A stretch of DNA of 61,848 nucleotides, filler included. It is 6 parts of 6 records of this genome, joined end to end, with 100 filler letters (N's around TTAATTAATTAA, not from the genome) between each part and the next. Parts side by side here need not be neighbours in the genome. Positions count along the whole stretch, not along the records: positions 24,755 to 41,250 come from SRR2962707_2824; 5 more parts are not named here. One strand, given 5' to 3'. The notes under the pieces were generated by a model. It was not told the DNA's origin, searched no databases, and was given only the letters and a program-made list of their open reading frames with translations. The translations under genes were made by a program, and so were the position numbers. Positions 1-61,848 of this stretch are shown here, piece after piece. Within the stretch, counting starts at the first letter, position 1. Every line of letters begins with the position of its first letter.

Positions 1-1195
1 CTCCGCCGTGATCGTCCTGAAGCGCGGCCCCATGGGCTGTATTGTCTATGACGGGGCCATTCCGGACGATCTCGAAGACGGGATCGTGGGCAAAGGATTT
101 CCCATCGAGGTCTATAATGTGCTCGGCGCGGGCGACGCCTTCATGAGCGGTTTCCTCCGCGGATGGCTGCGGGGCGAGAGCCACCGGACCAGTGCAACAT
201 GGGCCAATGCTTGCGGGGCCTTTGCCGTGAGCCGCCTGCTCTGTGCGCCGGAGATCCCCACCTGGGACGAGCTGCAGTATTTCCTGGAGCGGGGTAGCCC
301 CGAAAAAGCCCTGCGCAAGGATGAAGCCATCAACCACGTCCATTGGGCCACGACCCGGCGGCGGGAGATTCCCGAGCTGATGGCGCTGGCCATCGACCAT
401 CGCAGTCAGCTCGAGGACATGGCAGGCGGCGACGCGCAAAAGCTGGCCCGGCTGCCGGACTTAAAGGTCCTGGCGGTCAAAGCCGCGGCACGGGTGGCCG
501 ATGGGCGCGATGGTTTCGGCATGTTGCTCGACGACAAATATGGTCGCGACGCGCTTTACGCCGCTGGAGCGCTGCCCAATTTCTGGATCGCCAGGCCCAT
601 CGAATTGCCCGGCTCACGGCCGCTGCAGTTCGAATTTACGCAGGATCTCGGCTCGCGCCTGATCGACTGGCCGGTGGATCACTGCATCAAGGTGCTGTGC
701 TTCTTCCACCCGGATGATGGCCAGGACCTGCGAGATGAACAGATCGCCAAGTTGCGTTCGGCCTTTGATGCGGTGCGCAAGATCGGTCGTGAATTGCTGG
801 TCGAAGTCATTGCGTCCAAGCATGGACAGACCAATGATGACACGCTGGCGCGGGCACTGACCGAGATTTACGATGCCGGCATCAAGCCGGACTGGTGGAA
901 GCTTGAGCCGCAAAAGAGTGAGGCGGCGTGGGCAGCCATTGATGGCGTCATAGAAACGCGCGACCCTTACTGTCGCGGCGTGGTGATGCTGGGCCTCGAC
1001 GCGCCGCAGGATGAACTAGCTGCTGGTTTCGCCGCTGCAAAGTCGGCGCGGAGCGTCAAGGGATTTGCTGTGGGTCGGACAATCTTCGGTGAGGTCGCGC
1101 GTGACTGGCTGGATAACAGAATGAGCGACGAAGAGGCCGTAGCCGAGATGGCGAAACGGTTCGGCGCACTGGTAGAGATTTGGGAGCGGCCATGA
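1..1195 (+). CDS. iolC: 5-dehydro-2-deoxygluconokinase with C-terminal DUF2090 domain (5' truncated)
   Basis: PfkB signature VLGAGDAFMSG followed by the aldolase-like C-terminal domain (LAIDHRSQ, KPDWWKLEP, GFAVGRTIF); directly upstream of iolD. Confidence 0.93.
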   Translation, partial: SAVIVLKRGPMGCIVYDGAIPDDLEDGIVGKGFPIEVYNVLGAGDAFMSGFLRGWLRGESHRTSATWANACGAFAVSRLLCAPEIPTWDELQYFLERGSPEKALRKDEAINHVHWATTRRREIPELMALAIDHRSQLEDMAGGDAQKLARLPDLKVLAVKAAARVADGRDGFGMLLDDKYGRDALYAAGALPNFWIARPIELPGSRPLQFEFTQDLGSRLIDWPVDHCIKVLCFFHPDDGQDLRDEQIAKLRSAFDAVRKIGRELLVEVIASKHGQTNDDTLARALTEIYDAGIKPDWWKLEPQKSEAAWAAIDGVIETRDPYCRGVVMLGLDAPQDELAAGFAAAKSARSVKGFAVGRTIFGEVARDWLDNRMSDEEAVAEMAKRFGALVEIWERP

Positions 1196-3039
1196 GCCAG
1201 AATACAATCCGATTGACGATGGCCCAGGCCGTGGCGCGTTTCATGTGCGCGCAGAAGACGGTGATCGATGGCGAGACCGTGCCGATCTTTGGCGGCGTCT
1301 GGGCCATTTTCGGGCACGGCAATGTGGCTGGTGTCGGCGAAGCGCTACACGGCATCAAGGACGCGTTGCCGATCTATCGCGGCCAGAACGAGCAGAGCAT
1401 GGCGCATGCCGGCATCGCCTATGCCAAGGCCAATTTCCGGCGCCGCTTCATGGCGTGCACCAGTTCCATCGGGCCCGGCGCACTCAACATGGTGACGGCG
1501 GCGGCGCTGGCCCATGTCAACCGCATCCCCCTGCTATTGCTGCCCGGCGACGTCTTCGCCAATCGCCTACCGGACCCGGTCTTGCAGCAGGCAGAAGATT
1601 TCGGCGATGGCACCGTGACCGTGAACGACTGCTTCCGGCCCGTCAGTCGCTATTTTGACCGCATCACGCGGCCCGAGCAGATCATGCCGGCGCTGCGACG
1701 GGCCATGCAGGTGCTCACCGACCCGGCCGAATGCGGGCCGGTGACACTGAGCCTCTGCCAGGACGTGCAGGCGGAAGCCTATGACTATCCAGAGAGCTTC
1801 TTTGCCGAAAAGGTCTGGAGCCCGCGCCGGCTCATGCCGGATGCCGACGAGTTCGCGACGGCAGCGGCCGCGCTGAAACTGGCAAAGAAGCCGGTGATCA
1901 TCGCTGGTGGCGGCGTGCTCTATTCACAGGCCAGCGAGAGCCTGGCGGCCTTTGCCGAGGAACACGGCATTCCCGTGATGGAAACGCAGGCGGGAAAAAG
2001 CGCCCTGCCCCATGACCATGACCTCAATTTGGGCAGCGTTGGCGTGACCGGCACATCGGCGTCCAATGCACTGGCGGAAGAGGCCGACGTGGTGCTGGCC
2101 GTGGGCACGCGGCTGCAGGACTTCACCACCGGGTCATGGGCTCTGTTCAAGAATGAGGACGTCAAAATCATCGGGCTCAATGTCCAGGTGTTCGACGCCA
2201 TGAAACACAATGCGCTGCCCATGGTGGCCGATGCGCGTGTGGGTCTTGAAGCGCTGGACGCAGCCCTTTTGGGTTGGCAGGTTGATTCCGCCTGGACCAG
2301 CAAAGCCTTGCGTGAAAAGGAAGATTGGCTGGGCGCGGCAGATGCGGCGCTGGCGGCATCAAATGTGGAACTGCCCTCGGATGCCCAGGTCATCGGCGCA
2401 GTACAGCGGGGCCGGGACAAGGCCACGCTGGTCTGTGCTGCCGGCGGCCTGCCGGGTGAGCTGCACAAGCTGTGGCGGGCCGATGCGCCGGGCAGCTACC
2501 ATCTCGAATATGGCTTTTCGACCATGGGCTACGAGATTGCTGCCGGGCTCGGTGTGGCGCTTGCAAAGCCGGATGAGGACACCATCGTGATGGTGGGCGA
2601 CGGCTCCTATCTGATGATGAATTCGGAGATCGTCAGTGCCGTGATGCTCGGCATCAAGCTGACCATCGTGGTGCTCGACAATTCCGGCTATGGCTGCATC
2701 AACAGGCTGCAAATGGCCACCGGCGGGGCAAACTTCAACAATCTGTTCCGCGACACCCGCCACCAGACCATGCCCAATGTCGACTTTGCCGCCCATGCTG
2801 CATCGATGGGGGCCAATGCGAAGAAAGTCGCCTCGCTGGCCGAACTGGAAACTGCGCTCAAGGAGAGCAAGGACCATGCAGGCGTGTCAGTTTTCGTGAT
2901 CGACACCGACCCGCTGATCACCACCGATGAGGGTGGCCATTGGTGGGATGTGGCGGTGCCGGAAGTCAGCACGCGCCCCCAGGTCAATGCGGCGCGGGAC
3001 GCCTATGTGAAGGCGCTCAAGGCGCAGCGGGCCGGGTAG
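1192..3039 (+). CDS. iolD: 3D-(3,5/4)-trihydroxycyclohexane-1,2-dione acylhydrolase (TPP-dependent)
   Basis: TIRLTMAQA N-terminus, AIFGHGNVAG, TPP motif GDGSYLM...DNSGYGCINRLQ; ATGA overlap with iolC. Confidence 0.95.
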   Translation: MSQNTIRLTMAQAVARFMCAQKTVIDGETVPIFGGVWAIFGHGNVAGVGEALHGIKDALPIYRGQNEQSMAHAGIAYAKANFRRRFMACTSSIGPGALNMVTAAALAHVNRIPLLLLPGDVFANRLPDPVLQQAEDFGDGTVTVNDCFRPVSRYFDRITRPEQIMPALRRAMQVLTDPAECGPVTLSLCQDVQAEAYDYPESFFAEKVWSPRRLMPDADEFATAAAALKLAKKPVIIAGGGVLYSQASESLAAFAEEHGIPVMETQAGKSALPHDHDLNLGSVGVTGTSASNALAEEADVVLAVGTRLQDFTTGSWALFKNEDVKIIGLNVQVFDAMKHNALPMVADARVGLEALDAALLGWQVDSAWTSKALREKEDWLGAADAALAASNVELPSDAQVIGAVQRGRDKATLVCAAGGLPGELHKLWRADAPGSYHLEYGFSTMGYEIAAGLGVALAKPDEDTIVMVGDGSYLMMNSEIVSAVMLGIKLTIVVLDNSGYGCINRLQMATGGANFNNLFRDTRHQTMPNVDFAAHAASMGANAKKVASLAELETALKESKDHAGVSVFVIDTDPLITTDEGGHWWDVAVPEVSTRPQVNAARDAYVKALKAQRAG

Positions 3040-3048
3040 GAGAACAAA

Positions 3049-3966
3049 ATGAAAGCCAAGCTTGGCATGTCGCCCATTGCGTGGTGGAACGACGATCTGG
3101 TCGAACTGAGCGACGATGTTTCGCTCGAAGAGTGCCTGCGGCAGTCCCGTTCGGCCGGATTTACCGGTATGGAAAAGGGGCGTCGCTTTCCCGATGATCC
3201 CGAGGTGATGCTGCCCATCCTCAAGGCGGCCGACGTGACGCTGTGCGGCGGCTGGTTCTCCGGCACGCTGGTGGACGAAGACCTGTCCGTCAACAAGGAC
3301 CGCATCGCGCCAATGATCGAGTTGTTCAAGGCGGTCGATGCGCCCTGCATTGTCTATGGTGAGGTGGGCCGCTCGATCCAGGGCAAGCGCGACGTGCCGC
3401 TGGCGCAAAAGCCAAAGCTTTCGGATGACGAAATGATGGCCTATGCACGCAAGGTCACTGCGTTTGGCGAATGGTGCGCCGAGCAGGGCATGCCGCTGAG
3501 CTATCACCACCATATGGGCGCCGTGGTCGAGACCGAAACCGAACTTGACGCCTTCATGGCGGCGTCCGGGCCGGGCATTCCACTCCTGCTCGACGCAGGG
3601 CATCTGGTTTTTGCCGGTGGCGATGTCCTACGGGCCATCGACAGGCACCACACACGCATCAACCATGTGCATGTCAAGGATATCCGCCAAGCGGTGGTGG
3701 ATGGGCTGAATCGCAGCCAGCAGAGTTTTCTCGATGCGGTGGCGCTCGGTGCCTTCACCGTGCCGGGTGACGGGTCGCTTGATTTTGGCGCCATCGTGCA
3801 GCGGCTAGCCGATCATGGTTATGAAGGCTGGTTCGTGGTCGAGGCAGAGCAGGATCCGGTGGCCAATCCGCCGCTCAAGATGGCGCAGGTTGGGCATGCC
3901 GAGCTGATGCGCGTGATGGCCGCCGCCGGCTACACCGTCGAGACCCAGGGCTTTCCAAAAGGGTGA
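3049..3966 (+). CDS. iolE: myo-inosose-2 dehydratase
   Basis: LGMSPIAWWNDDL, YHHHMG, HVHVKD, FTVPGDG, VVEAEQDP; RBS GGAG. Confidence 0.95.
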   Translation: MKAKLGMSPIAWWNDDLVELSDDVSLEECLRQSRSAGFTGMEKGRRFPDDPEVMLPILKAADVTLCGGWFSGTLVDEDLSVNKDRIAPMIELFKAVDAPCIVYGEVGRSIQGKRDVPLAQKPKLSDDEMMAYARKVTAFGEWCAEQGMPLSYHHHMGAVVETETELDAFMAASGPGIPLLLDAGHLVFAGGDVLRAIDRHHTRINHVHVKDIRQAVVDGLNRSQQSFLDAVALGAFTVPGDGSLDFGAIVQRLADHGYEGWFVVEAEQDPVANPPLKMAQVGHAELMRVMAAAGYTVETQGFPKG

Positions 3967-4022
3967 GTCTTTTGAAGGGGCTGTGCTAAAGCCTTGCCGA
4001 AGTGAATCAATCGGGAGGCGGT

Positions 4023-4274
4023 ATGGCCCTCAAGGAAAACGATCTCAAATGGTTCCGCCCGATGTGGCGGCGCGTGGCGGTCGCCGTGTTCCTGGCGCTC
4101 TGGCTGGGTTGGGAACTGCTGTTCACCCAGGACATGTTCTGGGCCGTCCTCGTTGGCGCGGCACTGGCCTATGTGGGCTGGAACTTCTTTTACAAGTTTC
4201 CCAAGGAGGAGAACGAAAATGAGCAAGTCCCCCCTCCTCGTCCGTCCGACGAGCAAGACCGGCAGGATCCATGA
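4023..4274 (+). CDS. small two-TM membrane protein (DUF3329-like)
   Basis: GGAGG RBS; WFRPMWRRVAV followed by two hydrophobic helices; 3' end overlaps iolB. Confidence 0.7.
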   Translation: MALKENDLKWFRPMWRRVAVAVFLALWLGWELLFTQDMFWAVLVGAALAYVGWNFFYKFPKEENENEQVPPPRPSDEQDRQDP

Positions 4275-5019
4275 CGTCACGCCGGCTTCGGCCGGCTGGA
4301 CGCATGTCGGTTTCGGCTTGCATAGCTTGGTACCGGGCCAAGCCTATGGTGAGGAGACCGGCGAGCGCGAGGTCTGCCTGGTGCTGGTCAGCGGCAAAGG
4401 CCGCTTTGCCGTCGATGGCGAGGACTTCGGAGAACTGGGCGACCGCATGAGCCCATTCGATGGTGCGCCGCACGCGCTTTATGTGCCTGCGGGAAGGCAT
4501 TGGGCAGTGGATGCGACGACCGATCTGGAACTGGCTGTCTGCTCGGCGCCGGGTGGCGGAGACTATCATGCCAGGGTCATTCCACCCGGCACGCATCCAC
4601 GTGTTACGCGTGGTACCGGCGCCAATGTGCGGCATGTCCACAATATCATGCCCGAGGATGATGGGGCGGCCAATGCGCTGCTGGTTGTCGAGGTCATCAC
4701 GCCACAGGGGAATACCTCATCCTACCCACCACACAAGCACGACCAGGACAATCTTCCGCACGAAAGCCAGTTGGAAGAGACCTATTATCACCGGATGAAC
4801 CCGCCGCAGGGCTTCGCCTTTCAGCGTATTTTCACCGATGACCGGAGCCTGGACGAAGCCATAGCGATCGAGGATGGCGACGTGACCCTGGTGCCGCGCG
4901 GATATCATCCGGTGGCGACGACAGCGGGTTATGACCTCTACTATCTCAACGTCATGGCGGGGCCCAAGCGCGTATGGAAGTTCCACAATGCGCCCGAGCA
5001 TGAGTGGATGCTGAAATAG
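4219..5019 (+). CDS. iolB: 5-deoxy-glucuronate isomerase
   Basis: EREVCLVLVSG, SSYPPHKHD, LEETYYHR, GYHPV, YYLNVMAGP; RBS AGGAG upstream of ATG 4219. Confidence 0.95.
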   Translation: MSKSPLLVRPTSKTGRIHDVTPASAGWTHVGFGLHSLVPGQAYGEETGEREVCLVLVSGKGRFAVDGEDFGELGDRMSPFDGAPHALYVPAGRHWAVDATTDLELAVCSAPGGGDYHARVIPPGTHPRVTRGTGANVRHVHNIMPEDDGAANALLVVEVITPQGNTSSYPPHKHDQDNLPHESQLEETYYHRMNPPQGFAFQRIFTDDRSLDEAIAIEDGDVTLVPRGYHPVATTAGYDLYYLNVMAGPKRVWKFHNAPEHEWMLK

Positions 5020-5028
5020 CGGCGTCGC

Positions 5029-5400
5029 TCAGACGTGCTGGTCGAACAGGATGACATTGCCATCCGGGTCGGTGACCGAGAAATTCGCCGGCCCGGAGGA
5101 TTGCGGGTCAATCTCGGTGCCGACTTCAATCCCAACTGACTTGAGCGACTGCTGGATTTTCCGGATGTCGGTGAAATCCGGCAATTGCTCGGAATCGGCG
5201 TTCCAGCCCGGATTGAAGGTCAGGATGTTCTTGTCGAACATGCCCTGAAACAGGCCGATTACATGGTCACCGTTTTTCATGATGAGCCAGTTCTGGGCCT
5301 CCTCGCCCATGATCGCGGAGAAACCAAGCTTCTCATAGAAGCTGCGCGAGGCTGCAATATCCTTGACGGCGAGGCTGACGGAAAAGGCACCGAGTTCCAT
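5029..5400 (-). CDS. VOC/glyoxalase family protein
   Basis: MELGAFSVSLAVKDIAASRSFYEKLGF ... DPDGNVILFDQHV. Confidence 0.88.
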   Translation of the reverse strand: MELGAFSVSLAVKDIAASRSFYEKLGFSAIMGEEAQNWLIMKNGDHVIGLFQGMFDKNILTFNPGWNADSEQLPDFTDIRKIQQSLKSVGIEVGTEIDPQSSGPANFSVTDPDGNVILFDQHV

Positions 5401-5465
5401 TGGACGCTCCCTTGTCTTGTTCGCAAAGACTAAGGAGGTCGGCCGGTGGTCGCAAGGTCGGCGGC

Positions 5466-6503
5466 CTAGCGACCCTGAAATACGGACCGGTCTGCCAGCG
5501 GGCCAGTGATTTCGCTGACCTTGACCGCCCGACCTTCGGACACCGATTTCAATGCCGCATCGGCCAGAGCGAGGGCAATGAGCCCGTCGGCACCACTCGG
5601 TGCGGCCGGAGACTTTGATTCAACGCAATCTATGAAGTGGCTGATTTCGCGGGCATAAGCCTCAGTGTAGCGGGTCATGAAAAAATCGTGCAGGGGCGGT
5701 CTTGTATAGCCCTCTGCGTTGGCAATCTCGATGGAAACCGGGCGCTGGTTCTCTGCGGCAACGGCGCCCTTGGAGCCATGGACCTCGATGCGCTGGTCAT
5801 AGCCATAGGTGGCGCGGCGCGAATTCGAAATGGTGGCATGCCTGCCCGATGCCGTGGCCAGCATGATCGAGGCGCTGTCGAAGTCGCCGGCTTCGCCAAT
5901 GGCCTTGTCCACTAGAACCGAAGCCTGGGCGGAGACGGTTTCGATCTCCTCGCCCAGCAGGAAGCGGGCCATGTCGAAATCGTGGATCGTCATGTCGCGG
6001 AAAATGCCGCCGGAGCGCTTCACATAGTCGGCCGGCGGCGCACCGGGATCGCGGGAGATGATCGTGACCATCTCGACGTCACCGATCTGGCCATCGGCAA
6101 TGGCCTGTTTTACCGCCTGGAAATGTGGATCGAAGCGCCGGTTGAAACCAACCATCAGCGTCGCGCCGGTTTCATCGACGACCCGGAGACAGGCCTTCAC
6201 CCGCTCGACGTCGAGATCAATGGGCTTTTCGCAGAAGATGGCCTTGCCTGCGCGGGAAAAGCGTTCGATCAGATCGGCGTGGGTATCGGTGGGGGTACAG
6301 ATGATGACCGCATCAATGTCCGACGCCGTCTCGATGGCTTCGATCGTGCGCACCTGGGCGCCATATTGCCCGGCGAGTGCCGAGGCAGCTTCCGGCATCG
6401 CATCGGCCACAGCGACCAGTTCGGCCCGCGCGTTCGAAGAGACGGCCTTGGCGTGTACTTTTCCAATGCGACCTGCCCCGAGCAGGCCAAAACGAATGGT
6501 CAT
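5466..6503 (-). CDS. iolG: myo-inositol 2-dehydrogenase
   Basis: GLLGAGRIG, CEKPID, GFNRRFDP, GGIFRDMTIHDFD, YGYDQRIEVHG; iol context. Confidence 0.93.
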   Translation of the reverse strand: MTIRFGLLGAGRIGKVHAKAVSSNARAELVAVADAMPEAASALAGQYGAQVRTIEAIETASDIDAVIICTPTDTHADLIERFSRAGKAIFCEKPIDLDVERVKACLRVVDETGATLMVGFNRRFDPHFQAVKQAIADGQIGDVEMVTIISRDPGAPPADYVKRSGGIFRDMTIHDFDMARFLLGEEIETVSAQASVLVDKAIGEAGDFDSASIMLATASGRHATISNSRRATYGYDQRIEVHGSKGAVAAENQRPVSIEIANAEGYTRPPLHDFFMTRYTEAYAREISHFIDCVESKSPAAPSGADGLIALALADAALKSVSEGRAVKVSEITGPLADRSVFQGR

Positions 6504-6552
6504 TGCGAACAGACTCCAGCAACCAACGAGCCGATCAACGGCCCAATCTTGC

Positions 6553-6596
6553 GGAACAGATAGTCCATTTTTTGAGCTAGCGAAACAGAAATTCCA
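6553..6596. promoter_or_regulatory. two imperfect IolR(RpiR)-type operators upstream of iolG
   Basis: GGAACAGATAGTCCA (6553-6567) and GAAACAGAAATTCCA (6582-6596) resemble the GGAA-N6-TTCC alphaproteobacterial IolR motif. Confidence 0.5.
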
Positions 6597-6602
6597 GAAC
6601 TT

Positions 6603-7079
6603 TCAGTGCTCGCGCGCGCGCTCCAGCAACCGCTTGCACTCAAGCAGTTCGCGCAGCACTTCGGAGAGCTTGTCGCGCGACTCCTGGTCAAGCGCCGGGC
6701 TTGCCAGCATCTGGGCGTCTTCCAGTTCCGCCTCATCGCCTGCCGCTTCGGCCTGCTCGATCATGGGCAGGATTTCGTCCAGCCCCTTGCCCTCGCCAAC
6801 CGCGATAACGTAGCGCGCCCCCTGATCCTTGAGGATCTTCTGCACGCCCTTGATGGTGAAACCCTGATCGTAAAGCAGGTGTCGAATACCGCGCAGCAGC
6901 ATCACATCTTCGGGGCGATAATAGCGCCGTCCGCCGCCACGCTTGAGCGGCTTGATGGTATTGAAGCGGGTTTCCCAGAATCGCAAAACGTGCTGCGGGA
7001 GATCGAGCTCTTCAGCAGCTTCAGAGATGGTACGGAACGCGTCTGGCGACTTGTCCAAACCGCGATTCTCCCTGCCCAC
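6603..7079 (-). CDS. MerR-family transcriptional regulator (ihfA-linked)
   Basis: [39 protein letters not shown]; follows ihfA as usual in alphaproteobacteria. Confidence 0.9.
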
Positions 7080-7163
7080 GGCAACGCGCTTGTTGCAGTT
7101 TCGCCCTTACCAGCCGGGCCTTTCGGAGAACCAGAATGCTCTTCGACCAGGCGCGTAAAAGCC

Positions 7164-7248
7164 TTACTTTCCAGCGCCGACCATAGACTTGTTGATCTTG
7201 GACTTCAACACATTGGAGGGTTTGAACACAAGAACCTGCCGGGGCAGG
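7164..7248 (-). CDS. ihfA: integration host factor alpha subunit, 3' fragment
   Basis: Reverse strand reads LPRQVLVFKPSNVLKSKINKSMVGAGK*, the IHF-alpha C-terminus; cut by the contig edge. Confidence 0.8.
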
Positions 7249-7348
7249 NNNNNNNNNNNNNNNNNNNNNNNNNNNNNNNNNNNNNNNNNNNNTTAATTAA
7301 TTAANNNNNNNNNNNNNNNNNNNNNNNNNNNNNNNNNNNNNNNNNNNN
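7249..7348. other. artificial contig spacer
   Basis: N-run, TTAATTAATTAA (stops in six frames), N-run. Confidence 0.99.
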
Positions 7349-7429
7349 TTGCCAAATAAACTCCCGCCGGAGGCTCCCCAAAGCGGCAACACACGCTAAA
7401 CTCCCGGTAATCAAACAAAGGAACGACAC

Positions 7430-8122
7430 ATGAATATCATTTGGCTTGGCCACGGCAGCTTTCGCATCGAACTAGAAGATCAAGTGATCCTGATTGATCC
7501 TTGGCTAACCGGAAACCCGATGCTGGGCGATGAACACCACGCTAGCGCACTTGCCGGCGTCACGCAGATTCTCGTGACACATGGCCATTTCGACCACACC
7601 CAAGACCTGAAAATGGTGGCCGAAAAAACCGGTGCGCCGGTTGCCGGTATGGTCGAACTGATGGGGTATTTCGCCGCGCAAGGTGTCGAAAACACAACAG
7701 GGTTCAACAAGGGCGGCACCATCACATGCGGCAAGGTGACCGTGACCATGGTGCCCGCCTCGCATTCCTCGTCGGTCGAGGGGGAAAACGGTCCGATCTA
7801 TATGGGAGCCGAAACCGGGTTCATGATTTCAGGCGAAGGCCACACAATCTATGTCTCTGGTGACACTGGCATTATGGCCGATATGGAATGGATGGGCGAT
7901 TACCACAAACCTGATATCGGCATCCTAAGCGCGGGCGGTTTTTATACCATGGACATGGCGCAGGCGGCCTATGCAGCCAAGAAATACTTTGATTTCAGGA
8001 CCGTGATCCCCTGCCACTACCGGACGTTCGGCGCGCTTGAACAATCAGCCGAGGGTCTGATCGCAGGGCTTGCGGGCGTGAATGTTATCGAACCAGAGGT
8101 GATGCAACCCATCAAGCTTTGA
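7430..8122 (+). CDS. UPF0173 metal-dependent hydrolase (MBL fold)
   Basis: WLGHGSF, IDPWLTGNP, THGHFDH, SGDTG, IPCHY. Confidence 0.9.
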   Translation: MNIIWLGHGSFRIELEDQVILIDPWLTGNPMLGDEHHASALAGVTQILVTHGHFDHTQDLKMVAEKTGAPVAGMVELMGYFAAQGVENTTGFNKGGTITCGKVTVTMVPASHSSSVEGENGPIYMGAETGFMISGEGHTIYVSGDTGIMADMEWMGDYHKPDIGILSAGGFYTMDMAQAAYAAKKYFDFRTVIPCHYRTFGALEQSAEGLIAGLAGVNVIEPEVMQPIKL

Positions 8123-8125
8123 TCG

Positions 8126-8542
8126 TTAGTCCGCAATAAGTTTGCGGCGCTCCAGACAGACAGTATTGCCGCTGCGCAGGACCAGATCGTTTTTATACGG
8201 CAACGTCCTGCGCGCGGCTTCGGGATCAATAGCCAGATCGGCACAGACCTCGAATGTATCGGGCCCCAGAACGGTATAGCGATAAGGGTCGTTCGTTACA
8301 GCATCGTTCCGATTTGCTTCCTGCCGGCCAAAGCAAGGCTTCAATCCTTGCAGATTATCCGGCAAGACGCGTTTGGCCTGCCCCACGCAGGTGATCTGAT
8401 CCGCCAGCGCATCAAGGTCAAAGACGCGTTGGCGATCCTGTTCGACCATGCGGGCATATTCCGGCCCGCCAACCACCCAAAGCCCGCCCCCGATCGCAAA
8501 GGCGACAGCCAGACAAAACCCGATGAACAAGATCCGGTTCAT
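8126..8542 (-). CDS. hypothetical membrane-anchored protein (N-terminal TM, pseudopilin-like periplasmic part)
   Basis: TM then GGPEYARMVEQDRQRVFDL...LPDNL...DAVTNDPYRY...FEVCA; ATGA-coupled to upstream gene. Confidence 0.7.
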   Translation of the reverse strand: MNRILFIGFCLAVAFAIGGGLWVVGGPEYARMVEQDRQRVFDLDALADQITCVGQAKRVLPDNLQGLKPCFGRQEANRNDAVTNDPYRYTVLGPDTFEVCADLAIDPEAARRTLPYKNDLVLRSGNTVCLERRKLIAD

Positions 8543-9159
8543 TCCGGTTCCTCTTGTCCTATCGCGTTATAATAAAACAGGAATATCCCTCCAGCGACCA
8601 GCCCTACGATACCGGCCTTTAGGATAAATTGCGTGGTGAAATCACCTGTCAAAAGGGCATAGATCGTCGCGATCAGATCTCCCAGCAGCGTTCCGGCGGC
8701 CAGCAAAAGCGCGATATATGTCATCCATTTGCGGATTGCCGACCGGTGCAGCGCAGGATCACGGGCCAATCTGCGGCGTTCGCGCAGCGTCAGCCACAAA
8801 TACAACGGGGCCGTGACGATCAGAACAGAGACGCCAAAACGAATCCGCCCAACCGCCGCATAGCCGTTATTCTCGAACAGCAAATCGACAAGAACCTGCA
8901 ACACGATCACCAGATTGACGGCACCCACCAACAATATCCCGAAGGTCAGCGCATAGACAAAGAAATCGCGCGCAGACACGGTTTGCACGGGGCGTGGCAC
9001 CGGCGGCGTGAATGCTGTTTCAGCCCATGCGCCCAACGCGTCGGTGATCTCGCGCTCGCTCCAACCCGCATGGATCAACGCGCCGGTAATATCTGCGCGG
9101 CTTTTGCCCGCGACCAGCGCATCACGGATGAAAAGGCTCAACTCGTCTCGGCTTGCCAT
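8539..9159 (-). CDS. DUF5671-like membrane protein
   Basis: SARDFFVY, SAIRKWMTYIAL, GDLIATIYALLTGDFTTQFILK; four TM segments. Confidence 0.75.
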   Translation of the reverse strand: MASRDELSLFIRDALVAGKSRADITGALIHAGWSEREITDALGAWAETAFTPPVPRPVQTVSARDFFVYALTFGILLVGAVNLVIVLQVLVDLLFENNGYAAVGRIRFGVSVLIVTAPLYLWLTLRERRRLARDPALHRSAIRKWMTYIALLLAAGTLLGDLIATIYALLTGDFTTQFILKAGIVGLVAGGIFLFYYNAIGQEEPE

Positions 9160-9163
9160 CGGA

Positions 9164-9619
9164 CTATCCTTTTCTTTTCTCTGCGAAAAAATCGCTCAGC
9201 ATGGCTTCGGATTCTTGACCTGCGATGCCGTCGTACACCTCGGGAACATGGTGGCATTGCGGATGGGTGAACACCCGCGCCCCTTGGGCCACGCCGCCGG
9301 ATTTGGGGTCGCTGGCCCCGTAATACAGTCGCGCAATACGCGCCGCCGAAATCGCCCCGGCGCACATCGCGCAAGGTTCCAGCGTGACATAAAGGGTGTG
9401 CCCGCCCAACCGTTCTGACCCGACAGCATCACAGGCCGCACGGATGGCAAGCATCTCGGCATGGGCGGTGGGGTCGTGCAATTCGCGGGTTCTGTTGCCC
9501 GCCGCCGCCACGATCTGACCTTGCGGGCCGACGATCACGGCACCCACAGGCACCTCGCCGCGCAAGGCAGCTGCGCGGGCTTGTTCCAACGCGGCAGACA
9601 TATATGAAGTAAAGGCCAT
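9164..9619 (-). CDS. tadA: tRNA adenosine(34) deaminase / nucleoside deaminase
   Basis: GEVPVGAV, DPTAHAEMLAIR, TLEPCAMCAGA; divergent from rluB. Confidence 0.9.
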   Translation of the reverse strand: MAFTSYMSAALEQARAAALRGEVPVGAVIVGPQGQIVAAAGNRTRELHDPTAHAEMLAIRAACDAVGSERLGGHTLYVTLEPCAMCAGAISAARIARLYYGASDPKSGGVAQGARVFTHPQCHHVPEVYDGIAGQESEAMLSDFFAEKRKG

Positions 9620-9682
9620 CCCCTCACTTGGCCGCAAATGCAGGCCTTTCGCAAGGGCATGAAACAAGGTAAGCGCTGAATT

Positions 9683-10693
9683 ATGAGCCAAGATAAACCC
9701 ACACAGCCCCCCCAAGCTGGCACACCCGCCGGTGACCGTATCGCCAAAGTTTTGGCCCGCGCTGGCCTAGCCAGCCGCCGAGAAGCCGAGCGCATGATCG
9801 AAGCGGGGCGCGTGCGCGTCAACGGCGTGCAAATCGATTCGCCCGCGTTGAACGTGACGGCGGCCGATCAAATCAGCGTTGATGGCAAACCTGTGGGCGA
9901 CCCCGAACCGCCGCGCATGTGGCTGTATCACAAGCCGACCGGCCTAGTGACGACCAACCGTGACGAAAAAGGCCGCGGTACGATCTTTGATGATCTACCC
10001 GAAGACATGCCCCGCGTGATGAGCGTGGGACGGCTTGATTTGAACTCCGAAGGGTTGCTGCTGCTGACAAATGACGGCGAGGTAAAGCGCAAGCTCGAGC
10101 TGCCCTCGAACGGCTGGTTGCGTCGCTACCGCGTGCGCGTCAATGGCCGCCCGTCCGAGGAGGTGCTGGAACCCTTGCGCAAAGGCATCACCGTCGATGG
10201 CGAAGAATTCCAACCTATGACGGTGTCACTGGACCGCCAGCAGGGCGCAAATGCCTGGCTGACAGTCGGCCTGCGTGAAGGTAAAAACCGCGAAATCCGC
10301 CGCGCGATGGAGGCCGTTCATCTGTCGGTTAACCGCCTGATCCGTACCAGCTATGGCCCGTTTCAGTTGGGTGAATTGAAACCCGGCGAAGTTGAAGAGC
10401 TAAAGCGCAAGGTTGTGCGCGACCAGTTGGGCCTTGAGATCGAGGACAACACCGGCACCGCAGTCAAGAAAAAGCCTAGTCACATCGTCAAGCGCAAGCC
10501 GCGCAAACCCGGCATGCCCGGCCCCGGTCGCCCCGGCCTGCCCAAAGAACCGGGTGAAAAGACCGCGACAGGCAAAACCATCCCCGGCAAGCCCAAGCCC
10601 GGTTACGGCAAATCCAAGCCCGCGCGCCCCGCATCTGACGGCCCTGCCCCGCGCAAGTTCGGCACCCGTGTAAAGAGCACACGCAAACCCTGA
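9683..10693 (+). CDS. rluB: 23S rRNA pseudouridine synthase (RluB/RsuA family) with Lys/Pro-rich tail
   Basis: S4 domain RIAKVLARAGLASRREAE, GRLDLNSEGLLL, LREGKNREIRR. Confidence 0.88.
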   Translation: MSQDKPTQPPQAGTPAGDRIAKVLARAGLASRREAERMIEAGRVRVNGVQIDSPALNVTAADQISVDGKPVGDPEPPRMWLYHKPTGLVTTNRDEKGRGTIFDDLPEDMPRVMSVGRLDLNSEGLLLLTNDGEVKRKLELPSNGWLRRYRVRVNGRPSEEVLEPLRKGITVDGEEFQPMTVSLDRQQGANAWLTVGLREGKNREIRRAMEAVHLSVNRLIRTSYGPFQLGELKPGEVEELKRKVVRDQLGLEIEDNTGTAVKKKPSHIVKRKPRKPGMPGPGRPGLPKEPGEKTATGKTIPGKPKPGYGKSKPARPASDGPAPRKFGTRVKSTRKP

Positions 10694-10790
10694 ATTCTGC
10701 TTGTGGTGGGCATGTTATACCAAGCATGCCCCCAGAATCCCTAGCGGCCCGCCGCCAGAGTCCCTATATATGGGACAGAAGGAAATTTAG

Positions 10791-11021
10791 ATGGGTCGAT
10801 TGTTTCTATTCGCTGCGCTGTTTGCACTAATCCTTGTGATTGGCTACGTATTGTTAACAATCGTAACGCGAATTTTGGGTGCAGGGCAGAATATGTTGAG
10901 ACCCCCTAACGGACTAAACAAAGAGGGCCTGATGGTACCCACACCGTTCCAAAAGATCACTTATGCTGCGTTGATCGTGCTGTTGTTCGGCGTGGCGACG
11001 GGCTGGCTGGGGGGCCTATAA
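10791..11021 (+). CDS. small two-TM hypothetical protein
   Basis: RBS AAGGA; two hydrophobic helices; TAATG coupling to the next gene. Confidence 0.7.
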   Translation: MGRLFLFAALFALILVIGYVLLTIVTRILGAGQNMLRPPNGLNKEGLMVPTPFQKITYAALIVLLFGVATGWLGGL

Positions 11022-11917
11022 TGGCCAAGCGGTACGGCGGTAAATACAGTCAGGACGGCGACACGGCACAGCCCGACGGCCAGCCTACCCAGCACCGCTC
11101 CGGTGGAAAACGGGTCGAGGTTGACCCGGTTGGGGGCCGTGCGAATGTTCTGTTCATCCCCGCGATCCCACTGGTTTTCATGTCGCTGAATGATGGCGCT
11201 CAGGGGCTTGCCTTGGGCTTGATCGCGGCTGGGTCACTTACCGGGGCAGCACTTATGCTGCGCGAGGGGCTAAAGGCCGAGGCGGCTTATGTCGCCCGCA
11301 AGGTCGCCGAACGCCCTGCCCTGCCACGCAAGATGATCGCGAGTGTTCTGACCGGTTTCGGCGTCGGCTTGGCCGCGTATAAAAACGACCCCGGCGTTGC
11401 CGCCGCTGTGATCTACGGGCTGGCCGCACTTGGTCTGCATGTATCGGCTTTTGGCATTGATCCGCTTTCGTCCAAAGGGATGGAGGGGATCGACAGCTTT
11501 CAAAAAGGCCGCGTTGCCCGTGTGGTCGAAGAAGCCGAAAAACACCTGACAGCCATGAGCGTTGCCATTGCACGCGCGGGCGACCGTCAGGTCACGGACC
11601 GGCTGGCGGAATTCCAGACAACCGCGCGCACCCTGATCCGCACCGTCGAGGAAGACCCACGTGATTTGACCGGCGCGCGAAAATACCTGTCGGTGTATCT
11701 GCAAGGTGCCCGCGACGCGACGCTCAAGTTTGCTGATATCTATGCCAATACACGCGATGCGCAGGCACGCGCCGATTATCTGGCCCTGCTGGATGATTTG
11801 GACAAAAACTTTGCCGCGCGGACGCAAAAATCGCTATTGGAAGACAAGACCGACCTGAACATTGAGATTGATGTGCTGCGCGAGCGGCTTTCCCGAGAAG
11901 GCGTGCGCCTCAAGTAA
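11021..11917 (+). CDS. 5-bromo-4-chloroindolyl phosphate hydrolysis (XpaC) family protein
   Basis: VEEDPRDLTGARKYLSVYLQGA, DLNIEIDVL; upstream of a TelA-family gene. Confidence 0.82.
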   Translation: MAKRYGGKYSQDGDTAQPDGQPTQHRSGGKRVEVDPVGGRANVLFIPAIPLVFMSLNDGAQGLALGLIAAGSLTGAALMLREGLKAEAAYVARKVAERPALPRKMIASVLTGFGVGLAAYKNDPGVAAAVIYGLAALGLHVSAFGIDPLSSKGMEGIDSFQKGRVARVVEEAEKHLTAMSVAIARAGDRQVTDRLAEFQTTARTLIRTVEEDPRDLTGARKYLSVYLQGARDATLKFADIYANTRDAQARADYLALLDDLDKNFAARTQKSLLEDKTDLNIEIDVLRERLSREGVRLK

Positions 11918-11952
11918 CGCGCGTTCACCACAGCATAGAGAGATATACCCCC

Positions 11953-12758
11953 ATGTCCGACAAAGTCCGCGAAAAAGCCACCCAAACAGAAGCATTGGTT
12001 GACGAGGTCAACGCGCTTGTGCTGGCCCAACCCGCGCCCGCCGACGCCATTGTGCCGCTGGACAAGGCCAAAGGCAAAATGAGCACGGCAATCAAAAGCC
12101 GCATGGCCGAGATCGACATGAACGAGACCCAGTCGATTATCTCTTTCGGGTCCGCCGCACAGGCCGAGCTTCAAGAAATCAGCCAGGCCATGCTGCAAGA
12201 CGTACGCAACAAGGATGTCGGCCCCGCCGGTGACAGCCTGCGCAACATCGTCACCACCATCCGCGGCTTTTCCGTATCCGAACTGGACGTTCGCCGCGAC
12301 CGCAGCTGGTGGGAACGCCTGCTGGGCCGTGCCGCACCCTTTGCCAAGTTCACAGCCCGGTTCGAAAAGGTGCAAGGTCAGATTGACCGCGTCACGGACG
12401 AATTGCTGAGCCACGAACATACGCTGCTGAAAGACATCAAATCCCTTGATATGCTGTATGAAAAGACGTTGCAGTTCTATGATGAACTGGCGCTTTATAT
12501 CGCAGCAGGCGAGGCCAAAATGGCCGAACTGGACGCCACCGACATCCCCGCGATGGAAGCGGCGGTAGAGGCCGCCGCCGAGAACGATCAGGTGATCAAG
12601 GCGCAAGAACTGCGCGATATGCGCGCTGCACGCGACGATCTGGAACGTCGTGTCCACGATCTGAAACTCACCCGTCAGGTGACCATGCAGTCGCTTCCCT
12701 CGATCCGTTTGGTTCAGGAAAACGATAAATCCTTGGTCACCAAGATCAATTCGACCCT
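11953..12758 (+). CDS. toxic anion resistance protein (TelA family), 3' truncated
   Basis: SIISFGSAAQ, LERRVHDLKLTRQVTMQSLPSIRLVQENDKSLVTKI. Confidence 0.88.
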
Positions 12759-12858
12759 NNNNNNNNNNNNNNNNNNNNNNNNNNNNNNNNNNNNNNNNNN
12801 NNTTAATTAATTAANNNNNNNNNNNNNNNNNNNNNNNNNNNNNNNNNNNNNNNNNNNN
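12759..12858. other. artificial contig spacer
   Basis: N-run/TTAATTAATTAA/N-run. Confidence 0.99.
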
Positions 12859-13671
12859 GTTGCGTTCGACCTGAATGGCGTTGAAGAAACTGGCGTTGGC
12901 GCGCTGCCAGTCATGTACGCTGCCCTGACCGCCGAGTGCCCGCGAGACCTTTATCCCGATATCGTCGGCTTTCTGCGGATTATCGACAAAGACCTCGAGG
13001 TTCGACACCGCATCCGGCATTCGGAAGTAAATCTGCGCGGCTTCAAGCGGCATGAAGACAAATCCGGAATCGTATTCGTACATGCCGATTTCAAAAGTGC
13101 CGACGATCTTGAACGCCCGCATGCGCGGAACCGTACCGAAAGCGGTGACATTTCCCTTGGGCGAGATCAGCGTGATGTTGTCGCCGACCCTGACGCCCAT
13201 GTTTTGCGCCAGCCGTGCACCGATCAGCACCACGTCATCGCCTTTGAAACTGCTGAGCGCCCCCTGCTGGATGTTATCTGCAACGATGCGGCGCTTTTCC
13301 AGGTCTTCGGCCCGGATACCCCGTACGATGGCACCCTTGGCGACGCCCTTGGCCGAAGCCATGACCTGCCCTTCAATCAGGGCGTTGACCGAGACCACAC
13401 CATCCAGGCCTTCTATCTTGTCGATCATCGGCTGGTAGTCCGTCATCTGACCAACGACAGGCCCATAGACACTGAGATGCCCGTTGATGCCGAGAATGCG
13501 TTCCAACAATTCCTGGCGGAAGCCGTTCATCACCGACATGACGATGATCAGGGTCGCAACGCCCAGCGCGATGCCGACCAGCGAGAACCAGGCTATGACG
13601 GAAATGAACCCTTCCTGTCGGCGGGCGCGCAGATAGCGCATTGCCATCATCCATTCGAACGCGGAAAACAT
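12859..13671 (-). CDS. lolE: lipoprotein-releasing ABC transporter permease LolC/E, 3' truncated
   Basis: MFSAFEWMMAMRYLRARRQEGFISVIAWFSLVGIALGVATLIIVMSVMNGF; DWQRANASFFNAIQVERN. Confidence 0.9.
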
Positions 13672-13792
13672 TGGCTGCGGTTTACTCCATGAAACAAGCC
13701 CGGTTCGGGGCATGCTGATCGTGTTCGTTCACGCCGGATTTATGCCGGCGGGTGGTCAAGAGTGCCACTTGTAAGCGATGGGACGCAGCCCA

Positions 13793-14551
13793 TCAACCAT
13801 TCAACCCTTCACTGAACAGTCTGCCATAAGTCCCGGCATCGCCCATCTCATCCGCGCCAATTCCGGCCAGGCGCAGCATATGCCAACCAAGCACCTGATT
13901 GCTGCACAGCACAGGCTTGCCGAGCACTTTTTCCGCTTCGGGAATAATTTCCCAGGCTCTGAGGTTGGTACAAGACGCAAAGACCGCATCGCATTCCCCA
14001 GAACCGATATCGCACATGGCGCTTATTGTGGATTTCGGTGAAATGCGGGCGACGGTCTGGTCTTCCGCCTGCTCAAATGAGCCATAGACTGATATTTGGA
14101 TACCGGCCGTCTCTATGGCCGATTTCAACGCATCCGTAACTTCGGCGATATAGGGGCTGACAAGACCGAGCTTCTTAACGCGCAACGCTTTGCAGGCTGC
14201 TTTTAGTGCACTCAGCGGGTTTGTCACAGTAACACGTGGATGGGCATGGTTGATCAATTCGGCAACCCGGGCTTCACCAAGAACCGTTGCACCCGACGTA
14301 CAGCCATAACCGATCACGCTGATCCCGGCTTCATCGGGGAGCATTGCCGCGCTGGAAGTCATGGTTTCCCCCATCATCGACAGGGTTTCCGGGCGGACTT
14401 CGGGCATGCTTTGGATTCTGTTCTGGTATGTTCTGAGGCCCTGCCCAAGGAACAGTTTACCGAGTTCGTATTCCATCAATTCGTCAGTCTGCAGGACGAT
14501 AAGGCCCATGGCCTGCCCGCGATCAATTTCCAGTTCAAACGGCAGAGGCAT
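13793..14551 (-). CDS. Asp/Glu racemase / maleate isomerase family protein
   Basis: GLIVLQTDE, GYGCTSG and FASCTNLR catalytic Cys motifs, PVLCSNQVLGWH. Confidence 0.85.
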   Translation of the reverse strand: MPLPFELEIDRGQAMGLIVLQTDELMEYELGKLFLGQGLRTYQNRIQSMPEVRPETLSMMGETMTSSAAMLPDEAGISVIGYGCTSGATVLGEARVAELINHAHPRVTVTNPLSALKAACKALRVKKLGLVSPYIAEVTDALKSAIETAGIQISVYGSFEQAEDQTVARISPKSTISAMCDIGSGECDAVFASCTNLRAWEIIPEAEKVLGKPVLCSNQVLGWHMLRLAGIGADEMGDAGTYGRLFSEGLNG

Positions 14552-14556
14552 ATCAG

Positions 14557-15741
14557 CTATCCGATCACGGGCATCTGTGCCGGCGCGCGCCGGCTCAGCA
14601 ATTCCGGTTCGCCGTCGCGGATGACGATATTTTCTTCGTGCACCATGACTTTCCCTTCGGCAAAAGTCATCCCGGGTTCCAGTGTCATGACCATGCCGGG
14701 TTTCAGCACCGTCATGTCCGTGGCTGTATTTGACGGCCATTCCGTCAGTTGCATGCCGAGCCCGTGCCCCAGCCTGCCAACATCGTTACCCATGGCGCCG
14801 CCCGCGTCCATGACACCTTGCATGGCATTGAACAGATCTGCGCATGTCCGCCCTGGCCTTGCGGCCCGGAGGCCTGCTTCAGTGGCCTGCCAGATGACAT
14901 CATGCGCCCGCTTTGCGGCGTCCGAGGTGTCACCAAATGCAAAATTACGGTCAAAATCGCAAAAATATCCGTCGAACGTTGCGCCGGTATCCAGAACAAG
15001 AACATCCCCCTGTGCGCTTTTGCGTTCGGATGGCGGGGAAATGATGTCGCCATATCCCCCTTCCCCCAATCCGCCGACGACATAGGCGACGTCATCAGCA
15101 CCGGCATCCAGGGCGGCTGTCTTGAACGTGCGGAAGATATCGACCTCGCTCATGCCCAGTGAAAGCCGGGACGGCAATTCTTCAAAGACAGAAGACATCA
15201 CCGCACAGATATGACGGATCTTGTCGATTTCGGCTTCCGACTTGGTCATGCGCAAGGTTTCTATTATCGGTGACGCATCCCGGAACGAGAGCGGCTTGAT
15301 CAGCTCGGCCAATCTATGGAAATCATTGAGCGACATGCGCAGCGCCGTTTCGGGACCCATCGGCAGGCCAATCATGCCCGACCGGCCGTTCGTGATTTCA
15401 CGAATCGTTTCGGCGAGCAGGCTGACCCCCTCGTCTTCCGGGCATGGGGATGACCATGTACGGATGTCATCAATCCAGGTTCGGGCCATGCATTCGGCGC
15501 CGATAGCCGGGATCACGGCAACCGGCTTGCCGGCCACAGGCACGACGACAAACCAGGGCCGTGTCGGACTTTGCCAGAATGGTGTCAGAAAACCGGTGAA
15601 ATAGCGGACTTCAGGTTCGCTCAGCAACAACATGGCGGCGAAACCCGAATCCGCCATCATTTTCTGTGCACGCGCGGTTCTGCTCTCGAACTCGGAGACG
15701 GAAAATCCCCTTGGCGGTGCGGGCGTCGATTTGGCGGTCAA
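14557..15741 (-). CDS. M24 (Xaa-Pro peptidase/creatinase) family protein
   Basis: Creatinase-N RYFTGF, KSEAEI, DTGATFDGYFCDFDR, GHGLG, TLEPG, HEEN; TTG start. Confidence 0.87.
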   Translation of the reverse strand: MTAKSTPAPPRGFSVSEFESRTARAQKMMADSGFAAMLLLSEPEVRYFTGFLTPFWQSPTRPWFVVVPVAGKPVAVIPAIGAECMARTWIDDIRTWSSPCPEDEGVSLLAETIREITNGRSGMIGLPMGPETALRMSLNDFHRLAELIKPLSFRDASPIIETLRMTKSEAEIDKIRHICAVMSSVFEELPSRLSLGMSEVDIFRTFKTAALDAGADDVAYVVGGLGEGGYGDIISPPSERKSAQGDVLVLDTGATFDGYFCDFDRNFAFGDTSDAAKRAHDVIWQATEAGLRAARPGRTCADLFNAMQGVMDAGGAMGNDVGRLGHGLGMQLTEWPSNTATDMTVLKPGMVMTLEPGMTFAEGKVMVHEENIVIRDGEPELLSRRAPAQMPVIG

Positions 15742-15904
15742 TATAAGGCAACTCCAGCTAAGTCCTTATAAAACCTATCCGGGATCGCCCTTCCCGCCAA
15801 TGCATAAGCATAGACTATGATATTTGGCTATTCGGAGGCTTCGGGGCCACTTGTCATAAAAAAATAGCTGGATGATGATTATCCAAAGCAGCAAGGGGGC
15901 TAGA

Positions 15905-17194
15905 ATGCTGGATTCATATTTTAAACTGAATGAACACGGGACAACCGTCCGCACTGAAATCATTGCCGGGGTCACGACTTTCCTGACGCTGGCTTACATC
16001 ATGTTCGTCAACCCATCGATCCTGGCGGAAACCGGCATGGACCGGGGGGCAGTCTTTGTCGCCACCTGTCTTGCTGCCGCGATCGGCACAATGATCATGG
16101 GGATGCTCGCCAATTACCCGGTCGCACTGGCCCCCGGCATGGGCCTGAACGCATACTTTGCGTTCGGTGTTGTCCTTGGCATGGGACATTCATGGCAGGT
16201 TGGTCTCGGCGCCGTATTCATTTCCGGCGTGATTTTCATGATCCTGAGTATTCTGCCAATCCGCGAGTGGATCATTAACGCCATACCCGATGGAATGAAA
16301 CGTGCGATTTCGGCCGGGATCGGCCTGTTCCTGGCGATTATTGCTTTGAAGAATGCCGGATGGGTTGTCGATCATCCGGCGACACTTGTAACGCTGGGCG
16401 ATGTGACGGCCCCGTCTGCCCTTCTTGCGGCGGCAGGGTTCATCCTGATTGCCGTTCTGTTCTCGCGCAAGATTCCCGGGGCCATCATCATTGCCATCCT
16501 TGCCGTGACCGGAGCTGGGATTGCGCTTGGGATTTCTCCGGCCGGCGGGATCGTATCGATGCCGCCGTCCCTTGCACCGACGTTCATGCAGATGGATATC
16601 GCGGGCGCCCTTAATATCGGTCTTGTTTCGATCGTTTTTGCATTCCTGTTCGTCGACCTGTTCGACACGGCCGGGACACTGGTCGGTCTGGCACATCGGG
16701 GCAAACTGTTGGATAAGGACGGTAAGCTGCCGAGACTGCGCCGCGCTCTGCTCGCGGATTCATCGGCGACGATTGCCGGCGCCGCCCTCGGGACCTCCAC
16801 GACGACCAGCTATATCGAGAGTGCTGCCGGAATCAATGCAGGGGGCCGCACGGGGCTGACGGCGGTGACCGTGGCCGTTCTGTTCCTGCTGTCGTTGTTC
16901 CTGTCCCCGCTGGCGGGAACTATCCCGGCTTATGCGACAGCTCCGGCTTTGCTGTTTGTCGCATGTATCATGACCCATGGCCTCGCCGAGATTGACTGGG
17001 ACGATGTTACAGAAGTCGTCCCGGCAGTGATCACGGCCATTGCCATGCCGCTGACGTTCTCAATTGCCACCGGTATAGGCCTGGGTTTCATCAGTTATGC
17101 TGCAATCAAGTTGCTTGCCGGCAAAGGCAAGGATGTCCACGTCGCCGTGTATGTTATTGCGGTTGCGTTCATCATAAAGTTCGCGCTGATTTAA
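15905..17194 (+). CDS. NCS2/AzgA-family purine permease
   Basis: TEIIAGVTTFLTLAYI, APGMGLNAYF, DLFDTAGTL, SYIESAAG, GGRTGL. Confidence 0.93.
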   Translation: MLDSYFKLNEHGTTVRTEIIAGVTTFLTLAYIMFVNPSILAETGMDRGAVFVATCLAAAIGTMIMGMLANYPVALAPGMGLNAYFAFGVVLGMGHSWQVGLGAVFISGVIFMILSILPIREWIINAIPDGMKRAISAGIGLFLAIIALKNAGWVVDHPATLVTLGDVTAPSALLAAAGFILIAVLFSRKIPGAIIIAILAVTGAGIALGISPAGGIVSMPPSLAPTFMQMDIAGALNIGLVSIVFAFLFVDLFDTAGTLVGLAHRGKLLDKDGKLPRLRRALLADSSATIAGAALGTSTTTSYIESAAGINAGGRTGLTAVTVAVLFLLSLFLSPLAGTIPAYATAPALLFVACIMTHGLAEIDWDDVTEVVPAVITAIAMPLTFSIATGIGLGFISYAAIKLLAGKGKDVHVAVYVIAVAFIIKFALI

Positions 17195-17340
17195 CATATT
17201 AATATTTCAGTGCGGTTTTTTGTAACATTGTGTCGTTTGAGGGGTGACACGCCCATTTAAACGGACTATAAGATTACACGCTTTCGGGAACAGGATTTTT
17301 TCCTAAACGGTCCGAGTGCGGGGGGAAACCAAAAAAATCG

Positions 17341-17368
17341 GCAAGGCCTTAAGGCCTTGCTTTTTTGT
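17341..17368 (+). terminator. intrinsic terminator, possibly bidirectional
   Basis: GCAAGGCC-TTAA-GGCCTTGC stem followed by a T-run and preceded by an A-run, between convergent genes. Confidence 0.75.
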
Positions 17369-17413
17369 TTCTGCAACGGGGATCGCATTTGTGCAGTTTA
17401 TGCTGCATTTCCC

Positions 17414-17968
17414 TCATTCATAAACAGATGCGTCGACCTGCATCCATGGCGGCCTAAGTGCAGCAATTTCTGCATATACGGGGCATGTATCTTTGTGGAC
17501 CCCCGGCAGATAACCAATACTCATCAGGAATTCGCCAGTAATTTCACCGCCAGTGAATTTGAAGGTTTTCTTGAACAGCTTGACCCAGTCGTGCTTGGCA
17601 CGCGGATGATGTGCCGCAATCCATGCTGCAAATCCGCCGTGCGAGTCTCTGAGGTTACGGATACGTTTTGCGTTCTCGATGATTGCCAGAACCTTGAGCC
17701 GATTCCGGATGATCCCCTCATCCGCCAGCAGCCGTTCGATATCTCGGTCATTGAAGCGGGATACCTTATCGACATTGAAGTTCAGAAACGCCTTGTTGAG
17801 GGTTTCACGCTTTTTCAGAACAATCCCCCACGAAAGCCCAGCCTGGCAGATTTCCAGCGACAGGCGTTCCATCAGCGCATCCTCATCAGCAACCGGAAAG
17901 CCGTATTCAGTGTTGTGATATGACGCATGCAGCGGATCACCGGGTGCGTAATCGCAATATCCGCTCAA
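17414..17968 (-). CDS. tag: DNA-3-methyladenine glycosylase I
   Basis: YHNTEYGFP, LEICQAGLSW, IIRNRLKV, FKFTGGEI. Confidence 0.92.
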   Translation of the reverse strand: MSGYCDYAPGDPLHASYHNTEYGFPVADEDALMERLSLEICQAGLSWGIVLKKRETLNKAFLNFNVDKVSRFNDRDIERLLADEGIIRNRLKVLAIIENAKRIRNLRDSHGGFAAWIAAHHPRAKHDWVKLFKKTFKFTGGEITGEFLMSIGYLPGVHKDTCPVYAEIAALRPPWMQVDASVYE

Positions 17969-18471
17969 AGCCTGAAATCCACTTCATTGTGGACATTCAT
18001 GCCGTCCAGCATCAGCAACTGAGCTTCACTGGCATTGCGGGAAACATAGATATTGGCCACGAATTCAGAATCATGGGTACGAACCGGGGTCAGAAGCCGG
18101 ACAAGATTTTCACCCTCTTTGGCATCCAGTCTTTCCCAGTTGTCCGCAAGCGCATCGGCAGTGAGCAGATAGCCGCCATCGTTCCATTCACGGGTCATTG
18201 ACCAGGCCAGTCCAGGGCATTCATCAAGCGAACATTGGCTACCGTTCTGAAGGTGTCCGGGATAACTGCATGTGATCCATTCCCCGCCGATGGGCTCCAG
18301 AACATGGGCATCCGGACCGCCCGGGCGCATGCGTCCATACACACATAGCCGGGTGGCCGCGCCACTCGTGCTTGAGAACAGCTGGTCTGCTTCCAGGTCA
18401 GCTGGGTCCAGTCCGATCCGGCGCCGGTTGATTGCAATGATTTTGGAGACGTTAATATTCAGCGCATCCAT
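17965..18471 (-). CDS. gamma-glutamylcyclotransferase (AIG2-like) family protein, divergent
   Basis: LCVYGRMRPGG...LEPIGGEW and WERLDAKEG resemble GGCT VYGTL..G and LD.FEG motifs. Confidence 0.65.
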   Translation of the reverse strand: MDALNINVSKIIAINRRRIGLDPADLEADQLFSSTSGAATRLCVYGRMRPGGPDAHVLEPIGGEWITCSYPGHLQNGSQCSLDECPGLAWSMTREWNDGGYLLTADALADNWERLDAKEGENLVRLLTPVRTHDSEFVANIYVSRNASEAQLLMLDGMNVHNEVDFRL

Positions 18472-18481
18472 AAGTCTGCAC

Positions 18482-18727
18482 TCAGTCTGGACGGAAGGAG
18501 ATCAGACCGGCATCGGCGATAAAATAGAAGATCAGCCAGATCACCAGTGAAATGACGCTGCAATAAGCCGCTTTACGCCACATCATCGGCTTGACGGGCG
18601 CCCCGGGTTCCTGCCCCGGTTCCATTTCCTCGTCGGTTGGAGGCCTTACGCCGAAGGGCAATGTGATGAACAGAACAAGCCACCAAATGACGACGTAGAC
18701 AGCAATACCGGTAACCCAGTTATCCAT
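18482..18727 (-). CDS. DUF1467 membrane protein
   Basis: AVYVVIWWLVLFITLPFGV...GQEPGAP; usual position after mce. Confidence 0.85.
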   Translation of the reverse strand: MDNWVTGIAVYVVIWWLVLFITLPFGVRPPTDEEMEPGQEPGAPVKPMMWRKAAYCSVISLVIWLIFYFIADAGLISFRPD

Positions 18728-19131
18728 CAGGCCTGTTCCAACTCGACAAGTGTGCCACAGAAGTCCTTGGGGTGAAGAAACAGAACCGGTTTCCCGTGCG
18801 CTCCGATTTTCGGCTCGCCGTTGCCAAGGACCCGTGCACCTTCGGATTTCATACGGTCACGGGCAACAAGGATATCATCGACCTCGTAACACACATGGTG
18901 CATGCCGCCGGATGGATTCTTGTCCAGAAAGGCCTGAATCGGCGACCCCTCTCCCAGCGGATGAAGCAGTTCGATCTTGGTGTTCGGCAGTTCAACAAAC
19001 ACCACGGTAACCCCGTGATCGGGCTCGTCCGTCGGGTCGGAGACCTTGGCACCCAACGCATCGCGATAGACGGCGGCGGCCTTTTCAAGATCAGGTACGG
19101 CTATGGCGACGTGATTAAGCTTTCCTATCAT
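18727..19131 (-). CDS. mce: methylmalonyl-CoA epimerase
   Basis: LNHVAIAVPDL, TKIELLHPLG, GGMHHVCYEV, FLHPKDFCGTLVELEQ. Confidence 0.95.
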   Translation of the reverse strand: MIGKLNHVAIAVPDLEKAAAVYRDALGAKVSDPTDEPDHGVTVVFVELPNTKIELLHPLGEGSPIQAFLDKNPSGGMHHVCYEVDDILVARDRMKSEGARVLGNGEPKIGAHGKPVLFLHPKDFCGTLVELEQA

Positions 19132-19152
19132 CGGTATCCCTCACTCATGCAC

Positions 19153-20811
19153 TCAAATTCTGATCAGATGAACGTCGGTGATCGGCTTTTTGTCAAGCAA
19201 ACGGCGGAAAGAGCGCCGGGCAGCCAGTCTCACCGTTTCCGAAATATCATCATCGTTCCTGAGCTTGCGTTTCGAAAGACGGTCCATGGCATCGTATATG
19301 TCATCAGCGACCTGATCGAGGATTGCATCCTCCTCGTCCGGTTCAAGCATGCCCGTCGTCGTAATCATCATTTCCCCGACCGGCTGGGCATTCTTGTCGA
19401 TGCACAAGGATACCACGGCGGTCCCGTTCCACATGCCCTGAACACGGCTGCGGATTGCTTCTCCCTGCATCGGCACCATTCGGTTGCCATCATAGGCAAG
19501 CCGACCGGAAGGCACATGATCTACAATTGCCGGGGTGCCGGGGGCTAATCGGATCATACCGCCGTTTTCATTGACGATGGTGTGCGGCACCTGACATTCG
19601 CGGGCGAGTTCTGCATGTTTTTCAAGATGCCGCCGTTCACCGTGAACCGGGATCGATATCTGCGGGCGGACATGCTGGTACATCTCGACCAGTTCTTCGC
19701 GGTTCGGGTGACCTGATACGTGGATATGGGCATCGCTGTCTTCGATGATCCTGACGCCAAGCCGGGCCAGATTGTTCTTCATCGCGGAGATACCGACCTC
19801 GTTGCCGGGAATGACCCGGCTGGAGAAAATCACCGTATCGCCCCTCTTCATGCTGATCCGGGGATGGTTGTCGGTGGCGATTCGTGCCAGTGCGGCACGG
19901 GGTTCACCCTGTGAGCCGGTGCAGATGATCAGTTGGCGGTCATCGGGAATAAAGCCGGCGGCATCTTCATCCAGAAACGGTGCAACATCATCCAGATAGC
20001 CGCAATTTCGGGCGGCCGTGGTGGTCCGCTGAAGTGAGCGCCCCGCCAGGATGACATCCCGGCCGCAGGCTTCAGCCGCCTTGGCGACCGTGTGCAATCG
20101 CGCAACATTCGTGGCGAAACAGGCGACCGCGACCTTGCCATCACACTCGCTGATGATGCGCGTTAATGCTTCTGCCAGATCGGCCTCCGATCCGGAATGT
20201 CCTGGTGAAAAGACATTGGTGCTGTCGCAGACAATCGCCAGCACGCCCTTGTCTCCGAGACGGCTCAGCGCCGCTTCATCCGACACTTCACCGATCACCG
20301 GGTCCGGATCGAATTTCCAGTCACCGGTATGCAAAACCGTGCCCAAGGGGGTCTTGATGGCAATGCCGTTCGGCTCCGGGATCGAATGCGTCAGCGTGAT
20401 CAGATCAAGGTCGAAAGGTCCGACCGAAAAAGCACCATCGAGCGGTATTTCATGCAATTCGACTTCGTCTTCGAAATCGGTCTCGCTCAGTTTCCGTTTC
20501 AGAATCTGCATGGTGAACGGTGTCGCATAGATCGGACAGCGGATGCGGTCCCAGAGATAAGGAACGGCCCCCAGATGGTCTTCGTGTGCATGGGTCAGTA
20601 CAAGGCCGGCCAGCCGGTCACGCCGCTCGACGATGAATGACGGATCTGGCGTAATCAGGTCGATACCGGGCGGGCTGCCATCGCCAAAGGTGACACCCAG
20701 ATCGATCATCAGCCATGTTGGGTCCTTGGGATCGCCCAATCCATAAAGATTGAGGTTCATACCGATTTCACCGGCGCCGCCCAGCGGCAGGAATAACAGT
20801 TCGTCGGTCAT
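19153..20811 (-). CDS. rnj: ribonuclease J
   Basis: PLGGAGEIGMN, THAHEDHLG, HTGDWK, TGSQGEP, HVSGH, PVHGE. Confidence 0.95.
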   Translation of the reverse strand: MTDELLFLPLGGAGEIGMNLNLYGLGDPKDPTWLMIDLGVTFGDGSPPGIDLITPDPSFIVERRDRLAGLVLTHAHEDHLGAVPYLWDRIRCPIYATPFTMQILKRKLSETDFEDEVELHEIPLDGAFSVGPFDLDLITLTHSIPEPNGIAIKTPLGTVLHTGDWKFDPDPVIGEVSDEAALSRLGDKGVLAIVCDSTNVFSPGHSGSEADLAEALTRIISECDGKVAVACFATNVARLHTVAKAAEACGRDVILAGRSLQRTTTAARNCGYLDDVAPFLDEDAAGFIPDDRQLIICTGSQGEPRAALARIATDNHPRISMKRGDTVIFSSRVIPGNEVGISAMKNNLARLGVRIIEDSDAHIHVSGHPNREELVEMYQHVRPQISIPVHGERRHLEKHAELARECQVPHTIVNENGGMIRLAPGTPAIVDHVPSGRLAYDGNRMVPMQGEAIRSRVQGMWNGTAVVSLCIDKNAQPVGEMMITTTGMLEPDEEDAILDQVADDIYDAMDRLSKRKLRNDDDISETVRLAARRSFRRLLDKKPITDVHLIRI

Positions 20812-20857
20812 GTGTTGCCTTCAGTCATTTATTCACGTCTCTCAACGAACTCAATTG

Positions 20858-20942
20858 GTCATCCTGAAACTGATTCAGAACACGTTTTAAACGGGACCAT
20901 TTCGGTTGGCTGTTCCGGACCCTGAATCGGGTTCAGGGCACC
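20858..20942. repeat. degenerate two-hairpin REP/RPE-like palindromic element
   Basis: GTCATCCTGAAACTGATTCAGAAC ... GGACCCTGAATCGGGTTCAGGGCAC; two related CCTGAA..TTCAG hairpins in the coaX-rnj spacer. Confidence 0.5.
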
Positions 20943-20986
20943 GTTGCGTGTTATATGGTCTGATCGTGGCCCCAAATCAAAGTAAA

Positions 20987-21763
20987 TCAGGGCCGGTTGC
21001 GACTGGCGATGGCGAACAGGCCGCGGAGTGTCAGGTCATTATCCGTGTGCTGGATGGATGGACATGCTGCGGTGAACAGTTTGGCCAGCCCGCCGGTGGC
21101 GATGACGGCCATGTCGGGATTGCCCTTTTCCTCGCGAATGCGGGCAATGACCCCTTCGATCATGGAGGCATAGCCGTAATAGATACCGGACTGCATGGCG
21201 GAAATGGTGTTGGTGCCGATCACTTTGGCAGGCTTCCCGATATCGATGCGGGGCAGCTTGGCGGCGGCACGTTGCAGGGCTTCCAGCGAAAGGTTGACCC
21301 CCGGGGCGATCACACCGCCTTCGTAAGCACCGTCTTCGGCGACCACGTCAAAGGTCGTTGCCGTACCGAAATCGACGATGATTGCAGGACCATCGTATGT
21401 GGCATGCGCCGAAACCGCGTTGACCAGTCTATCGGCGCCGACCTCGCCGGGGCGGTCGACATGAATATCAATCCCGATCGCGACGTTGTCGTCACCGACG
21501 ACAAGTGCTCGGCAGTTAAAGTACTTTTCGCTCAGCGTTCGCAGATCAAAAAGATTTTCCGGCACGACCGTGGCGATGATCACCTCGTCGATGTCGTCAC
21601 GATTGATGTTTTCCAGCGCCATCAGCTGACGCAGCCACACCGCAAGTTCATCGGCGGTCTTTGCGGTCTTGGCCGCAGCCCGCCATTGCGCGATGATGTC
21701 TCCGTCCGGGCCGAAGACGGCGAAGACGGTGTTGGTATTGCCGCTGTCGATGGCCAGAAGCAT
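20987..21763 (-). CDS. coaX: type III pantothenate kinase
   Basis: LLAIDSGNTN, VGADR, IVDFGTATT, GGVIAPG, IATGG. Confidence 0.94.
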   Translation of the reverse strand: MLLAIDSGNTNTVFAVFGPDGDIIAQWRAAAKTAKTADELAVWLRQLMALENINRDDIDEVIIATVVPENLFDLRTLSEKYFNCRALVVGDDNVAIGIDIHVDRPGEVGADRLVNAVSAHATYDGPAIIVDFGTATTFDVVAEDGAYEGGVIAPGVNLSLEALQRAAAKLPRIDIGKPAKVIGTNTISAMQSGIYYGYASMIEGVIARIREEKGNPDMAVIATGGLAKLFTAACPSIQHTDNDLTLRGLFAIASRNRP

Positions 21764-21765
21764 GA

Positions 21766-22551
21766 CTAGGCTTCCTTCTTCGCAGGTTTGAAGTACACCT
21801 CACCGGCTGCGATCTTACGGATCTTGCCGTCCTGATTCAGCATCAATGATCCGTCTTCGGCTATGTCTTCGAAGACACCTTCCAAAGTCTCATCGCTCAG
21901 CCGTACGGTGATTACCTTGCCAATTCCCTGGGCACGCCATTTCCATTGATGGCGGATGACCTCAAAGCCGTTATCCATCCAGCGGCTCGCCCACTCCATG
22001 AAATGCCGGGCATAGGCTTCCAGAAAGACCGTATCGGCGATGACCTGACCCTGCTCGACGAAATCCGTTGCGGGATATGGGGTATCGGAAGGATGGGATT
22101 TCAGATTCACGCCAAGACCGATGATCACATAATCTACCGGCTTGCCGGCTTCCGATTTGGCTTCCAATAGGATGCCGCCGATCTTGGCATCGTTCAGAAT
22201 GATGTCATTCGGCCATTTCAAACGGCATTCAAACCCGGGGTCGCAGACTTCACCGATGGTGTCGAATACGGCACAACCGGTGACGAAGCTGAGTTCGGCT
22301 GCCTGCGCGGCAGGCACGTCGGGCCGGACGATCAGGGATGAATAGAAATTGCCTCTGGGGCTGTCCCAGCTGTTGCCCCGGCGGCCCTTGCCCTGGGTCT
22401 GTTCACGCGCCCAGACAAGTGTGCCGTCAGGGGTTTCAAGTTCCCCCTGCTCGGCGAGCTTGCGGGCTTCCGTCATGGTGCTTTCGACGGTCTCCAACGC
22501 AATGAGATTGTAGACCGCCGGCAGTCTGGGCAGAGATTGTTCTTCGCTCAT
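21766..22551 (-). CDS. birA: biotin--[acetyl-CoA-carboxylase] ligase
   Basis: [31 protein letters not shown]. Confidence 0.93.
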
Positions 22552-24020
22552 CCCGCGAAAAGTGCGGCCGCGGCAGCAGCAGCACTGGTCAGGATCGGTG
22601 CCGGATAGACAAAGAACAGGATGACGATGACCGACGTGACGCCGATGACAAATGTCATCTCGCGGCCGATCGGGGTGTCGAAGTGATCTACCGGTTCATC
22701 AAAATACATGACCTTGATGATGCGGAGGTAATAGAACGCTCCGATCACACTGGCGACCACACCGATGATGGCCAGGGCATACAGTTGTGCCTCAATCGCA
22801 GCCACGAAGACATAAAGCTTGCCGAAGAAGCCGGCCAGCGGCGGGATTCCCGCCAACGAGAACATGAACACAACCAGCGTCGCCGCCAGAAGCGGGTTGG
22901 ACTTGCCGAGACCGGCAAGATCATCAATGCCTTCAACCATCCGGCCGCCCCGGCGCATGCAGAGAATGCAGGCGAACGTCCCGACGTTCATCACCAGATA
23001 GATGGCAAGATAAACGAGCACACCTTTGACGCCGTCCTCGGTACCGGCGGCCAGGCCTACCAGCGCATAACCGACGTGACCGATGGAACTATAGGCCATC
23101 AGACGCTTGATGTTGTGCTGGTTGATGGCGGCCAGTGCGCCAAGCGCCATGGACAATACCGAAATGACGATGATGATCTGCTGCCAGTGGACGATAAGAT
23201 CACCGAACGGACCGACCATGACCCGAAGGAAGAGTGCCAGTGCGGCGATCTTGGGGGCGACGGCAAAGAATGCGGTCACCGGTGTCGGCGCACCTTCATA
23301 GACGTCCGGCGTCCACATATGGAACGGCACGGCGGAAACCTTGAATGACAGACCGGCCAGAATGAAGACGATTCCGATCACAAGGCCAGTGGAAATTTCT
23401 TGTCCGCCTGCAAACAGGGTCGCCAGCGCATCGAAGTTGGTGGTTCCCGAAAAACCGTAAACCAGCGAGGAGCCGTAAAGCAGCAAACCCGAGGCGACGG
23501 CACCGAGGACAAAGTATTTCAGACCGGCTTCTGTCGCACGATTGTCATCGCGCTGCACGGCAGCCATGACGTACAGCGACAGGGACTGCATTTCGAGCCC
23601 GACATAAAGGCTGATGAGGTCGTTTGCGGAAATCATCAAAAGCATGCCGAGGGCTGCGAAAACGATCAGGATCGGAAACTCGAAGCGGGCGATGTTGTGA
23701 CGTTCCATGAAGTCGCGTGACACTATAATTCCGAGTGCCGCGGCAATCAGGACAAGTGCCTTGCAGAACACGGCAAACTGATCGGTCACGAACATCCCTG
23801 AGAACGTAACGACGCGGGCACCGGCTACGGGGACCAGCAGGAACACGGCAAGGACCAGCGATACGATGGACAGCATGGAAACGATCCGGAACGTCGCATC
23901 GTCGTTGTCGCTGAGACCACCCTTCTGGAACACGCCGAACATCAGAAGCAACATGATCACGCCGGCCAGAAACAGTTCCGGCAATGCTGGTACGATATTG
24001 GGCATTTCGGCCACGGGCAT
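22548..24020 (-). CDS. nuoN: NADH-quinone oxidoreductase subunit N
   Basis: [46 protein letters not shown]. Confidence 0.96.
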
Positions 24021-24032
24021 CGGCTTTCTCCC

Positions 24033-24654
24033 CTACTGGCCTGCTTGTTCGAGCATGCCGCTCTGAACAAGGGAACTGTTAACCTGATCAAGCAGGTGCG
24101 TGACGGATACATGCATGAAATCAAGGAACGATGACGGATAGACACCCATCCAGATGGTGATGAACAGCAGCGGAGCAAAAATAGCCATTTCGCGCCGGTT
24201 CATGTCCGTGATGCGCATGAGATTTTCTTTGGTCAGTTCGCCGAAGATGATACGGCGGTAAAGATACAGCGTATAGGCGGCGCCCAGGATCACGCCGGTG
24301 GCCGCAAATGCGGCTACCCATGTGTTGGCCTTGAAGGCACCGACCAGGACCAGAACTTCGCCGACGAAGCCGCCGGTCCCCGGCAGGCCCACGGACGCCA
24401 TGGCAAAGACCATGAATGTCAAAGCGTAGGCCGGCATTCGATTGACGAGCCCGCCATAGGCCGCGATTTCACGGGTATGGATGCGGTCATAAACAACACC
24501 GACAACAAGGAACAGTGCTGCCGATACAACCCCGTGCGACAGCATCTGGTAAATCGCCCCTTCGATGCCCTGCGTCGTCATCGTGAAGGTCCCGATGGTC
24601 ACGAAACCCATGTGCGCGATCGACGAATAGGCGATCAGCTTTTTCATGTCTTCC
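24033..24654 (-). CDS. nuoM: NADH-quinone oxidoreductase subunit M, 5' truncated
   Basis: [32 protein letters not shown]. Confidence 0.95.
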
Positions 24655-24754
24655 NNNNNNNNNNNNNNNNNNNNNNNNNNNNNNNNNNNNNNNNNNNNTT
24701 AATTAATTAANNNNNNNNNNNNNNNNNNNNNNNNNNNNNNNNNNNNNNNNNNNN
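24655..24754. other. artificial contig spacer
   Basis: N-run/TTAATTAATTAA/N-run. Confidence 0.99.
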
Positions 24755-25889
24755 GCGGGCGCGGTTCTGGAACGCCGGGCACATTCTCGGCGCCGCGTCG
24801 ATTGAAGTCGAAATCGATGACGGCAGGAAAAAGTCCGATCCTCTGCGGATTCTCTTTTCCGGCGATATCGGTCCAGACTTCAAGATGTTCCATCCCGACC
24901 CCGCTGCCCCGGAAGACTGGGATTACGTCGTCTGCGAAGGGACCTATGGTGATCGTGTTCGCGCCGATATCGATATCGCCGAACGGCGCCGGCGGCTGGC
25001 GGATGAAATCACCCAGGCCCTGTCGCGCAAGGGGGTGCTGCTGATTCCGGCATTTGCCGTCGAGCGGACGCAGGAACTGCTGGCGGATATTTCGGTGCTG
25101 ATGACGTCGGGAGAAATTCCCAGCGTGCCGCTGTTTCTCGACAGTCCCCTGGCGATCCGTGCGACCCGTGTCTTCCGCGAACACGGGGCCGAGTTGCACG
25201 ACGCCGGTGAGGGAGCGGCGTTTCTGAACGACGCCAACGTGCATTTCACGGAAACCGTCGAGCAGAGCAAATCCATCCAGCGCTATAACGGCGGCGTCAT
25301 CATCATGGCAGCCAGCGGCATGTGTGACGCCGGGCGGATCCGCCATCACCTGAAACAGTATCTGCCGTCCGAAAAAAACACGGTGCTGCTGGTCGGCTAT
25401 CAGGCCCCGGCAACACTCGGCCATCTGCTTGCCGGGGGTGCGCAGGCGGTCCGCATCCAGGGCGAAGACATCAAGGTGCGCGCACAGGTCCGCCAGGTCG
25501 ATTTCTATTCCGGACACGCCGACCGGGATGGGCTTGTCGACTGGCTGCTGAAGCGCCGGCCGGTGCGCCGCAAGATCATCCTCACGCATGGGGAGGATCA
25601 CGCGCTGACCGGTCTCCGCGACACGCTGGCCGGGCAAGGCATCGATCCCGGGACCGTGCATATTCCCGAATTCGACGAGGAATTCGACCTGTCGCGCGGG
25701 CTGGCCGCCGATACCCGCAAACGCAAGCTGCGCCGCATCCCGCAGGCCGCCGCCAGCGGCATGGACTGGCACAACGATCTGGCGCAGTTCTCGCTCGACC
25801 TCAGAGAAGCGCTTGAGGGCGCCGCCGACGAAAAATCACGCGCCGTCATTCTGCGCCGGTTGCGCCGCGCCCTGGATAAAGACCGTTAA
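24755..25889 (+). CDS. MBL-fold beta-CASP RNA-processing nuclease, 5' truncated
   Basis: Frame open from the contig edge: NAGHILGAAS, FSGDIG, EGTYG, IPAFAVERTQE, AASGMCDAGRIRHHL, YSGHAD, LTHGE. Confidence 0.9.
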
Positions 25890-25925
25890 TCGGAACCAGG
25901 CGCACAAACCCGGTCTGTTCACCAA

Positions 25926-25939
25926 TTGATCCAGGTCAT
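25926..25939. promoter_or_regulatory. possible FNR/FixK box upstream of the CBS gene
   Basis: TTGAT-CCAG-GTCAT versus consensus TTGAT-N4-ATCAA (2 mismatches). Confidence 0.3.
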
Positions 25940-26019
25940 TTAACACGTCCCCTCGCGTGTCATATCATTGTCACACAATAAAAAGCCGGTTCGCCAGCCG
26001 GGCCGCAGTGGAGGGATAC

Positions 26020-26454
26020 ATGCCGCATCGAAAACTCAAAGACATCGTCGCCGGGCAGGAACTTGTCCATGCTTCCATCGATGACACGGTCGCCGATACC
26101 ATCAAACGCATGCAGACGAACCATGTCGGGGCGGCGGTCATTCTTGATAACGGTGAACTGGTAGGTATTTTCACCGGTTCCAATTTCAACAACGGCGTGC
26201 TGGAACCGAAGCGTGACCCGCATGCAACCGGTGTCGCCGAGGTGATGACGCAAAACCCCGTATGCCTTGATTGCGAGGCCATGGGGATCGAAGCCGTGCG
26301 TCACATGCGCGAACACGGCATCCGTCACATCGTCGTGCTGAAAGACCCCGCCAACAATTACGGCGTGGTTTCCATCCGCGATTTCCCGAACGAGGAACTG
26401 GGCGACTACGAAAAGGAATTCGAGCTTGAGCAAAAGCTCTGGGAATCCATCTGA
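26020..26454 (+). CDS. CBS-pair domain protein
   Basis: RBS GGAGG; HVGAAVILDNGELVGIFT, VAEVMTQNP, MREHGIRHIVV, GVVSIRD. Confidence 0.88.
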   Translation: MPHRKLKDIVAGQELVHASIDDTVADTIKRMQTNHVGAAVILDNGELVGIFTGSNFNNGVLEPKRDPHATGVAEVMTQNPVCLDCEAMGIEAVRHMREHGIRHIVVLKDPANNYGVVSIRDFPNEELGDYEKEFELEQKLWESI

Positions 26455-26488
26455 AACCTGAAACCGGCCCTGCAGGCTTGTGTGCGGT

Positions 26489-29400
26489 TCAATCCCCGGC
26501 GACAGAACCGGCTTTCGGTTTCTGTGATCCCTGCGCGAAGAATTCCGTGATTCGGCTCAGCAGTTTGCTGGCCAGACTGCGTTCTTCATCGACCGACGCA
26601 AAATGTTCATTGCGGCGGCGCAGGTTTTCCAGTTCGCGGCGGGTCAGAATGCGGGACAGATCGTTCTTCATGTCCGGATAGCTCTCGATCACCGGCTTGA
26701 TATGTTCCTTTTTCACTTCATAGATCTGCGACGGCGTCAGCGTCGAGATCGTGGCGCCGCGGGGCTCGCCCGTCAGCAGCGCCATCTCGCCGAAGAAGTC
26801 CCCGGGGCCGAGGCGGCCGACTTCAAGCACCTCGCCGTCTTCCATCGTGATCTCGGCTTTCAGCGCCCCCTCGACGACAATGAACAGGCTGTCGCCTTCC
26901 GAACCCTGTTCGATCACGGTGCGCAGCGGCTCGAACCGGTGGCGGATCATATGCGAGCAGAGTTCTTCGATTTCCGCTTCACCGAACGGCTCGAAGACCT
27001 CCACATCGGTGATCAGCATCGGCGCCAGATCGCCGTCCTGCTTGGCGGTGTCGCTGAGGTGGAACAGGGTGAATTCCTCATGAATGACGGACTCGAACCC
27101 GGCATAGCGCAGATTGCGAACGATCTGCCGCCAGACCGCGGCGCTGAGCGGGATGCTGGCTTCGTAATCGCGACAGAAGAAGCGGACCGCGTATTCCGCC
27201 GACCATTCCATGACGCCGTTGAATTGCACCACGGCCTGCGGCGCCGGCAAAACGTCGGGTGTTGACATCACCGCATCCAGCAGAATTTTCTCGACCCATT
27301 CCGGTTTTGCGCCGGGGTCGCAGTGCACCAGAAGCTCGGCGCGGAAATGCTCATCCGGGTAGCTGAGATTTTCCAGCGTCTGGTCCGAGGCCATGGCGTT
27401 GGGAATGCAGATGATGTTCTTGTCGATGGTTTCCAGACGTGTCGTCCGCCACGTGATGTTGACGATCCGGCCCGGCTCATGACCCGGCAGACGCACCCAG
27501 TCGCCGATCCGGAACGGGCGTTCGACATTGATCGCGATGCCCGAAAAGACATTCGAGATATTCATCTGGATGGCCAGACCGATGATCATGGCAAGCACCC
27601 CGGATGTCGCCAGAAGGCTGGTGATCCGCTGATCGAAGACGAACGCCATGATACCAAGCGCCGCCAGGATATAGATCGTGCCGGAAACGAAGGCGCGGAC
27701 CACACGCGGGATTTCCCGCCGCGTGCGCAGTTCCAGCGGCTGCCAGACGAACAGTTCCATGAACTGGCTGAGCAGCCATGCCGGCACCATCCACCACATG
27801 ATCCGGACGAAAATCGGCGCCAGGTCCGCCATATAGGCGTTCGGGTAGCGGGCGGTAAAAACGCCGTCCAGCGCCGGGTCGGCCACCAACAGAAACAGCA
27901 ACGCGAACAGCGCGGTCGGAAACCATATCCATTTCTGGCGAGACGAACCGGCCAGGTGGTTGCCGAGCACGGCCATCACACCCAGCGCGAACCCGAACAG
28001 CAGGAAGGCGCGGAGTGCGAATTCCGGATCGATCAGGCGGGTCAGGCTGATGCCCTCGGGCGCCAGCCAGATACCCATGTTGATACGCGAGAAGCCTTCG
28101 ATGTTGACGCCGATGTATTCCGGATTGCCCATCACGTCGACCGGCTGGGCATCGAGAAAGATGTCCACCTTCTTAATCCGGTGCGAGCCTTCGTCATCGA
28201 ATTCAGCGACGCGGGCGATCCTGTCCTGCAGGCTTTCCGTCTGCCCGCCGTCCATCCCGACCAGGTCGGGAGTCAGGATCAGCCGCTCTCGGTTCAGCAC
28301 CGCATGCCGCATCTGGAAACCGATGACCCGGTCCCCGTTCTTTGCCGGGGACGAGAGGAAATCGGTCTGGAACGTACCATCAACCCGGTAGAGCCTGTAG
28401 TTCTGCCCGTTCTTCTCGCTTTTCTCGACCGGATCACCGAGCTTGATCGGGTTTACCGCGTTGGGAAATTCAATGGCGCTCAAATCCAGATCGCCCTTGT
28501 GGCGAAACCAGAAATTGAAGTCGATGTCGGCGGTGCGGGCCTTGAGATCGATATTGCGGATCTTGTTGATCTGCACACCCGTCGGCACCACCCGGGTCGG
28601 CGTAAAATAGCCCCCCGCGATCTGGAACACATCGCCCGCCCCGTCTTCGCGGTCGAGCACGCCGGTCGGGCTGAGCTGGATCGGTGTCGAGATCAGCCGC
28701 TGATCGCGCGAGACGCCGATCGGCACGGTCTTGATGGCATTGCCGTCACGGTTGAAATACAGCGGCCCGGTAACCCCGGTCACGGCATTGGCCGGAGTGT
28801 TGATGTCGGCCAGGAACTGCCGAAGCGCGGCGCGCCGGGATTTGATATCCCCCTGATCGGCGCCGGTTTCGGCGAGCCGCTTCAAGGCGCGGACAACGAC
28901 CGCCGCCGCATCGTGAAATCCGCCGGCGGTGACACTCGGCTCGGTGGCGTAGCGGGTCCTGTAGGTGTAGCGGAAATCCCGCGCTTTCTGGTTGGCGACG
29001 TCTTCGAGGAACGGTGCCACGGCACGCATGCCTTCAGCGTAGTCCTGCAGGCCGAAACGGGTGGTCCGTCTCGCCGCCAGTTCATCCAGCACCGATGCCT
29101 GCGCCAGAGAGTCCGGGCCGATCAGCACGTAGGGAATGGTCTTGCCGAGACGCCGGCGCTGATTGGTCTGCAGGCCGTAGACCACTTCGGCGGCGACCTG
29201 TTCGGGGACCGCGATCACCACCGGCTGACGGGCGTACGTAACTTGCAGTTCCTCGGCGACCTTGCGGATGTCGTCCTTCAGGGTCGGCGATGCGGGATCA
29301 AGCCGGAACTGCTTCAGGACCTTGACGCTGAACGCCGACAGCCGGCGCTGGAAATTCAGTTCGTCGACGACGGCTTCACCCAGCGTATCGCCGTAGGGAT

Positions 29401-29941
29401 CGGTGGTGCGGATCACATAGACTTCGTCGGCCTTCATCACCCGGCCGATATAGTTGGCGAGAAACGTGCCCTGATGCACCGTCGTCAGGCCAACCCGGAA
29501 ATACCAGTCGTTCTGGAACGTCACCGTATGCAGACCGCTGGCCCCGGTGACGGCGGGCAGGCCGTTTTCCGCATAGACCGGCGCGGCGACGGCGGACGCC
29601 TCGTCCGACAGGTGTCCGAGCACGGCGAGCACGTCGGGATCGCGGCCCAGTTCTCCGGCTATGGATTTTGCGGTCTCCGGGTTGTTGGCGTCATCATGCA
29701 CCGACAGCACCACGGCGGGGGTCTGGGCATCGCGGGCCCGGTTATAGGCATCGACCAGATCACGCGCACCGCGAAGCATGGCCTGACCGGCGGCTTCGTC
29801 CTCACCGCTCATCGGGCCGACGATGGCGATCTTGTGTGTCGCCGTCGAACTGTTGAGCCAATCCGGCGCCATGAAAAGCACCATCAATCCGGCAAATGCC
29901 AGAACCATTGTCCAGCTGAATATTCTCTTCATATTGGACAT
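26489..29941 (-). CDS. multidomain channel: periplasmic type-1 binding domain + pLGIC-ECD-like beta domain + MscS + cNMP-binding domain
   Basis: N-terminal TM; IAIVGPMSG...HDDANNPETA...VLGHLS (LivJ-like); TGVQINKIRNIDLKARTADIDFNFWFR; IGLAIQMNISNVFSGI..ERPFRIGDWV..ITWRTTRL..IPN (MscS); GPGDFFGEMALLTGEPRGAT (cNMP). Start may be 29932 by RBS spacing. Confidence 0.85.
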   Translation of the reverse strand: MSNMKRIFSWTMVLAFAGLMVLFMAPDWLNSSTATHKIAIVGPMSGEDEAAGQAMLRGARDLVDAYNRARDAQTPAVVLSVHDDANNPETAKSIAGELGRDPDVLAVLGHLSDEASAVAAPVYAENGLPAVTGASGLHTVTFQNDWYFRVGLTTVHQGTFLANYIGRVMKADEVYVIRTTDPYGDTLGEAVVDELNFQRRLSAFSVKVLKQFRLDPASPTLKDDIRKVAEELQVTYARQPVVIAVPEQVAAEVVYGLQTNQRRRLGKTIPYVLIGPDSLAQASVLDELAARRTTRFGLQDYAEGMRAVAPFLEDVANQKARDFRYTYRTRYATEPSVTAGGFHDAAAVVVRALKRLAETGADQGDIKSRRAALRQFLADINTPANAVTGVTGPLYFNRDGNAIKTVPIGVSRDQRLISTPIQLSPTGVLDREDGAGDVFQIAGGYFTPTRVVPTGVQINKIRNIDLKARTADIDFNFWFRHKGDLDLSAIEFPNAVNPIKLGDPVEKSEKNGQNYRLYRVDGTFQTDFLSSPAKNGDRVIGFQMRHAVLNRERLILTPDLVGMDGGQTESLQDRIARVAEFDDEGSHRIKKVDIFLDAQPVDVMGNPEYIGVNIEGFSRINMGIWLAPEGISLTRLIDPEFALRAFLLFGFALGVMAVLGNHLAGSSRQKWIWFPTALFALLFLLVADPALDGVFTARYPNAYMADLAPIFVRIMWWMVPAWLLSQFMELFVWQPLELRTRREIPRVVRAFVSGTIYILAALGIMAFVFDQRITSLLATSGVLAMIIGLAIQMNISNVFSGIAINVERPFRIGDWVRLPGHEPGRIVNITWRTTRLETIDKNIICIPNAMASDQTLENLSYPDEHFRAELLVHCDPGAKPEWVEKILLDAVMSTPDVLPAPQAVVQFNGVMEWSAEYAVRFFCRDYEASIPLSAAVWRQIVRNLRYAGFESVIHEEFTLFHLSDTAKQDGDLAPMLITDVEVFEPFGEAEIEELCSHMIRHRFEPLRTVIEQGSEGDSLFIVVEGALKAEITMEDGEVLEVGRLGPGDFFGEMALLTGEPRGATISTLTPSQIYEVKKEHIKPVIESYPDMKNDLSRILTRRELENLRRRNEHFASVDEERSLASKLLSRITEFFAQGSQKPKAGSVAGD

Positions 29942-30066
29942 CCCCCCTTGTTATTATTAAATGGTTCCAGATTATTAGTGTCGATGTGAAGTAATAATTT
30001 GTAACGCTGAGTTAAACGAAGTGCGGCAAAGCTCCCCCGCCGCACGCCTAAAGACGGACATGACGG

Positions 30067-30507
30067 ATGTTTCTATCGGAACTGAATGAGCCCCAAAAAC
30101 ACGCCTTTCTGGTCCTGGCACATCGGATCACACAGGCCGACGGCGAGGATTCAGCCGAAGAGAACGAAGCCCTGGAATCGCTCTCGGCCGAGATGGACAT
30201 CCCCTTCGACACCGACATGAAGGCGATCCTCGCAGATATCGACATCAGCATGTTCAACACCCACCGCGCACGCGTCATCGCCGCGCTGGAACTGATGCGG
30301 ATGGTCTATGCAGACGATTACGTGCACGAAGCCGAAGTCGCCGAGGTCCTCAAAATCTGCAAGGCCATGGCCTTCCCGGAACCGTGGATCGTCACCATGC
30401 GGGAATGGGCAAAGCGGCTGAGCTGGACCGAGGAAGATACCGCCGACGCCCAGCGCGCCGATTATCACAGGGCGCTGGTCGATTATGCGCACAGCATCAT
30501 GGGCTGA
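30067..30507 (+). CDS. TerB-like (tellurite resistance/DjlA N-terminal fold) protein
   Basis: MFLSELNEPQKHAFLVLA...ADG...EE and MVYADDYVHEAE: duplicated AD(G)..E motifs. Confidence 0.7.
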   Translation: MFLSELNEPQKHAFLVLAHRITQADGEDSAEENEALESLSAEMDIPFDTDMKAILADIDISMFNTHRARVIAALELMRMVYADDYVHEAEVAEVLKICKAMAFPEPWIVTMREWAKRLSWTEEDTADAQRADYHRALVDYAHSIMG

Positions 30508-30629
30508 GCCTGCGTTCAGCCTGCGGCCGGTTGCAGGTCAGTTTGATTATAATTTTTGCGTGTGCTGGATCGGCTGCAGAACTTCCGCTATGTTTTATGA
30601 AACATAAAACAAAACATGCGGAGGAAACG

Positions 30630-31481
30630 ATGAGCAAACTTGATAATGCCGGCACGCCTGAAAACCTGGCCCTGCCGCTCAAGGTCTATTGGCAGCCGGG
30701 TTGTTCGAGCTGTCTCAAAACCAAGGAATTCCTGCTCGAGCACGGCGTCCCCTTCCTGTCGGTCAATGTTCTCGACGACGAACAGGGCTTCAAGGAACTG
30801 GAAGCGCTCGGGGTGCGGCTGGTACCGATCGTTGCGCGCGGCGATGTCTGGGCCAACGGTGCCGTGTTCCGCGATGTCGCCCGGGTCGCCGGGTTCGAAT
30901 ACGGCGAGCACAAGATGCTGACACCCGAACAGATGAAGGACAGGGTGCTGATGATCCTTGATGCAGCAGCCCGCTATCTGCAGCAGATCCCCGACGACAA
31001 GCTCGACGTCGTATTGCCGGGCCGGCCCCGGTCCTACCGCCAGCTCGTCTATCACGTCTTCGATATTCCCAAGGTCTTTCTCGACATGGTCGAAGAGGAC
31101 ATTCCCTACACCTACGAAGCGCTGCTTTCCGTTCTCCCCGATGAAATGGCGACCAAACAGGATTTGCTGGACTACGGTCAGGGCAATCGCAAGCGCTTCA
31201 CCGACTGGTGGGAACGGGAAGGCAAGACCACCGATTTCAAACAGCCCGCCGATGTCTATTACGGCGAGGTTTCGCTGCACGAAGTCCTGGAACGGACCTG
31301 CTGGCATTCCGGTCAGCACACCCGCCAGATCATCCTGATGCTGCGTGAAAAGCTCGGGGTTGAGCCGGACGGGCCTCTCGACGACAGCGATTTCGAAGGT
31401 CTGCCGCTGCCCAAAAACGTCTGGGACAACGAACGCTCCTTCGACGAAGCCTCCTACGCGGGGCCTGTTGCAGTCAGTTGA
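30630..31481 (+). CDS. glutaredoxin-like (CSSC) domain fused to DinB-like domain
   Basis: RBS GGAGG; VYWQPGCSSCLKTKEFL, VPIV cis-Pro; RSYRQLVYHVF and ERTCWHSGQHTRQI DinB His motifs. Confidence 0.78.
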   Translation: MSKLDNAGTPENLALPLKVYWQPGCSSCLKTKEFLLEHGVPFLSVNVLDDEQGFKELEALGVRLVPIVARGDVWANGAVFRDVARVAGFEYGEHKMLTPEQMKDRVLMILDAAARYLQQIPDDKLDVVLPGRPRSYRQLVYHVFDIPKVFLDMVEEDIPYTYEALLSVLPDEMATKQDLLDYGQGNRKRFTDWWEREGKTTDFKQPADVYYGEVSLHEVLERTCWHSGQHTRQIILMLREKLGVEPDGPLDDSDFEGLPLPKNVWDNERSFDEASYAGPVAVS

Positions 31482-31652
31482 TTTCGCGAACCGGCCGCGC
31501 CGCCACTTTGCTGTATGCGCGTGGCGTGGCCGGTTCCATTCTGCCGCATGGCAGTATCCCGCTAGTCACCTGCATTCACCCTGTCTGCCGCCAGCCGCAC
31601 CTGTTACAGTCGCAGGGTTGAACTGGATGTTATTTGCGTGGACAGCGGCCCG

Positions 31653-32162
31653 ATGAACGAGCACCCCAAACTTTATCACCTCCGGGATGTCGGCATTGAA
31701 AACAATCCGCTTCCGGTGTTTGACGAGGTACTCGCCTACTGGCACGCGTGCCGGGGTGACCGGTTTGCGCCGTCGTGGACCGATATAAATCTGATGGCGC
31801 TGCCGCCACAAGTACTGCCCTTCACCATCGTCGTCGATATACAGTCCCCGCCGCAGCCGATCCTTTACCGCTATTACGGTTCGGGCATCGCCAAGAATCA
31901 TGGCTTTGAAATGACCAATCGCACCAGCGACGATATCGAGCCCGAGCAATTGCGCCAGCATATCCTCAGCCAGTACGCGATCATCGTCGAGGCCCGCGCC
32001 CCCCGCCTGTTCGCGACGGATATCTATGTGAAGCACGGGCTTCGGCTGCAGGACCTTGTCCTGCGCCTGCCGCTGTCAGGTAACGGCGAAACGGTCACCA
32101 ATGTGATCACCGTGGAACAGCACTGGAACAAAGATCAGACGCCAACGGGTATAAACATCTGA
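31653..32162 (+). CDS. standalone PAS-like domain protein (PAS_5 type)
   Basis: LAYWHACRGDRFAPSWTDI, YRYYGSGI, LRLPLSGNGETVTNVI. Confidence 0.72.
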   Translation: MNEHPKLYHLRDVGIENNPLPVFDEVLAYWHACRGDRFAPSWTDINLMALPPQVLPFTIVVDIQSPPQPILYRYYGSGIAKNHGFEMTNRTSDDIEPEQLRQHILSQYAIIVEARAPRLFATDIYVKHGLRLQDLVLRLPLSGNGETVTNVITVEQHWNKDQTPTGINI

Positions 32163-32238
32163 TCTGCGTCCGTTTCTGTTAATCTTTCGTGTCATGGCGG
32201 ATATACGGTTGCATCACGCGGCCGGACACGTTCTAAAT

Positions 32239-32253
32239 TGCTGCAATGCAGCA
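32239..32253. promoter_or_regulatory. palindromic operator, PhaR-like
   Basis: TGCTGCA-A-TGCAGCA perfect inverted repeat 12 nt before the fabI ATG; contains CTGC-N3-GCAG. Confidence 0.5.
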
Positions 32254-32265
32254 TAAAGACGCCCC

Positions 32266-33034
32266 ATGACCAGAATTCTCGACGGAAAGCGCGGCCTTGT
32301 GGTCGGCATCGCCAACAACCAGTCCATCGCCTATGGGTGTGCGCGGGCTTTTGCCGACGCCGGTGCGGAACTGGCGGTCACCTATCTCAACGACAAATCC
32401 AGGAGCTATGTCGAGCCGCTTGCGGAAGAGCTCAACGCCGGAATTTTTTCTACCCTGTGACGTGCGCGAGCCCGGGCAACTGGAAAGCCTGTTCGACACC
32501 ATCGCCGACACCTGGGGGAAACTGGATTTTGTGCTGCATTCGATTGCTTTTGCGCCGCGTGAAGACCTGCACGGCCGGGTCACGGACTGTTCACGCGACG
32601 GGTTCGATATCGCGATGAACGTGTCATGCCATTCGTTCATCCGCATGGCCCACTATGCCGAACCGCTGATGACCGATGGCGGCGCCCTGATGACCGTCAG
32701 TTTCTATGGCGCCGAGAAAGCGGTTTCGTCCTACAACGTGATGGGCCCCGTGAAGGCAGCACTGGAGGCATCCGTACGCTACATGGCAGCGGAAATGGGG
32801 CCGAACGGGATACGTGTTTATGCGCTGTCACCGGGGCCGCTGAGTACGCGCGCCGCGTCGGGGATTGATCGCTTTGACGAATTGATGGAAGCCGCCGCGA
32901 AGAAAGCGCCGATGCATGCCCTGGTCACCCTGGAGCAGATCGGCAATCTCGCCGCTTTCCTGGCGTCAGACAACGCCGACGGCATGACCGGCAACGTGGT
33001 CTATATCGATAACGGCTATAATATCATCGGTTGA
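32266..33034 (+). pseudogene. fabI: enoyl-ACP reductase FabI, frameshifted at a T6 run (or sequencing error)
   Basis: GKRGLVVGIANNQSIAYG...ELNAGIF lies in one frame and LPCDV...HSIAFAP...YNVMGPVKAALE...TRAASGI in another; deleting one T at 32444-32449 joins them. Confidence 0.85.
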
Positions 33035-33217
33035 TGCGCCGAATGACTGTCGGGGCAGAATCGTTCACCGCAGAGCCTAGCAGCGCGGCTTAATCTATCC
33101 CTTAACGAGTACAACAATCTTTATAGTTGAATTATATACTATTAAATAGTTATTATAAAAATGAAGACTCGTTATAAGAGTATTCTGATTGTTGAAACGA
33201 TAACAGGGAGAGTTGAA

Positions 33218-33463
33218 ATGGCCGTATCAATTGGCGGAACCATCACCATCAACATCAAGGATCTGAACATGCTGCCGAGCAGCGATGCCGACTGCGAAGC
33301 TTTTTGCCTTCAAGTCATCGGCCCGGAATGCTGGCAACAGATCGATTCCATACGGGGTTTGTCCGCCACCGGCGTTTCGGGAGCGACCCGCGCCGGATCG
33401 GCGGACCCGGATCTGGCTGCCAAAAGCGTCAGCATCGGCGTGTCGATCACCGGCACTTTCTGA
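33218..33463 (+). CDS. 81-aa hypothetical protein with related terminal beta-strand motifs; candidate metacaspase substrate
   Basis: RBS AGGGAG upstream of ATG 33218; codon usage like its neighbours; co-oriented 67 nt upstream of the metacaspase. Confidence 0.75.
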   Translation: MAVSIGGTITINIKDLNMLPSSDADCEAFCLQVIGPECWQQIDSIRGLSATGVSGATRAGSADPDLAAKSVSIGVSITGTF

Positions 33464-33469
33464 GACAAT

Positions 33470-33499
33470 GGTCAGGTCCGGTTCAAGCCGGGCCTGACC
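33470..33499 (+). promoter_or_regulatory. intercistronic stem-loop
   Basis: GGTCAGGTCCGG-TTCAAG-CCGGGCCTGACC, 12-bp stem (one G-U), no U-tail. Confidence 0.65.
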
Positions 33500-33530
33500 G
33501 AACTCTGTACCTCAAGGCAGGAGTTCCATC

Positions 33531-34310
33531 ATGAAAAAGAAAGCCCTACTCGTCGGCATCAACAAGTATTCAATTGAAACCGAAAATCTGCGCGGCTGCA
33601 TCAATGATGTGATCAACCTCAAGGATATCCTGATCCAGAAGCGGGGGTTTCAGCCGGATGACATCAAGCTGGTCCTCGATGAAGCGGCAACCGACATCAA
33701 TATCAAGCAGTGCCTCAGCGAGCTTGTTTCGGACTCCGTAAGCGGCGACCAGCTCGTCTTCGGGTTTTCCGGGCACGGCGTGCAGAAAGGGTACAATCAA
33801 CCCGGCGAAGAAGATGGGCGTGATGAAGCCATCGTGCCGCATAACATCTCATATGAGTCACTGATTACCGATGACGAGCTGTTCGACATTATCACGCAAC
33901 GTGTCCACGGGCCCGATATCAAGTTCACGGCAATCTATGACTGCTGTCATTCCGGCACCTTGGCACGGTCGATGAGCTTCGATGACGCAGGCAATCTGGT
34001 GATCGTTGCGAACAGATGCCTCAACATGCCGGATATTCTCATTCTACAGCAACGTACCCGGCGTGCGATGATCGGCCCTTATAACGTACTGTCCGCCTGC
34101 AAGGACGCCGAGACGGCGGCAGACCTGAAACCGTCTGGCAGCGATTACCGCGGCGCATTCAGCTACAGTCTGCACAATGTCTGGGGTAACAACATCGACA
34201 TGCCGATCAACGATCTGGAAGGGCCGGTGATGCAGGGCATCAAGGACATCAGCCCGCACAAGCAGACGCCGCAGTACTACGCCGTTGATCCTGCACTGCC
34301 CGCCTTGTGA
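33531..34310 (+). CDS. standalone metacaspase (peptidase C14)
   Basis: KKALLVGINKY, LRGCINDV, FSGHG (catalytic His), DGRDEAIVP, YDCCHSGT (catalytic Cys), LSACKDAETAAD, GAFSYSL, QTPQ; RBS AGGAG. Confidence 0.92.
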   Translation: MKKKALLVGINKYSIETENLRGCINDVINLKDILIQKRGFQPDDIKLVLDEAATDINIKQCLSELVSDSVSGDQLVFGFSGHGVQKGYNQPGEEDGRDEAIVPHNISYESLITDDELFDIITQRVHGPDIKFTAIYDCCHSGTLARSMSFDDAGNLVIVANRCLNMPDILILQQRTRRAMIGPYNVLSACKDAETAADLKPSGSDYRGAFSYSLHNVWGNNIDMPINDLEGPVMQGIKDISPHKQTPQYYAVDPALPAL

Positions 34311-34365
34311 CGTGCAGGATCGGTGCCGCAGGCGCAGCTAAACCTATCAATCAACTTGGGGAGGC

Positions 34366-34545
34366 TCAGGCGCCCTGCGCCTGCAGCCGCTTGGCCTGGG
34401 AAATCGCGTCTTTGAGGTTCGTGTATTTGTAGCCGCCGATATGAAAGCAGTCGACCGGGATATTGGTGATCCCGTACTCGATCATGAGACCCTTGTTTTC
34501 AGTGGCGTCGGCTTTGCCGGCATTGCCTTTTGTCGGTTCAATCAT
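34366..34545 (-). CDS. 59-aa small protein (absent from the ORF track)
   Basis: GGAG RBS; MIEPTKGNAGKADATENKGLMIEYGITNIPVDCFHIGGYKYTNLKDAISQAKRLQAQGA*. Confidence 0.7.
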   Translation of the reverse strand: MIEPTKGNAGKADATENKGLMIEYGITNIPVDCFHIGGYKYTNLKDAISQAKRLQAQGA

Positions 34546-34765
34546 TGTGTTTCTCCGTTCTGGTTGTTTTGCATCGAGGCCCTGAGGGGTCCGCTGCGCC
34601 GCCGACCATCGCCGTGCCGCAGCAGAAAGGCCGCACGGCCGGTGTCGTCTGGCGGGTATAGCCGCATTTACTGCAATGAATGAACACGGCAGCGGGGACG
34701 CTCAGGTTACGGTCGGGTGTCAGGGGCGGCGGCGCCTTGCCGTTCGCCCCCGGTGCAGGGATGCC

Positions 34766-34888
34766 TCAGGTTTTTCTCGCAGACGTGTCGTCAGCAGGTT
34801 TTTTCTCAGGCTGCGCCGGTGCCGTCGCGACGACCGGTGTGGCCGGCTTTTCCGTTTTCGAGCCTGTAGAGAATGATTTGAAGGACAT
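34766..34888 (-). CDS. 40-aa Ala/Pro/Lys-rich small protein (absent from the ORF track)
   Basis: AAGGGA RBS; MSFKSFSTGSKTEKPATPVVATAPAQPEKKPADDTSARKT*; downstream of an AT-rich promoter-like tract. Confidence 0.55.
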   Translation of the reverse strand: MSFKSFSTGSKTEKPATPVVATAPAQPEKKPADDTSARKT

Positions 34889-35107
34889 GGGATCGTCCCT
34901 TTCAATTACGGACGGAAATGATATTCCATCACGCAGACAGTAGTCTCAATTAAGTATTTATGCAAGTTATATATTTAAAAATACTCATATATTACAATTA
35001 TTTAAACAATTTTATCTAATTATTATTTATGCCTTTATTTTATTTTTATTGTATTTTATTGCACGATTACAGCCCTTTAGAGACGCAACCCTTATGGCAG
35101 ACATGCG

Positions 35108-35134
35108 GAAAGCCCCGCCCCCAGGGGCGGGACA
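35108..35134 (-). terminator. probable ccrM terminator
   Basis: Minus strand CCCGCCCC-TG-GGGGCGGG stem followed by GCTTTC, about 35 nt after the ccrM stop. Confidence 0.5.
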
Positions 35135-35166
35135 GATCCGGCAGTTGATTGAAAACGTGATGCCGC

Positions 35167-36361
<1,195 letters not shown>

Positions 36362-36388
36362 CGGGACAAGATATAGAAGTCCACGCAA

Positions 36389-38809
36389 TCAGCCACGCAG
36401 GCGCCCCCCCGCAGGATCGAACGGTGGTTCGGCGAGGATCGTCGCGCCGTGCGGCTGGCCCAGCACCATCACCTCGACGCGCGCGCCCGGTTCCGCGTCC
36501 CGCACATAACCGAGGGCCAGCGACATGCCGACGCTGTAGCCGTAGGCGCCGGAGCTGACACGGCCGATCCCCTTGCCGTCCAGAAAGATCGGTTCGCCGC
36601 CGGTGGCGTCGGCGTTGGAGGCATTCACGGCGTCCTCGTCGAGATGCAGGATGACTATCCGCTCGCGTGCCGGGTTGCCCAGAACGGCCGCGAGCGCGTC
36701 CTTGTTGAGGAAATCCTTGTCCATTCGGCACAGCCGGTCGAGGCCACATTCCTGCGGCCAGTATTCGGGACTGAATTCGCGCGACCAGCTGCCGTATCCC
36801 TTTTCCAGACGCAGCGCCATCAGTGCACGGCTGCCGACCGGCCCGGCCCCAAAAGTCTTCCCCGTTTCGATCAGGGCATCATACAGACGCTGTTGGTCTG
36901 CCGTCGCACAGTGCAGTTCCCAGCCCAGATCACCGGTAAATGACACCCGAAGTGCCAGCACCTCGACCCCGGCAACGGTGATCGCCTTCGAGCGCATGAA
37001 GGGAAAGTCCCCGGTCTCGAGCGACGCGTCGGTCAGTTGCTGCAGCAGTGCACGCGATTGCGGCCCGGCGACGTTGAAGCCGCACACGGCTTCGGTCAAC
37101 GAGGTAAACGTGGTGCCTTCCGGCAGCGCGACCTGTTTGAAAAACCGCTTGTGATATCGCTCGGCCATCCCCGATCCGATGATCCGGAAGCTGTCGTCCC
37201 CGACGCGGGTTACCGTGAAGTCGCCGGCGATCCCGCCGCGCTTGCCGATCAGCGGCGTCAGACAGGACCGGCCCACGGCCGTCGGCATGTTGTTGGCGAA
37301 GACGGCGTTGAGCCAGTCCTCGGCACCCGGCCCCGCACAGACATATTCGGCGAAGTTCGAGATATCGATGATTCCGGCGCGTTCCCGGAGCATCCGGCAT
37401 TCGTCACCGACCGGCCCCCACCAGTTCTGCCGCGTGAAGCCGTTGGTATCTTCGGCGCCGGGGGCGTCTGCGAACCAAAGCGGATGCTCCCATCCGGCGT
37501 TCAGGCCGAATACCGCACCCAACGCCTTTTGTGTTTCATAGACCGGGCGCGTCCGTGCCGGGCGTCCGGCGGCGCGTTCCTCGTTCGGAAAATGAATGGC
37601 GAAACGGTGTGCGTACTGATCCGCCACCCGCGCCTTGGTGAAGGCCTTCGTCGCCCAGCTGTCGAACCGGGCCATGTCCCAGGCGAACATGTCGTACTGG
37701 GGTTCCCCCTCGATGATCCACTGCGCCGCCATCAGGCCCATGCCGCCCGATTGCGAGAACCCCGGGATAATGCCGTTGCAGCAGAAATACCCTTCCAACT
37801 CAGGCACCGGCCCCATCAGCACGTTTGCATCCGGCGACCAGATCATCGGGCCGTTGATGCCGCGCTTGATGCCGGCTTCACCGACGACCGGCACGCGTTC
37901 GATGGCATTCATGATATTCTCTTCGATCCGCTCCAGGTCGTCCGGGAACAGGTCGTGACCGAAATCGGCGGGGGTGCCGTCCTCGGCCCAGAATTTCATG
38001 TTGCGTTCATAGGCGCCGACCAGCAGCCCCTTGCCTTCCTGGCGCAGATAATACTCGCCGTCACGATCGGACACCGACGGCAGCCGGCGGTCCATGGCTT
38101 CGATTTCAGCAATGCTTTCGGTGACGAAGTACTGGTGTTCGGTCGGCTGCAACGGCAGTTCGATACCGGCCATCGCCGCGACCTCACGGCCCCAAAGTCC
38201 GGCCACGTTGACCACCCACGGCGTGCGGATGTCGCCGTTCGGCGTGCGCACGATCCAGGTGCCGTCGGCCTGCGGCTCGGTGGCGGTTACGGGGGTGAAG
38301 CGGTGAATTTCCGCGCCTCGCTGGCGCGCGCCGATGGCATACGCATTCGTCACCCCCGACGGATCGACGTTGCCGCCCTCCGGTTCGTACATGACGCACC
38401 GGATGCCCGTGAAATCGACAAGCGGGTTGAGTTCCTTCGCTTCGTCGATACTGATCTCGTAGAAGTTCATCCCATAGAGTTTGGCCTTGGCGGCCTGTAG
38501 GCGGAGTTGGTGCTCGCGCATCTCGGTTTGTGCCAGATACAGCGAGCCGGGCTGGAACACGCCGCAGCTCTGCCCGGTCTCAGCCTCGAGTTCCTTGTAG
38601 AGATTCATGGTGTAGTGCTGAATGCGGCTGATGTTGGTGCTGTCGTGCAGCCCGTGAATATTCGCCGCCGCATGCCAGGTGCTGCCGCTGGTCAGCTCGT
38701 TCCGTTCCAGCAGGACGACATCGGTCCAGCCCAGTTTGGCGAGATGATAAAGGACAGAGCATCCGATGACGCCGCCGCCAATGACGACGGCCTGTGCTTC
38801 GTTACGCAA
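36389..38809 (-). CDS. GcvT-family FAD-dependent oxidoreductase (dimethylglycine dehydrogenase-like)
   Basis: VIGGGVIG, ELTSGSTWHAA, EHQYFVT, RVSFTGDLGWELH, LRLEKGY; TTG start. Confidence 0.9.
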   Translation of the reverse strand: MRNEAQAVVIGGGVIGCSVLYHLAKLGWTDVVLLERNELTSGSTWHAAANIHGLHDSTNISRIQHYTMNLYKELEAETGQSCGVFQPGSLYLAQTEMREHQLRLQAAKAKLYGMNFYEISIDEAKELNPLVDFTGIRCVMYEPEGGNVDPSGVTNAYAIGARQRGAEIHRFTPVTATEPQADGTWIVRTPNGDIRTPWVVNVAGLWGREVAAMAGIELPLQPTEHQYFVTESIAEIEAMDRRLPSVSDRDGEYYLRQEGKGLLVGAYERNMKFWAEDGTPADFGHDLFPDDLERIEENIMNAIERVPVVGEAGIKRGINGPMIWSPDANVLMGPVPELEGYFCCNGIIPGFSQSGGMGLMAAQWIIEGEPQYDMFAWDMARFDSWATKAFTKARVADQYAHRFAIHFPNEERAAGRPARTRPVYETQKALGAVFGLNAGWEHPLWFADAPGAEDTNGFTRQNWWGPVGDECRMLRERAGIIDISNFAEYVCAGPGAEDWLNAVFANNMPTAVGRSCLTPLIGKRGGIAGDFTVTRVGDDSFRIIGSGMAERYHKRFFKQVALPEGTTFTSLTEAVCGFNVAGPQSRALLQQLTDASLETGDFPFMRSKAITVAGVEVLALRVSFTGDLGWELHCATADQQRLYDALIETGKTFGAGPVGSRALMALRLEKGYGSWSREFSPEYWPQECGLDRLCRMDKDFLNKDALAAVLGNPARERIVILHLDEDAVNASNADATGGEPIFLDGKGIGRVSSGAYGYSVGMSLALGYVRDAEPGARVEVMVLGQPHGATILAEPPFDPAGGRLRG

Positions 38810-38857
38810 TGTGTGGAACTTTCGTCAGATGATTCGTGAGGGAATTAATTTTCATCA

Positions 38858-40021
38858 TCAATCCGCCGCCGCGGCAAGTGCTAAGGACACCTGTGTCGCC
38901 ACCCAACTATGAAAATTGTGGGTCGGGCCGTCCATGACCGGTGAAAAACGGCCACCGTCGAAAAGCACCCCGTGCCGGCCGCGCTGCATGCCTTCGACGA
39001 CGAACACGTCTTCTTCGAAGACCGTCCGCCAAAGCTGTGCATTGGTTGCGCGGAGACTGTCCAGTTCCGGCGTGGCATCGCCCGACGTGGCGTAATAGAG
39101 CTCGATGTATTCCACGGTACGATCCGCGGACATTGGCGCCAGCACGATGGCGAAGGCGTGATCGCGCTGCACGCCGAGCAGCACGTTGGGATAGATGGCG
39201 ACATATTCGGCGCCCTGATCCCATTTTTCACTCAGCCCGGCGAAATCGTGCAGCATCTGCCCGTTTTCGTTCTTCAATTGACGATATACATATGTCCCCT
39301 GCCCCGAAAAGCCGCCGGGCTCGAGAATGTTGTAATGATCTTCCAGCCGCGAATAGCTGTTCAACCCCGGGTGAACCCACGGCAGATGATAGCTTTCGCA
39401 GTAGTTTTCGACGGCCAGCTTCCAGTTCGAAGCGACCTCGATCTGAAACGACGATCCTTCGCCGCCATGATACAGCGGCTGGTCAAATTCCTGCCAACGC
39501 GTCATCAGCTTTGCGTGCACATCTTCGAACGCCGGCGCGTTGCCGTCGACGTTGACGAAGACCACGTCCCGCCAGACATAGGATCGAATACGCACCAGAC
39601 CCAGTTCGTCCCGGTCGATGTCGGCGTGGGTGTTCTTGCCGGGGCCGCCGACATACGGCGTCGACCGCAGTTTGCCGTGCAGGTCATAACACCAGCTATG
39701 GTATGGGCAACGGATGGTGTTGCGAATCTTCTGCGGCGTTTCGATCAGAATCATGCCGCGATGCCGGCAGGTATTCTGGAACACCCGGATCTCGCCGTCG
39801 CGGCCACGGACCATCAGCAGCGGCATGCCGAGGAAATCCACGGGGCGCGCGTCACCTTCCTCCGGAACATCCTTGCCGAAGCCGATCCCGGACCAGTTGG
39901 CGAAAAGCACCGCACGCCTTTCCCGCATGAACACATCCGGATCGATATAATGCTCGTTCGGCAACCCGCGCGCGGCACCGATCGGCGCCGTGACTGCGTC
40001 GAGACTGTCATGCGTATCCAT
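38858..40021 (-). CDS. Rieske oxygenase alpha subunit (choline/carnitine/betaine-type)
   Basis: NTCRHRG, CPYHSWCY, NWKLAVENYCESYHLPWVHP, EEDVFVVEGMQRG. Confidence 0.9.
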   Translation of the reverse strand: MDTHDSLDAVTAPIGAARGLPNEHYIDPDVFMRERRAVLFANWSGIGFGKDVPEEGDARPVDFLGMPLLMVRGRDGEIRVFQNTCRHRGMILIETPQKIRNTIRCPYHSWCYDLHGKLRSTPYVGGPGKNTHADIDRDELGLVRIRSYVWRDVVFVNVDGNAPAFEDVHAKLMTRWQEFDQPLYHGGEGSSFQIEVASNWKLAVENYCESYHLPWVHPGLNSYSRLEDHYNILEPGGFSGQGTYVYRQLKNENGQMLHDFAGLSEKWDQGAEYVAIYPNVLLGVQRDHAFAIVLAPMSADRTVEYIELYYATSGDATPELDSLRATNAQLWRTVFEEDVFVVEGMQRGRHGVLFDGGRFSPVMDGPTHNFHSWVATQVSLALAAAAD

Positions 40022-40104
40022 CAAGCCCCTCCTCACGAATTCCGGGATCGCTTCCCCGATGCGAGGTTGGCGTCAAAAGGAAGGGCTGCTCAATACGGCA
40101 AAAT

Positions 40105-41031
40105 TTAATCCTGAGTTGAATTCAACTCATCTGAAAGCCGCAGGGTGTCGGCGATGATCCAGTTCTTGAGCCGCAGCGCCGCTTCCGAAAGATCGTCGTC
40201 CGGATAGCCGACGAGATGAAACCGGTGCGGTGCCGGCACACTGAACGGGCCGACCGGCAGCAACTGTCCAGCGTCAAGCAACGGGTGAAGCAGCCGCCGC
40301 CAACCCAGCGCCAGACCTGCGCCGTCTTCGGCGGCCTGTAAAGCGACAGCATAATTGTTGACGCGGATCCCCGTTGCGAGCGGCCCGTCAAAGCCCAGTT
40401 CACGAAACCAGTCGTGCCATGTGGTCCAGGCCCGGTTGTCAGATTCCAGATGGATGAGGCGCTCGCGGGCCAGGTCTGCGAGCGTGCAGCCCGCAAGCCG
40501 CGCCGCCATGTGCTGGTCACCGACCGGAATTAGGCTGTCGCGAAAAAGTGCCGTCTGCTGCATGCGCGGGTTCGGGTCCAGCCCATAGCGGATATAGAGA
40601 TCTATCTCCGGGACGCTGAGAAACAGTTCGTCCTGGATGCGCTGGTCGACGTCAATGTCGGGATGGGCGCGCCAGAAACGGATCACGGCCGGCGACAGCC
40701 AGAGCGAGGCAACCGCCGACGTGGACCCGACGGTGACCCGGTTGCCGTCACTCCTGTGCTGGATGCTCTTCAGGCACTGCGAGACCTTGGCGAAACTCGA
40801 TGCCAAGGCCTCGAACAGGCTTTCGCCGTCCTCGGTCAGCTCGACGCCGCGATGTTTACGCCGAAACAAAGGCGCGCCCAGTTCGGTCTCCAGCGCCTTG
40901 ATCTGATGACTGACGGCACCTGGCGTGACCGAAAGCTCCTGCGCCGCGTTCTTGAAGCTGAGATGCCGGGCAGCCGCCTCGAAAGCGGCCAGGGTTGTCA
41001 GCGGTGGAAGACTGTAATAGCGGCGGGACAT
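40105..41031 (-). CDS. LysR-family regulator (GcvA-like)
   Basis: LPPLTTLAAFEAAARHLSFKNAAQELSVTPGAVSHQIKALE. Confidence 0.92.
   Translation of the reverse strand: MSRRYYSLPPLTTLAAFEAAARHLSFKNAAQELSVTPGAVSHQIKALETELGAPLFRRKHRGVELTEDGESLFEALASSFAKVSQCLKSIQHRSDGNRVTVGSTSAVASLWLSPAVIRFWRAHPDIDVDQRIQDELFLSVPEIDLYIRYGLDPNPRMQQTALFRDSLIPVGDQHMAARLAGCTLADLARERLIHLESDNRAWTTWHDWFRELGFDGPLATGIRVNNYAVALQAAEDGAGLALGWRRLLHPLLDAGQLLPVGPFSVPAPHRFHLVGYPDDDLSEAALRLKNWIIADTLRLSDELNSTQD
40112..40129. promoter_or_regulatory. 18-bp perfect palindrome, candidate operator for the Rieske-GcvT operon
   Basis: TGAGTTGAATTCAACTCA about 90 nt upstream of the Rieske start, inside the last LysR codons. Confidence 0.5.
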
Positions 41032-41250
41032 GACGCCTCGTGCGACTCCATGATCGGTTTAGATTGCCTCACCCTAATATGACCCGATCCGCGCCCGAAC
41101 GCGAGCCATAAGACCGCCTGCCCGGGAAACCATTTGGTTGTCAGTCGCCTTTCGCCAGCGCCTCCTTGACCGGGGCGAAGCTTTTGCGGTGCGCCGGGGT
41201 TGCGCCGCGTGTGGCACGCGCCGACGCCGACACGGGCACTTTGATTGATC

Positions 41251-41350
41251 NNNNNNNNNNNNNNNNNNNNNNNNNNNNNNNNNNNNNNNNNNNNTTAATT
41301 AATTAANNNNNNNNNNNNNNNNNNNNNNNNNNNNNNNNNNNNNNNNNNNN
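41251..41350. other. artificial contig spacer
   Basis: N-run/TTAATTAATTAA/N-run. Confidence 0.99.
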
Positions 41351-41380
41351 TCGCAGGTTCGAATCCTGCCGCCCCAGCCA
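41351..41380 (+). tRNA. tRNA 3' fragment, probably tRNA-Gln
   Basis: GCAGG-TTCGAAT-CCTGC T-arm then CGCCCCA-G-CCA (A72, discriminator G, typical of Gln); anticodon not in the window. Confidence 0.75.
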
Positions 41381-41400
41381 GCTTCCCTATCCTGCCCGGC

Positions 41401-42375
41401 CTAACCCGCTCCTTGGGCGGCCGGCGCCGCGTCGCCGAGAAGATGCGCTGCGCAGTCCGCATCGGTAATCACCACATTGACGTGCCCGGCCGCGACGACG
41501 GCCCGCATGATGGCGTGCTTGTGCTGGCCACCCGAGGCGACGATGCGCGTCTGGATTTTCCTGAAATCCTCTAGCTCGGGCGACATGACCTGATGGTTGA
41601 GGGGATGGTCGATCTGCCGCCCCTCGCTATCGACATAGCGGCCGATCACATCACCCACGGCCCCGGCGCTCACCAGATCATGGGGCGTTACTCCTTCGGG
41701 CAGCCCATAGCGGACCTGGAGCGAGCGGCCCGAAACATCGCCCACGCTGACCAGTCCCACATCGGCATTGCAGATCGCGTCAAGCGCCTTGCGAAAGCTC
41801 GCTTGTGAAACGATGGCCTGGCGCGCTTCGGCGCTGTCCATATAGATCGGGGCGACCAGATAATTGCCGGTTGCTCCGAAACGCTCGGCAAAGCTGCGCA
41901 CGATCTCGAAGGTATTGATCTCGGTGCCGTGGGTCAGCCCGCCCATGATCGAATAGACCTCGAGCTCCTCGAAATTCTGCGGACGGGCCGACATAATGGT
42001 CTCGCGCAAGGTGGTGCCCCAGCCCAGTCCGATCGCGTGCGGCTTGCGCGCCTGGATCAGGCGCGTGAGATAATCGGCAGTTGCCTTGCCCAGCACCTTG
42101 TGAACGAGAGCCGGCTCGGACGGGGTAGGCACGACGACCGCTGCCTCCAGCCCGAACCTGTTGCACAGCCCCGATTCAAGCTCGGCGCAAAGGCTCAACG
42201 GCGAATTGAAATGCACCGACACGAGCCCGGACTCATGGGCCTGGGACAGCATTTCATTGACGCGCCGGCGCGTCAGGTTCAGCCGCTCGGCGATGTTGGC
42301 CTGGGTCATGCCTTCGACATGGTAGTACCACGCCGCCTGAACCATGAGCTCCTCACTCTCGTCCTGCATCGTCAT
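41401..42375 (-). CDS. SorC/DeoR-type sugar-binding transcriptional regulator
   Basis: AAWYYHVEGMTQANIAERLNLTRRRV, GLGWGTTL, GAVGDVIG, VVITD. Confidence 0.9.
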   Translation of the reverse strand: MTMQDESEELMVQAAWYYHVEGMTQANIAERLNLTRRRVNEMLSQAHESGLVSVHFNSPLSLCAELESGLCNRFGLEAAVVVPTPSEPALVHKVLGKATADYLTRLIQARKPHAIGLGWGTTLRETIMSARPQNFEELEVYSIMGGLTHGTEINTFEIVRSFAERFGATGNYLVAPIYMDSAEARQAIVSQASFRKALDAICNADVGLVSVGDVSGRSLQVRYGLPEGVTPHDLVSAGAVGDVIGRYVDSEGRQIDHPLNHQVMSPELEDFRKIQTRIVASGGQHKHAIMRAVVAAGHVNVVITDADCAAHLLGDAAPAAQGAG

Positions 42376-42383
42376 CCCTCGTT

Positions 42384-42417
42384 GTTACATATGTCACGCG
42401 ACCGTAACATATGTAAC
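42384..42417. promoter_or_regulatory. tandem palindromic operators in the divergent sorC/ugpB promoter
   Basis: GTTACATATGTCAC (42384-42397) and GTAACATATGTAAC (42404-42417), 20-bp periodicity. Confidence 0.7.
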
Positions 42418-42522
42418 GTAACGGTATCGAGCGACCGCAGAGCGGCATGACTTCAATTGCCGCGAACGGTGAGAAATTCAACCCGTTTCATTCTGAAACG
42501 GAACGAAACAAGGACGAGGAAG

Positions 42523-43845
42523 ATGAACACGATTTTCAGGGGCGCCGCTCTGACGGCCCTCGCGGGATCGCTCGCCGTTACGGCTTTGCCCGCTCTGGCC
42601 CAGGACAAGACGACCATCGAGTGGTGGTACGCCAATGGCGGCCGCATCGAAGAAGTCATTCAGGAAATGATTGCCGACTTCAACACCAGCCAGGACGAAT
42701 ATGAAATCGTCGGTGTTCGCAAGGGCAATTACGAAGAAACCTTCGCCGCCATGATCGCCGCTTATCGCGTCGGCCAGCATCCCACCATCATCCAGGCCAC
42801 CGAACGCAGCTTCCTCACGATGCTTCATTCGAACGCCGCGGTTCCGGTGAACCAGTTGATGGCCGAGCAGGGCTATGACACCGACTGGACCGATTTCATT
42901 GCCCCGGTCGCAGATTTCTACGTGGTCGATGGCGCGCCCGCCGCCCTGCCGTTCAATTCCTCGACCGGCATCATGTGGTTCAACGCCGACCATTTCGAAG
43001 CCGCTGGGTTCGACAAGCCCGCCGAAACCTGGGACGAATTTGAAGATCAGCTTTATGCGATCAAGGACCAGGGCATCTCCGAATGCGGCATGGTGCTGAA
43101 CTCCGACTTCCCCTGGAGCCTGCTCGAAGCCTATTCGACCATCAACGACTATCCCTTCGGCACCGAGGCCAATGGTTTTGACGGGCTGGGCACCGAGTAC
43201 GTCTATAACACCACCCCCGTGGTCCAGCAGGTCGAGCGCCTCAAGCGCTGGATCGATGACGGCATCATCCAGCTTTCGGGCAATGGTATGTCGCCCTCCC
43301 AGCTGTTCAACTCGGGCGCGTGCTCGACTTGGTCGGCATCCACAGCATCCCATGCCGGCGTCGAGGCCGAAGCCCAGTTCAACTGGAGCGCTACACTTCA
43401 GCCGCATGAAGCTGGCGTCGAACCGCACAATTCCAACATCGGTGGCGCGGCCCTCTGGGTTCTCCAGGGCAAGGCCGATGAAGAATACGCTGCCGCTGCG
43501 GCATTCATCGACTTTGTTGCCCAGCCCGAGACACAGGCCTGGTGGAGCGAGGAAACCGGCTATATCCCGGTGACCAACGCCGCCTACGAGCTGATGGCCG
43601 ACCAGGGCTTTTTCGAGGAATATCCGACCCGCGAAATCGCGCTGCTCCAACTGACCCGCCACGAGCCGACCGATAACTCGCGCGGCATGCGGTTTGGCAA
43701 TTCCAACCAGTGGTGGGCCGTGCTGCTCGAGGAACTCGAAGCGGTATGGACCGACCAGAAATCCGCACAGGACGCTCTGGACAGCTCGGTTGCCCGCGGC
43801 AACGAAATCCTGCGCCAGTTCGAGCAGCTCCATGCCGGCAGCTGA
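42523..43845 (+). CDS. ugpB: UgpB-like ABC substrate-binding protein
   Basis: Signal peptide ...ALA-QD; FNTSQDEY, KGNYEE, LPFNSST, IGGAALWVL, TGYIPVT. Confidence 0.82.
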   Translation: MNTIFRGAALTALAGSLAVTALPALAQDKTTIEWWYANGGRIEEVIQEMIADFNTSQDEYEIVGVRKGNYEETFAAMIAAYRVGQHPTIIQATERSFLTMLHSNAAVPVNQLMAEQGYDTDWTDFIAPVADFYVVDGAPAALPFNSSTGIMWFNADHFEAAGFDKPAETWDEFEDQLYAIKDQGISECGMVLNSDFPWSLLEAYSTINDYPFGTEANGFDGLGTEYVYNTTPVVQQVERLKRWIDDGIIQLSGNGMSPSQLFNSGACSTWSASTASHAGVEAEAQFNWSATLQPHEAGVEPHNSNIGGAALWVLQGKADEEYAAAAAFIDFVAQPETQAWWSEETGYIPVTNAAYELMADQGFFEEYPTREIALLQLTRHEPTDNSRGMRFGNSNQWWAVLLEELEAVWTDQKSAQDALDSSVARGNEILRQFEQLHAGS

Positions 43846-44821
43846 CGTCCTCGTCCCAGCAGGGGTGCCGAAAGGCACCCCTCTTTTCGGTGGCCGCCAG
43901 TTTATCGAAAGGCTGACGCGGTCCAGCGAAGACGGTCTTAAGCGCGCGCATTTCAAGAACCACTGGCTCGCTGCGGCGCTGCTTTCGCCGCAACTGATCA
44001 TCCTCTTGTTCTTCTTTTTCATTCCCTCCTGGAAGGCGCTTTCGCTCGCCTTCGTTCAGGTCGATCCGTTCGGCGGGAAGTCGCTGTTTGTAGGCTGGCG
44101 CAATTTTACAGAGCTGTTCGCCAGCGAATCTTACCGCAACAGCGCATGGCTGACCTTCTGGTTCACCATTGTCCAGAACATCGCGACGCTTGCACTGGCC
44201 GGCGCACTGGCATTCGCCACCGACCACATCATCCGCGGCCGCTTTGCCTACCGCAGCATCCTGCTGCTGCCCTACGCGATCGCCCCGGTGATTTCGGGGG
44301 CTATCTGGGCCTATCTGTTCAACCCCGCCGTCGGCCCCATCGCCATGGGCCTTCACGCAATGGGCTTGCCCTGGGATCCGAACCTGCGCTCGGGCGATGC
44401 GCTGATCCTCATCACCATTTCCGCGGTCTGGAAGCACATCTGCTACGATTACATATTCCTCGTGGCCGCCATGCTGGCCGTGCCGCAATCCCTGCGCGAG
44501 GCAGCCGCCATTGACGGCGCCGGCCAGCTCAAGCGGTTCTTCACGATCTCGCTGCCGCTCATCACCCCCACGATAATGTATCTGTTCATCATCAACATGG
44601 TCTACGGGCTGTTCGACACCTTCCCGATCATCGATGCAGTGACCAGCGGCGGCCCTGCCGGCTCGACAACGACGCTTGTCTACAAGGTCTATCAGGACGG
44701 GTTCGTCATGCTCAATCTGGGCTCGTCTGCCGCCCAGTCGGTCATCCTGATGATCCTCGCCGTCACCTTCACCGTGCTGCAGTTCCGCGCCATGGACAGC
44801 AAGGTCAACTATCAGGTTTAG
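43832..44821 (+). CDS. ugpA: UgpA-like ABC permease (start codon uncertain)
   Basis: KRAHFKNHWL, LLLPYAIAP, EAAAIDGAG, TTLVYKVYQDGF, SSAAQSVIL. Confidence 0.85.
   Translation: MPAADVLVPAGVPKGTPLFGGRQFIERLTRSSEDGLKRAHFKNHWLAAALLSPQLIILLFFFFIPSWKALSLAFVQVDPFGGKSLFVGWRNFTELFASESYRNSAWLTFWFTIVQNIATLALAGALAFATDHIIRGRFAYRSILLLPYAIAPVISGAIWAYLFNPAVGPIAMGLHAMGLPWDPNLRSGDALILITISAVWKHICYDYIFLVAAMLAVPQSLREAAAIDGAGQLKRFFTISLPLITPTIMYLFIINMVYGLFDTFPIIDAVTSGGPAGSTTTLVYKVYQDGFVMLNLGSSAAQSVILMILAVTFTVLQFRAMDSKVNYQV
43861..43888 (+). terminator. intercistronic hairpin after ugpB
   Basis: AGGGGTGCC-GAAA-GGCACCCCT followed by CTTTTC. Confidence 0.7.
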
Positions 44822-44823
44822 CC

Positions 44824-45747
44824 ATGATCGAGCGTAGTCCCATCCTCACAATCGTCTGCCACATCATCCTGATTGTCGGCGCGATCATTGTCTGCGCGCC
44901 GCTCTATTTCGCCTTCGTGGCGGGCTCGCATACCGGGCAGGCCATCCAGCAGATCCCCATGCCAGTCCTGCCGGGCGATATGTTTCTCGAAAACCTGGCG
45001 ACTGCCTGGGAAACTGCAGATTTCGGCCAGTCCTTCCTCAACACGCTCATCGTCACGAGCGGCATCGTGGTGGGCAAGATCGTCCTGTCGATCCTCGCCG
45101 GCTTTGCCATCACCTATTTCCGCTTTCCGTTCCGGTTGACGGCGTTCTGGCTGATTTTCATGTCGCTCATGCTGCCGGTCGAGGTGCGCATTCTGCCCAC
45201 CTATGAATCGGTAGCCGACGTGGCCGGGCCGATCCGCTGGCTTATGGACATCACCGGCATCTCGTTTCTGATCGAAATGCTGACCGGATACACAATCGAT
45301 GCTCGCTTCAACTGGAACCTGGTCAATACCTATCCGGGGCTGACCCTGCCGCTGATTGCTTCGGCGACGGCAGTGTTCCTGTTCCGGCAGTTCTTCATGA
45401 CGGTGCCCGAAGACCTGTGCGAGGCCGCCAAGCTCGACGGCACCACGCCCATGAAGTTCCTGCGCGATATTCTGCTGCCTCTCTCGCTGCCCAACATCGC
45501 GGCGCTGGCCATCATCCTCTTTGTCTACGGCTGGAACCAGTATCTCTGGCCGCTGCTGTTCACGACGCAAAAAGACATGATGACGGTAATTATCGCGCTC
45601 AAGGGCCTGATGCCCGGACCAAACGATCCGGCGGCGTGGTGGACCTACGCCATGGCCGCATCGTTTGTCGTCATGCTTCCCCCCACAGTCGTCATTCTCG
45701 TTCTTCAGCGCTGGTTCTCCAGAGGGCTCGTGGATTCGGGCAAATAA
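44824..45747 (+). CDS. ugpE: UgpE-like ABC permease
   Basis: MIER start, LMLPVEVRILPTY, PLIASATAVFLFRQFF, WNQYLWP. Confidence 0.88.
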   Translation: MIERSPILTIVCHIILIVGAIIVCAPLYFAFVAGSHTGQAIQQIPMPVLPGDMFLENLATAWETADFGQSFLNTLIVTSGIVVGKIVLSILAGFAITYFRFPFRLTAFWLIFMSLMLPVEVRILPTYESVADVAGPIRWLMDITGISFLIEMLTGYTIDARFNWNLVNTYPGLTLPLIASATAVFLFRQFFMTVPEDLCEAAKLDGTTPMKFLRDILLPLSLPNIAALAIILFVYGWNQYLWPLLFTTQKDMMTVIIALKGLMPGPNDPAAWWTYAMAASFVVMLPPTVVILVLQRWFSRGLVDSGK

Positions 45748-45771
45748 TCAACGCAACAAGGTTTTATCAAA

Positions 45772-46515
45772 ATGACCCAGATCGTAGGCCATCGCGGCGG
45801 CCGCAATCTCTGGCCGGAAAACTCGCTGACCGGCTTTCGCAACGTCCTCGGCACTGGCATCGATGCTGTCGAATTCGACGTGCATCTCTCCGATGCTGGC
45901 GAACTGCTGGTGATCCACGACGCAACCCTTGACCGCACTGCCGAGGGCTCCGGCCCGGTGCGGCTGGTCACGCCCGAACAGCGCCGCTCGCTGCGCTTGA
46001 AGGACAGCGCGGATACGATCCCGACGCTGGCCGAGGTTCTCGCTGTACTCGGCGAAGGCAATTGCCATCTCCATGTCGAGCTCAAATCCGACGAGAACGG
46101 CGCGCCCTATTCCGGCCTGCCGGAACGGGTTGCTGCCACACTGACCCGGTTTGGACTGACCGGCCGGAGTCACATGACGAGTTTCAGCCTCGACGTGTTG
46201 GACGCCTGCAAGGCAGCCGCGCCTGCCATCCCGCGGCTTTGCTCGATCAACCACAAATCGGCGCAAGCTCTCGGACTTGAAGAAACGCTCACAGCCGCCG
46301 CCGACCGGGCGGAGATCATTGCCGTGGAAAGATCGTTACTTGCCGAGCAGTGGGACGCGGTACTGGCCATCGTGCCGCTCGACCGGCTCGGCGCCTGGGT
46401 GCCCAATACCGACGAGGACATCGGGTTCTGGCTCGAACGCCGCACCGGCTACCTGACCTCTGACGATCCGGTACTCGCGCTTGCCATGCGAGACAAGCTT
46501 GCCCGTTCCGCCTGA
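45772..46515 (+). CDS. glycerophosphodiester phosphodiesterase
   Basis: GHRGG, PENSL, EFDVH, IHDATLDRT, HVELK. Confidence 0.9.
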   Translation: MTQIVGHRGGRNLWPENSLTGFRNVLGTGIDAVEFDVHLSDAGELLVIHDATLDRTAEGSGPVRLVTPEQRRSLRLKDSADTIPTLAEVLAVLGEGNCHLHVELKSDENGAPYSGLPERVAATLTRFGLTGRSHMTSFSLDVLDACKAAAPAIPRLCSINHKSAQALGLEETLTAAADRAEIIAVERSLLAEQWDAVLAIVPLDRLGAWVPNTDEDIGFWLERRTGYLTSDDPVLALAMRDKLARSA

Positions 46516-46545
46516 GCACTGCCCGCATTTTTCTGGAGACTTTCG

Positions 46546-48075
46546 TTGCCTGTATTCAATCGCCGCCATTTTCTCGGCACCGGCCTGGCTGCCGCCGCTG
46601 TGTGGCCCAGCCTTGGAAGCGCGCGTGCGCAGACTTTCGATACCGACCCCTTTACGCTCGGCGTGGCGTCGGGTTGCCCGACACCCGACGGCGTCATCAT
46701 CTGGACGCGGCTGGTCTTTCCGCTCGAAGCAGTGCCGCTTGCCGATCCGTTCGCGCCGCTGCCCGAAATCACCATTTCACCCATGGATGTGGTCTGGGAA
46801 GTGGCAGAGGACGAAGCATTCTCACGGCTGGTTCGCTCGGGCATCTACAACGCGGTTCAGGATTGGGGCCATTCGGTGCATGTGGCGGTGACCGGCCTTC
46901 AGTCCGACCGCTGGTATTTTTACCGCTTCCGTAGCGGCAACGCCGAAAGCCGTGTCGGACGCACCCGCACCGCGCCCGCCGCCGACGCGGCCAATGATCG
47001 GTTTACTTTCGCTTTCGCCTCCTGCCAGCAGTACGAGCAGGGCTTTTACAGCGCCTATCGCGACATGGCCGAACGCGACCTCGATCTCGTCGTCCATCTT
47101 GGCGACTACATTTACGAAGTCAGCTATGGCGCCCATCTCGTGCGACGGCACAGCGCTGGCTGGCCGCCATCGCTTTTGAACGAATACCGGGACCGGCACG
47201 CCCAGTACAAATCCGACCCCGATTTGCAGGCTGCCCACGCCAACTTCCCATGGCTCGCTGTCTGGGACGACCATGAGGTCATCAACAATTACGCCGATAA
47301 CGACGCGCCTAATGTCGTCGGGGGCGAGAAATTCCTGCGCCAGCGCGCCGCCGCATATCAGGCCTGGTACGAGCATATGCCCGTTCCTCCCATCGCCGCG
47401 CGGGACTTTTCCAACTTCAAGATCTATGGCCGGCATGGCTTTGGGCAGTTGCTCGATATTGCCATGCTCGATACCCGCCAATACCGCTCGGCGCCCCTCG
47501 AAGCCGCCGAAGATACGCCCCAGCGCACAATGCTTGGTGACGCGCAGGAAGCCTGGTTCGACGCAACCCTTGATGCCTCGCGCGCCAAATGGACGATCAT
47601 CGCCCAACAGACGCTGCTCTCGGAGCGAGACACCAAGGCGGGTGACGCAACCGGCTACAACCTCGATGGCTGGGACGGATACCGTTCGGCCCGCACCCGG
47701 TTGCTGGATTCGGTGCGTACATCGGGGACTGCCAACCCACTGGTCATCGGTGGTGACCTGCATGCGTTCTACGCCGCCGACGTCAAAGAGGACTTCGCCA
47801 ATCCCGGCAGTTCCACCCTCGCCACCGAATTCGTAACCGGCTCGATCACCTCGGACGGGCCGTCCGAAGCGAGCATTGCGACGGCGCTGGCCGAAAACCC
47901 GCACCTCAAATTCGCCAGCAGCAACGAGCATGGCTACGCCATTCTCTCGCTCTCCCCGCAAAAGGCGCAGGCCGATTTTGTCGCTGTATCCGACCGCAAG
48001 GACCCAAACGCCGGCGCCTCGATCTTTCAGAGCTTTGCCGTTCTGGACGGCATGGCCGGAGTGAACCGTCTATGA
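46546..48075 (+). CDS. phoD: PhoD alkaline phosphatase/phosphodiesterase, Tat-exported
   Basis: NRRHFLG Tat motif; FTLGVASG, HLGDYIYE, WDDHEV, LDTRQYRS, WDGY, GDLH; TTG start. Confidence 0.92.
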   Translation: MPVFNRRHFLGTGLAAAAVWPSLGSARAQTFDTDPFTLGVASGCPTPDGVIIWTRLVFPLEAVPLADPFAPLPEITISPMDVVWEVAEDEAFSRLVRSGIYNAVQDWGHSVHVAVTGLQSDRWYFYRFRSGNAESRVGRTRTAPAADAANDRFTFAFASCQQYEQGFYSAYRDMAERDLDLVVHLGDYIYEVSYGAHLVRRHSAGWPPSLLNEYRDRHAQYKSDPDLQAAHANFPWLAVWDDHEVINNYADNDAPNVVGGEKFLRQRAAAYQAWYEHMPVPPIAARDFSNFKIYGRHGFGQLLDIAMLDTRQYRSAPLEAAEDTPQRTMLGDAQEAWFDATLDASRAKWTIIAQQTLLSERDTKAGDATGYNLDGWDGYRSARTRLLDSVRTSGTANPLVIGGDLHAFYAADVKEDFANPGSSTLATEFVTGSITSDGPSEASIATALAENPHLKFASSNEHGYAILSLSPQKAQADFVAVSDRKDPNAGASIFQSFAVLDGMAGVNRL

Positions 48076-48752
48076 CCCGGCCGCTCGATCTCGTCATTTT
48101 CGATTGCGACGGCGTGCTGATCGACAGCGAGCCGATCGCCAGCCGCACCCTGGCCCGCTCGCTCAGCGCCGCTGGCCTTTCGATGACCGCCGAGGAGGCC
48201 CTTCGGACCTTCACCGGGAAATCGGAAGCCGACATGCGTTACTATTTCAAGGCAGCCGGCATCAGCGGCATCGATAGCCTGTTTTCCAACTGGCACGCTG
48301 ATGTGTACGCAGCCTTCGCTGCGGAATTACGCGCCATGGCCGGGATAGAGCCGCTGCTGCGGGCACTCGATGTGCCCAAATGCGTGGCCTCCAACAGCAC
48401 CCTGGTGCGGCTGAAAAAGAGCCTCGGGCTGCTCGATCTCTGGGACATCTTTGCGCCCCATATCTTCAGCGCCGAAATGGTGGCGCGGCCCAAACCGGCG
48501 CCCGATCTTGTGCTCCACTGCCTCGCCGCGTTCGATGCGCGGCCGGAGCGCTCCATCATGATCGATGACAGCCATCACGGCATCCAGGCGGCCCGCGCCG
48601 CAGGCGTCAAGGCCATCGGGTTTGTCGATCCCAACGATCCGCGCCCCGACCGGCGTGAAGTGCTCCTCGCCGCGGGTGCCGCGGGGGTCGCCGTGGGTGC
48701 CTCGGACCTCGCCGCAATGATCATCGCCGATCTGGCGCCCTCAACCCTTTAA
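48072..48752 (+). CDS. HAD-family phosphatase
   Basis: IFDCDGVLIDSE, VASNS, KPAPD, IDDS. Confidence 0.9.
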   Translation: MTRPLDLVIFDCDGVLIDSEPIASRTLARSLSAAGLSMTAEEALRTFTGKSEADMRYYFKAAGISGIDSLFSNWHADVYAAFAAELRAMAGIEPLLRALDVPKCVASNSTLVRLKKSLGLLDLWDIFAPHIFSAEMVARPKPAPDLVLHCLAAFDARPERSIMIDDSHHGIQAARAAGVKAIGFVDPNDPRPDRREVLLAAGAAGVAVGASDLAAMIIADLAPSTL

Positions 48753-48770
48753 AGACGGGAACTGCAAAAA

Positions 48771-49823
48771 ATGTCGAGCATTGCGATCAACGAGGCCCGG
48801 AAAGTCTATTCGGGCAATGTCACGGCCCTGCACGGGATCGACCTTGAAGTCGAGCCGGGCGAACTCATGGTTCTCGTCGGGCCTTCAGGCTGCGGAAAAT
48901 CGACGCTTCTGCGCATGATCGCCGGCCTTGAGACCATCACCAGCGGCACGATCGCCATTGACGGGCGCGTGGTCAACACGGTTGAACCCGCCGCTCGGGA
49001 TATCGCCATGGTGTTCCAGAACTACGCGCTTTATCCGCACATGTCCGTGCGCGGCAATCTCGAATACGGCCTGAAAAACCGCGGCGTCGGCAGGGACGAC
49101 CGTCAGGCTCTCGTGGCCGAGGCCGCCCGGGTTCTCGAACTCGAACCCTATCTAGATCGCCGCCCCGCAGCGCTTTCGGGCGGACAGCGCCAGCGCGTCG
49201 CCATGGGCCGGGCGATCGTCCGCAAGCCCCGCGCTTTCCTCTTTGACGAGCCCTTGTCCAATCTCGATGCCAAGCTGCGCGGACAGATGCGGGTCGAAAT
49301 CCGTCGGCTGCAAAAAACACTCGACACGACGGCGATCTACGTCACCCACGACCAGCTCGAAGCCATGACGCTGGCCGACCGGCTGGTCGTGATGGACGCG
49401 GGCAATATCGAGCAGGTGGGTACGCCCACCGAACTCTACGAGCGCCCCCGCACGACCTTTGTCGCCCGCTTCATCGGTTCGCCGGGCATGAATCTGCTGG
49501 AGTCGACGGCCCTTCTGGCACGTGGCGCCCAATTGCCCGACGTGGTGCCGCAATCAGGGTGCATCGTCGGGATACGCCCCGAAGACATCACCCTTGGCGA
49601 GGATTCCCGCGCGGCTCTGTCGCTCGAAGGCCGGATCGAAGCCGTTGAAATCCTGGGCAAGGAATCGCTGGTCTATGTTGCCGTGGCCGGGGTCGACGAA
49701 CTGGTGACGGTGAGGGCGGTCGGGGGCAGATGGCAGCCCGCCGCAAACGTCACGCTCGGCCTGCCCTTCGAACATCTCCATCTGTTCCACGCACAGACCG
49801 GCCAGCGGCTCGCCCTGTCCTGA
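48771..49823 (+). CDS. ugpC: UgpC-like ABC ATPase
   Basis: [45 protein letters not shown]. Confidence 0.88.
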
Positions 49824-49926
49824 ACGGCTATTGGCTCGCCCGGCCCGATGTTTGGGGGTTTGGAGGATTTTCGCGATTCAAAGAAAGGCGGAAATACTCT
49901 AGGCTCGACCCGAACAGGAGTGCCCA

Positions 49927-50736
49927 ATGCAGTTTCTAAAGGTCGATGATGCCGTCCTTCATTATCAGGTGATCGGCGGGCCCGAAAACGGGCCGGTGCT
50001 GGTGTTCGCCAATGCGCTCGGCACCGATTTCCGCATCTGGCGCGACGTCATCGTGCGCCTCGTCGGCAAGTTCACGATCCTCACCTATGACAAGCGCGGT
50101 CACGGGCTGTCCGAGACCGGCGAGGGGCCCGTCACCATCGCGCGCCACGCCGAAGACCTTGCCGCCATCATGGATCATGTCGGGCTGGGGTCGGCAATCA
50201 TATGCGGACTGTCGGTCGGTGGGCTGATCGCCCAGCAGCTCTATATCGACCGCCGCGATCTCGTGTCCGCCCTCATCCTTTGCGATACTGCGGCGAAGCT
50301 GGGCAATGCGGAAAGCTGGAACCAGCGCATCGCCACGGTCGAGGCAAACGGAATTGCGGGGTTGAGCGCCAGCGTGATGCCCAACTGGTTCACCGCCGCA
50401 TTCCGGGCCGGCCGCAGCGAAGAACTTGCCGGCTACCGCGCCATGCTCGAACGCCAGTCCCCCACCGGCTACATGGCGACCTGCGCCGCCATCCGCGATG
50501 CCGATTTGCGCGAAAGAGCCCGACAGATCGGCGTTCCGGCAATTTGCATCGTGGGCGATGAGGATGGCTCGACACCTGTCGAAACGGTGGCCGGACTGGC
50601 AAAGTCTATCCCGGGTTCGCGGTTCGAAATCATCTCAGGCGCCGGCCACCTTCCATGCGTGGAAACGCCCGAACGATTGGCCGATATCATCCTGGTCTTT
50701 ATCGGCGGGCTCGAAAATCGCGTCACGCTCAACTGA
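49927..50736 (+). CDS. pcaD: 3-oxoadipate enol-lactonase
   Basis: NALGTDFRIW, YDKRGHGLS, GLSVGG nucleophile motif, DGSTP, GHLPCVE. Confidence 0.88.
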   Translation: MQFLKVDDAVLHYQVIGGPENGPVLVFANALGTDFRIWRDVIVRLVGKFTILTYDKRGHGLSETGEGPVTIARHAEDLAAIMDHVGLGSAIICGLSVGGLIAQQLYIDRRDLVSALILCDTAAKLGNAESWNQRIATVEANGIAGLSASVMPNWFTAAFRAGRSEELAGYRAMLERQSPTGYMATCAAIRDADLRERARQIGVPAICIVGDEDGSTPVETVAGLAKSIPGSRFEIISGAGHLPCVETPERLADIILVFIGGLENRVTLN

Positions 50737-50766
50737 GCGCGGCCAGAAAAAGTTGCAGACTTTTTC

Positions 50767-50866
50767 NNNNNNNNNNNNNNNNNNNNNNNNNNNNNNNNNN
50801 NNNNNNNNNNTTAATTAATTAANNNNNNNNNNNNNNNNNNNNNNNNNNNNNNNNNNNNNNNNNNNN
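50767..50866. other. artificial contig spacer
   Basis: N-run/TTAATTAATTAA/N-run. Confidence 0.99.
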
Positions 50867-51389
50867 GCCGCTGGTGCTGCCGCCCACGGTGCTGGGCTTT
50901 TACCTGTTGCTGTTTCTTGGCCCGGACGGCCCCGGCGGCTGGCTGGGTTCCCTGCTGGAGCGGCCGGGGCTGGCGTTTTCCTTCGCCGGTCTGGTGATCG
51001 GCTCGGTGGTCTATTCACTGCCGTTCGTGCTGCAGCCGTTAAAGAACGCTTTTGCCGCCATCGACAAGGATGTCCTGGACATGGCCGCCGCCGCCGGCGC
51101 CGGCCCTCTCGACCGGTTCTTCTCCGTGGTGCTGCCATTGGCGCGCCCGGGCTATCTGTCCGCGGCGGTGCTCGGCTTCGCCCATACCCTGGGGGAGTTC
51201 GGTGTGGTGCTGATGATCGGCGGCAGCATCGCCGGCGAGACCCGGGTCGCCTCGGTGGCGCTGTATGAGCATGTGGAGGCGGGCGATTACGCCAGTGCCC
51301 AGCGCCTGGCGCTGGTGCTGGTGGTGCTGTCGCTGGTGCTGCTGTGGGCGGTGTTTCGCTGGCAAAAGAAAGCACGGGGGCCGCTATGA
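50867..51389 (+). CDS. modB: molybdate ABC permease, 5' truncated
   Basis: PLVLPPTVLGFYLL, SLPF, FAHTLGEFGVVLMIGG. Confidence 0.93.
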
Positions 51390-52432
51390 GTCTGTCCCTG
51401 GATATCGTCCTTCGTCGCGGCGCTTTTGAGCTTTCCGTGCAGGGAACGTTGCCGGAACGGGGCGTGACCATCCTGTTCGGTGAGTCCGGGGCTGGCAAAA
51501 GCAGTCTGCTGCGGGCGGTGGCGGGTCTTGAGCCTTGCCAGGGGCGCATTGAATTCGACGGTGAACGCTGGCAGGGCCGTGCCGGAATGCTGCCGGCCCA
51601 TCGCCGGCCGGTGGGCCTGATGCTGCAGAAACCGACGTTGTTTCCTCATCTGGATGTGACCGGCAATCTCCGCTATGCCGCGCGGCGGGCGCCGGGGTCG
51701 GCGCAACGGTGGGAAGAAGTGCTGGAGCTGCTGTCGTTGACGCCCTTGTTGTCGCGCCGGGTGCGGGGGCTTTCCGGTGGCGAGGCCAGCCGTGTGGCAT
51801 TGGGGCGGGCCTTGTTGAGCGCGCCGCGACTGCTGCTGCTGGACGAGCCGCTGGCGGCCCTGGATCAGGCCCGGCGCCAGGCGCTGATGGAGGTGATCGG
51901 CCGGGTGGCGAAGACCATTCCGGTGTTGTATGTCAGCCACCATCTGGATGAGGTACTGACATTGGGGGAGCATCTTTGGTGGTTGCGTGACGGCGCCCTG
52001 GCGGCGCAAGGCGAGGTCAATGATGTGCTGGCCGGCCCCGGCTCACCGCTGGCGGCGCATCGGGATGCGGCGGTGGTGCTGCGCACCCGCCATCTGCGTT
52101 ATGAGCAGGACCATCATTTGCTGGTGCTGGCTCTGGGCGCCTGTGAGGTGAGAGTACCGGCCTCCGGGCCCGGCGGTGACACACCGCGTCTGCGGGTAGC
52201 GGCACGGGACGTGAGCCTGACATTGTCGCCGGCCACGGATTCCAGCGTGCTGAATATCCTTCCGGCGGTCGTTGACGACGTCCGCTCCCTGCCCCAAGGG
52301 CAATGCCTGGTGCGGCTGCGGTGCGAACAGCAATGGCTGTTGGCGCGCCTGTCCAGCTATTCCCGGGACCGGCTGGGGCTGGCCCCGGGAATCCGGGTCC
52401 ATGCCCAGATCAAGGCCGCCGCGCTGGTGTAG
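51386..52432 (+). CDS. modC: molybdate ABC ATPase
   Basis: GESGAGKS, LFPHL, LSGGE, LLDEP, SSVLNILP, TOBE end AQIKA. Confidence 0.92.
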   Translation: MSLSLDIVLRRGAFELSVQGTLPERGVTILFGESGAGKSSLLRAVAGLEPCQGRIEFDGERWQGRAGMLPAHRRPVGLMLQKPTLFPHLDVTGNLRYAARRAPGSAQRWEEVLELLSLTPLLSRRVRGLSGGEASRVALGRALLSAPRLLLLDEPLAALDQARRQALMEVIGRVAKTIPVLYVSHHLDEVLTLGEHLWWLRDGALAAQGEVNDVLAGPGSPLAAHRDAAVVLRTRHLRYEQDHHLLVLALGACEVRVPASGPGGDTPRLRVAARDVSLTLSPATDSSVLNILPAVVDDVRSLPQGQCLVRLRCEQQWLLARLSSYSRDRLGLAPGIRVHAQIKAAALV

Positions 52433-53522
52433 CCAGCGGCGGCTCGGCCTCGCTATCGCAACCGGCCTGTCCGCGCCAGTCCGGCGCCAGCCCGAAGCGC
52501 AGCTCCCCGGTGGTGATGGTGCTGGTGCCGGAAAACAGGAACATGCCCACCGTCACTAACTGCAGGCAGAGAATCATACCCGGCTGCCACAGGGTGGTCA
52601 GACCGGCGCTCAACACCGGCACAACAGTGTCGCCGCCCGGTAGCAGCGCGCTGATCAGCAGGCCGTAGAGCGCCGCCAGGCTGGCCATGGTCTGGTAAAC
52701 CGTAAAGCGCTTGCCGCCACGGAAATCCGCCCGTAAAAACTCCGAGTACACCCGCCACAATTGTCCGCCGGTCAGTGTCAGAGCGAAGGCGATGGCATAG
52801 AGTCCGTGGAAGTACAAGGCCATGCCCGCCAATGCCAGCAGGGTGTAGAACACGCAGGTGAGGGCCTGGATCGGAATCACCCGCACCGCTTCCATGTTCC
52901 CGGCGAAGGCGATCTTCTTGGTGAAGCCGTGAAAGACATGGTGCAAGCCGGCGAAACAACGCCGGGCCCAGGCCGGCGCCTGCTCCAGTGATTTGCCGTA
53001 ACAGCAGCCGAAACTGATACAGGCGAGCCGGCCGACTCCCTCACCAAGCACATAAGCGATGGTCATGGCGGCCAGCAGCGGCATCACCGGCAACGGCTCT
53101 TGCCACCATTGCCGGGATAATTCATCGGCGCCCCACAGTAACAGCGGTGCCAGCAGGATGCCGACGAAACTGGCGCCGCCGACGGTAAAGCCGTGACGAT
53201 TCTTTTCCACCACCGTGGCGATCAACTTGGCCGCCGGCAGACACACGGCCAGAATGCCGGCGGTGAGTCCCAGGGCGATGCCCAGAGGGACACCGGAGGC
53301 GGCGGTAAGCAATACGAACGCGGCCACGCCGAAGCCGCCGGCCAGACCGGTGAACAGTCCGTAATAAGTGAGGTTGAGCGTGCGCCAGGTGCCGTCACGG
53401 TTTTTCGCCAACGGCAGGCAGGCAACGAATTGCCAGCGTTCCCGTGGCAGTACCCGGAACAGGATCCGGTAGCTCAGTGCGAACAGTACCGCCAGGGCGA
53501 GCACAAAGAGATCCGCGTCCAT
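52410..53522 (-). CDS. Lgt-like (prolipoprotein diacylglyceryl transferase superfamily) membrane protein
   Basis: Multi-TM; TYYG, GEGVGRLACISFGCCYG, EFLRAD. Confidence 0.72.
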   Translation of the reverse strand: MDADLFVLALAVLFALSYRILFRVLPRERWQFVACLPLAKNRDGTWRTLNLTYYGLFTGLAGGFGVAAFVLLTAASGVPLGIALGLTAGILAVCLPAAKLIATVVEKNRHGFTVGGASFVGILLAPLLLWGADELSRQWWQEPLPVMPLLAAMTIAYVLGEGVGRLACISFGCCYGKSLEQAPAWARRCFAGLHHVFHGFTKKIAFAGNMEAVRVIPIQALTCVFYTLLALAGMALYFHGLYAIAFALTLTGGQLWRVYSEFLRADFRGGKRFTVYQTMASLAALYGLLISALLPGGDTVVPVLSAGLTTLWQPGMILCLQLVTVGMFLFSGTSTITTGELRFGLAPDWRGQAGCDSEAEPPLATPARRP

Positions 53523-53616
53523 GATTGTCCCTCCGCTTGTCCGATTCTACGGCAGGCTACGAGGGGGCGGGGACGGATCAGTGACGGATTATTGACGGTT
53601 TGGTGAAGGAGGAGGC

Positions 53617-53841
53617 CTACAACTTGCGCAGATAATATTCCGCCGCGTGAACGATCAGATCGGTGACCGAGCGATCCTCGCGCAGGGCCTGCATCTTCAG
53701 GCGTTTGTGCAGATCCGCGGGAATGTCGGCGGTGAGGCGGCGGTGACCCGCCCGTACCGAGCCGGTACGGCGCATGCGCGGTGCCCGTTTCGGAGTGGTC
53801 GGGAGGTTCTGCTGCTGGTCGACGAAATCGATCTGTTCCAT
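53617..53841 (-). CDS. small ribbon-helix-helix protein (ParG/CopG-like)
   Basis: RRLTADIPADLHKRLKMQALREDRSVTDLIVHAAEYYL fits beta-alpha-alpha RHH; start uncertain. Confidence 0.7.
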   Translation of the reverse strand: MEQIDFVDQQQNLPTTPKRAPRMRRTGSVRAGHRRLTADIPADLHKRLKMQALREDRSVTDLIVHAAEYYLRKL

Positions 53842-54041
53842 GATGAGAAGCTGGCGGGGCTGAGATGCGCGAAGGATAATACATAGCGCCGCGGATGGAC
53901 AGGAATTTACTTTCAATCCATCATGCAAGTGTTTGAAAAGCATAGGGAATAAAACGGACTATTTGTCATTGCCTGGGGGCGCGGCACGGTCGCGCGGCTT
54001 TTGCGGCTGTCCGGGTTGGGAACGGAGCAGGGGGAAGCGCC

Positions 54042-55613
54042 ATGGAAACAGTGGCGACACTGATTATCGGCAGTGGTTTCGGCGGGTCGGTGATGGCCTG
54101 CCGGCTGGCGGAACGCGGGGAACGGGTGGTGGTGCTGGAGCGGGGGCGCCGCTGGCAATCACGGGACTACCCCAGTGTCAGTCAGGACAACTGGCTATGG
54201 GATGAGGACGAGCCCGAACATCAGAACGGCTGGCTCGACTTCCGCTACTTCGGTGACATGAGCATCGCCATGGGCGCGGGGGTGGGTGGCGGGTCGCTGA
54301 TCTACGCCAACGTCAGCCTGGATGCCCGGCCGGAGATGTTCGAACAGGGCTGGCCGGAAGCCATTCGTTATCCGCAATTGAGCCGCCATTACCACACCGT
54401 CGGTCAAATGATGGGGGTGCAATCGCTGCCGGACAATCAATGGACACCGCGCACCCGCCTGATGCACGAAGCGGCGGAAAAGCTTGGTCACGGTGGCCGT
54501 TTCAAAGTGGTGCCGCAAGCGATCCAGTTCGATCCGGAGTGGCATGCCGGCCTCGATGACGCCTACGACTATCGCCACAGCAAAACCTGGACCAACGCCC
54601 ACGGCCGGGAGCAAGGCACCTGCGTGCATTGCGGCAATTGCGATCTGGGATGCCCGGTGAACGCCAAGAACACCCTGGATCTGAACTATCTGGCGCGGGC
54701 CGAGCAGCATGGCGCCGATATCCGCCCATTACATCATGTGCGCTGGATTCGTGCGCTGGAGGATGGGCGCTACGAGGTGGGGGTACGCGATCTGTTGGCC
54801 GGGGCCTGGCGCCGCTACCGTGCTGGCCGGGTGATCGTCGCCGCCGGCAGTGTCGGTTCCACCGAGTTGCTGTTGCGCTGTCGCGATCAGTATCGCACCT
54901 TGCCGAAGCTGAGCCGGGCATTGGGACGTAACTGGAGTTGCAACGGTGACTTCTTCACTCCGGCGCTCTATTCCGATCGTGAGATCGCGCCGACCCGAGG
55001 CCCCACCATCACCAGTGCCATCGATTACCTGGATGGCAGCGACAATGGCGCCCGCTACCTGGTGGAAGACGGCGGCTTGCCGGATCTGCTCGGCAACCTG
55101 TTGGAGCACACCGCCCGGCACCCGCGGCTGGCCCGCACCCGCCTTGGCGCGGCGATGCTGGAATATGGCGAGGACAGTAATCCCTTCCTGCGTATGATGC
55201 CGTGGTTCGGCCAGGCGGTGGACGATCCCGGTGGCCGCTTCCGGCTGGGCCGGCGCTGGTACGCGCCCTGGAAAAAGGACCGGCTGCGGCTGAAATGGGA
55301 TTACCGCAAGGCGCAAAAAGCGGTGCAGGCGCTGGCCGACCGCCACCTGGCGTTGACTGAAGCCACCGGCGGCCGGGGCATGACGCCGGCCACCTGGAAG
55401 TGGTTCAAGAATCTGGTGACCCCCCATCCACTGGGAGGCTGCGGCATGGCCGACGACCCCAAGCAGGGGGTGGTGGACCACACCGGCGCGGTATTCCACT
55501 ATCCCGGTCTGTATGTGGTGGATGGCGCCATGGTGCCCCGTGCCCTGGGATTGAACCCGTCCAAGACCATCGCCGCCCTGGCCGAGTACGCCGCCACGCG
55601 GATGCCGGGTTAA
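54042..55613 (+). CDS. GMC oxidoreductase, cholesterol-oxidase-like
   Basis: IGSGFGG, LERG, GVGGGSLIYAN, CVHCGNCDLGC..NAKNTLDLNYL, HPLGGC, NPSKTI. Confidence 0.88.
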   Translation: METVATLIIGSGFGGSVMACRLAERGERVVVLERGRRWQSRDYPSVSQDNWLWDEDEPEHQNGWLDFRYFGDMSIAMGAGVGGGSLIYANVSLDARPEMFEQGWPEAIRYPQLSRHYHTVGQMMGVQSLPDNQWTPRTRLMHEAAEKLGHGGRFKVVPQAIQFDPEWHAGLDDAYDYRHSKTWTNAHGREQGTCVHCGNCDLGCPVNAKNTLDLNYLARAEQHGADIRPLHHVRWIRALEDGRYEVGVRDLLAGAWRRYRAGRVIVAAGSVGSTELLLRCRDQYRTLPKLSRALGRNWSCNGDFFTPALYSDREIAPTRGPTITSAIDYLDGSDNGARYLVEDGGLPDLLGNLLEHTARHPRLARTRLGAAMLEYGEDSNPFLRMMPWFGQAVDDPGGRFRLGRRWYAPWKKDRLRLKWDYRKAQKAVQALADRHLALTEATGGRGMTPATWKWFKNLVTPHPLGGCGMADDPKQGVVDHTGAVFHYPGLYVVDGAMVPRALGLNPSKTIAALAEYAATRMPG

Positions 55614-55650
55614 CGCGTCGCCGTGCCGTCGCTGATGACGCGGGCGCGGC

Positions 55651-56526
55651 TCAGATCGCGGCGGCCAGATGCTCCCGGAGTGCCTGCGCGGCTGGCGACG
55701 TTTGTCCCCGTGCCGAGCAGACCAGGCCGAACTCCCTCCGGATTCCAGGATCCAGGGGGAAATGCCGCAGTCCACGCAGGTTATCGGGCAGGCTGGATTC
55801 CGGCACCAGGGAAACGCCCATGCCTTCGCGGACCAACGCGCAGGCACTTGCCCAGTCCCGCACGGTGACGCGTACATCGTCCAATTCAAGACCGGCCTGG
55901 CGGACCAGGCTTTGCCCGTTCACCTTGCAGCCACCGGTGGCGAGAATAAACGGCTGCGCCGCCAGCTCCGCCAGCGTGATGCCCCGCGAGGTGGCGCGGC
56001 GGGCAAGTTCATGGGTGCCGGGAAGCAACGCGACCCAGGCATCACCGCCGAGCAGCAGCGCCTGACGCCCGCGGGCGGGATTTAACACGACCCCCAGGTC
56101 AATGGCGTCGTCCGCCAACCAGGCCTCCACTTCCTCATCGGTGCCTTCCAGGGAAACCACCTCGATGCCGGGGTGACGCAGCTGGAAATCACGCAGCATG
56201 GGTGGCAACAGCGTCGAGATGACCGAAGGAAAGCTGCCCAGGCGAAGGCGCCCGTGACGCAAGCCGTGGCTGTCATCGACCAGCGCGCGGATCGCGTCCA
56301 GATGGGCCAGCATGGCGCGGGCATGCTCCAGTATCGGTTCGCCCAGGGCGGTAACCCGTACCTGCTGCCGGGAGCGAGCGAAAAGCGCCAGACCGAGCGT
56401 CGATTCCAGCCGGGTGATGGCCTGGCTGGCGGCGGACTGGGTCATGCCCGCCTGTTCGGCGGCGCGGGTGATGTTGCCGCTGTCGGCGACCGCCACCATC
56501 AGGCGCCAATGGCTGAGGTTCATCAT
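55651..56526 (-). CDS. LysR-family regulator
   Basis: GNITRAAEQAGMTQSAASQAITRLE; divergent from GST. Confidence 0.9.
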   Translation of the reverse strand: MMNLSHWRLMVAVADSGNITRAAEQAGMTQSAASQAITRLESTLGLALFARSRQQVRVTALGEPILEHARAMLAHLDAIRALVDDSHGLRHGRLRLGSFPSVISTLLPPMLRDFQLRHPGIEVVSLEGTDEEVEAWLADDAIDLGVVLNPARGRQALLLGGDAWVALLPGTHELARRATSRGITLAELAAQPFILATGGCKVNGQSLVRQAGLELDDVRVTVRDWASACALVREGMGVSLVPESSLPDNLRGLRHFPLDPGIRREFGLVCSARGQTSPAAQALREHLAAAI

Positions 56527-56644
56527 TGTCAGTAGCCAGGCTAATGATTGGAAAATTAAATATTAATTTCTCAGCTTTATCGGAGGGACGCAAACTGCCG
56601 GCACTGTTTCCCGATGCTTATTTGCCGACGCTTTGGAGAGCCCG

Positions 56645-57250
56645 ATGAAACTCTATGACGCCCCGCGTACCTGTTCCTTGTCGCCGCACATCGTATTGCA
56701 CGAGCTGGCACTGCCATTTGAACGGATTCAGGTGGATAACCGTACCAAGAAAACCGCCGACGGCCGGGACTTCCTTACCATCAACCCCAAGGGATATGTT
56801 GCCGCCCTGGAACTGGACGATGGCCGGGTTCTGACCGAAGGCGCGGTGATCGTGCAGTACCTGGCGGATCTGCGACCCGAACGGGGGCTCGCCCCTCCGG
56901 CGGGCGGTTGGGAGCGGGTGCGGCTACAGGAATGGCTCAATTTCGTCACCTGTGAAATCCACGCTGGCCTGGCGCCGTTGTTCAACAGCGCCTTGCCGGA
57001 GGCGGCCAGAGAGCATTTCATCGAGCGGCTTCAGCGGCGCCTGGATTATCTGCAGCCGATTCTGGTGCAACGACCCTACCTGATGGAAAGCGGTTATAGC
57101 GTTGCCGATATTTATTTGTTCACGGTGTTGCGCTGGTGCCCACTTTTCGCCATCGACCTGAATCCCTGGCCGGCGTTGCAGCGGCATCAGGAACGGATTG
57201 GTGAACGCCCGGCGGTGCGGACGGCGCTGCGAGCGGAAGCCGCGTCATAG
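56645..57250 (+). CDS. gstA: glutathione S-transferase (beta class)
   Basis: CSLSPHIVL, INPKGYV, LTEGAVIVQYLAD, EIH, ADIYLF. Confidence 0.9.
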   Translation: MKLYDAPRTCSLSPHIVLHELALPFERIQVDNRTKKTADGRDFLTINPKGYVAALELDDGRVLTEGAVIVQYLADLRPERGLAPPAGGWERVRLQEWLNFVTCEIHAGLAPLFNSALPEAAREHFIERLQRRLDYLQPILVQRPYLMESGYSVADIYLFTVLRWCPLFAIDLNPWPALQRHQERIGERPAVRTALRAEAAS

Positions 57251-57393
57251 CCAATTCATGACCAACGCGGCTGGACCCGAGACTGACGAAGGTATTCGTT
57301 TTGCCGGGGGCAGACCTCGGCAAAAACGATTGGATGGCGTGCATCGGTGTCGGCACACTCCCGGGTTTCAGGTGACCGAACCAGGGGAAAGGA

Positions 57394-58230
57394 ATGAGCG
57401 ACGCATTGCAGTCCCAGGATTGGGCCAATGGACGGGGTGGTAAGTGGCAATCTCAGTTGAGTGCCATCGAGGCCATGCTCAAACCGGTGGATACGCCCTT
57501 GCTGGCGGCCATGGATCTAAGCCGTCCGGGCCGTATCGCCGACATCGGCTGCGGCGGGGGCGGCACCAGTCTGGCTATAGCGGCACGGGCGGCCGCTGGC
57601 AGCCAGGTATATGGTTTCGATATTGCCCTGGAACTGGTGGCCAGTGCCCGTGAGCGTGCGGTTGGCGCGGACGCTCCGGTGATCTTCGAGCAGTCCGACG
57701 TCACCGTCGCCGATCTTCCATCCCTCCGTTTCGATCAGTTGGTGTCCCGTTTCGGCATCATGTTCTTCGCCGAGCCAGCGGCGGCGTTCGCGCGCCTGGC
57801 GGACTGGTTGACGCCCGGCGGCAGCTTTACTTTCGCGGTCTGGGGACCGGCGGACGATAACCTGTGGATGGACGGGGCGCGCCGCGAGGTGGCCGCGGTG
57901 ATGGCTCTGCCGGAACCGGACTGGCGGGCGCCGGGACCGTTTCGTTACGGCGATCCCGATCCGCTGCTGGCACTGCTGGCGGACGCCGGCTTCAGCGGCT
58001 TGCACGTGGACGAGTGGCGAGGGCCGTTACCGGTGGGCGGCGGATTGGCGCCGGAACAGGCGGCGGATTTCGCGTTATCCAGCTTCGCCATTTCGGAGCG
58101 TCTGGCCGATGCGGACGAATCCCAGCGTCAGACCGCCCGGCAACGACTGACGGAGCGATTCCGCAACCATGTGAGCAACGGCGAAGTGTGGATGGACGCC
58201 CGGGTTCATCTGGTTAGCGGACGGCGTTGA
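57394..58230 (+). CDS. class I SAM-dependent methyltransferase
   Basis: DIGCGGG, SRFGIMFF, APGPF. Confidence 0.88.
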   Translation: MSDALQSQDWANGRGGKWQSQLSAIEAMLKPVDTPLLAAMDLSRPGRIADIGCGGGGTSLAIAARAAAGSQVYGFDIALELVASARERAVGADAPVIFEQSDVTVADLPSLRFDQLVSRFGIMFFAEPAAAFARLADWLTPGGSFTFAVWGPADDNLWMDGARREVAAVMALPEPDWRAPGPFRYGDPDPLLALLADAGFSGLHVDEWRGPLPVGGGLAPEQAADFALSSFAISERLADADESQRQTARQRLTERFRNHVSNGEVWMDARVHLVSGRR

Positions 58231-58299
58231 CGGTCCGGCGGGGTTCTCAGCAGGAGTCGATTCGGGCGATGATGCGGATCCGGCCGAGAGCCCGATTGG

Positions 58300-58329
58300 T
58301 CGGATAAAGAGCGATCGGATAAAAAGCGA
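58300..58329 (+). repeat. 15-bp tandem direct repeat abutting the LysR start
   Basis: TCGGATAAAGAGCGA / TCGGATAAAAAGCGA. Confidence 0.75.
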
Positions 58330-59208
58330 ATGGATCTGCAGCAACTGACCGTATTCGTGGCGGTGGCCCGGGAAGGCTCCATTACCCGGGCCTCCCGCCG
58401 CCTGTGTCTGAGTCAGCCGGCGATCAGCGCCCGCGTTCAGGCGCTGGAGCAATCCCTGTCACTGACTCTGTTCCGACGCACCGCCCGGGGCATGAGCCTC
58501 ACCGCCGACGGCGAAGCTTTGCTGGCCAAGGCGGAAGCGGTGCTGGCGGCCCGCCAGGATCTGCTGCGGCAGGCCGCCCGCCTGCGCGGCCGGCCGGCGG
58601 GCCGGTTGCGGCTGGGTGCCGGCCATAATATTCAGCCGGCACCGTTACAACGTTTGCTTTCCGAATTGGCACGGCACCATCCCGAGGTGGACTTGGTGCT
58701 GGAATACGGTGATTCGCGAGACCTCGCCAGAGCGCTTCATGAAGGCGGTCTGGACGCGGCTTTCTATCACTGCGGCGAGCTGGCGGATGAGGCCCTGAAC
58801 GCCTGGGAGTTGGCCCGCTTCAATATTCAGTTGGTGGCGCCGCCGGATTGGGTGGCACCGGGGCCGCTCGACTGGCGGCGCCTGGAGGCGTTGCCGTGGC
58901 TATGCCCCGGAGCCGATACCGGGTGCGGCCGGGCGGCGGAAGCGCTGTTCCGGCAGCACGGCATCCGGCCTCCGCGCATCATCCGGATCGACAAGGAAAG
59001 CATGACCCGGGATCTGGTCGCCGCCGGTGCCGGATTGGGACTGGTGCATGATGACGGCACCGAGGAGGTACCGCGTCAGGGCGGGGTGACGGTGCTCTGT
59101 GAAGCAGGACCGCCGGTGCGATTGGTATTCGCTCACCGCGCGGACCGGGCGGACGACCCCTTGCTGAACAGGGCCAGCGCTCTGGTGGGCGGCGTGCCAT
59201 TACACTAA
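58330..59208 (+). CDS. LysR-family regulator
   Basis: FVAVAREGSITRASRRLCLSQPAISARVQALE. Confidence 0.9.
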   Translation: MDLQQLTVFVAVAREGSITRASRRLCLSQPAISARVQALEQSLSLTLFRRTARGMSLTADGEALLAKAEAVLAARQDLLRQAARLRGRPAGRLRLGAGHNIQPAPLQRLLSELARHHPEVDLVLEYGDSRDLARALHEGGLDAAFYHCGELADEALNAWELARFNIQLVAPPDWVAPGPLDWRRLEALPWLCPGADTGCGRAAEALFRQHGIRPPRIIRIDKESMTRDLVAAGAGLGLVHDDGTEEVPRQGGVTVLCEAGPPVRLVFAHRADRADDPLLNRASALVGGVPLH

Positions 59209-59262
59209 TAGCGCTTCGGCGCCACTGCCCGCCAGGCGAGCGCGTCTGTATCATGACGCCCC

Positions 59263-61761
59263 ATGACCACGAATGCGTTTTCTCCCTCCGATTCCCTGCC
59301 GGTGGACGAGGTTCTGCCGGACCTGCTCGACGCCCTGCGACAGCACGGCGGCGCCGTGCTGGAAGCGCCGCCGGGAGCCGGCAAATCCACCCGTGTGCCG
59401 CTGGCGCTGCTGGATGCCGGCTGGCGCCAGGAGCGCCGCATTCTGATGCTGGAGCCGCGCCGGGTGGCGGCCCGCTCGGTGGCCGCTTATATGGCATCGC
59501 AACTGGGCGAGCCGGTGGGGCAGAGAATTGGCTATCGTACCCGGCTGGACAGCCGCGTGGGCAAGGACACGGTGATCGAAGTGGTCACCGAAGGTGTGCT
59601 CACCCGCATGCTGCATGAGGACCCGGCTCTGGAGCGGTATGCGGCGGTGCTGTTCGACGAGTTTCACGAGCGTTCCCTGCAGGCGGATCTGGGCCTGGCC
59701 CTGGTGCAGGAAGTGCGGCAGGCGTTGCGCGAGGACCTGCGTCTGCTGGTGATGTCGGCGACCCTGGACGCGGAGCCGCTGGGCGAAGGGCTGGCGTTGC
59801 CGGTGGTGCGCAGCGAAGGACGGCAGTATCCGGTGGCGGTGCACTATCGGGCGCCGGGACGGGAGCGCCATTGGCTGGATCATTGTGCCGACTGCGTGCG
59901 TGAGGTGGCGGGGGAGGGCACGGTGCTGGTGTTCTTGCCCGGCGCCGGGGAAATTCGCCGATTGAGCGAGGCCCTGGCCGGACTCGACTGCGCGGTGGAG
60001 GTTCTGCACGGTCGCCTCGATGGTGATGAGCAACAGCGGGTCCTGCGCGCCAGTCAGGGGCCGCGGGTGGTGCTGGCCACCAATGTGGCGGAGACCAGCG
60101 TGACGTTGGACGGCGTTACCACAGTGGTGGACAGCGGTTTGCAGCGTAGCCCGCAATACGATCCACGGCGCCATCGCAGCCGCCTGACCACCCGGCGTAT
60201 CAGCCAGGCCAACGCTGACCAGCGCGCCGGGCGCGCCGGGCGGCTTGGGCCGGGCCAGTGCCTGCGGTTGTGGTCCCGGGAGGAAGTGCTGGCCCGTCAT
60301 ATCGAAGCGGAGACCAGCCAGGTGGCGCTGGACGGTTTGGTGTTGGATCTGGCCCGTTGGGGGTGTCGCGACCCCGGTGAATTGTTCTGGCTGACGCCGC
60401 CGCCGGCGGGGCCCTGGCGGGCGGCGCGGGCGCGGCTGGAACGGTTGGGCGCGCTCGATGACAGGGGCGCGCTCAGCGAACTGGGCCGGGCGCTGGCGGA
60501 ACTGCCAATGGACCCGGAGCAGGGGGCTTTGGTGGTGCGCGGCCATCAACACGGCTGCTCGGAAAGCGCGGCGATACTGGCGTTGCTGATTCAGGACGCG
60601 CCGGCGGGGCTGGACCGGGAAGTGGATTTGCAACGGCGTTGGCAACGGTATCGAGCCCGCCCCGGGGATTGGCCGTTACTGCGTAAAGCGTTGCGGCGTT
60701 TACGCGGCGTGCGGGCGGATCGGCAGGAAGCCGATGCCAGTCTGTTAGGGCGGGTGCTGGCGGAGGCCTTTCCGGATGGCCTGGCCCGCCGGCGGGAGCA
60801 AGGCACAAGTCGTCATAGCGCCGCTGATGGCGCTCGTTACGTCCTCGCTGACGGCTCTCGTTATGTCCTGGCTGATGGCTCTGGCGCCCGTCTGCAACCG
60901 GGCTCGGCGCTGGCCGGCCATGAATGGCTGGTGGTGTTGGACACCGACGGTGATCCCAGGGAGGGCCGGATCCGGTTGGCTTGGGGATTGGACGAGGAAG
61001 TGCTGGCCACGGTTCTGGAGCGGGCTCCCTGGAAAGAACAAGTGGGATGGGACGAGCACCGCGAGCGGGTGGTGGCCGAGCAGATACGCGCTGTGGGGCA
61101 ACTGGTGATTGAGCGGCGTCCGTTGCCCTCGCCATCGCCGGCGTTGATCGAACAGGGTTTGCTGGCCGGTATTCGTCAGCGGGGGCTGTCGGTGCTGCCG
61201 TGGGAGCCCCGCTGGCGCCAGTGGCAAGCACGGGTGAACTGGATGCATCGGCTGCGGCCGCAAGAGTGGCCGGCGGCGGACGATGACAGCCTGCTCGCCA
61301 CACTGGAATCCTGGCTGCTGCCGTTCCTGGCCGGGCACCGTGGTTTGCGGGATCTGCGTGCTTTGCCGCTGGGGCAGGCGTTGTCCCTGTGGCTTGGCCA
61401 CGAACGGCAGGCGTGGCTGGATCAGTGGTTGCCGGAACGCTGCACAGTGGCGTCGGGGCGTTCGGTGCCGATCGATTATTTGCCCGACGGCGGCCCGCGC
61501 CTGGAGGTAAAGTTGCAGGAGTGTTTCGGCATGGAAACGCTGCCGTCCCTGGCTGACGGGCAACTGCCTCTGACCGCCTCGCTGTTGACCCCGGCCGGAC
61601 GTCCGGCGGCCATCACCGGGGATCTCGGCCGTTTCTGGCGCGAGGGTTACGCCGAGGTCCGCAAGGACCTGCGCGGTCGCTATCCCAAACACCCATGGCC
61701 GGAGGACCCACTGCGGGCCGAGGCGACGGCGCGGACCAAGAAAGGCATGGGGCGGGGGTAA
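59263..61761 (+). CDS. hrpB: ATP-dependent helicase HrpB
   Basis: APPGAGKST, LEPRR, DEFHER, MSAT, ATNVAETS, QRAGRAGR, LRGRYPKHPWPEDP. Confidence 0.95.
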   Translation: MTTNAFSPSDSLPVDEVLPDLLDALRQHGGAVLEAPPGAGKSTRVPLALLDAGWRQERRILMLEPRRVAARSVAAYMASQLGEPVGQRIGYRTRLDSRVGKDTVIEVVTEGVLTRMLHEDPALERYAAVLFDEFHERSLQADLGLALVQEVRQALREDLRLLVMSATLDAEPLGEGLALPVVRSEGRQYPVAVHYRAPGRERHWLDHCADCVREVAGEGTVLVFLPGAGEIRRLSEALAGLDCAVEVLHGRLDGDEQQRVLRASQGPRVVLATNVAETSVTLDGVTTVVDSGLQRSPQYDPRRHRSRLTTRRISQANADQRAGRAGRLGPGQCLRLWSREEVLARHIEAETSQVALDGLVLDLARWGCRDPGELFWLTPPPAGPWRAARARLERLGALDDRGALSELGRALAELPMDPEQGALVVRGHQHGCSESAAILALLIQDAPAGLDREVDLQRRWQRYRARPGDWPLLRKALRRLRGVRADRQEADASLLGRVLAEAFPDGLARRREQGTSRHSAADGARYVLADGSRYVLADGSGARLQPGSALAGHEWLVVLDTDGDPREGRIRLAWGLDEEVLATVLERAPWKEQVGWDEHRERVVAEQIRAVGQLVIERRPLPSPSPALIEQGLLAGIRQRGLSVLPWEPRWRQWQARVNWMHRLRPQEWPAADDDSLLATLESWLLPFLAGHRGLRDLRALPLGQALSLWLGHERQAWLDQWLPERCTVASGRSVPIDYLPDGGPRLEVKLQECFGMETLPSLADGQLPLTASLLTPAGRPAAITGDLGRFWREGYAEVRKDLRGRYPKHPWPEDPLRAEATARTKKGMGRG
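60823..60882 (+). repeat. in-frame 24-nt tandem duplication within hrpB
   Basis: CGTTACGTCCTCGCTGACGGCTCT / CGTTATGTCCTGGCTGATGGCTCT (RYVLADGS x2) plus a half copy (ADGA). Confidence 0.85.
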
Positions 61762-61848
61762 CATGTTCGCACGCCGATTCGCTGCCAGAGCAACTGACCA
61801 CGAAGCCACCGTGGGAGCTGGTCCGGGCGGCGGGCCGCTGCAAGCGAA

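Follow-up and report, generated by a model that had tools for sequence, protein, structure and literature searches.

The locus lies on the plus strand of a window of 61,848 nucleotides (the whole stretch of DNA analyzed: parts of six records joined end to end, filler included). It consists of two genes separated by a hairpin. The 5' gene (33218..33463, +; P0001) encodes an acidic protein of 81 amino acids and is preceded by its own Shine-Dalgarno sequence, AGGGAGA (33205..33211, +), read from the sequence and kept in the related loci L001 and L002. Both elements had been proposed in the original prediction, made from the letters of the window, and both are confirmed. Upstream, an AT-rich tract (GC 0.375-0.38) carries a promoter-like TTGAAT-18-TATTAT (33127..33156, +) with 9 of 12 matches in a consensus scan; this candidate is weak, as such sites are no more numerous in the region than in shuffled sequences. 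An AT-rich tract is likewise found 5' of the small gene in L007. A 100-residue reading from the ATG at 33161 was rejected: the extension is not conserved, and it meets a stop in L001. Compared with L001 and L002, pN/pS is 0.14-0.34 for the small gene and 0.09-0.14 for the protease gene. The small ORF, supported by its translation, by a family of about 14 clusters and by AF2 models, is thus a real gene, with purifying selection acting on the protein sequence.

Between the two genes, a hairpin with a 13-bp GC-rich stem and no U-tract is present (33470..33499, +), as predicted. Its folding energy is -36.7 kcal/mol (z = -4.5), a value that none of 200 shuffles attains. The stem is kept in L001 and L002. 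At the equivalent place, L007 has a 12-bp GC stem of different sequence (z -4.5), and no intergenic hairpin is seen in L003 (z -0.3). An intergenic GC hairpin is present in four of the five loci, representing two of the three independent lineages. The hairpin was rejected as an intrinsic terminator (no U-tract), as a repeated element (single copy in the window) and as a known RNA family (no Rfam match). It is probably a partial attenuator or an mRNA-stabilizing stem that favors the upstream gene. For the region 33100-34400, RNA data come from three runs of one study, with small shares only.

The 3' gene (33531..34310, +; P0002) has a Shine-Dalgarno sequence AGGAG (33519..33523, +), likewise read from the sequence and kept in L001 and L002. 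It encodes a standalone peptidase of 259 amino acids: the Pfam profile PF00656 matches residues 2-251 with 83.2 bits (cut-off 21.4, E 2.8e-23), the PADLOC 'caspase' model matches at 8.4e-21, and no domain other than Peptidase_C14 was found. The predicted His/Cys dyad is intact, with His82 in FSGHG (codon 33774-33776, +) and Cys139 in DCCHSG (codon 33945-33947, +), and the sensor domain is indeed lacking. In a profile search against the PDB, the top sequence matches are all metacaspases (Yca1, AtMC4, AtMC9 and TbMCA2, E 1e-38 to 1e-31), led by Yca1 (4f6o, 1.1e-38) and AtMC4 (6w8s, 1.2e-38). Given the matches to these two at E ~1e-38, the protease is by its sequence profile a true metacaspase and resembles this group more than it does caspases or paracaspases.

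The alignment with the same four proteins includes an EEDG-DE-vP stretch, in which metacaspases bind Ca2+. Six residues are invariant in all 29 subfamily members: His82, Cys139, Arg177, Asp26, Asp192 and Asp198. The three aspartates are taken to line the S1 pocket, where acidic residues confer the specificity for Arg or Lys. Arg177 belongs to the RTRR-A motif that had been noticed in the linker of the protease, and is located between its two lobes. Subfamily lengths of 254-277 aa are in line with a standalone protease, and the N-terminus of P0002, MKKKALLVGINKY, is an ordinary first strand of the C14 fold. Metacaspases cut after Arg or Lys; by analogy, P0002 should share this specificity and may be Ca2+-dependent.

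An undescribed family of small proteins

P0001 founds a previously undescribed family of proteins of about 80 residues. As the original prediction had supposed, it belongs to no named family: searches of Pfam, NCBIfam, PADLOC and the sequences of the PDB gave no match, and at E <= 10 the 14 members match no Pfam family and no relevant NCBIfam family. The family is very rare, with approximately 14 sequence clusters. Three long phmmer matches (P0006, P0012 and P0013) were rejected as fused forms, since they match over 22-31 residues only, in repeats.

The members have a common beta-alpha-beta plan. In P0001, a first strand (residues 4-13) is followed by a helix (23-51), a linker with Arg58, a short helix (64-68), Lys69 and a second strand (71-80) with a C-terminal Phe. 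The two strands, not a loop, are the most conserved parts. Positions 3, 5, 9, 11, 13 and 71, 73, 75, 77 are hydrophobic in 86-100% of the sequences and the positions alternating with them are Ser, Thr, Gly or Asn in 71-93%, so that both terminal strands alternate Ile/Val with Ser/Thr/Gly. A helix break at Gly35 is kept in 9 of 14.

The basic sites that had been pointed out in SIR, ATR and AAK (R46, R58 and K69) are all at family-conserved positions. Three residues are candidate cleavage sites. Lys14 (codon 33257..33259, +), at the end of strand 1, is Arg or Lys in 13 of 14 sequences and is followed by an Asp15 present in all 14 (column statistics). Arg58 (33389..33391, +) lies in the context ATR-AG in the low-confidence linker; an Arg occupies column 58 or 59 in every member, always with T, Q or N at P2. 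Lys69 (33422..33424, +), directly before the C-terminal strand, is Arg or Lys in 14/14, and a cut at this residue would free a 12-residue peptide. Position 46 is basic in 12 of 13. T-R-(A/D)-like contexts are found both in the small protein and around the invariant Arg177 of the protease.

The AF2 models of two members have pLDDT values of 72.5 and 70.5, a moderate confidence, and identical secondary structure. Only two strands are modeled, strand 1 pairing with strand 2 of the same chain. The Arg58 linker has the lowest pLDDT in both (54-57), and this stretch is probably flexible. The small proteins are acidic (pI 4.2-5.2; 4.2-5.3 with the proteases included) and have no transmembrane helix: the best 19-residue Kyte-Doolittle mean is 0.37-1.26 across all 14 members, the usual transmembrane level being 1.6. 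The absence of a signal peptide, also predicted, agrees with the N-terminal sequence and the hydropathy, on which it is based. A Foldseek search of the AF2 model against the PDB gave no match at E <= 0.001, and the ESM Atlas gave no usable one. The best VIA-align result among 48,161 chains (Z 4.2, pieces of stomatin/SPFH) is within the noise of this tool. No fold relative supporting a pore or an amyloid was identified by Foldseek against the PDB or by VIA-align.

Pairing and distribution of the two genes

The small gene is located directly 5' of the metacaspase gene in all five subfamily loci for which DNA is available (the window, L001, L002, L003 and L007), which represent three independent lineages. 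This is the result of the neighborhood check that had been suggested for the closest metacaspase homologues. Three different contexts are found: PAS_5/fabI...ccrM in the window, L001 and L002; YqeY-like...cupin in L003; and wrbA...integrase in L007. The pair is the only element that these otherwise different neighborhoods have in common. The identity matrices of the two proteins correlate with r 0.96, a value reached in 14 of 5000 permutations, and between lineages the small protein is 32-40% and the protease 46-54% identical.

Beyond these loci, five more pairs of small-protein and caspase clusters have longest contigs of equal length (1150, 15740, 3073, 4633 and 1063). Nine caspases of the subfamily that lie on long contigs (P0020, P0030, P0034, P0036, P0037, P0040, P0041, P0042 and P0045) have no partner among the small-protein matches. 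Strict pairing is proven only for the five loci with DNA, and these nine clusters fall outside that count. No small-protein relative was found in 25 viral-contig loci with metacaspases of 26-39% identity, nor in 20 loci of other proteobacterial caspases. In the loci examined, the small family was nowhere found without a matching caspase, and the caspase subfamily is equally rare. The dedicated protease-substrate pair that had been proposed thus holds as a co-inherited two-gene unit (5/5 loci, three neighborhoods, r 0.96), its substrate part being an inference.

The module was detected in 2 of 96 genomes in the family of G001 and in 1 of 401, the source genome itself, in the family of G003 (caspase profile, up to six candidates scored per genome). 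In the class of G001, the small-protein profile identified the source genome only (1/401), as did a P0041 query in the order of G003 (1/401). A metagenome scan with the sub-alignment A2 gave one locus, L007, and plasmids gave only three partial caspase matches with 35-40% identity. The patchy distribution within the families of G001 and G003 supports the accessory character that had been suspected. The AT-rich tracts thought to bracket the module stand on the left side only. The right one (34900-35100, GC 0.265) is not a bracket: it lies ~600 bp from the protease stop, within 850 bp (34312-35161) that the relative L002 lacks. The position between fabI and ccrM is correct for the window; this fabI is frameshifted at a T-run near 32444-32449, and the fabI segment is missing at the module site in L001 and L002.

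Known systems and possible functions of the pair

As in the EACC1-caspase two-gene conflict system (passages of Kaur et al. 2020, PMC7159879, and of Evans et al. 2025, 10.1101/2025.11.14.688446), a small non-enzymatic protein is encoded here 5' of a caspase-superfamily protease. Passages of the latter source describe small 5' genes beside caspase-like proteases (EACC1, Pepco) whose products are cleaved into pore-forming toxins: in the EACC1 system characterized, the protease cuts the small protein in a linker, which takes away an N-terminal part that shares a sheet with C-terminal strands, and what is left makes membrane pores. The differences are several. No sequence relation to EACC1 was found among Pfam and NCBIfam matches at E <= 10, a result that depends on these libraries including an EACC1 model. 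EACC1 is defined, in a passage of PMC7159879, by a conserved transmembrane helix with a Gly patch of small residues; a segment of transmembrane grade is present in none of the 14 members here (maximal 19-residue hydropathy <= 1.26). In EACC1 systems the protease carries variable sensor or effector domains at its C-terminus and, in the case studied, is predicted to cut at Asp49, whereas P0002 is bare, with C14 over residues 2-251. It matches the NCBIfam model caspase_w_EACC1 (NF047832) with 38.9 bits (cut-off 140) and over residues 4-86 only, and an EACC1-type caspase above the cut-off was found in 0 of 301 genomes.

With Pepco, Trypco1 and Trypco2, which accompany trypsin-like and caspase-like proteases, the small protein shares a similar size, a position 5' of a protease and a beta-rich plan with an amphipathic helix. 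Pepco-type partners are activated by removal of a C-terminal piece (passages of 10.1101/2025.11.14.688446). In Pepco, a serine protease makes the cut behind an Ile; the partner here is a metacaspase. Unlike Trypco2, in which a helix precedes the strands, the small family is strand-helix-strand. The Trypco2 model of the Pfam library, PF19631, has no match at E <= 10 in the 14 members and none in G001-G003, genomes that contain the small gene, and hhalign of alignment A3 with nine Trypco2 sequences gave a probability of 0.09% (E 0.6). For Trypco1, the comparison covered Pfam, in which the 14 members have no match of any kind. As far as these comparisons go, the small protein belongs to neither the EACC1 nor the Pepco family.

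Other systems are similar in part. In bacterial gasdermin operons, an autoinhibited pore-former is licensed by a neighboring caspase-like protease that removes a short C-terminal piece. Gasdermins have about 250-300 residues and a defined fold, against 81 residues here; they are absent among the fold matches of the small protein, a search that is weak as a test. In plants, the Ca2+-activated metacaspase 4 releases the C-terminal Pep1 peptide from PROPEP1 after an Arg. There, as here, a true metacaspase (AtMC4, E 1.2e-38) goes with a protein of ~80-90 residues and a C-terminal peptide behind a conserved Arg/Lys; no sequence relation exists, and neither export of the peptide nor a receptor is indicated. 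In bacterial amyloid signaling motif (BASS) pairs, the same motif is present at the C-terminus of one partner and at the N-terminus of the adjacent NLR, and CHAT caspase-like domains can accompany it (passages of 10.1101/2020.01.06.895854). Short Gly- and polar-rich beta motifs in a small protein encoded beside a cell-death-type enzyme recall this arrangement; unlike it, no NLR is present and the neighbor is a C14 protease with an ordinary first strand. In the literature searched, CATASP/CATRA are mentioned only in 10.1101/2025.11.14.688446 and in one line of PMC8195603.

Both are real genes that evolve under purifying selection, and in the loci with DNA they are strictly paired and diverge together. 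The metacaspase is intact, and the basic positions and the strand pattern of its partner are conserved. With something close to an even chance, they encode a protease and its substrate, with Arg/Lys-directed cleavage releasing self-assembling or membrane-active strands by an EACC1/Pepco-like logic. We infer cleavage, binding to the protease and a membrane-active product from the conserved Arg/Lys positions, the strand chemistry and the EACC1/Pepco analogy, and the cleavage sites, trigger, self-assembly and cellular outcome are of the same nature. The module would be self-contained and scattered horizontally among Alphaproteobacteria. Its 5' gene would supply, in excess, a soluble acidic pro-protein of 80 residues, the terminal strands of which pair together and are covered by the amphipathic helix; the intergenic hairpin in four of the five loci provides the stoichiometry argument. 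Its 3' gene would supply a minimal metacaspase without a sensor domain, an Arg/Lys cutter like other metacaspases, activated perhaps by calcium, perhaps through its own processing at the invariant Arg177. The active protease would cut the pro-protein at Arg58/59 and Arg/Lys69, possibly also at Arg/Lys14, flanking the helix and the linker. The freed strands may then self-assemble into a membrane-active or cross-beta oligomer, and the stressed or infected cell would die or stop growing.

An inhibitor or antitoxin role suits the same data almost as well. The small protein could be a dedicated inhibitor of the metacaspase or an antitoxin-like regulator, made in excess and holding the protease inactive, for instance by offering its conserved Arg loop in the manner of a pseudo-substrate, with the C-terminal strand acting as a clamp, until stress causes its loss or degradation and frees the protease for cellular targets. 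We consider this, the main rival, possible, if somewhat unlikely. The arrangement follows type II toxin-antitoxin logic: a small acidic product encoded first, a potentially harmful enzyme second, an upstream excess implied by the hairpin, and a mobile, patchy module. An external brake would account for the control of a protease that has no sensor or regulatory domain, the small protein diverges faster than the protease, and strict pairing is expected equally. Its layout (N-terminal strand, helices with the Gly35 break in 9 of 14, C-terminal tail) loosely resembles that of ribbon-helix-helix (RHH) antitoxins. However, sequence-profile searches of Pfam and NCBIfam at E <= 10 matched the 14 members to no antitoxin family, RHH included, and in G001-G003 the RHH_1 model misses the small ORF at a limit of E <= 0.001. 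In the AF2 models, strand 1 pairs within the chain and is not free for a dimeric ribbon, and both proteins are acidic instead of forming the usual pair of acidic antitoxin and basic toxin. Instead of being translationally coupled, the genes lie 67 nt apart with a hairpin between them, which is unusual for toxin-antitoxin pairs, and the best-conserved parts are the strands and not the loop.

In a further reading, which is quite unlikely, the small protein would activate or localize the protease as its cofactor, adaptor or sensor and would not be its end target, the real substrates being elsewhere in the cell or in an invader. EACC1 was at first proposed to act in this way. Strict co-occurrence and co-divergence require only a physical or functional partnership. 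A sensor role was proposed earlier for the 5' partner of caspases (a passage of PMC7159879), and an effector-less caspase-like protease alone can guard E. coli against phages (a passage of 10.1101/2025.11.14.688446). Against this, Pfam, NCBIfam and hydropathy indicate no ligand-binding, membrane or nucleic-acid-binding feature, conserved Arg/Lys residues in a flexible linker are more simply a cleavage or bait site, and EACC1 itself proved to be a cleaved effector (10.1101/2025.11.14.688446, in the passages concerned). The small ORF might even have no function in common with the protease and simply travel with it, as a leader peptide or as a conserved gene of unrelated role: only five loci with DNA, from three independent lineages, are available, and kin share gene order. 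This is very improbable, as the pair is the sole common element of three different neighborhoods, the protein sequence is under purifying selection, and the equally rare small family never occurs without a matching caspase in the loci examined.

For the protease-substrate reading itself, the conserved basic residues could also be structural, or form the pseudo-substrate loop of an inhibitor, and the strand pattern is also expected from a two-stranded sheet packed on a helix. Several observations speak against it. The intact protein is soluble, acidic and without a transmembrane helix; the AF2 confidence is only moderate, with no pore or amyloid fold relative. The neighborhoods consist of housekeeping genes and are not defense islands, L003 has no hairpin, and the nine long-contig caspase clusters have no partner among the small-protein matches. 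Moreover, a sensor-less protease leaves the trigger unaccounted for. Complex prediction of the protease with the small protein gave an ipSAE of 0.00 in two runs, made without alignments or control folds, which carries no weight either way.

Implications for bacterial metacaspases

A more specific form of the protease-substrate reading is unlikely. The sensor-less metacaspase, from the class of bacteria to which eukaryotes owe their metacaspases, would be encoded with a linked pro-peptide in which two (I/V)-(S/T)-(I/V)-G strands, bounded by invariant Arg/Lys residues, are clamped by the helix. A Ca2+-triggered cut would excise the clamp, and the freed strands would polymerize, as a pore or as a functional amyloid, with death or arrest of the cell as the result. 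Such strands resemble RHIM-type cross-beta cores.

The natural substrates of bacterial metacaspases are, to our knowledge, essentially unknown, and none was found in the literature searched on metacaspases with small partner proteins or amyloid signaling. In a 2012 survey of prokaryotic caspase homologues, the function was unknown for 70 of 217 metacaspase operons (a passage of PMC3501461). Protease-plus-small-effector modules have recently been shown to be a major logic of bacterial immunity (passages of 10.1101/2025.11.14.688446). The partners described, EACC1, Pepco and gasdermin, accompany sensor-fused proteases of the caspase-like or serine type. In the present pair, the bare, eukaryote-like metacaspase has a partner from an undescribed 80-residue family. 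With only two genes and ~1.1 kb, the system makes cleavage specificity, activation (through calcium or through autoprocessing) and what becomes of the product directly testable. If the pore or amyloid form is true, the pair would add a new and very small class to the death effectors licensed by proteases and provide the first known natural substrate of a bacterial metacaspase; an inhibitory small protein would instead be a metacaspase regulator of a new kind. The outcome would be informative in both cases.

Organization of the module and its surroundings

The module is composed of two plus-strand genes. The first (33218-33463, from translation) encodes the 81-aa small protein P0001. Upstream of it are an AGGGAGA ribosome-binding site and an AT-rich tract (GC 0.375-0.38), within which lies a weak promoter-like site (33127-33156). 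Seven bases past the stop codon of this gene starts a GC-rich stem of 13 bp (33470-33499), followed by the AGGAG ribosome-binding site (33519-33523) of the second gene (33531-34310), identified by translation and Pfam as encoding P0002, a metacaspase of 259 aa. The sequence features of the original prediction were confirmed: the motifs FSGHG, DCCHSG and RTRR-A of P0002, like the basic sites SIR, ATR and AAK of P0001, were all found in the translations. Three corrections concern the right-hand AT-rich tract, fabI and the length of the small ORF, whose extension to 100 aa lacks conservation and was rejected.

The AT-rich tracts proposed to bracket the module are real on the left side, but the right one (34900-35100) lies 600 bp off. 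It is part of an 850-bp segment between the metacaspase gene and ccrM (34312-35161), which is present in L001 and absent from L002, two closely related loci. This segment also carries a minus-strand ORF of 59 aa (34366-34545), conserved in L001 as a 75-aa reading and without a Pfam match; its similarity to Sul2 (NCBIfam, 19 bits vs. a cut-off of 575, first 42 residues of Sul2) looks spurious. Upstream, the fabI gene (enoyl-ACP reductase, 32266-33034) is present as predicted, but a six-T run near 32444-32449 breaks it into two reading frames; removing one T would restore the usual ...NAGIFLPCDV... reading. The segment 32152-33038 is missing at the equivalent site in L001 and L002. Either decay of an additional fabI copy or a homopolymer sequencing error may explain this.

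On the far side, ccrM (35167-36267, minus strand) encodes a CcrM-type N6-adenine methyltransferase with a C-terminal RAMA domain (Pfam, 5.7e-16); its DNA is 96% identical to that of L002, vs. 87-89% for the surrounding DNA. Further upstream, a plus-strand ORF (30384-31481) combines a glutaredoxin domain (residues 100-151) with a DinB_2 domain (residues 195-316), and its annotated GTG start probably overextends the N-terminus.

The metacaspase and its small partner

Judged from its sequence, P0002 is a minimal, intact metacaspase. As had been proposed, it carries no further domain: Peptidase_C14 (E 2.8e-23, 83.2 bits, residues 2-251) is the sole Pfam domain, and the generic "caspase" model of PADLOC matches at 8.4e-21. 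A profile of 29 subfamily members, searched against the PDB sequences, placed metacaspases alone at the head of the list, led by yeast Yca1 (4f6o, 1.1e-38) and Arabidopsis MC4 (6w8s, 1.2e-38), then MC9 and Trypanosoma MCA2. His82, Cys139, Asp26, Asp192, Asp198 and Arg177 are invariant (29/29), and the EEDG-DE-vP stretch of the subfamily aligns with the equivalent stretch of Yca1 and AtMC4. Metacaspases cleave after Arg or Lys, and many are activated by calcium through this acidic stretch. The subfamily is, at the sequence level, sharply bounded: its 28 clusters lie at 42-92% identity, 27 of them measuring 254-277 aa and one being a fragment, and identity falls to 37% at the next match.

The small ORF is, from its conservation, a genuine gene, and the family it represents is very rare and unnamed. 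The pN/pS of this ORF is 0.14-0.34 compared with L001 and L002 (0.09-0.14 for the protease gene). A phmmer search of 1.84 billion representatives with P0001 returned 11 matches at E <= 0.001, of which eight measure 72-81 aa; the other three, long repeat proteins aligned over 22-31 residues only, are regarded as spurious. When 5.8 billion clusters were searched with a profile, 11 family proteins of 63-85 aa emerged. Together with the window member, these finds gave an alignment of 14 distinct sequences. Where the matches carry a source name, it reads "hypothetical protein" and points to Rhodospirillales, Rhodobacteraceae or Pseudolabrys assemblies. The original prediction did not recognise P0001 as a named family, and no Pfam family is hit by any of the 14 members at E <= 10. 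NCBIfam gave two stray matches, each in a single member, PADLOC had no match for P0001, the family profile found none in the PDB sequences at E <= 10, and the ESM Atlas offered no usable one. No fold relative was found.

AlphaFold2, run on the 14-sequence alignment, predicted a common plan for two different members. P0001 is modeled with a strand (4-13), a helix (23-51), a low-confidence linker, a short helix (64-68) and a second strand (71-80), with a mean pLDDT of 72.5; in P0007, the same elements appear, the C-terminal part being offset by one residue (mean pLDDT 70.5). As the sole strands in these models, the two must pair with each other. Column statistics indicate a strict alternation in both: positions 3, 5, 9, 11, 13 and 71, 73, 75, 77 are of the Ile/Val/Leu/Phe type in 86-100% of the sequences, and positions 4, 6, 8, 10, 12 and 72, 74, 76, 78 are Ser/Thr/Gly/Asn in 71-93%. 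Each strand contains an (I/V)-(S/T)-(I/V)-G core, and the C-terminal residue is Phe in 13 of 14 members. Asp15 (14/14), R/K14 (13/14), R/K46 (12/13), R/K69 (14/14) and an Arg at 58 or 59 (14/14, with P2 always T, Q or N) are conserved; hence, a basic residue marks the inner boundary of each strand, and a third Arg lies within the flexible linker. With a pI of 4.2-5.2, the intact protein is acidic, and none of its segments is of transmembrane grade.

Pairing and distribution

DNA was available for five subfamily loci: the window, L001 and L002 (Rhodospirillales assemblies, proteases 92% and 90% identical to P0002), L003 (Pseudolabrys, 45%) and L007 (a metagenome contig, 52%). In all five, as the proposed pairing implies, a small-family gene lies upstream, ending 39-67 bases 5' of the protease start. 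Even the L003 partner, 32% identical to P0001, is clearly related (pairwise E 1e-7, profile E 4e-17). The pairing is proven, for these five loci only. Five further small-protein/caspase cluster pairs have longest contigs of equal size (1150, 15740, 3073, 4633, 1063), one of which is directly confirmed by L007. For nine subfamily caspases whose contigs are long enough to include a neighbouring gene, no small partner was present among the protein matches, a search at the protein level only.

The surroundings differ in each lineage. The module is flanked by a PAS_5 gene and ccrM in the window, L001 and L002 (fabI in the window only), by a YqeY-like gene and a cupin gene in L003, and by a wrbA-like gene and a tyrosine-recombinase-like integrase in L007, the YqeY-like, cupin and wrbA-like genes being assigned by eye from translations. 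This integrase (428 aa, 4327-5613, plus strand) starts ~260 bp past the metacaspase stop, which suggests that the module there occupies the margin of a mobile island; no tRNA gene was found in the 6.2-kb locus.

Searches with the small-family profile were negative both for 25 viral-contig loci whose metacaspases are 26-39% identical and for 20 loci of other proteobacterial caspases (flanks of ~1.5 kb). Seven IMG/VR contigs named GVMAG (L018, L019, L024, L025, L029, L033, L034) are giant-virus metagenome-assembled and encode metacaspases 29-32% identical to P0002, none with a small partner. The genome of L001 (G001) holds a second, different caspase-family gene (L044, G001:C14:331698-332366, minus strand) in a 363-aa open frame; it scores 107 bits against NF047832, below the cut-off, and has no small-protein relative within 1.5 kb.

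The distribution is patchy: the module occurs in 2 of 96 genomes from the family of G001 and in 1 of 401 sampled from the family of G003, another carrier, and the small-protein profile matched 1 of 401 genomes in the class sample, every positive being a starting genome of the analysis. Partner and protease identities correlate over eight pairs (r 0.96, as high in 14 of 5000 permutations), reflecting co-inheritance and not co-evolution, because two tight clades dominate.

The intergenic hairpin (-36.7 kcal/mol, z -4.5, equalled by 0 of 200 shuffles) is single-copy in the window, lacks a U-tract and matches no Rfam family. Its stem is conserved in L001 and L002; at the equivalent position, L007 carries a GC stem of 12 bp that is unrelated in sequence (z -4.5), and L003 has no intergenic stem (z -0.3). 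The stem is hence a frequent, non-obligatory part of the module. By analogy with precursor-enzyme operons, it may favour the upstream product through partial termination or 3'-end protection.

Possible roles of the small protein

The two genes make up a genuine module, conserved and mobile, in which a known enzyme class is joined to an undescribed partner family whose function we infer. Quite possibly, it is a protease-substrate pair. The active metacaspase would cut the small protein where conserved basic residues flank the helix and linker, and the amphipathic strands thus freed would form, by self-assembly, an oligomer that is membrane-active or cross-beta. This reading is favoured by the strict pairing, by conserved Arg/Lys that match the expected enzyme specificity and by the unusual strand chemistry, as well as by a precedent: according to a recent preprint (10.1101/2025.11.14.688446), EACC1 and Pepco, small 5' partners of caspase-like proteases, were demonstrated to be cleavage-activated pore formers.

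The same gene order would also suit a small protein that restrains the sensor-less protease in an antitoxin-like manner, its Arg loop serving as bait. This less probable alternative, the main rival, agrees with the excess of first product that the hairpin may provide, with a small protein that diverges faster than the protease and with the lack of any other regulator of the protease. Weak arguments against it are the absence of an antitoxin-family signal (RHH membership is unsupported in a sequence-level comparison), the strand pairing modeled as intramolecular and the fact that both proteins are acidic. That the small protein acts as a non-cleaved cofactor or sensor is improbable, and a merely coincidental adjacency of the two genes most improbable.

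The preferred protease-substrate reading likens the module to the EACC1-caspase two-gene system and to the Pepco-protease pairs, yet it would be a member of neither. The small protein lacks the defining TM helix of EACC1, and P0002, without fused domains, remains below the cut-off of the NCBIfam EACC1-associated caspase model (38.9 vs. 140 bits). Trypco2 identity was excluded by hmmscan, genome search and a profile-profile probability of 0.09%, and, with no NLR and no shared motif, the module falls outside the definition of BASS. It belongs with the protease plus small-partner modules as a variant, and its small protein is a candidate for the first partner dedicated to a bacterial metacaspase, in a compact format that lends itself to testing.
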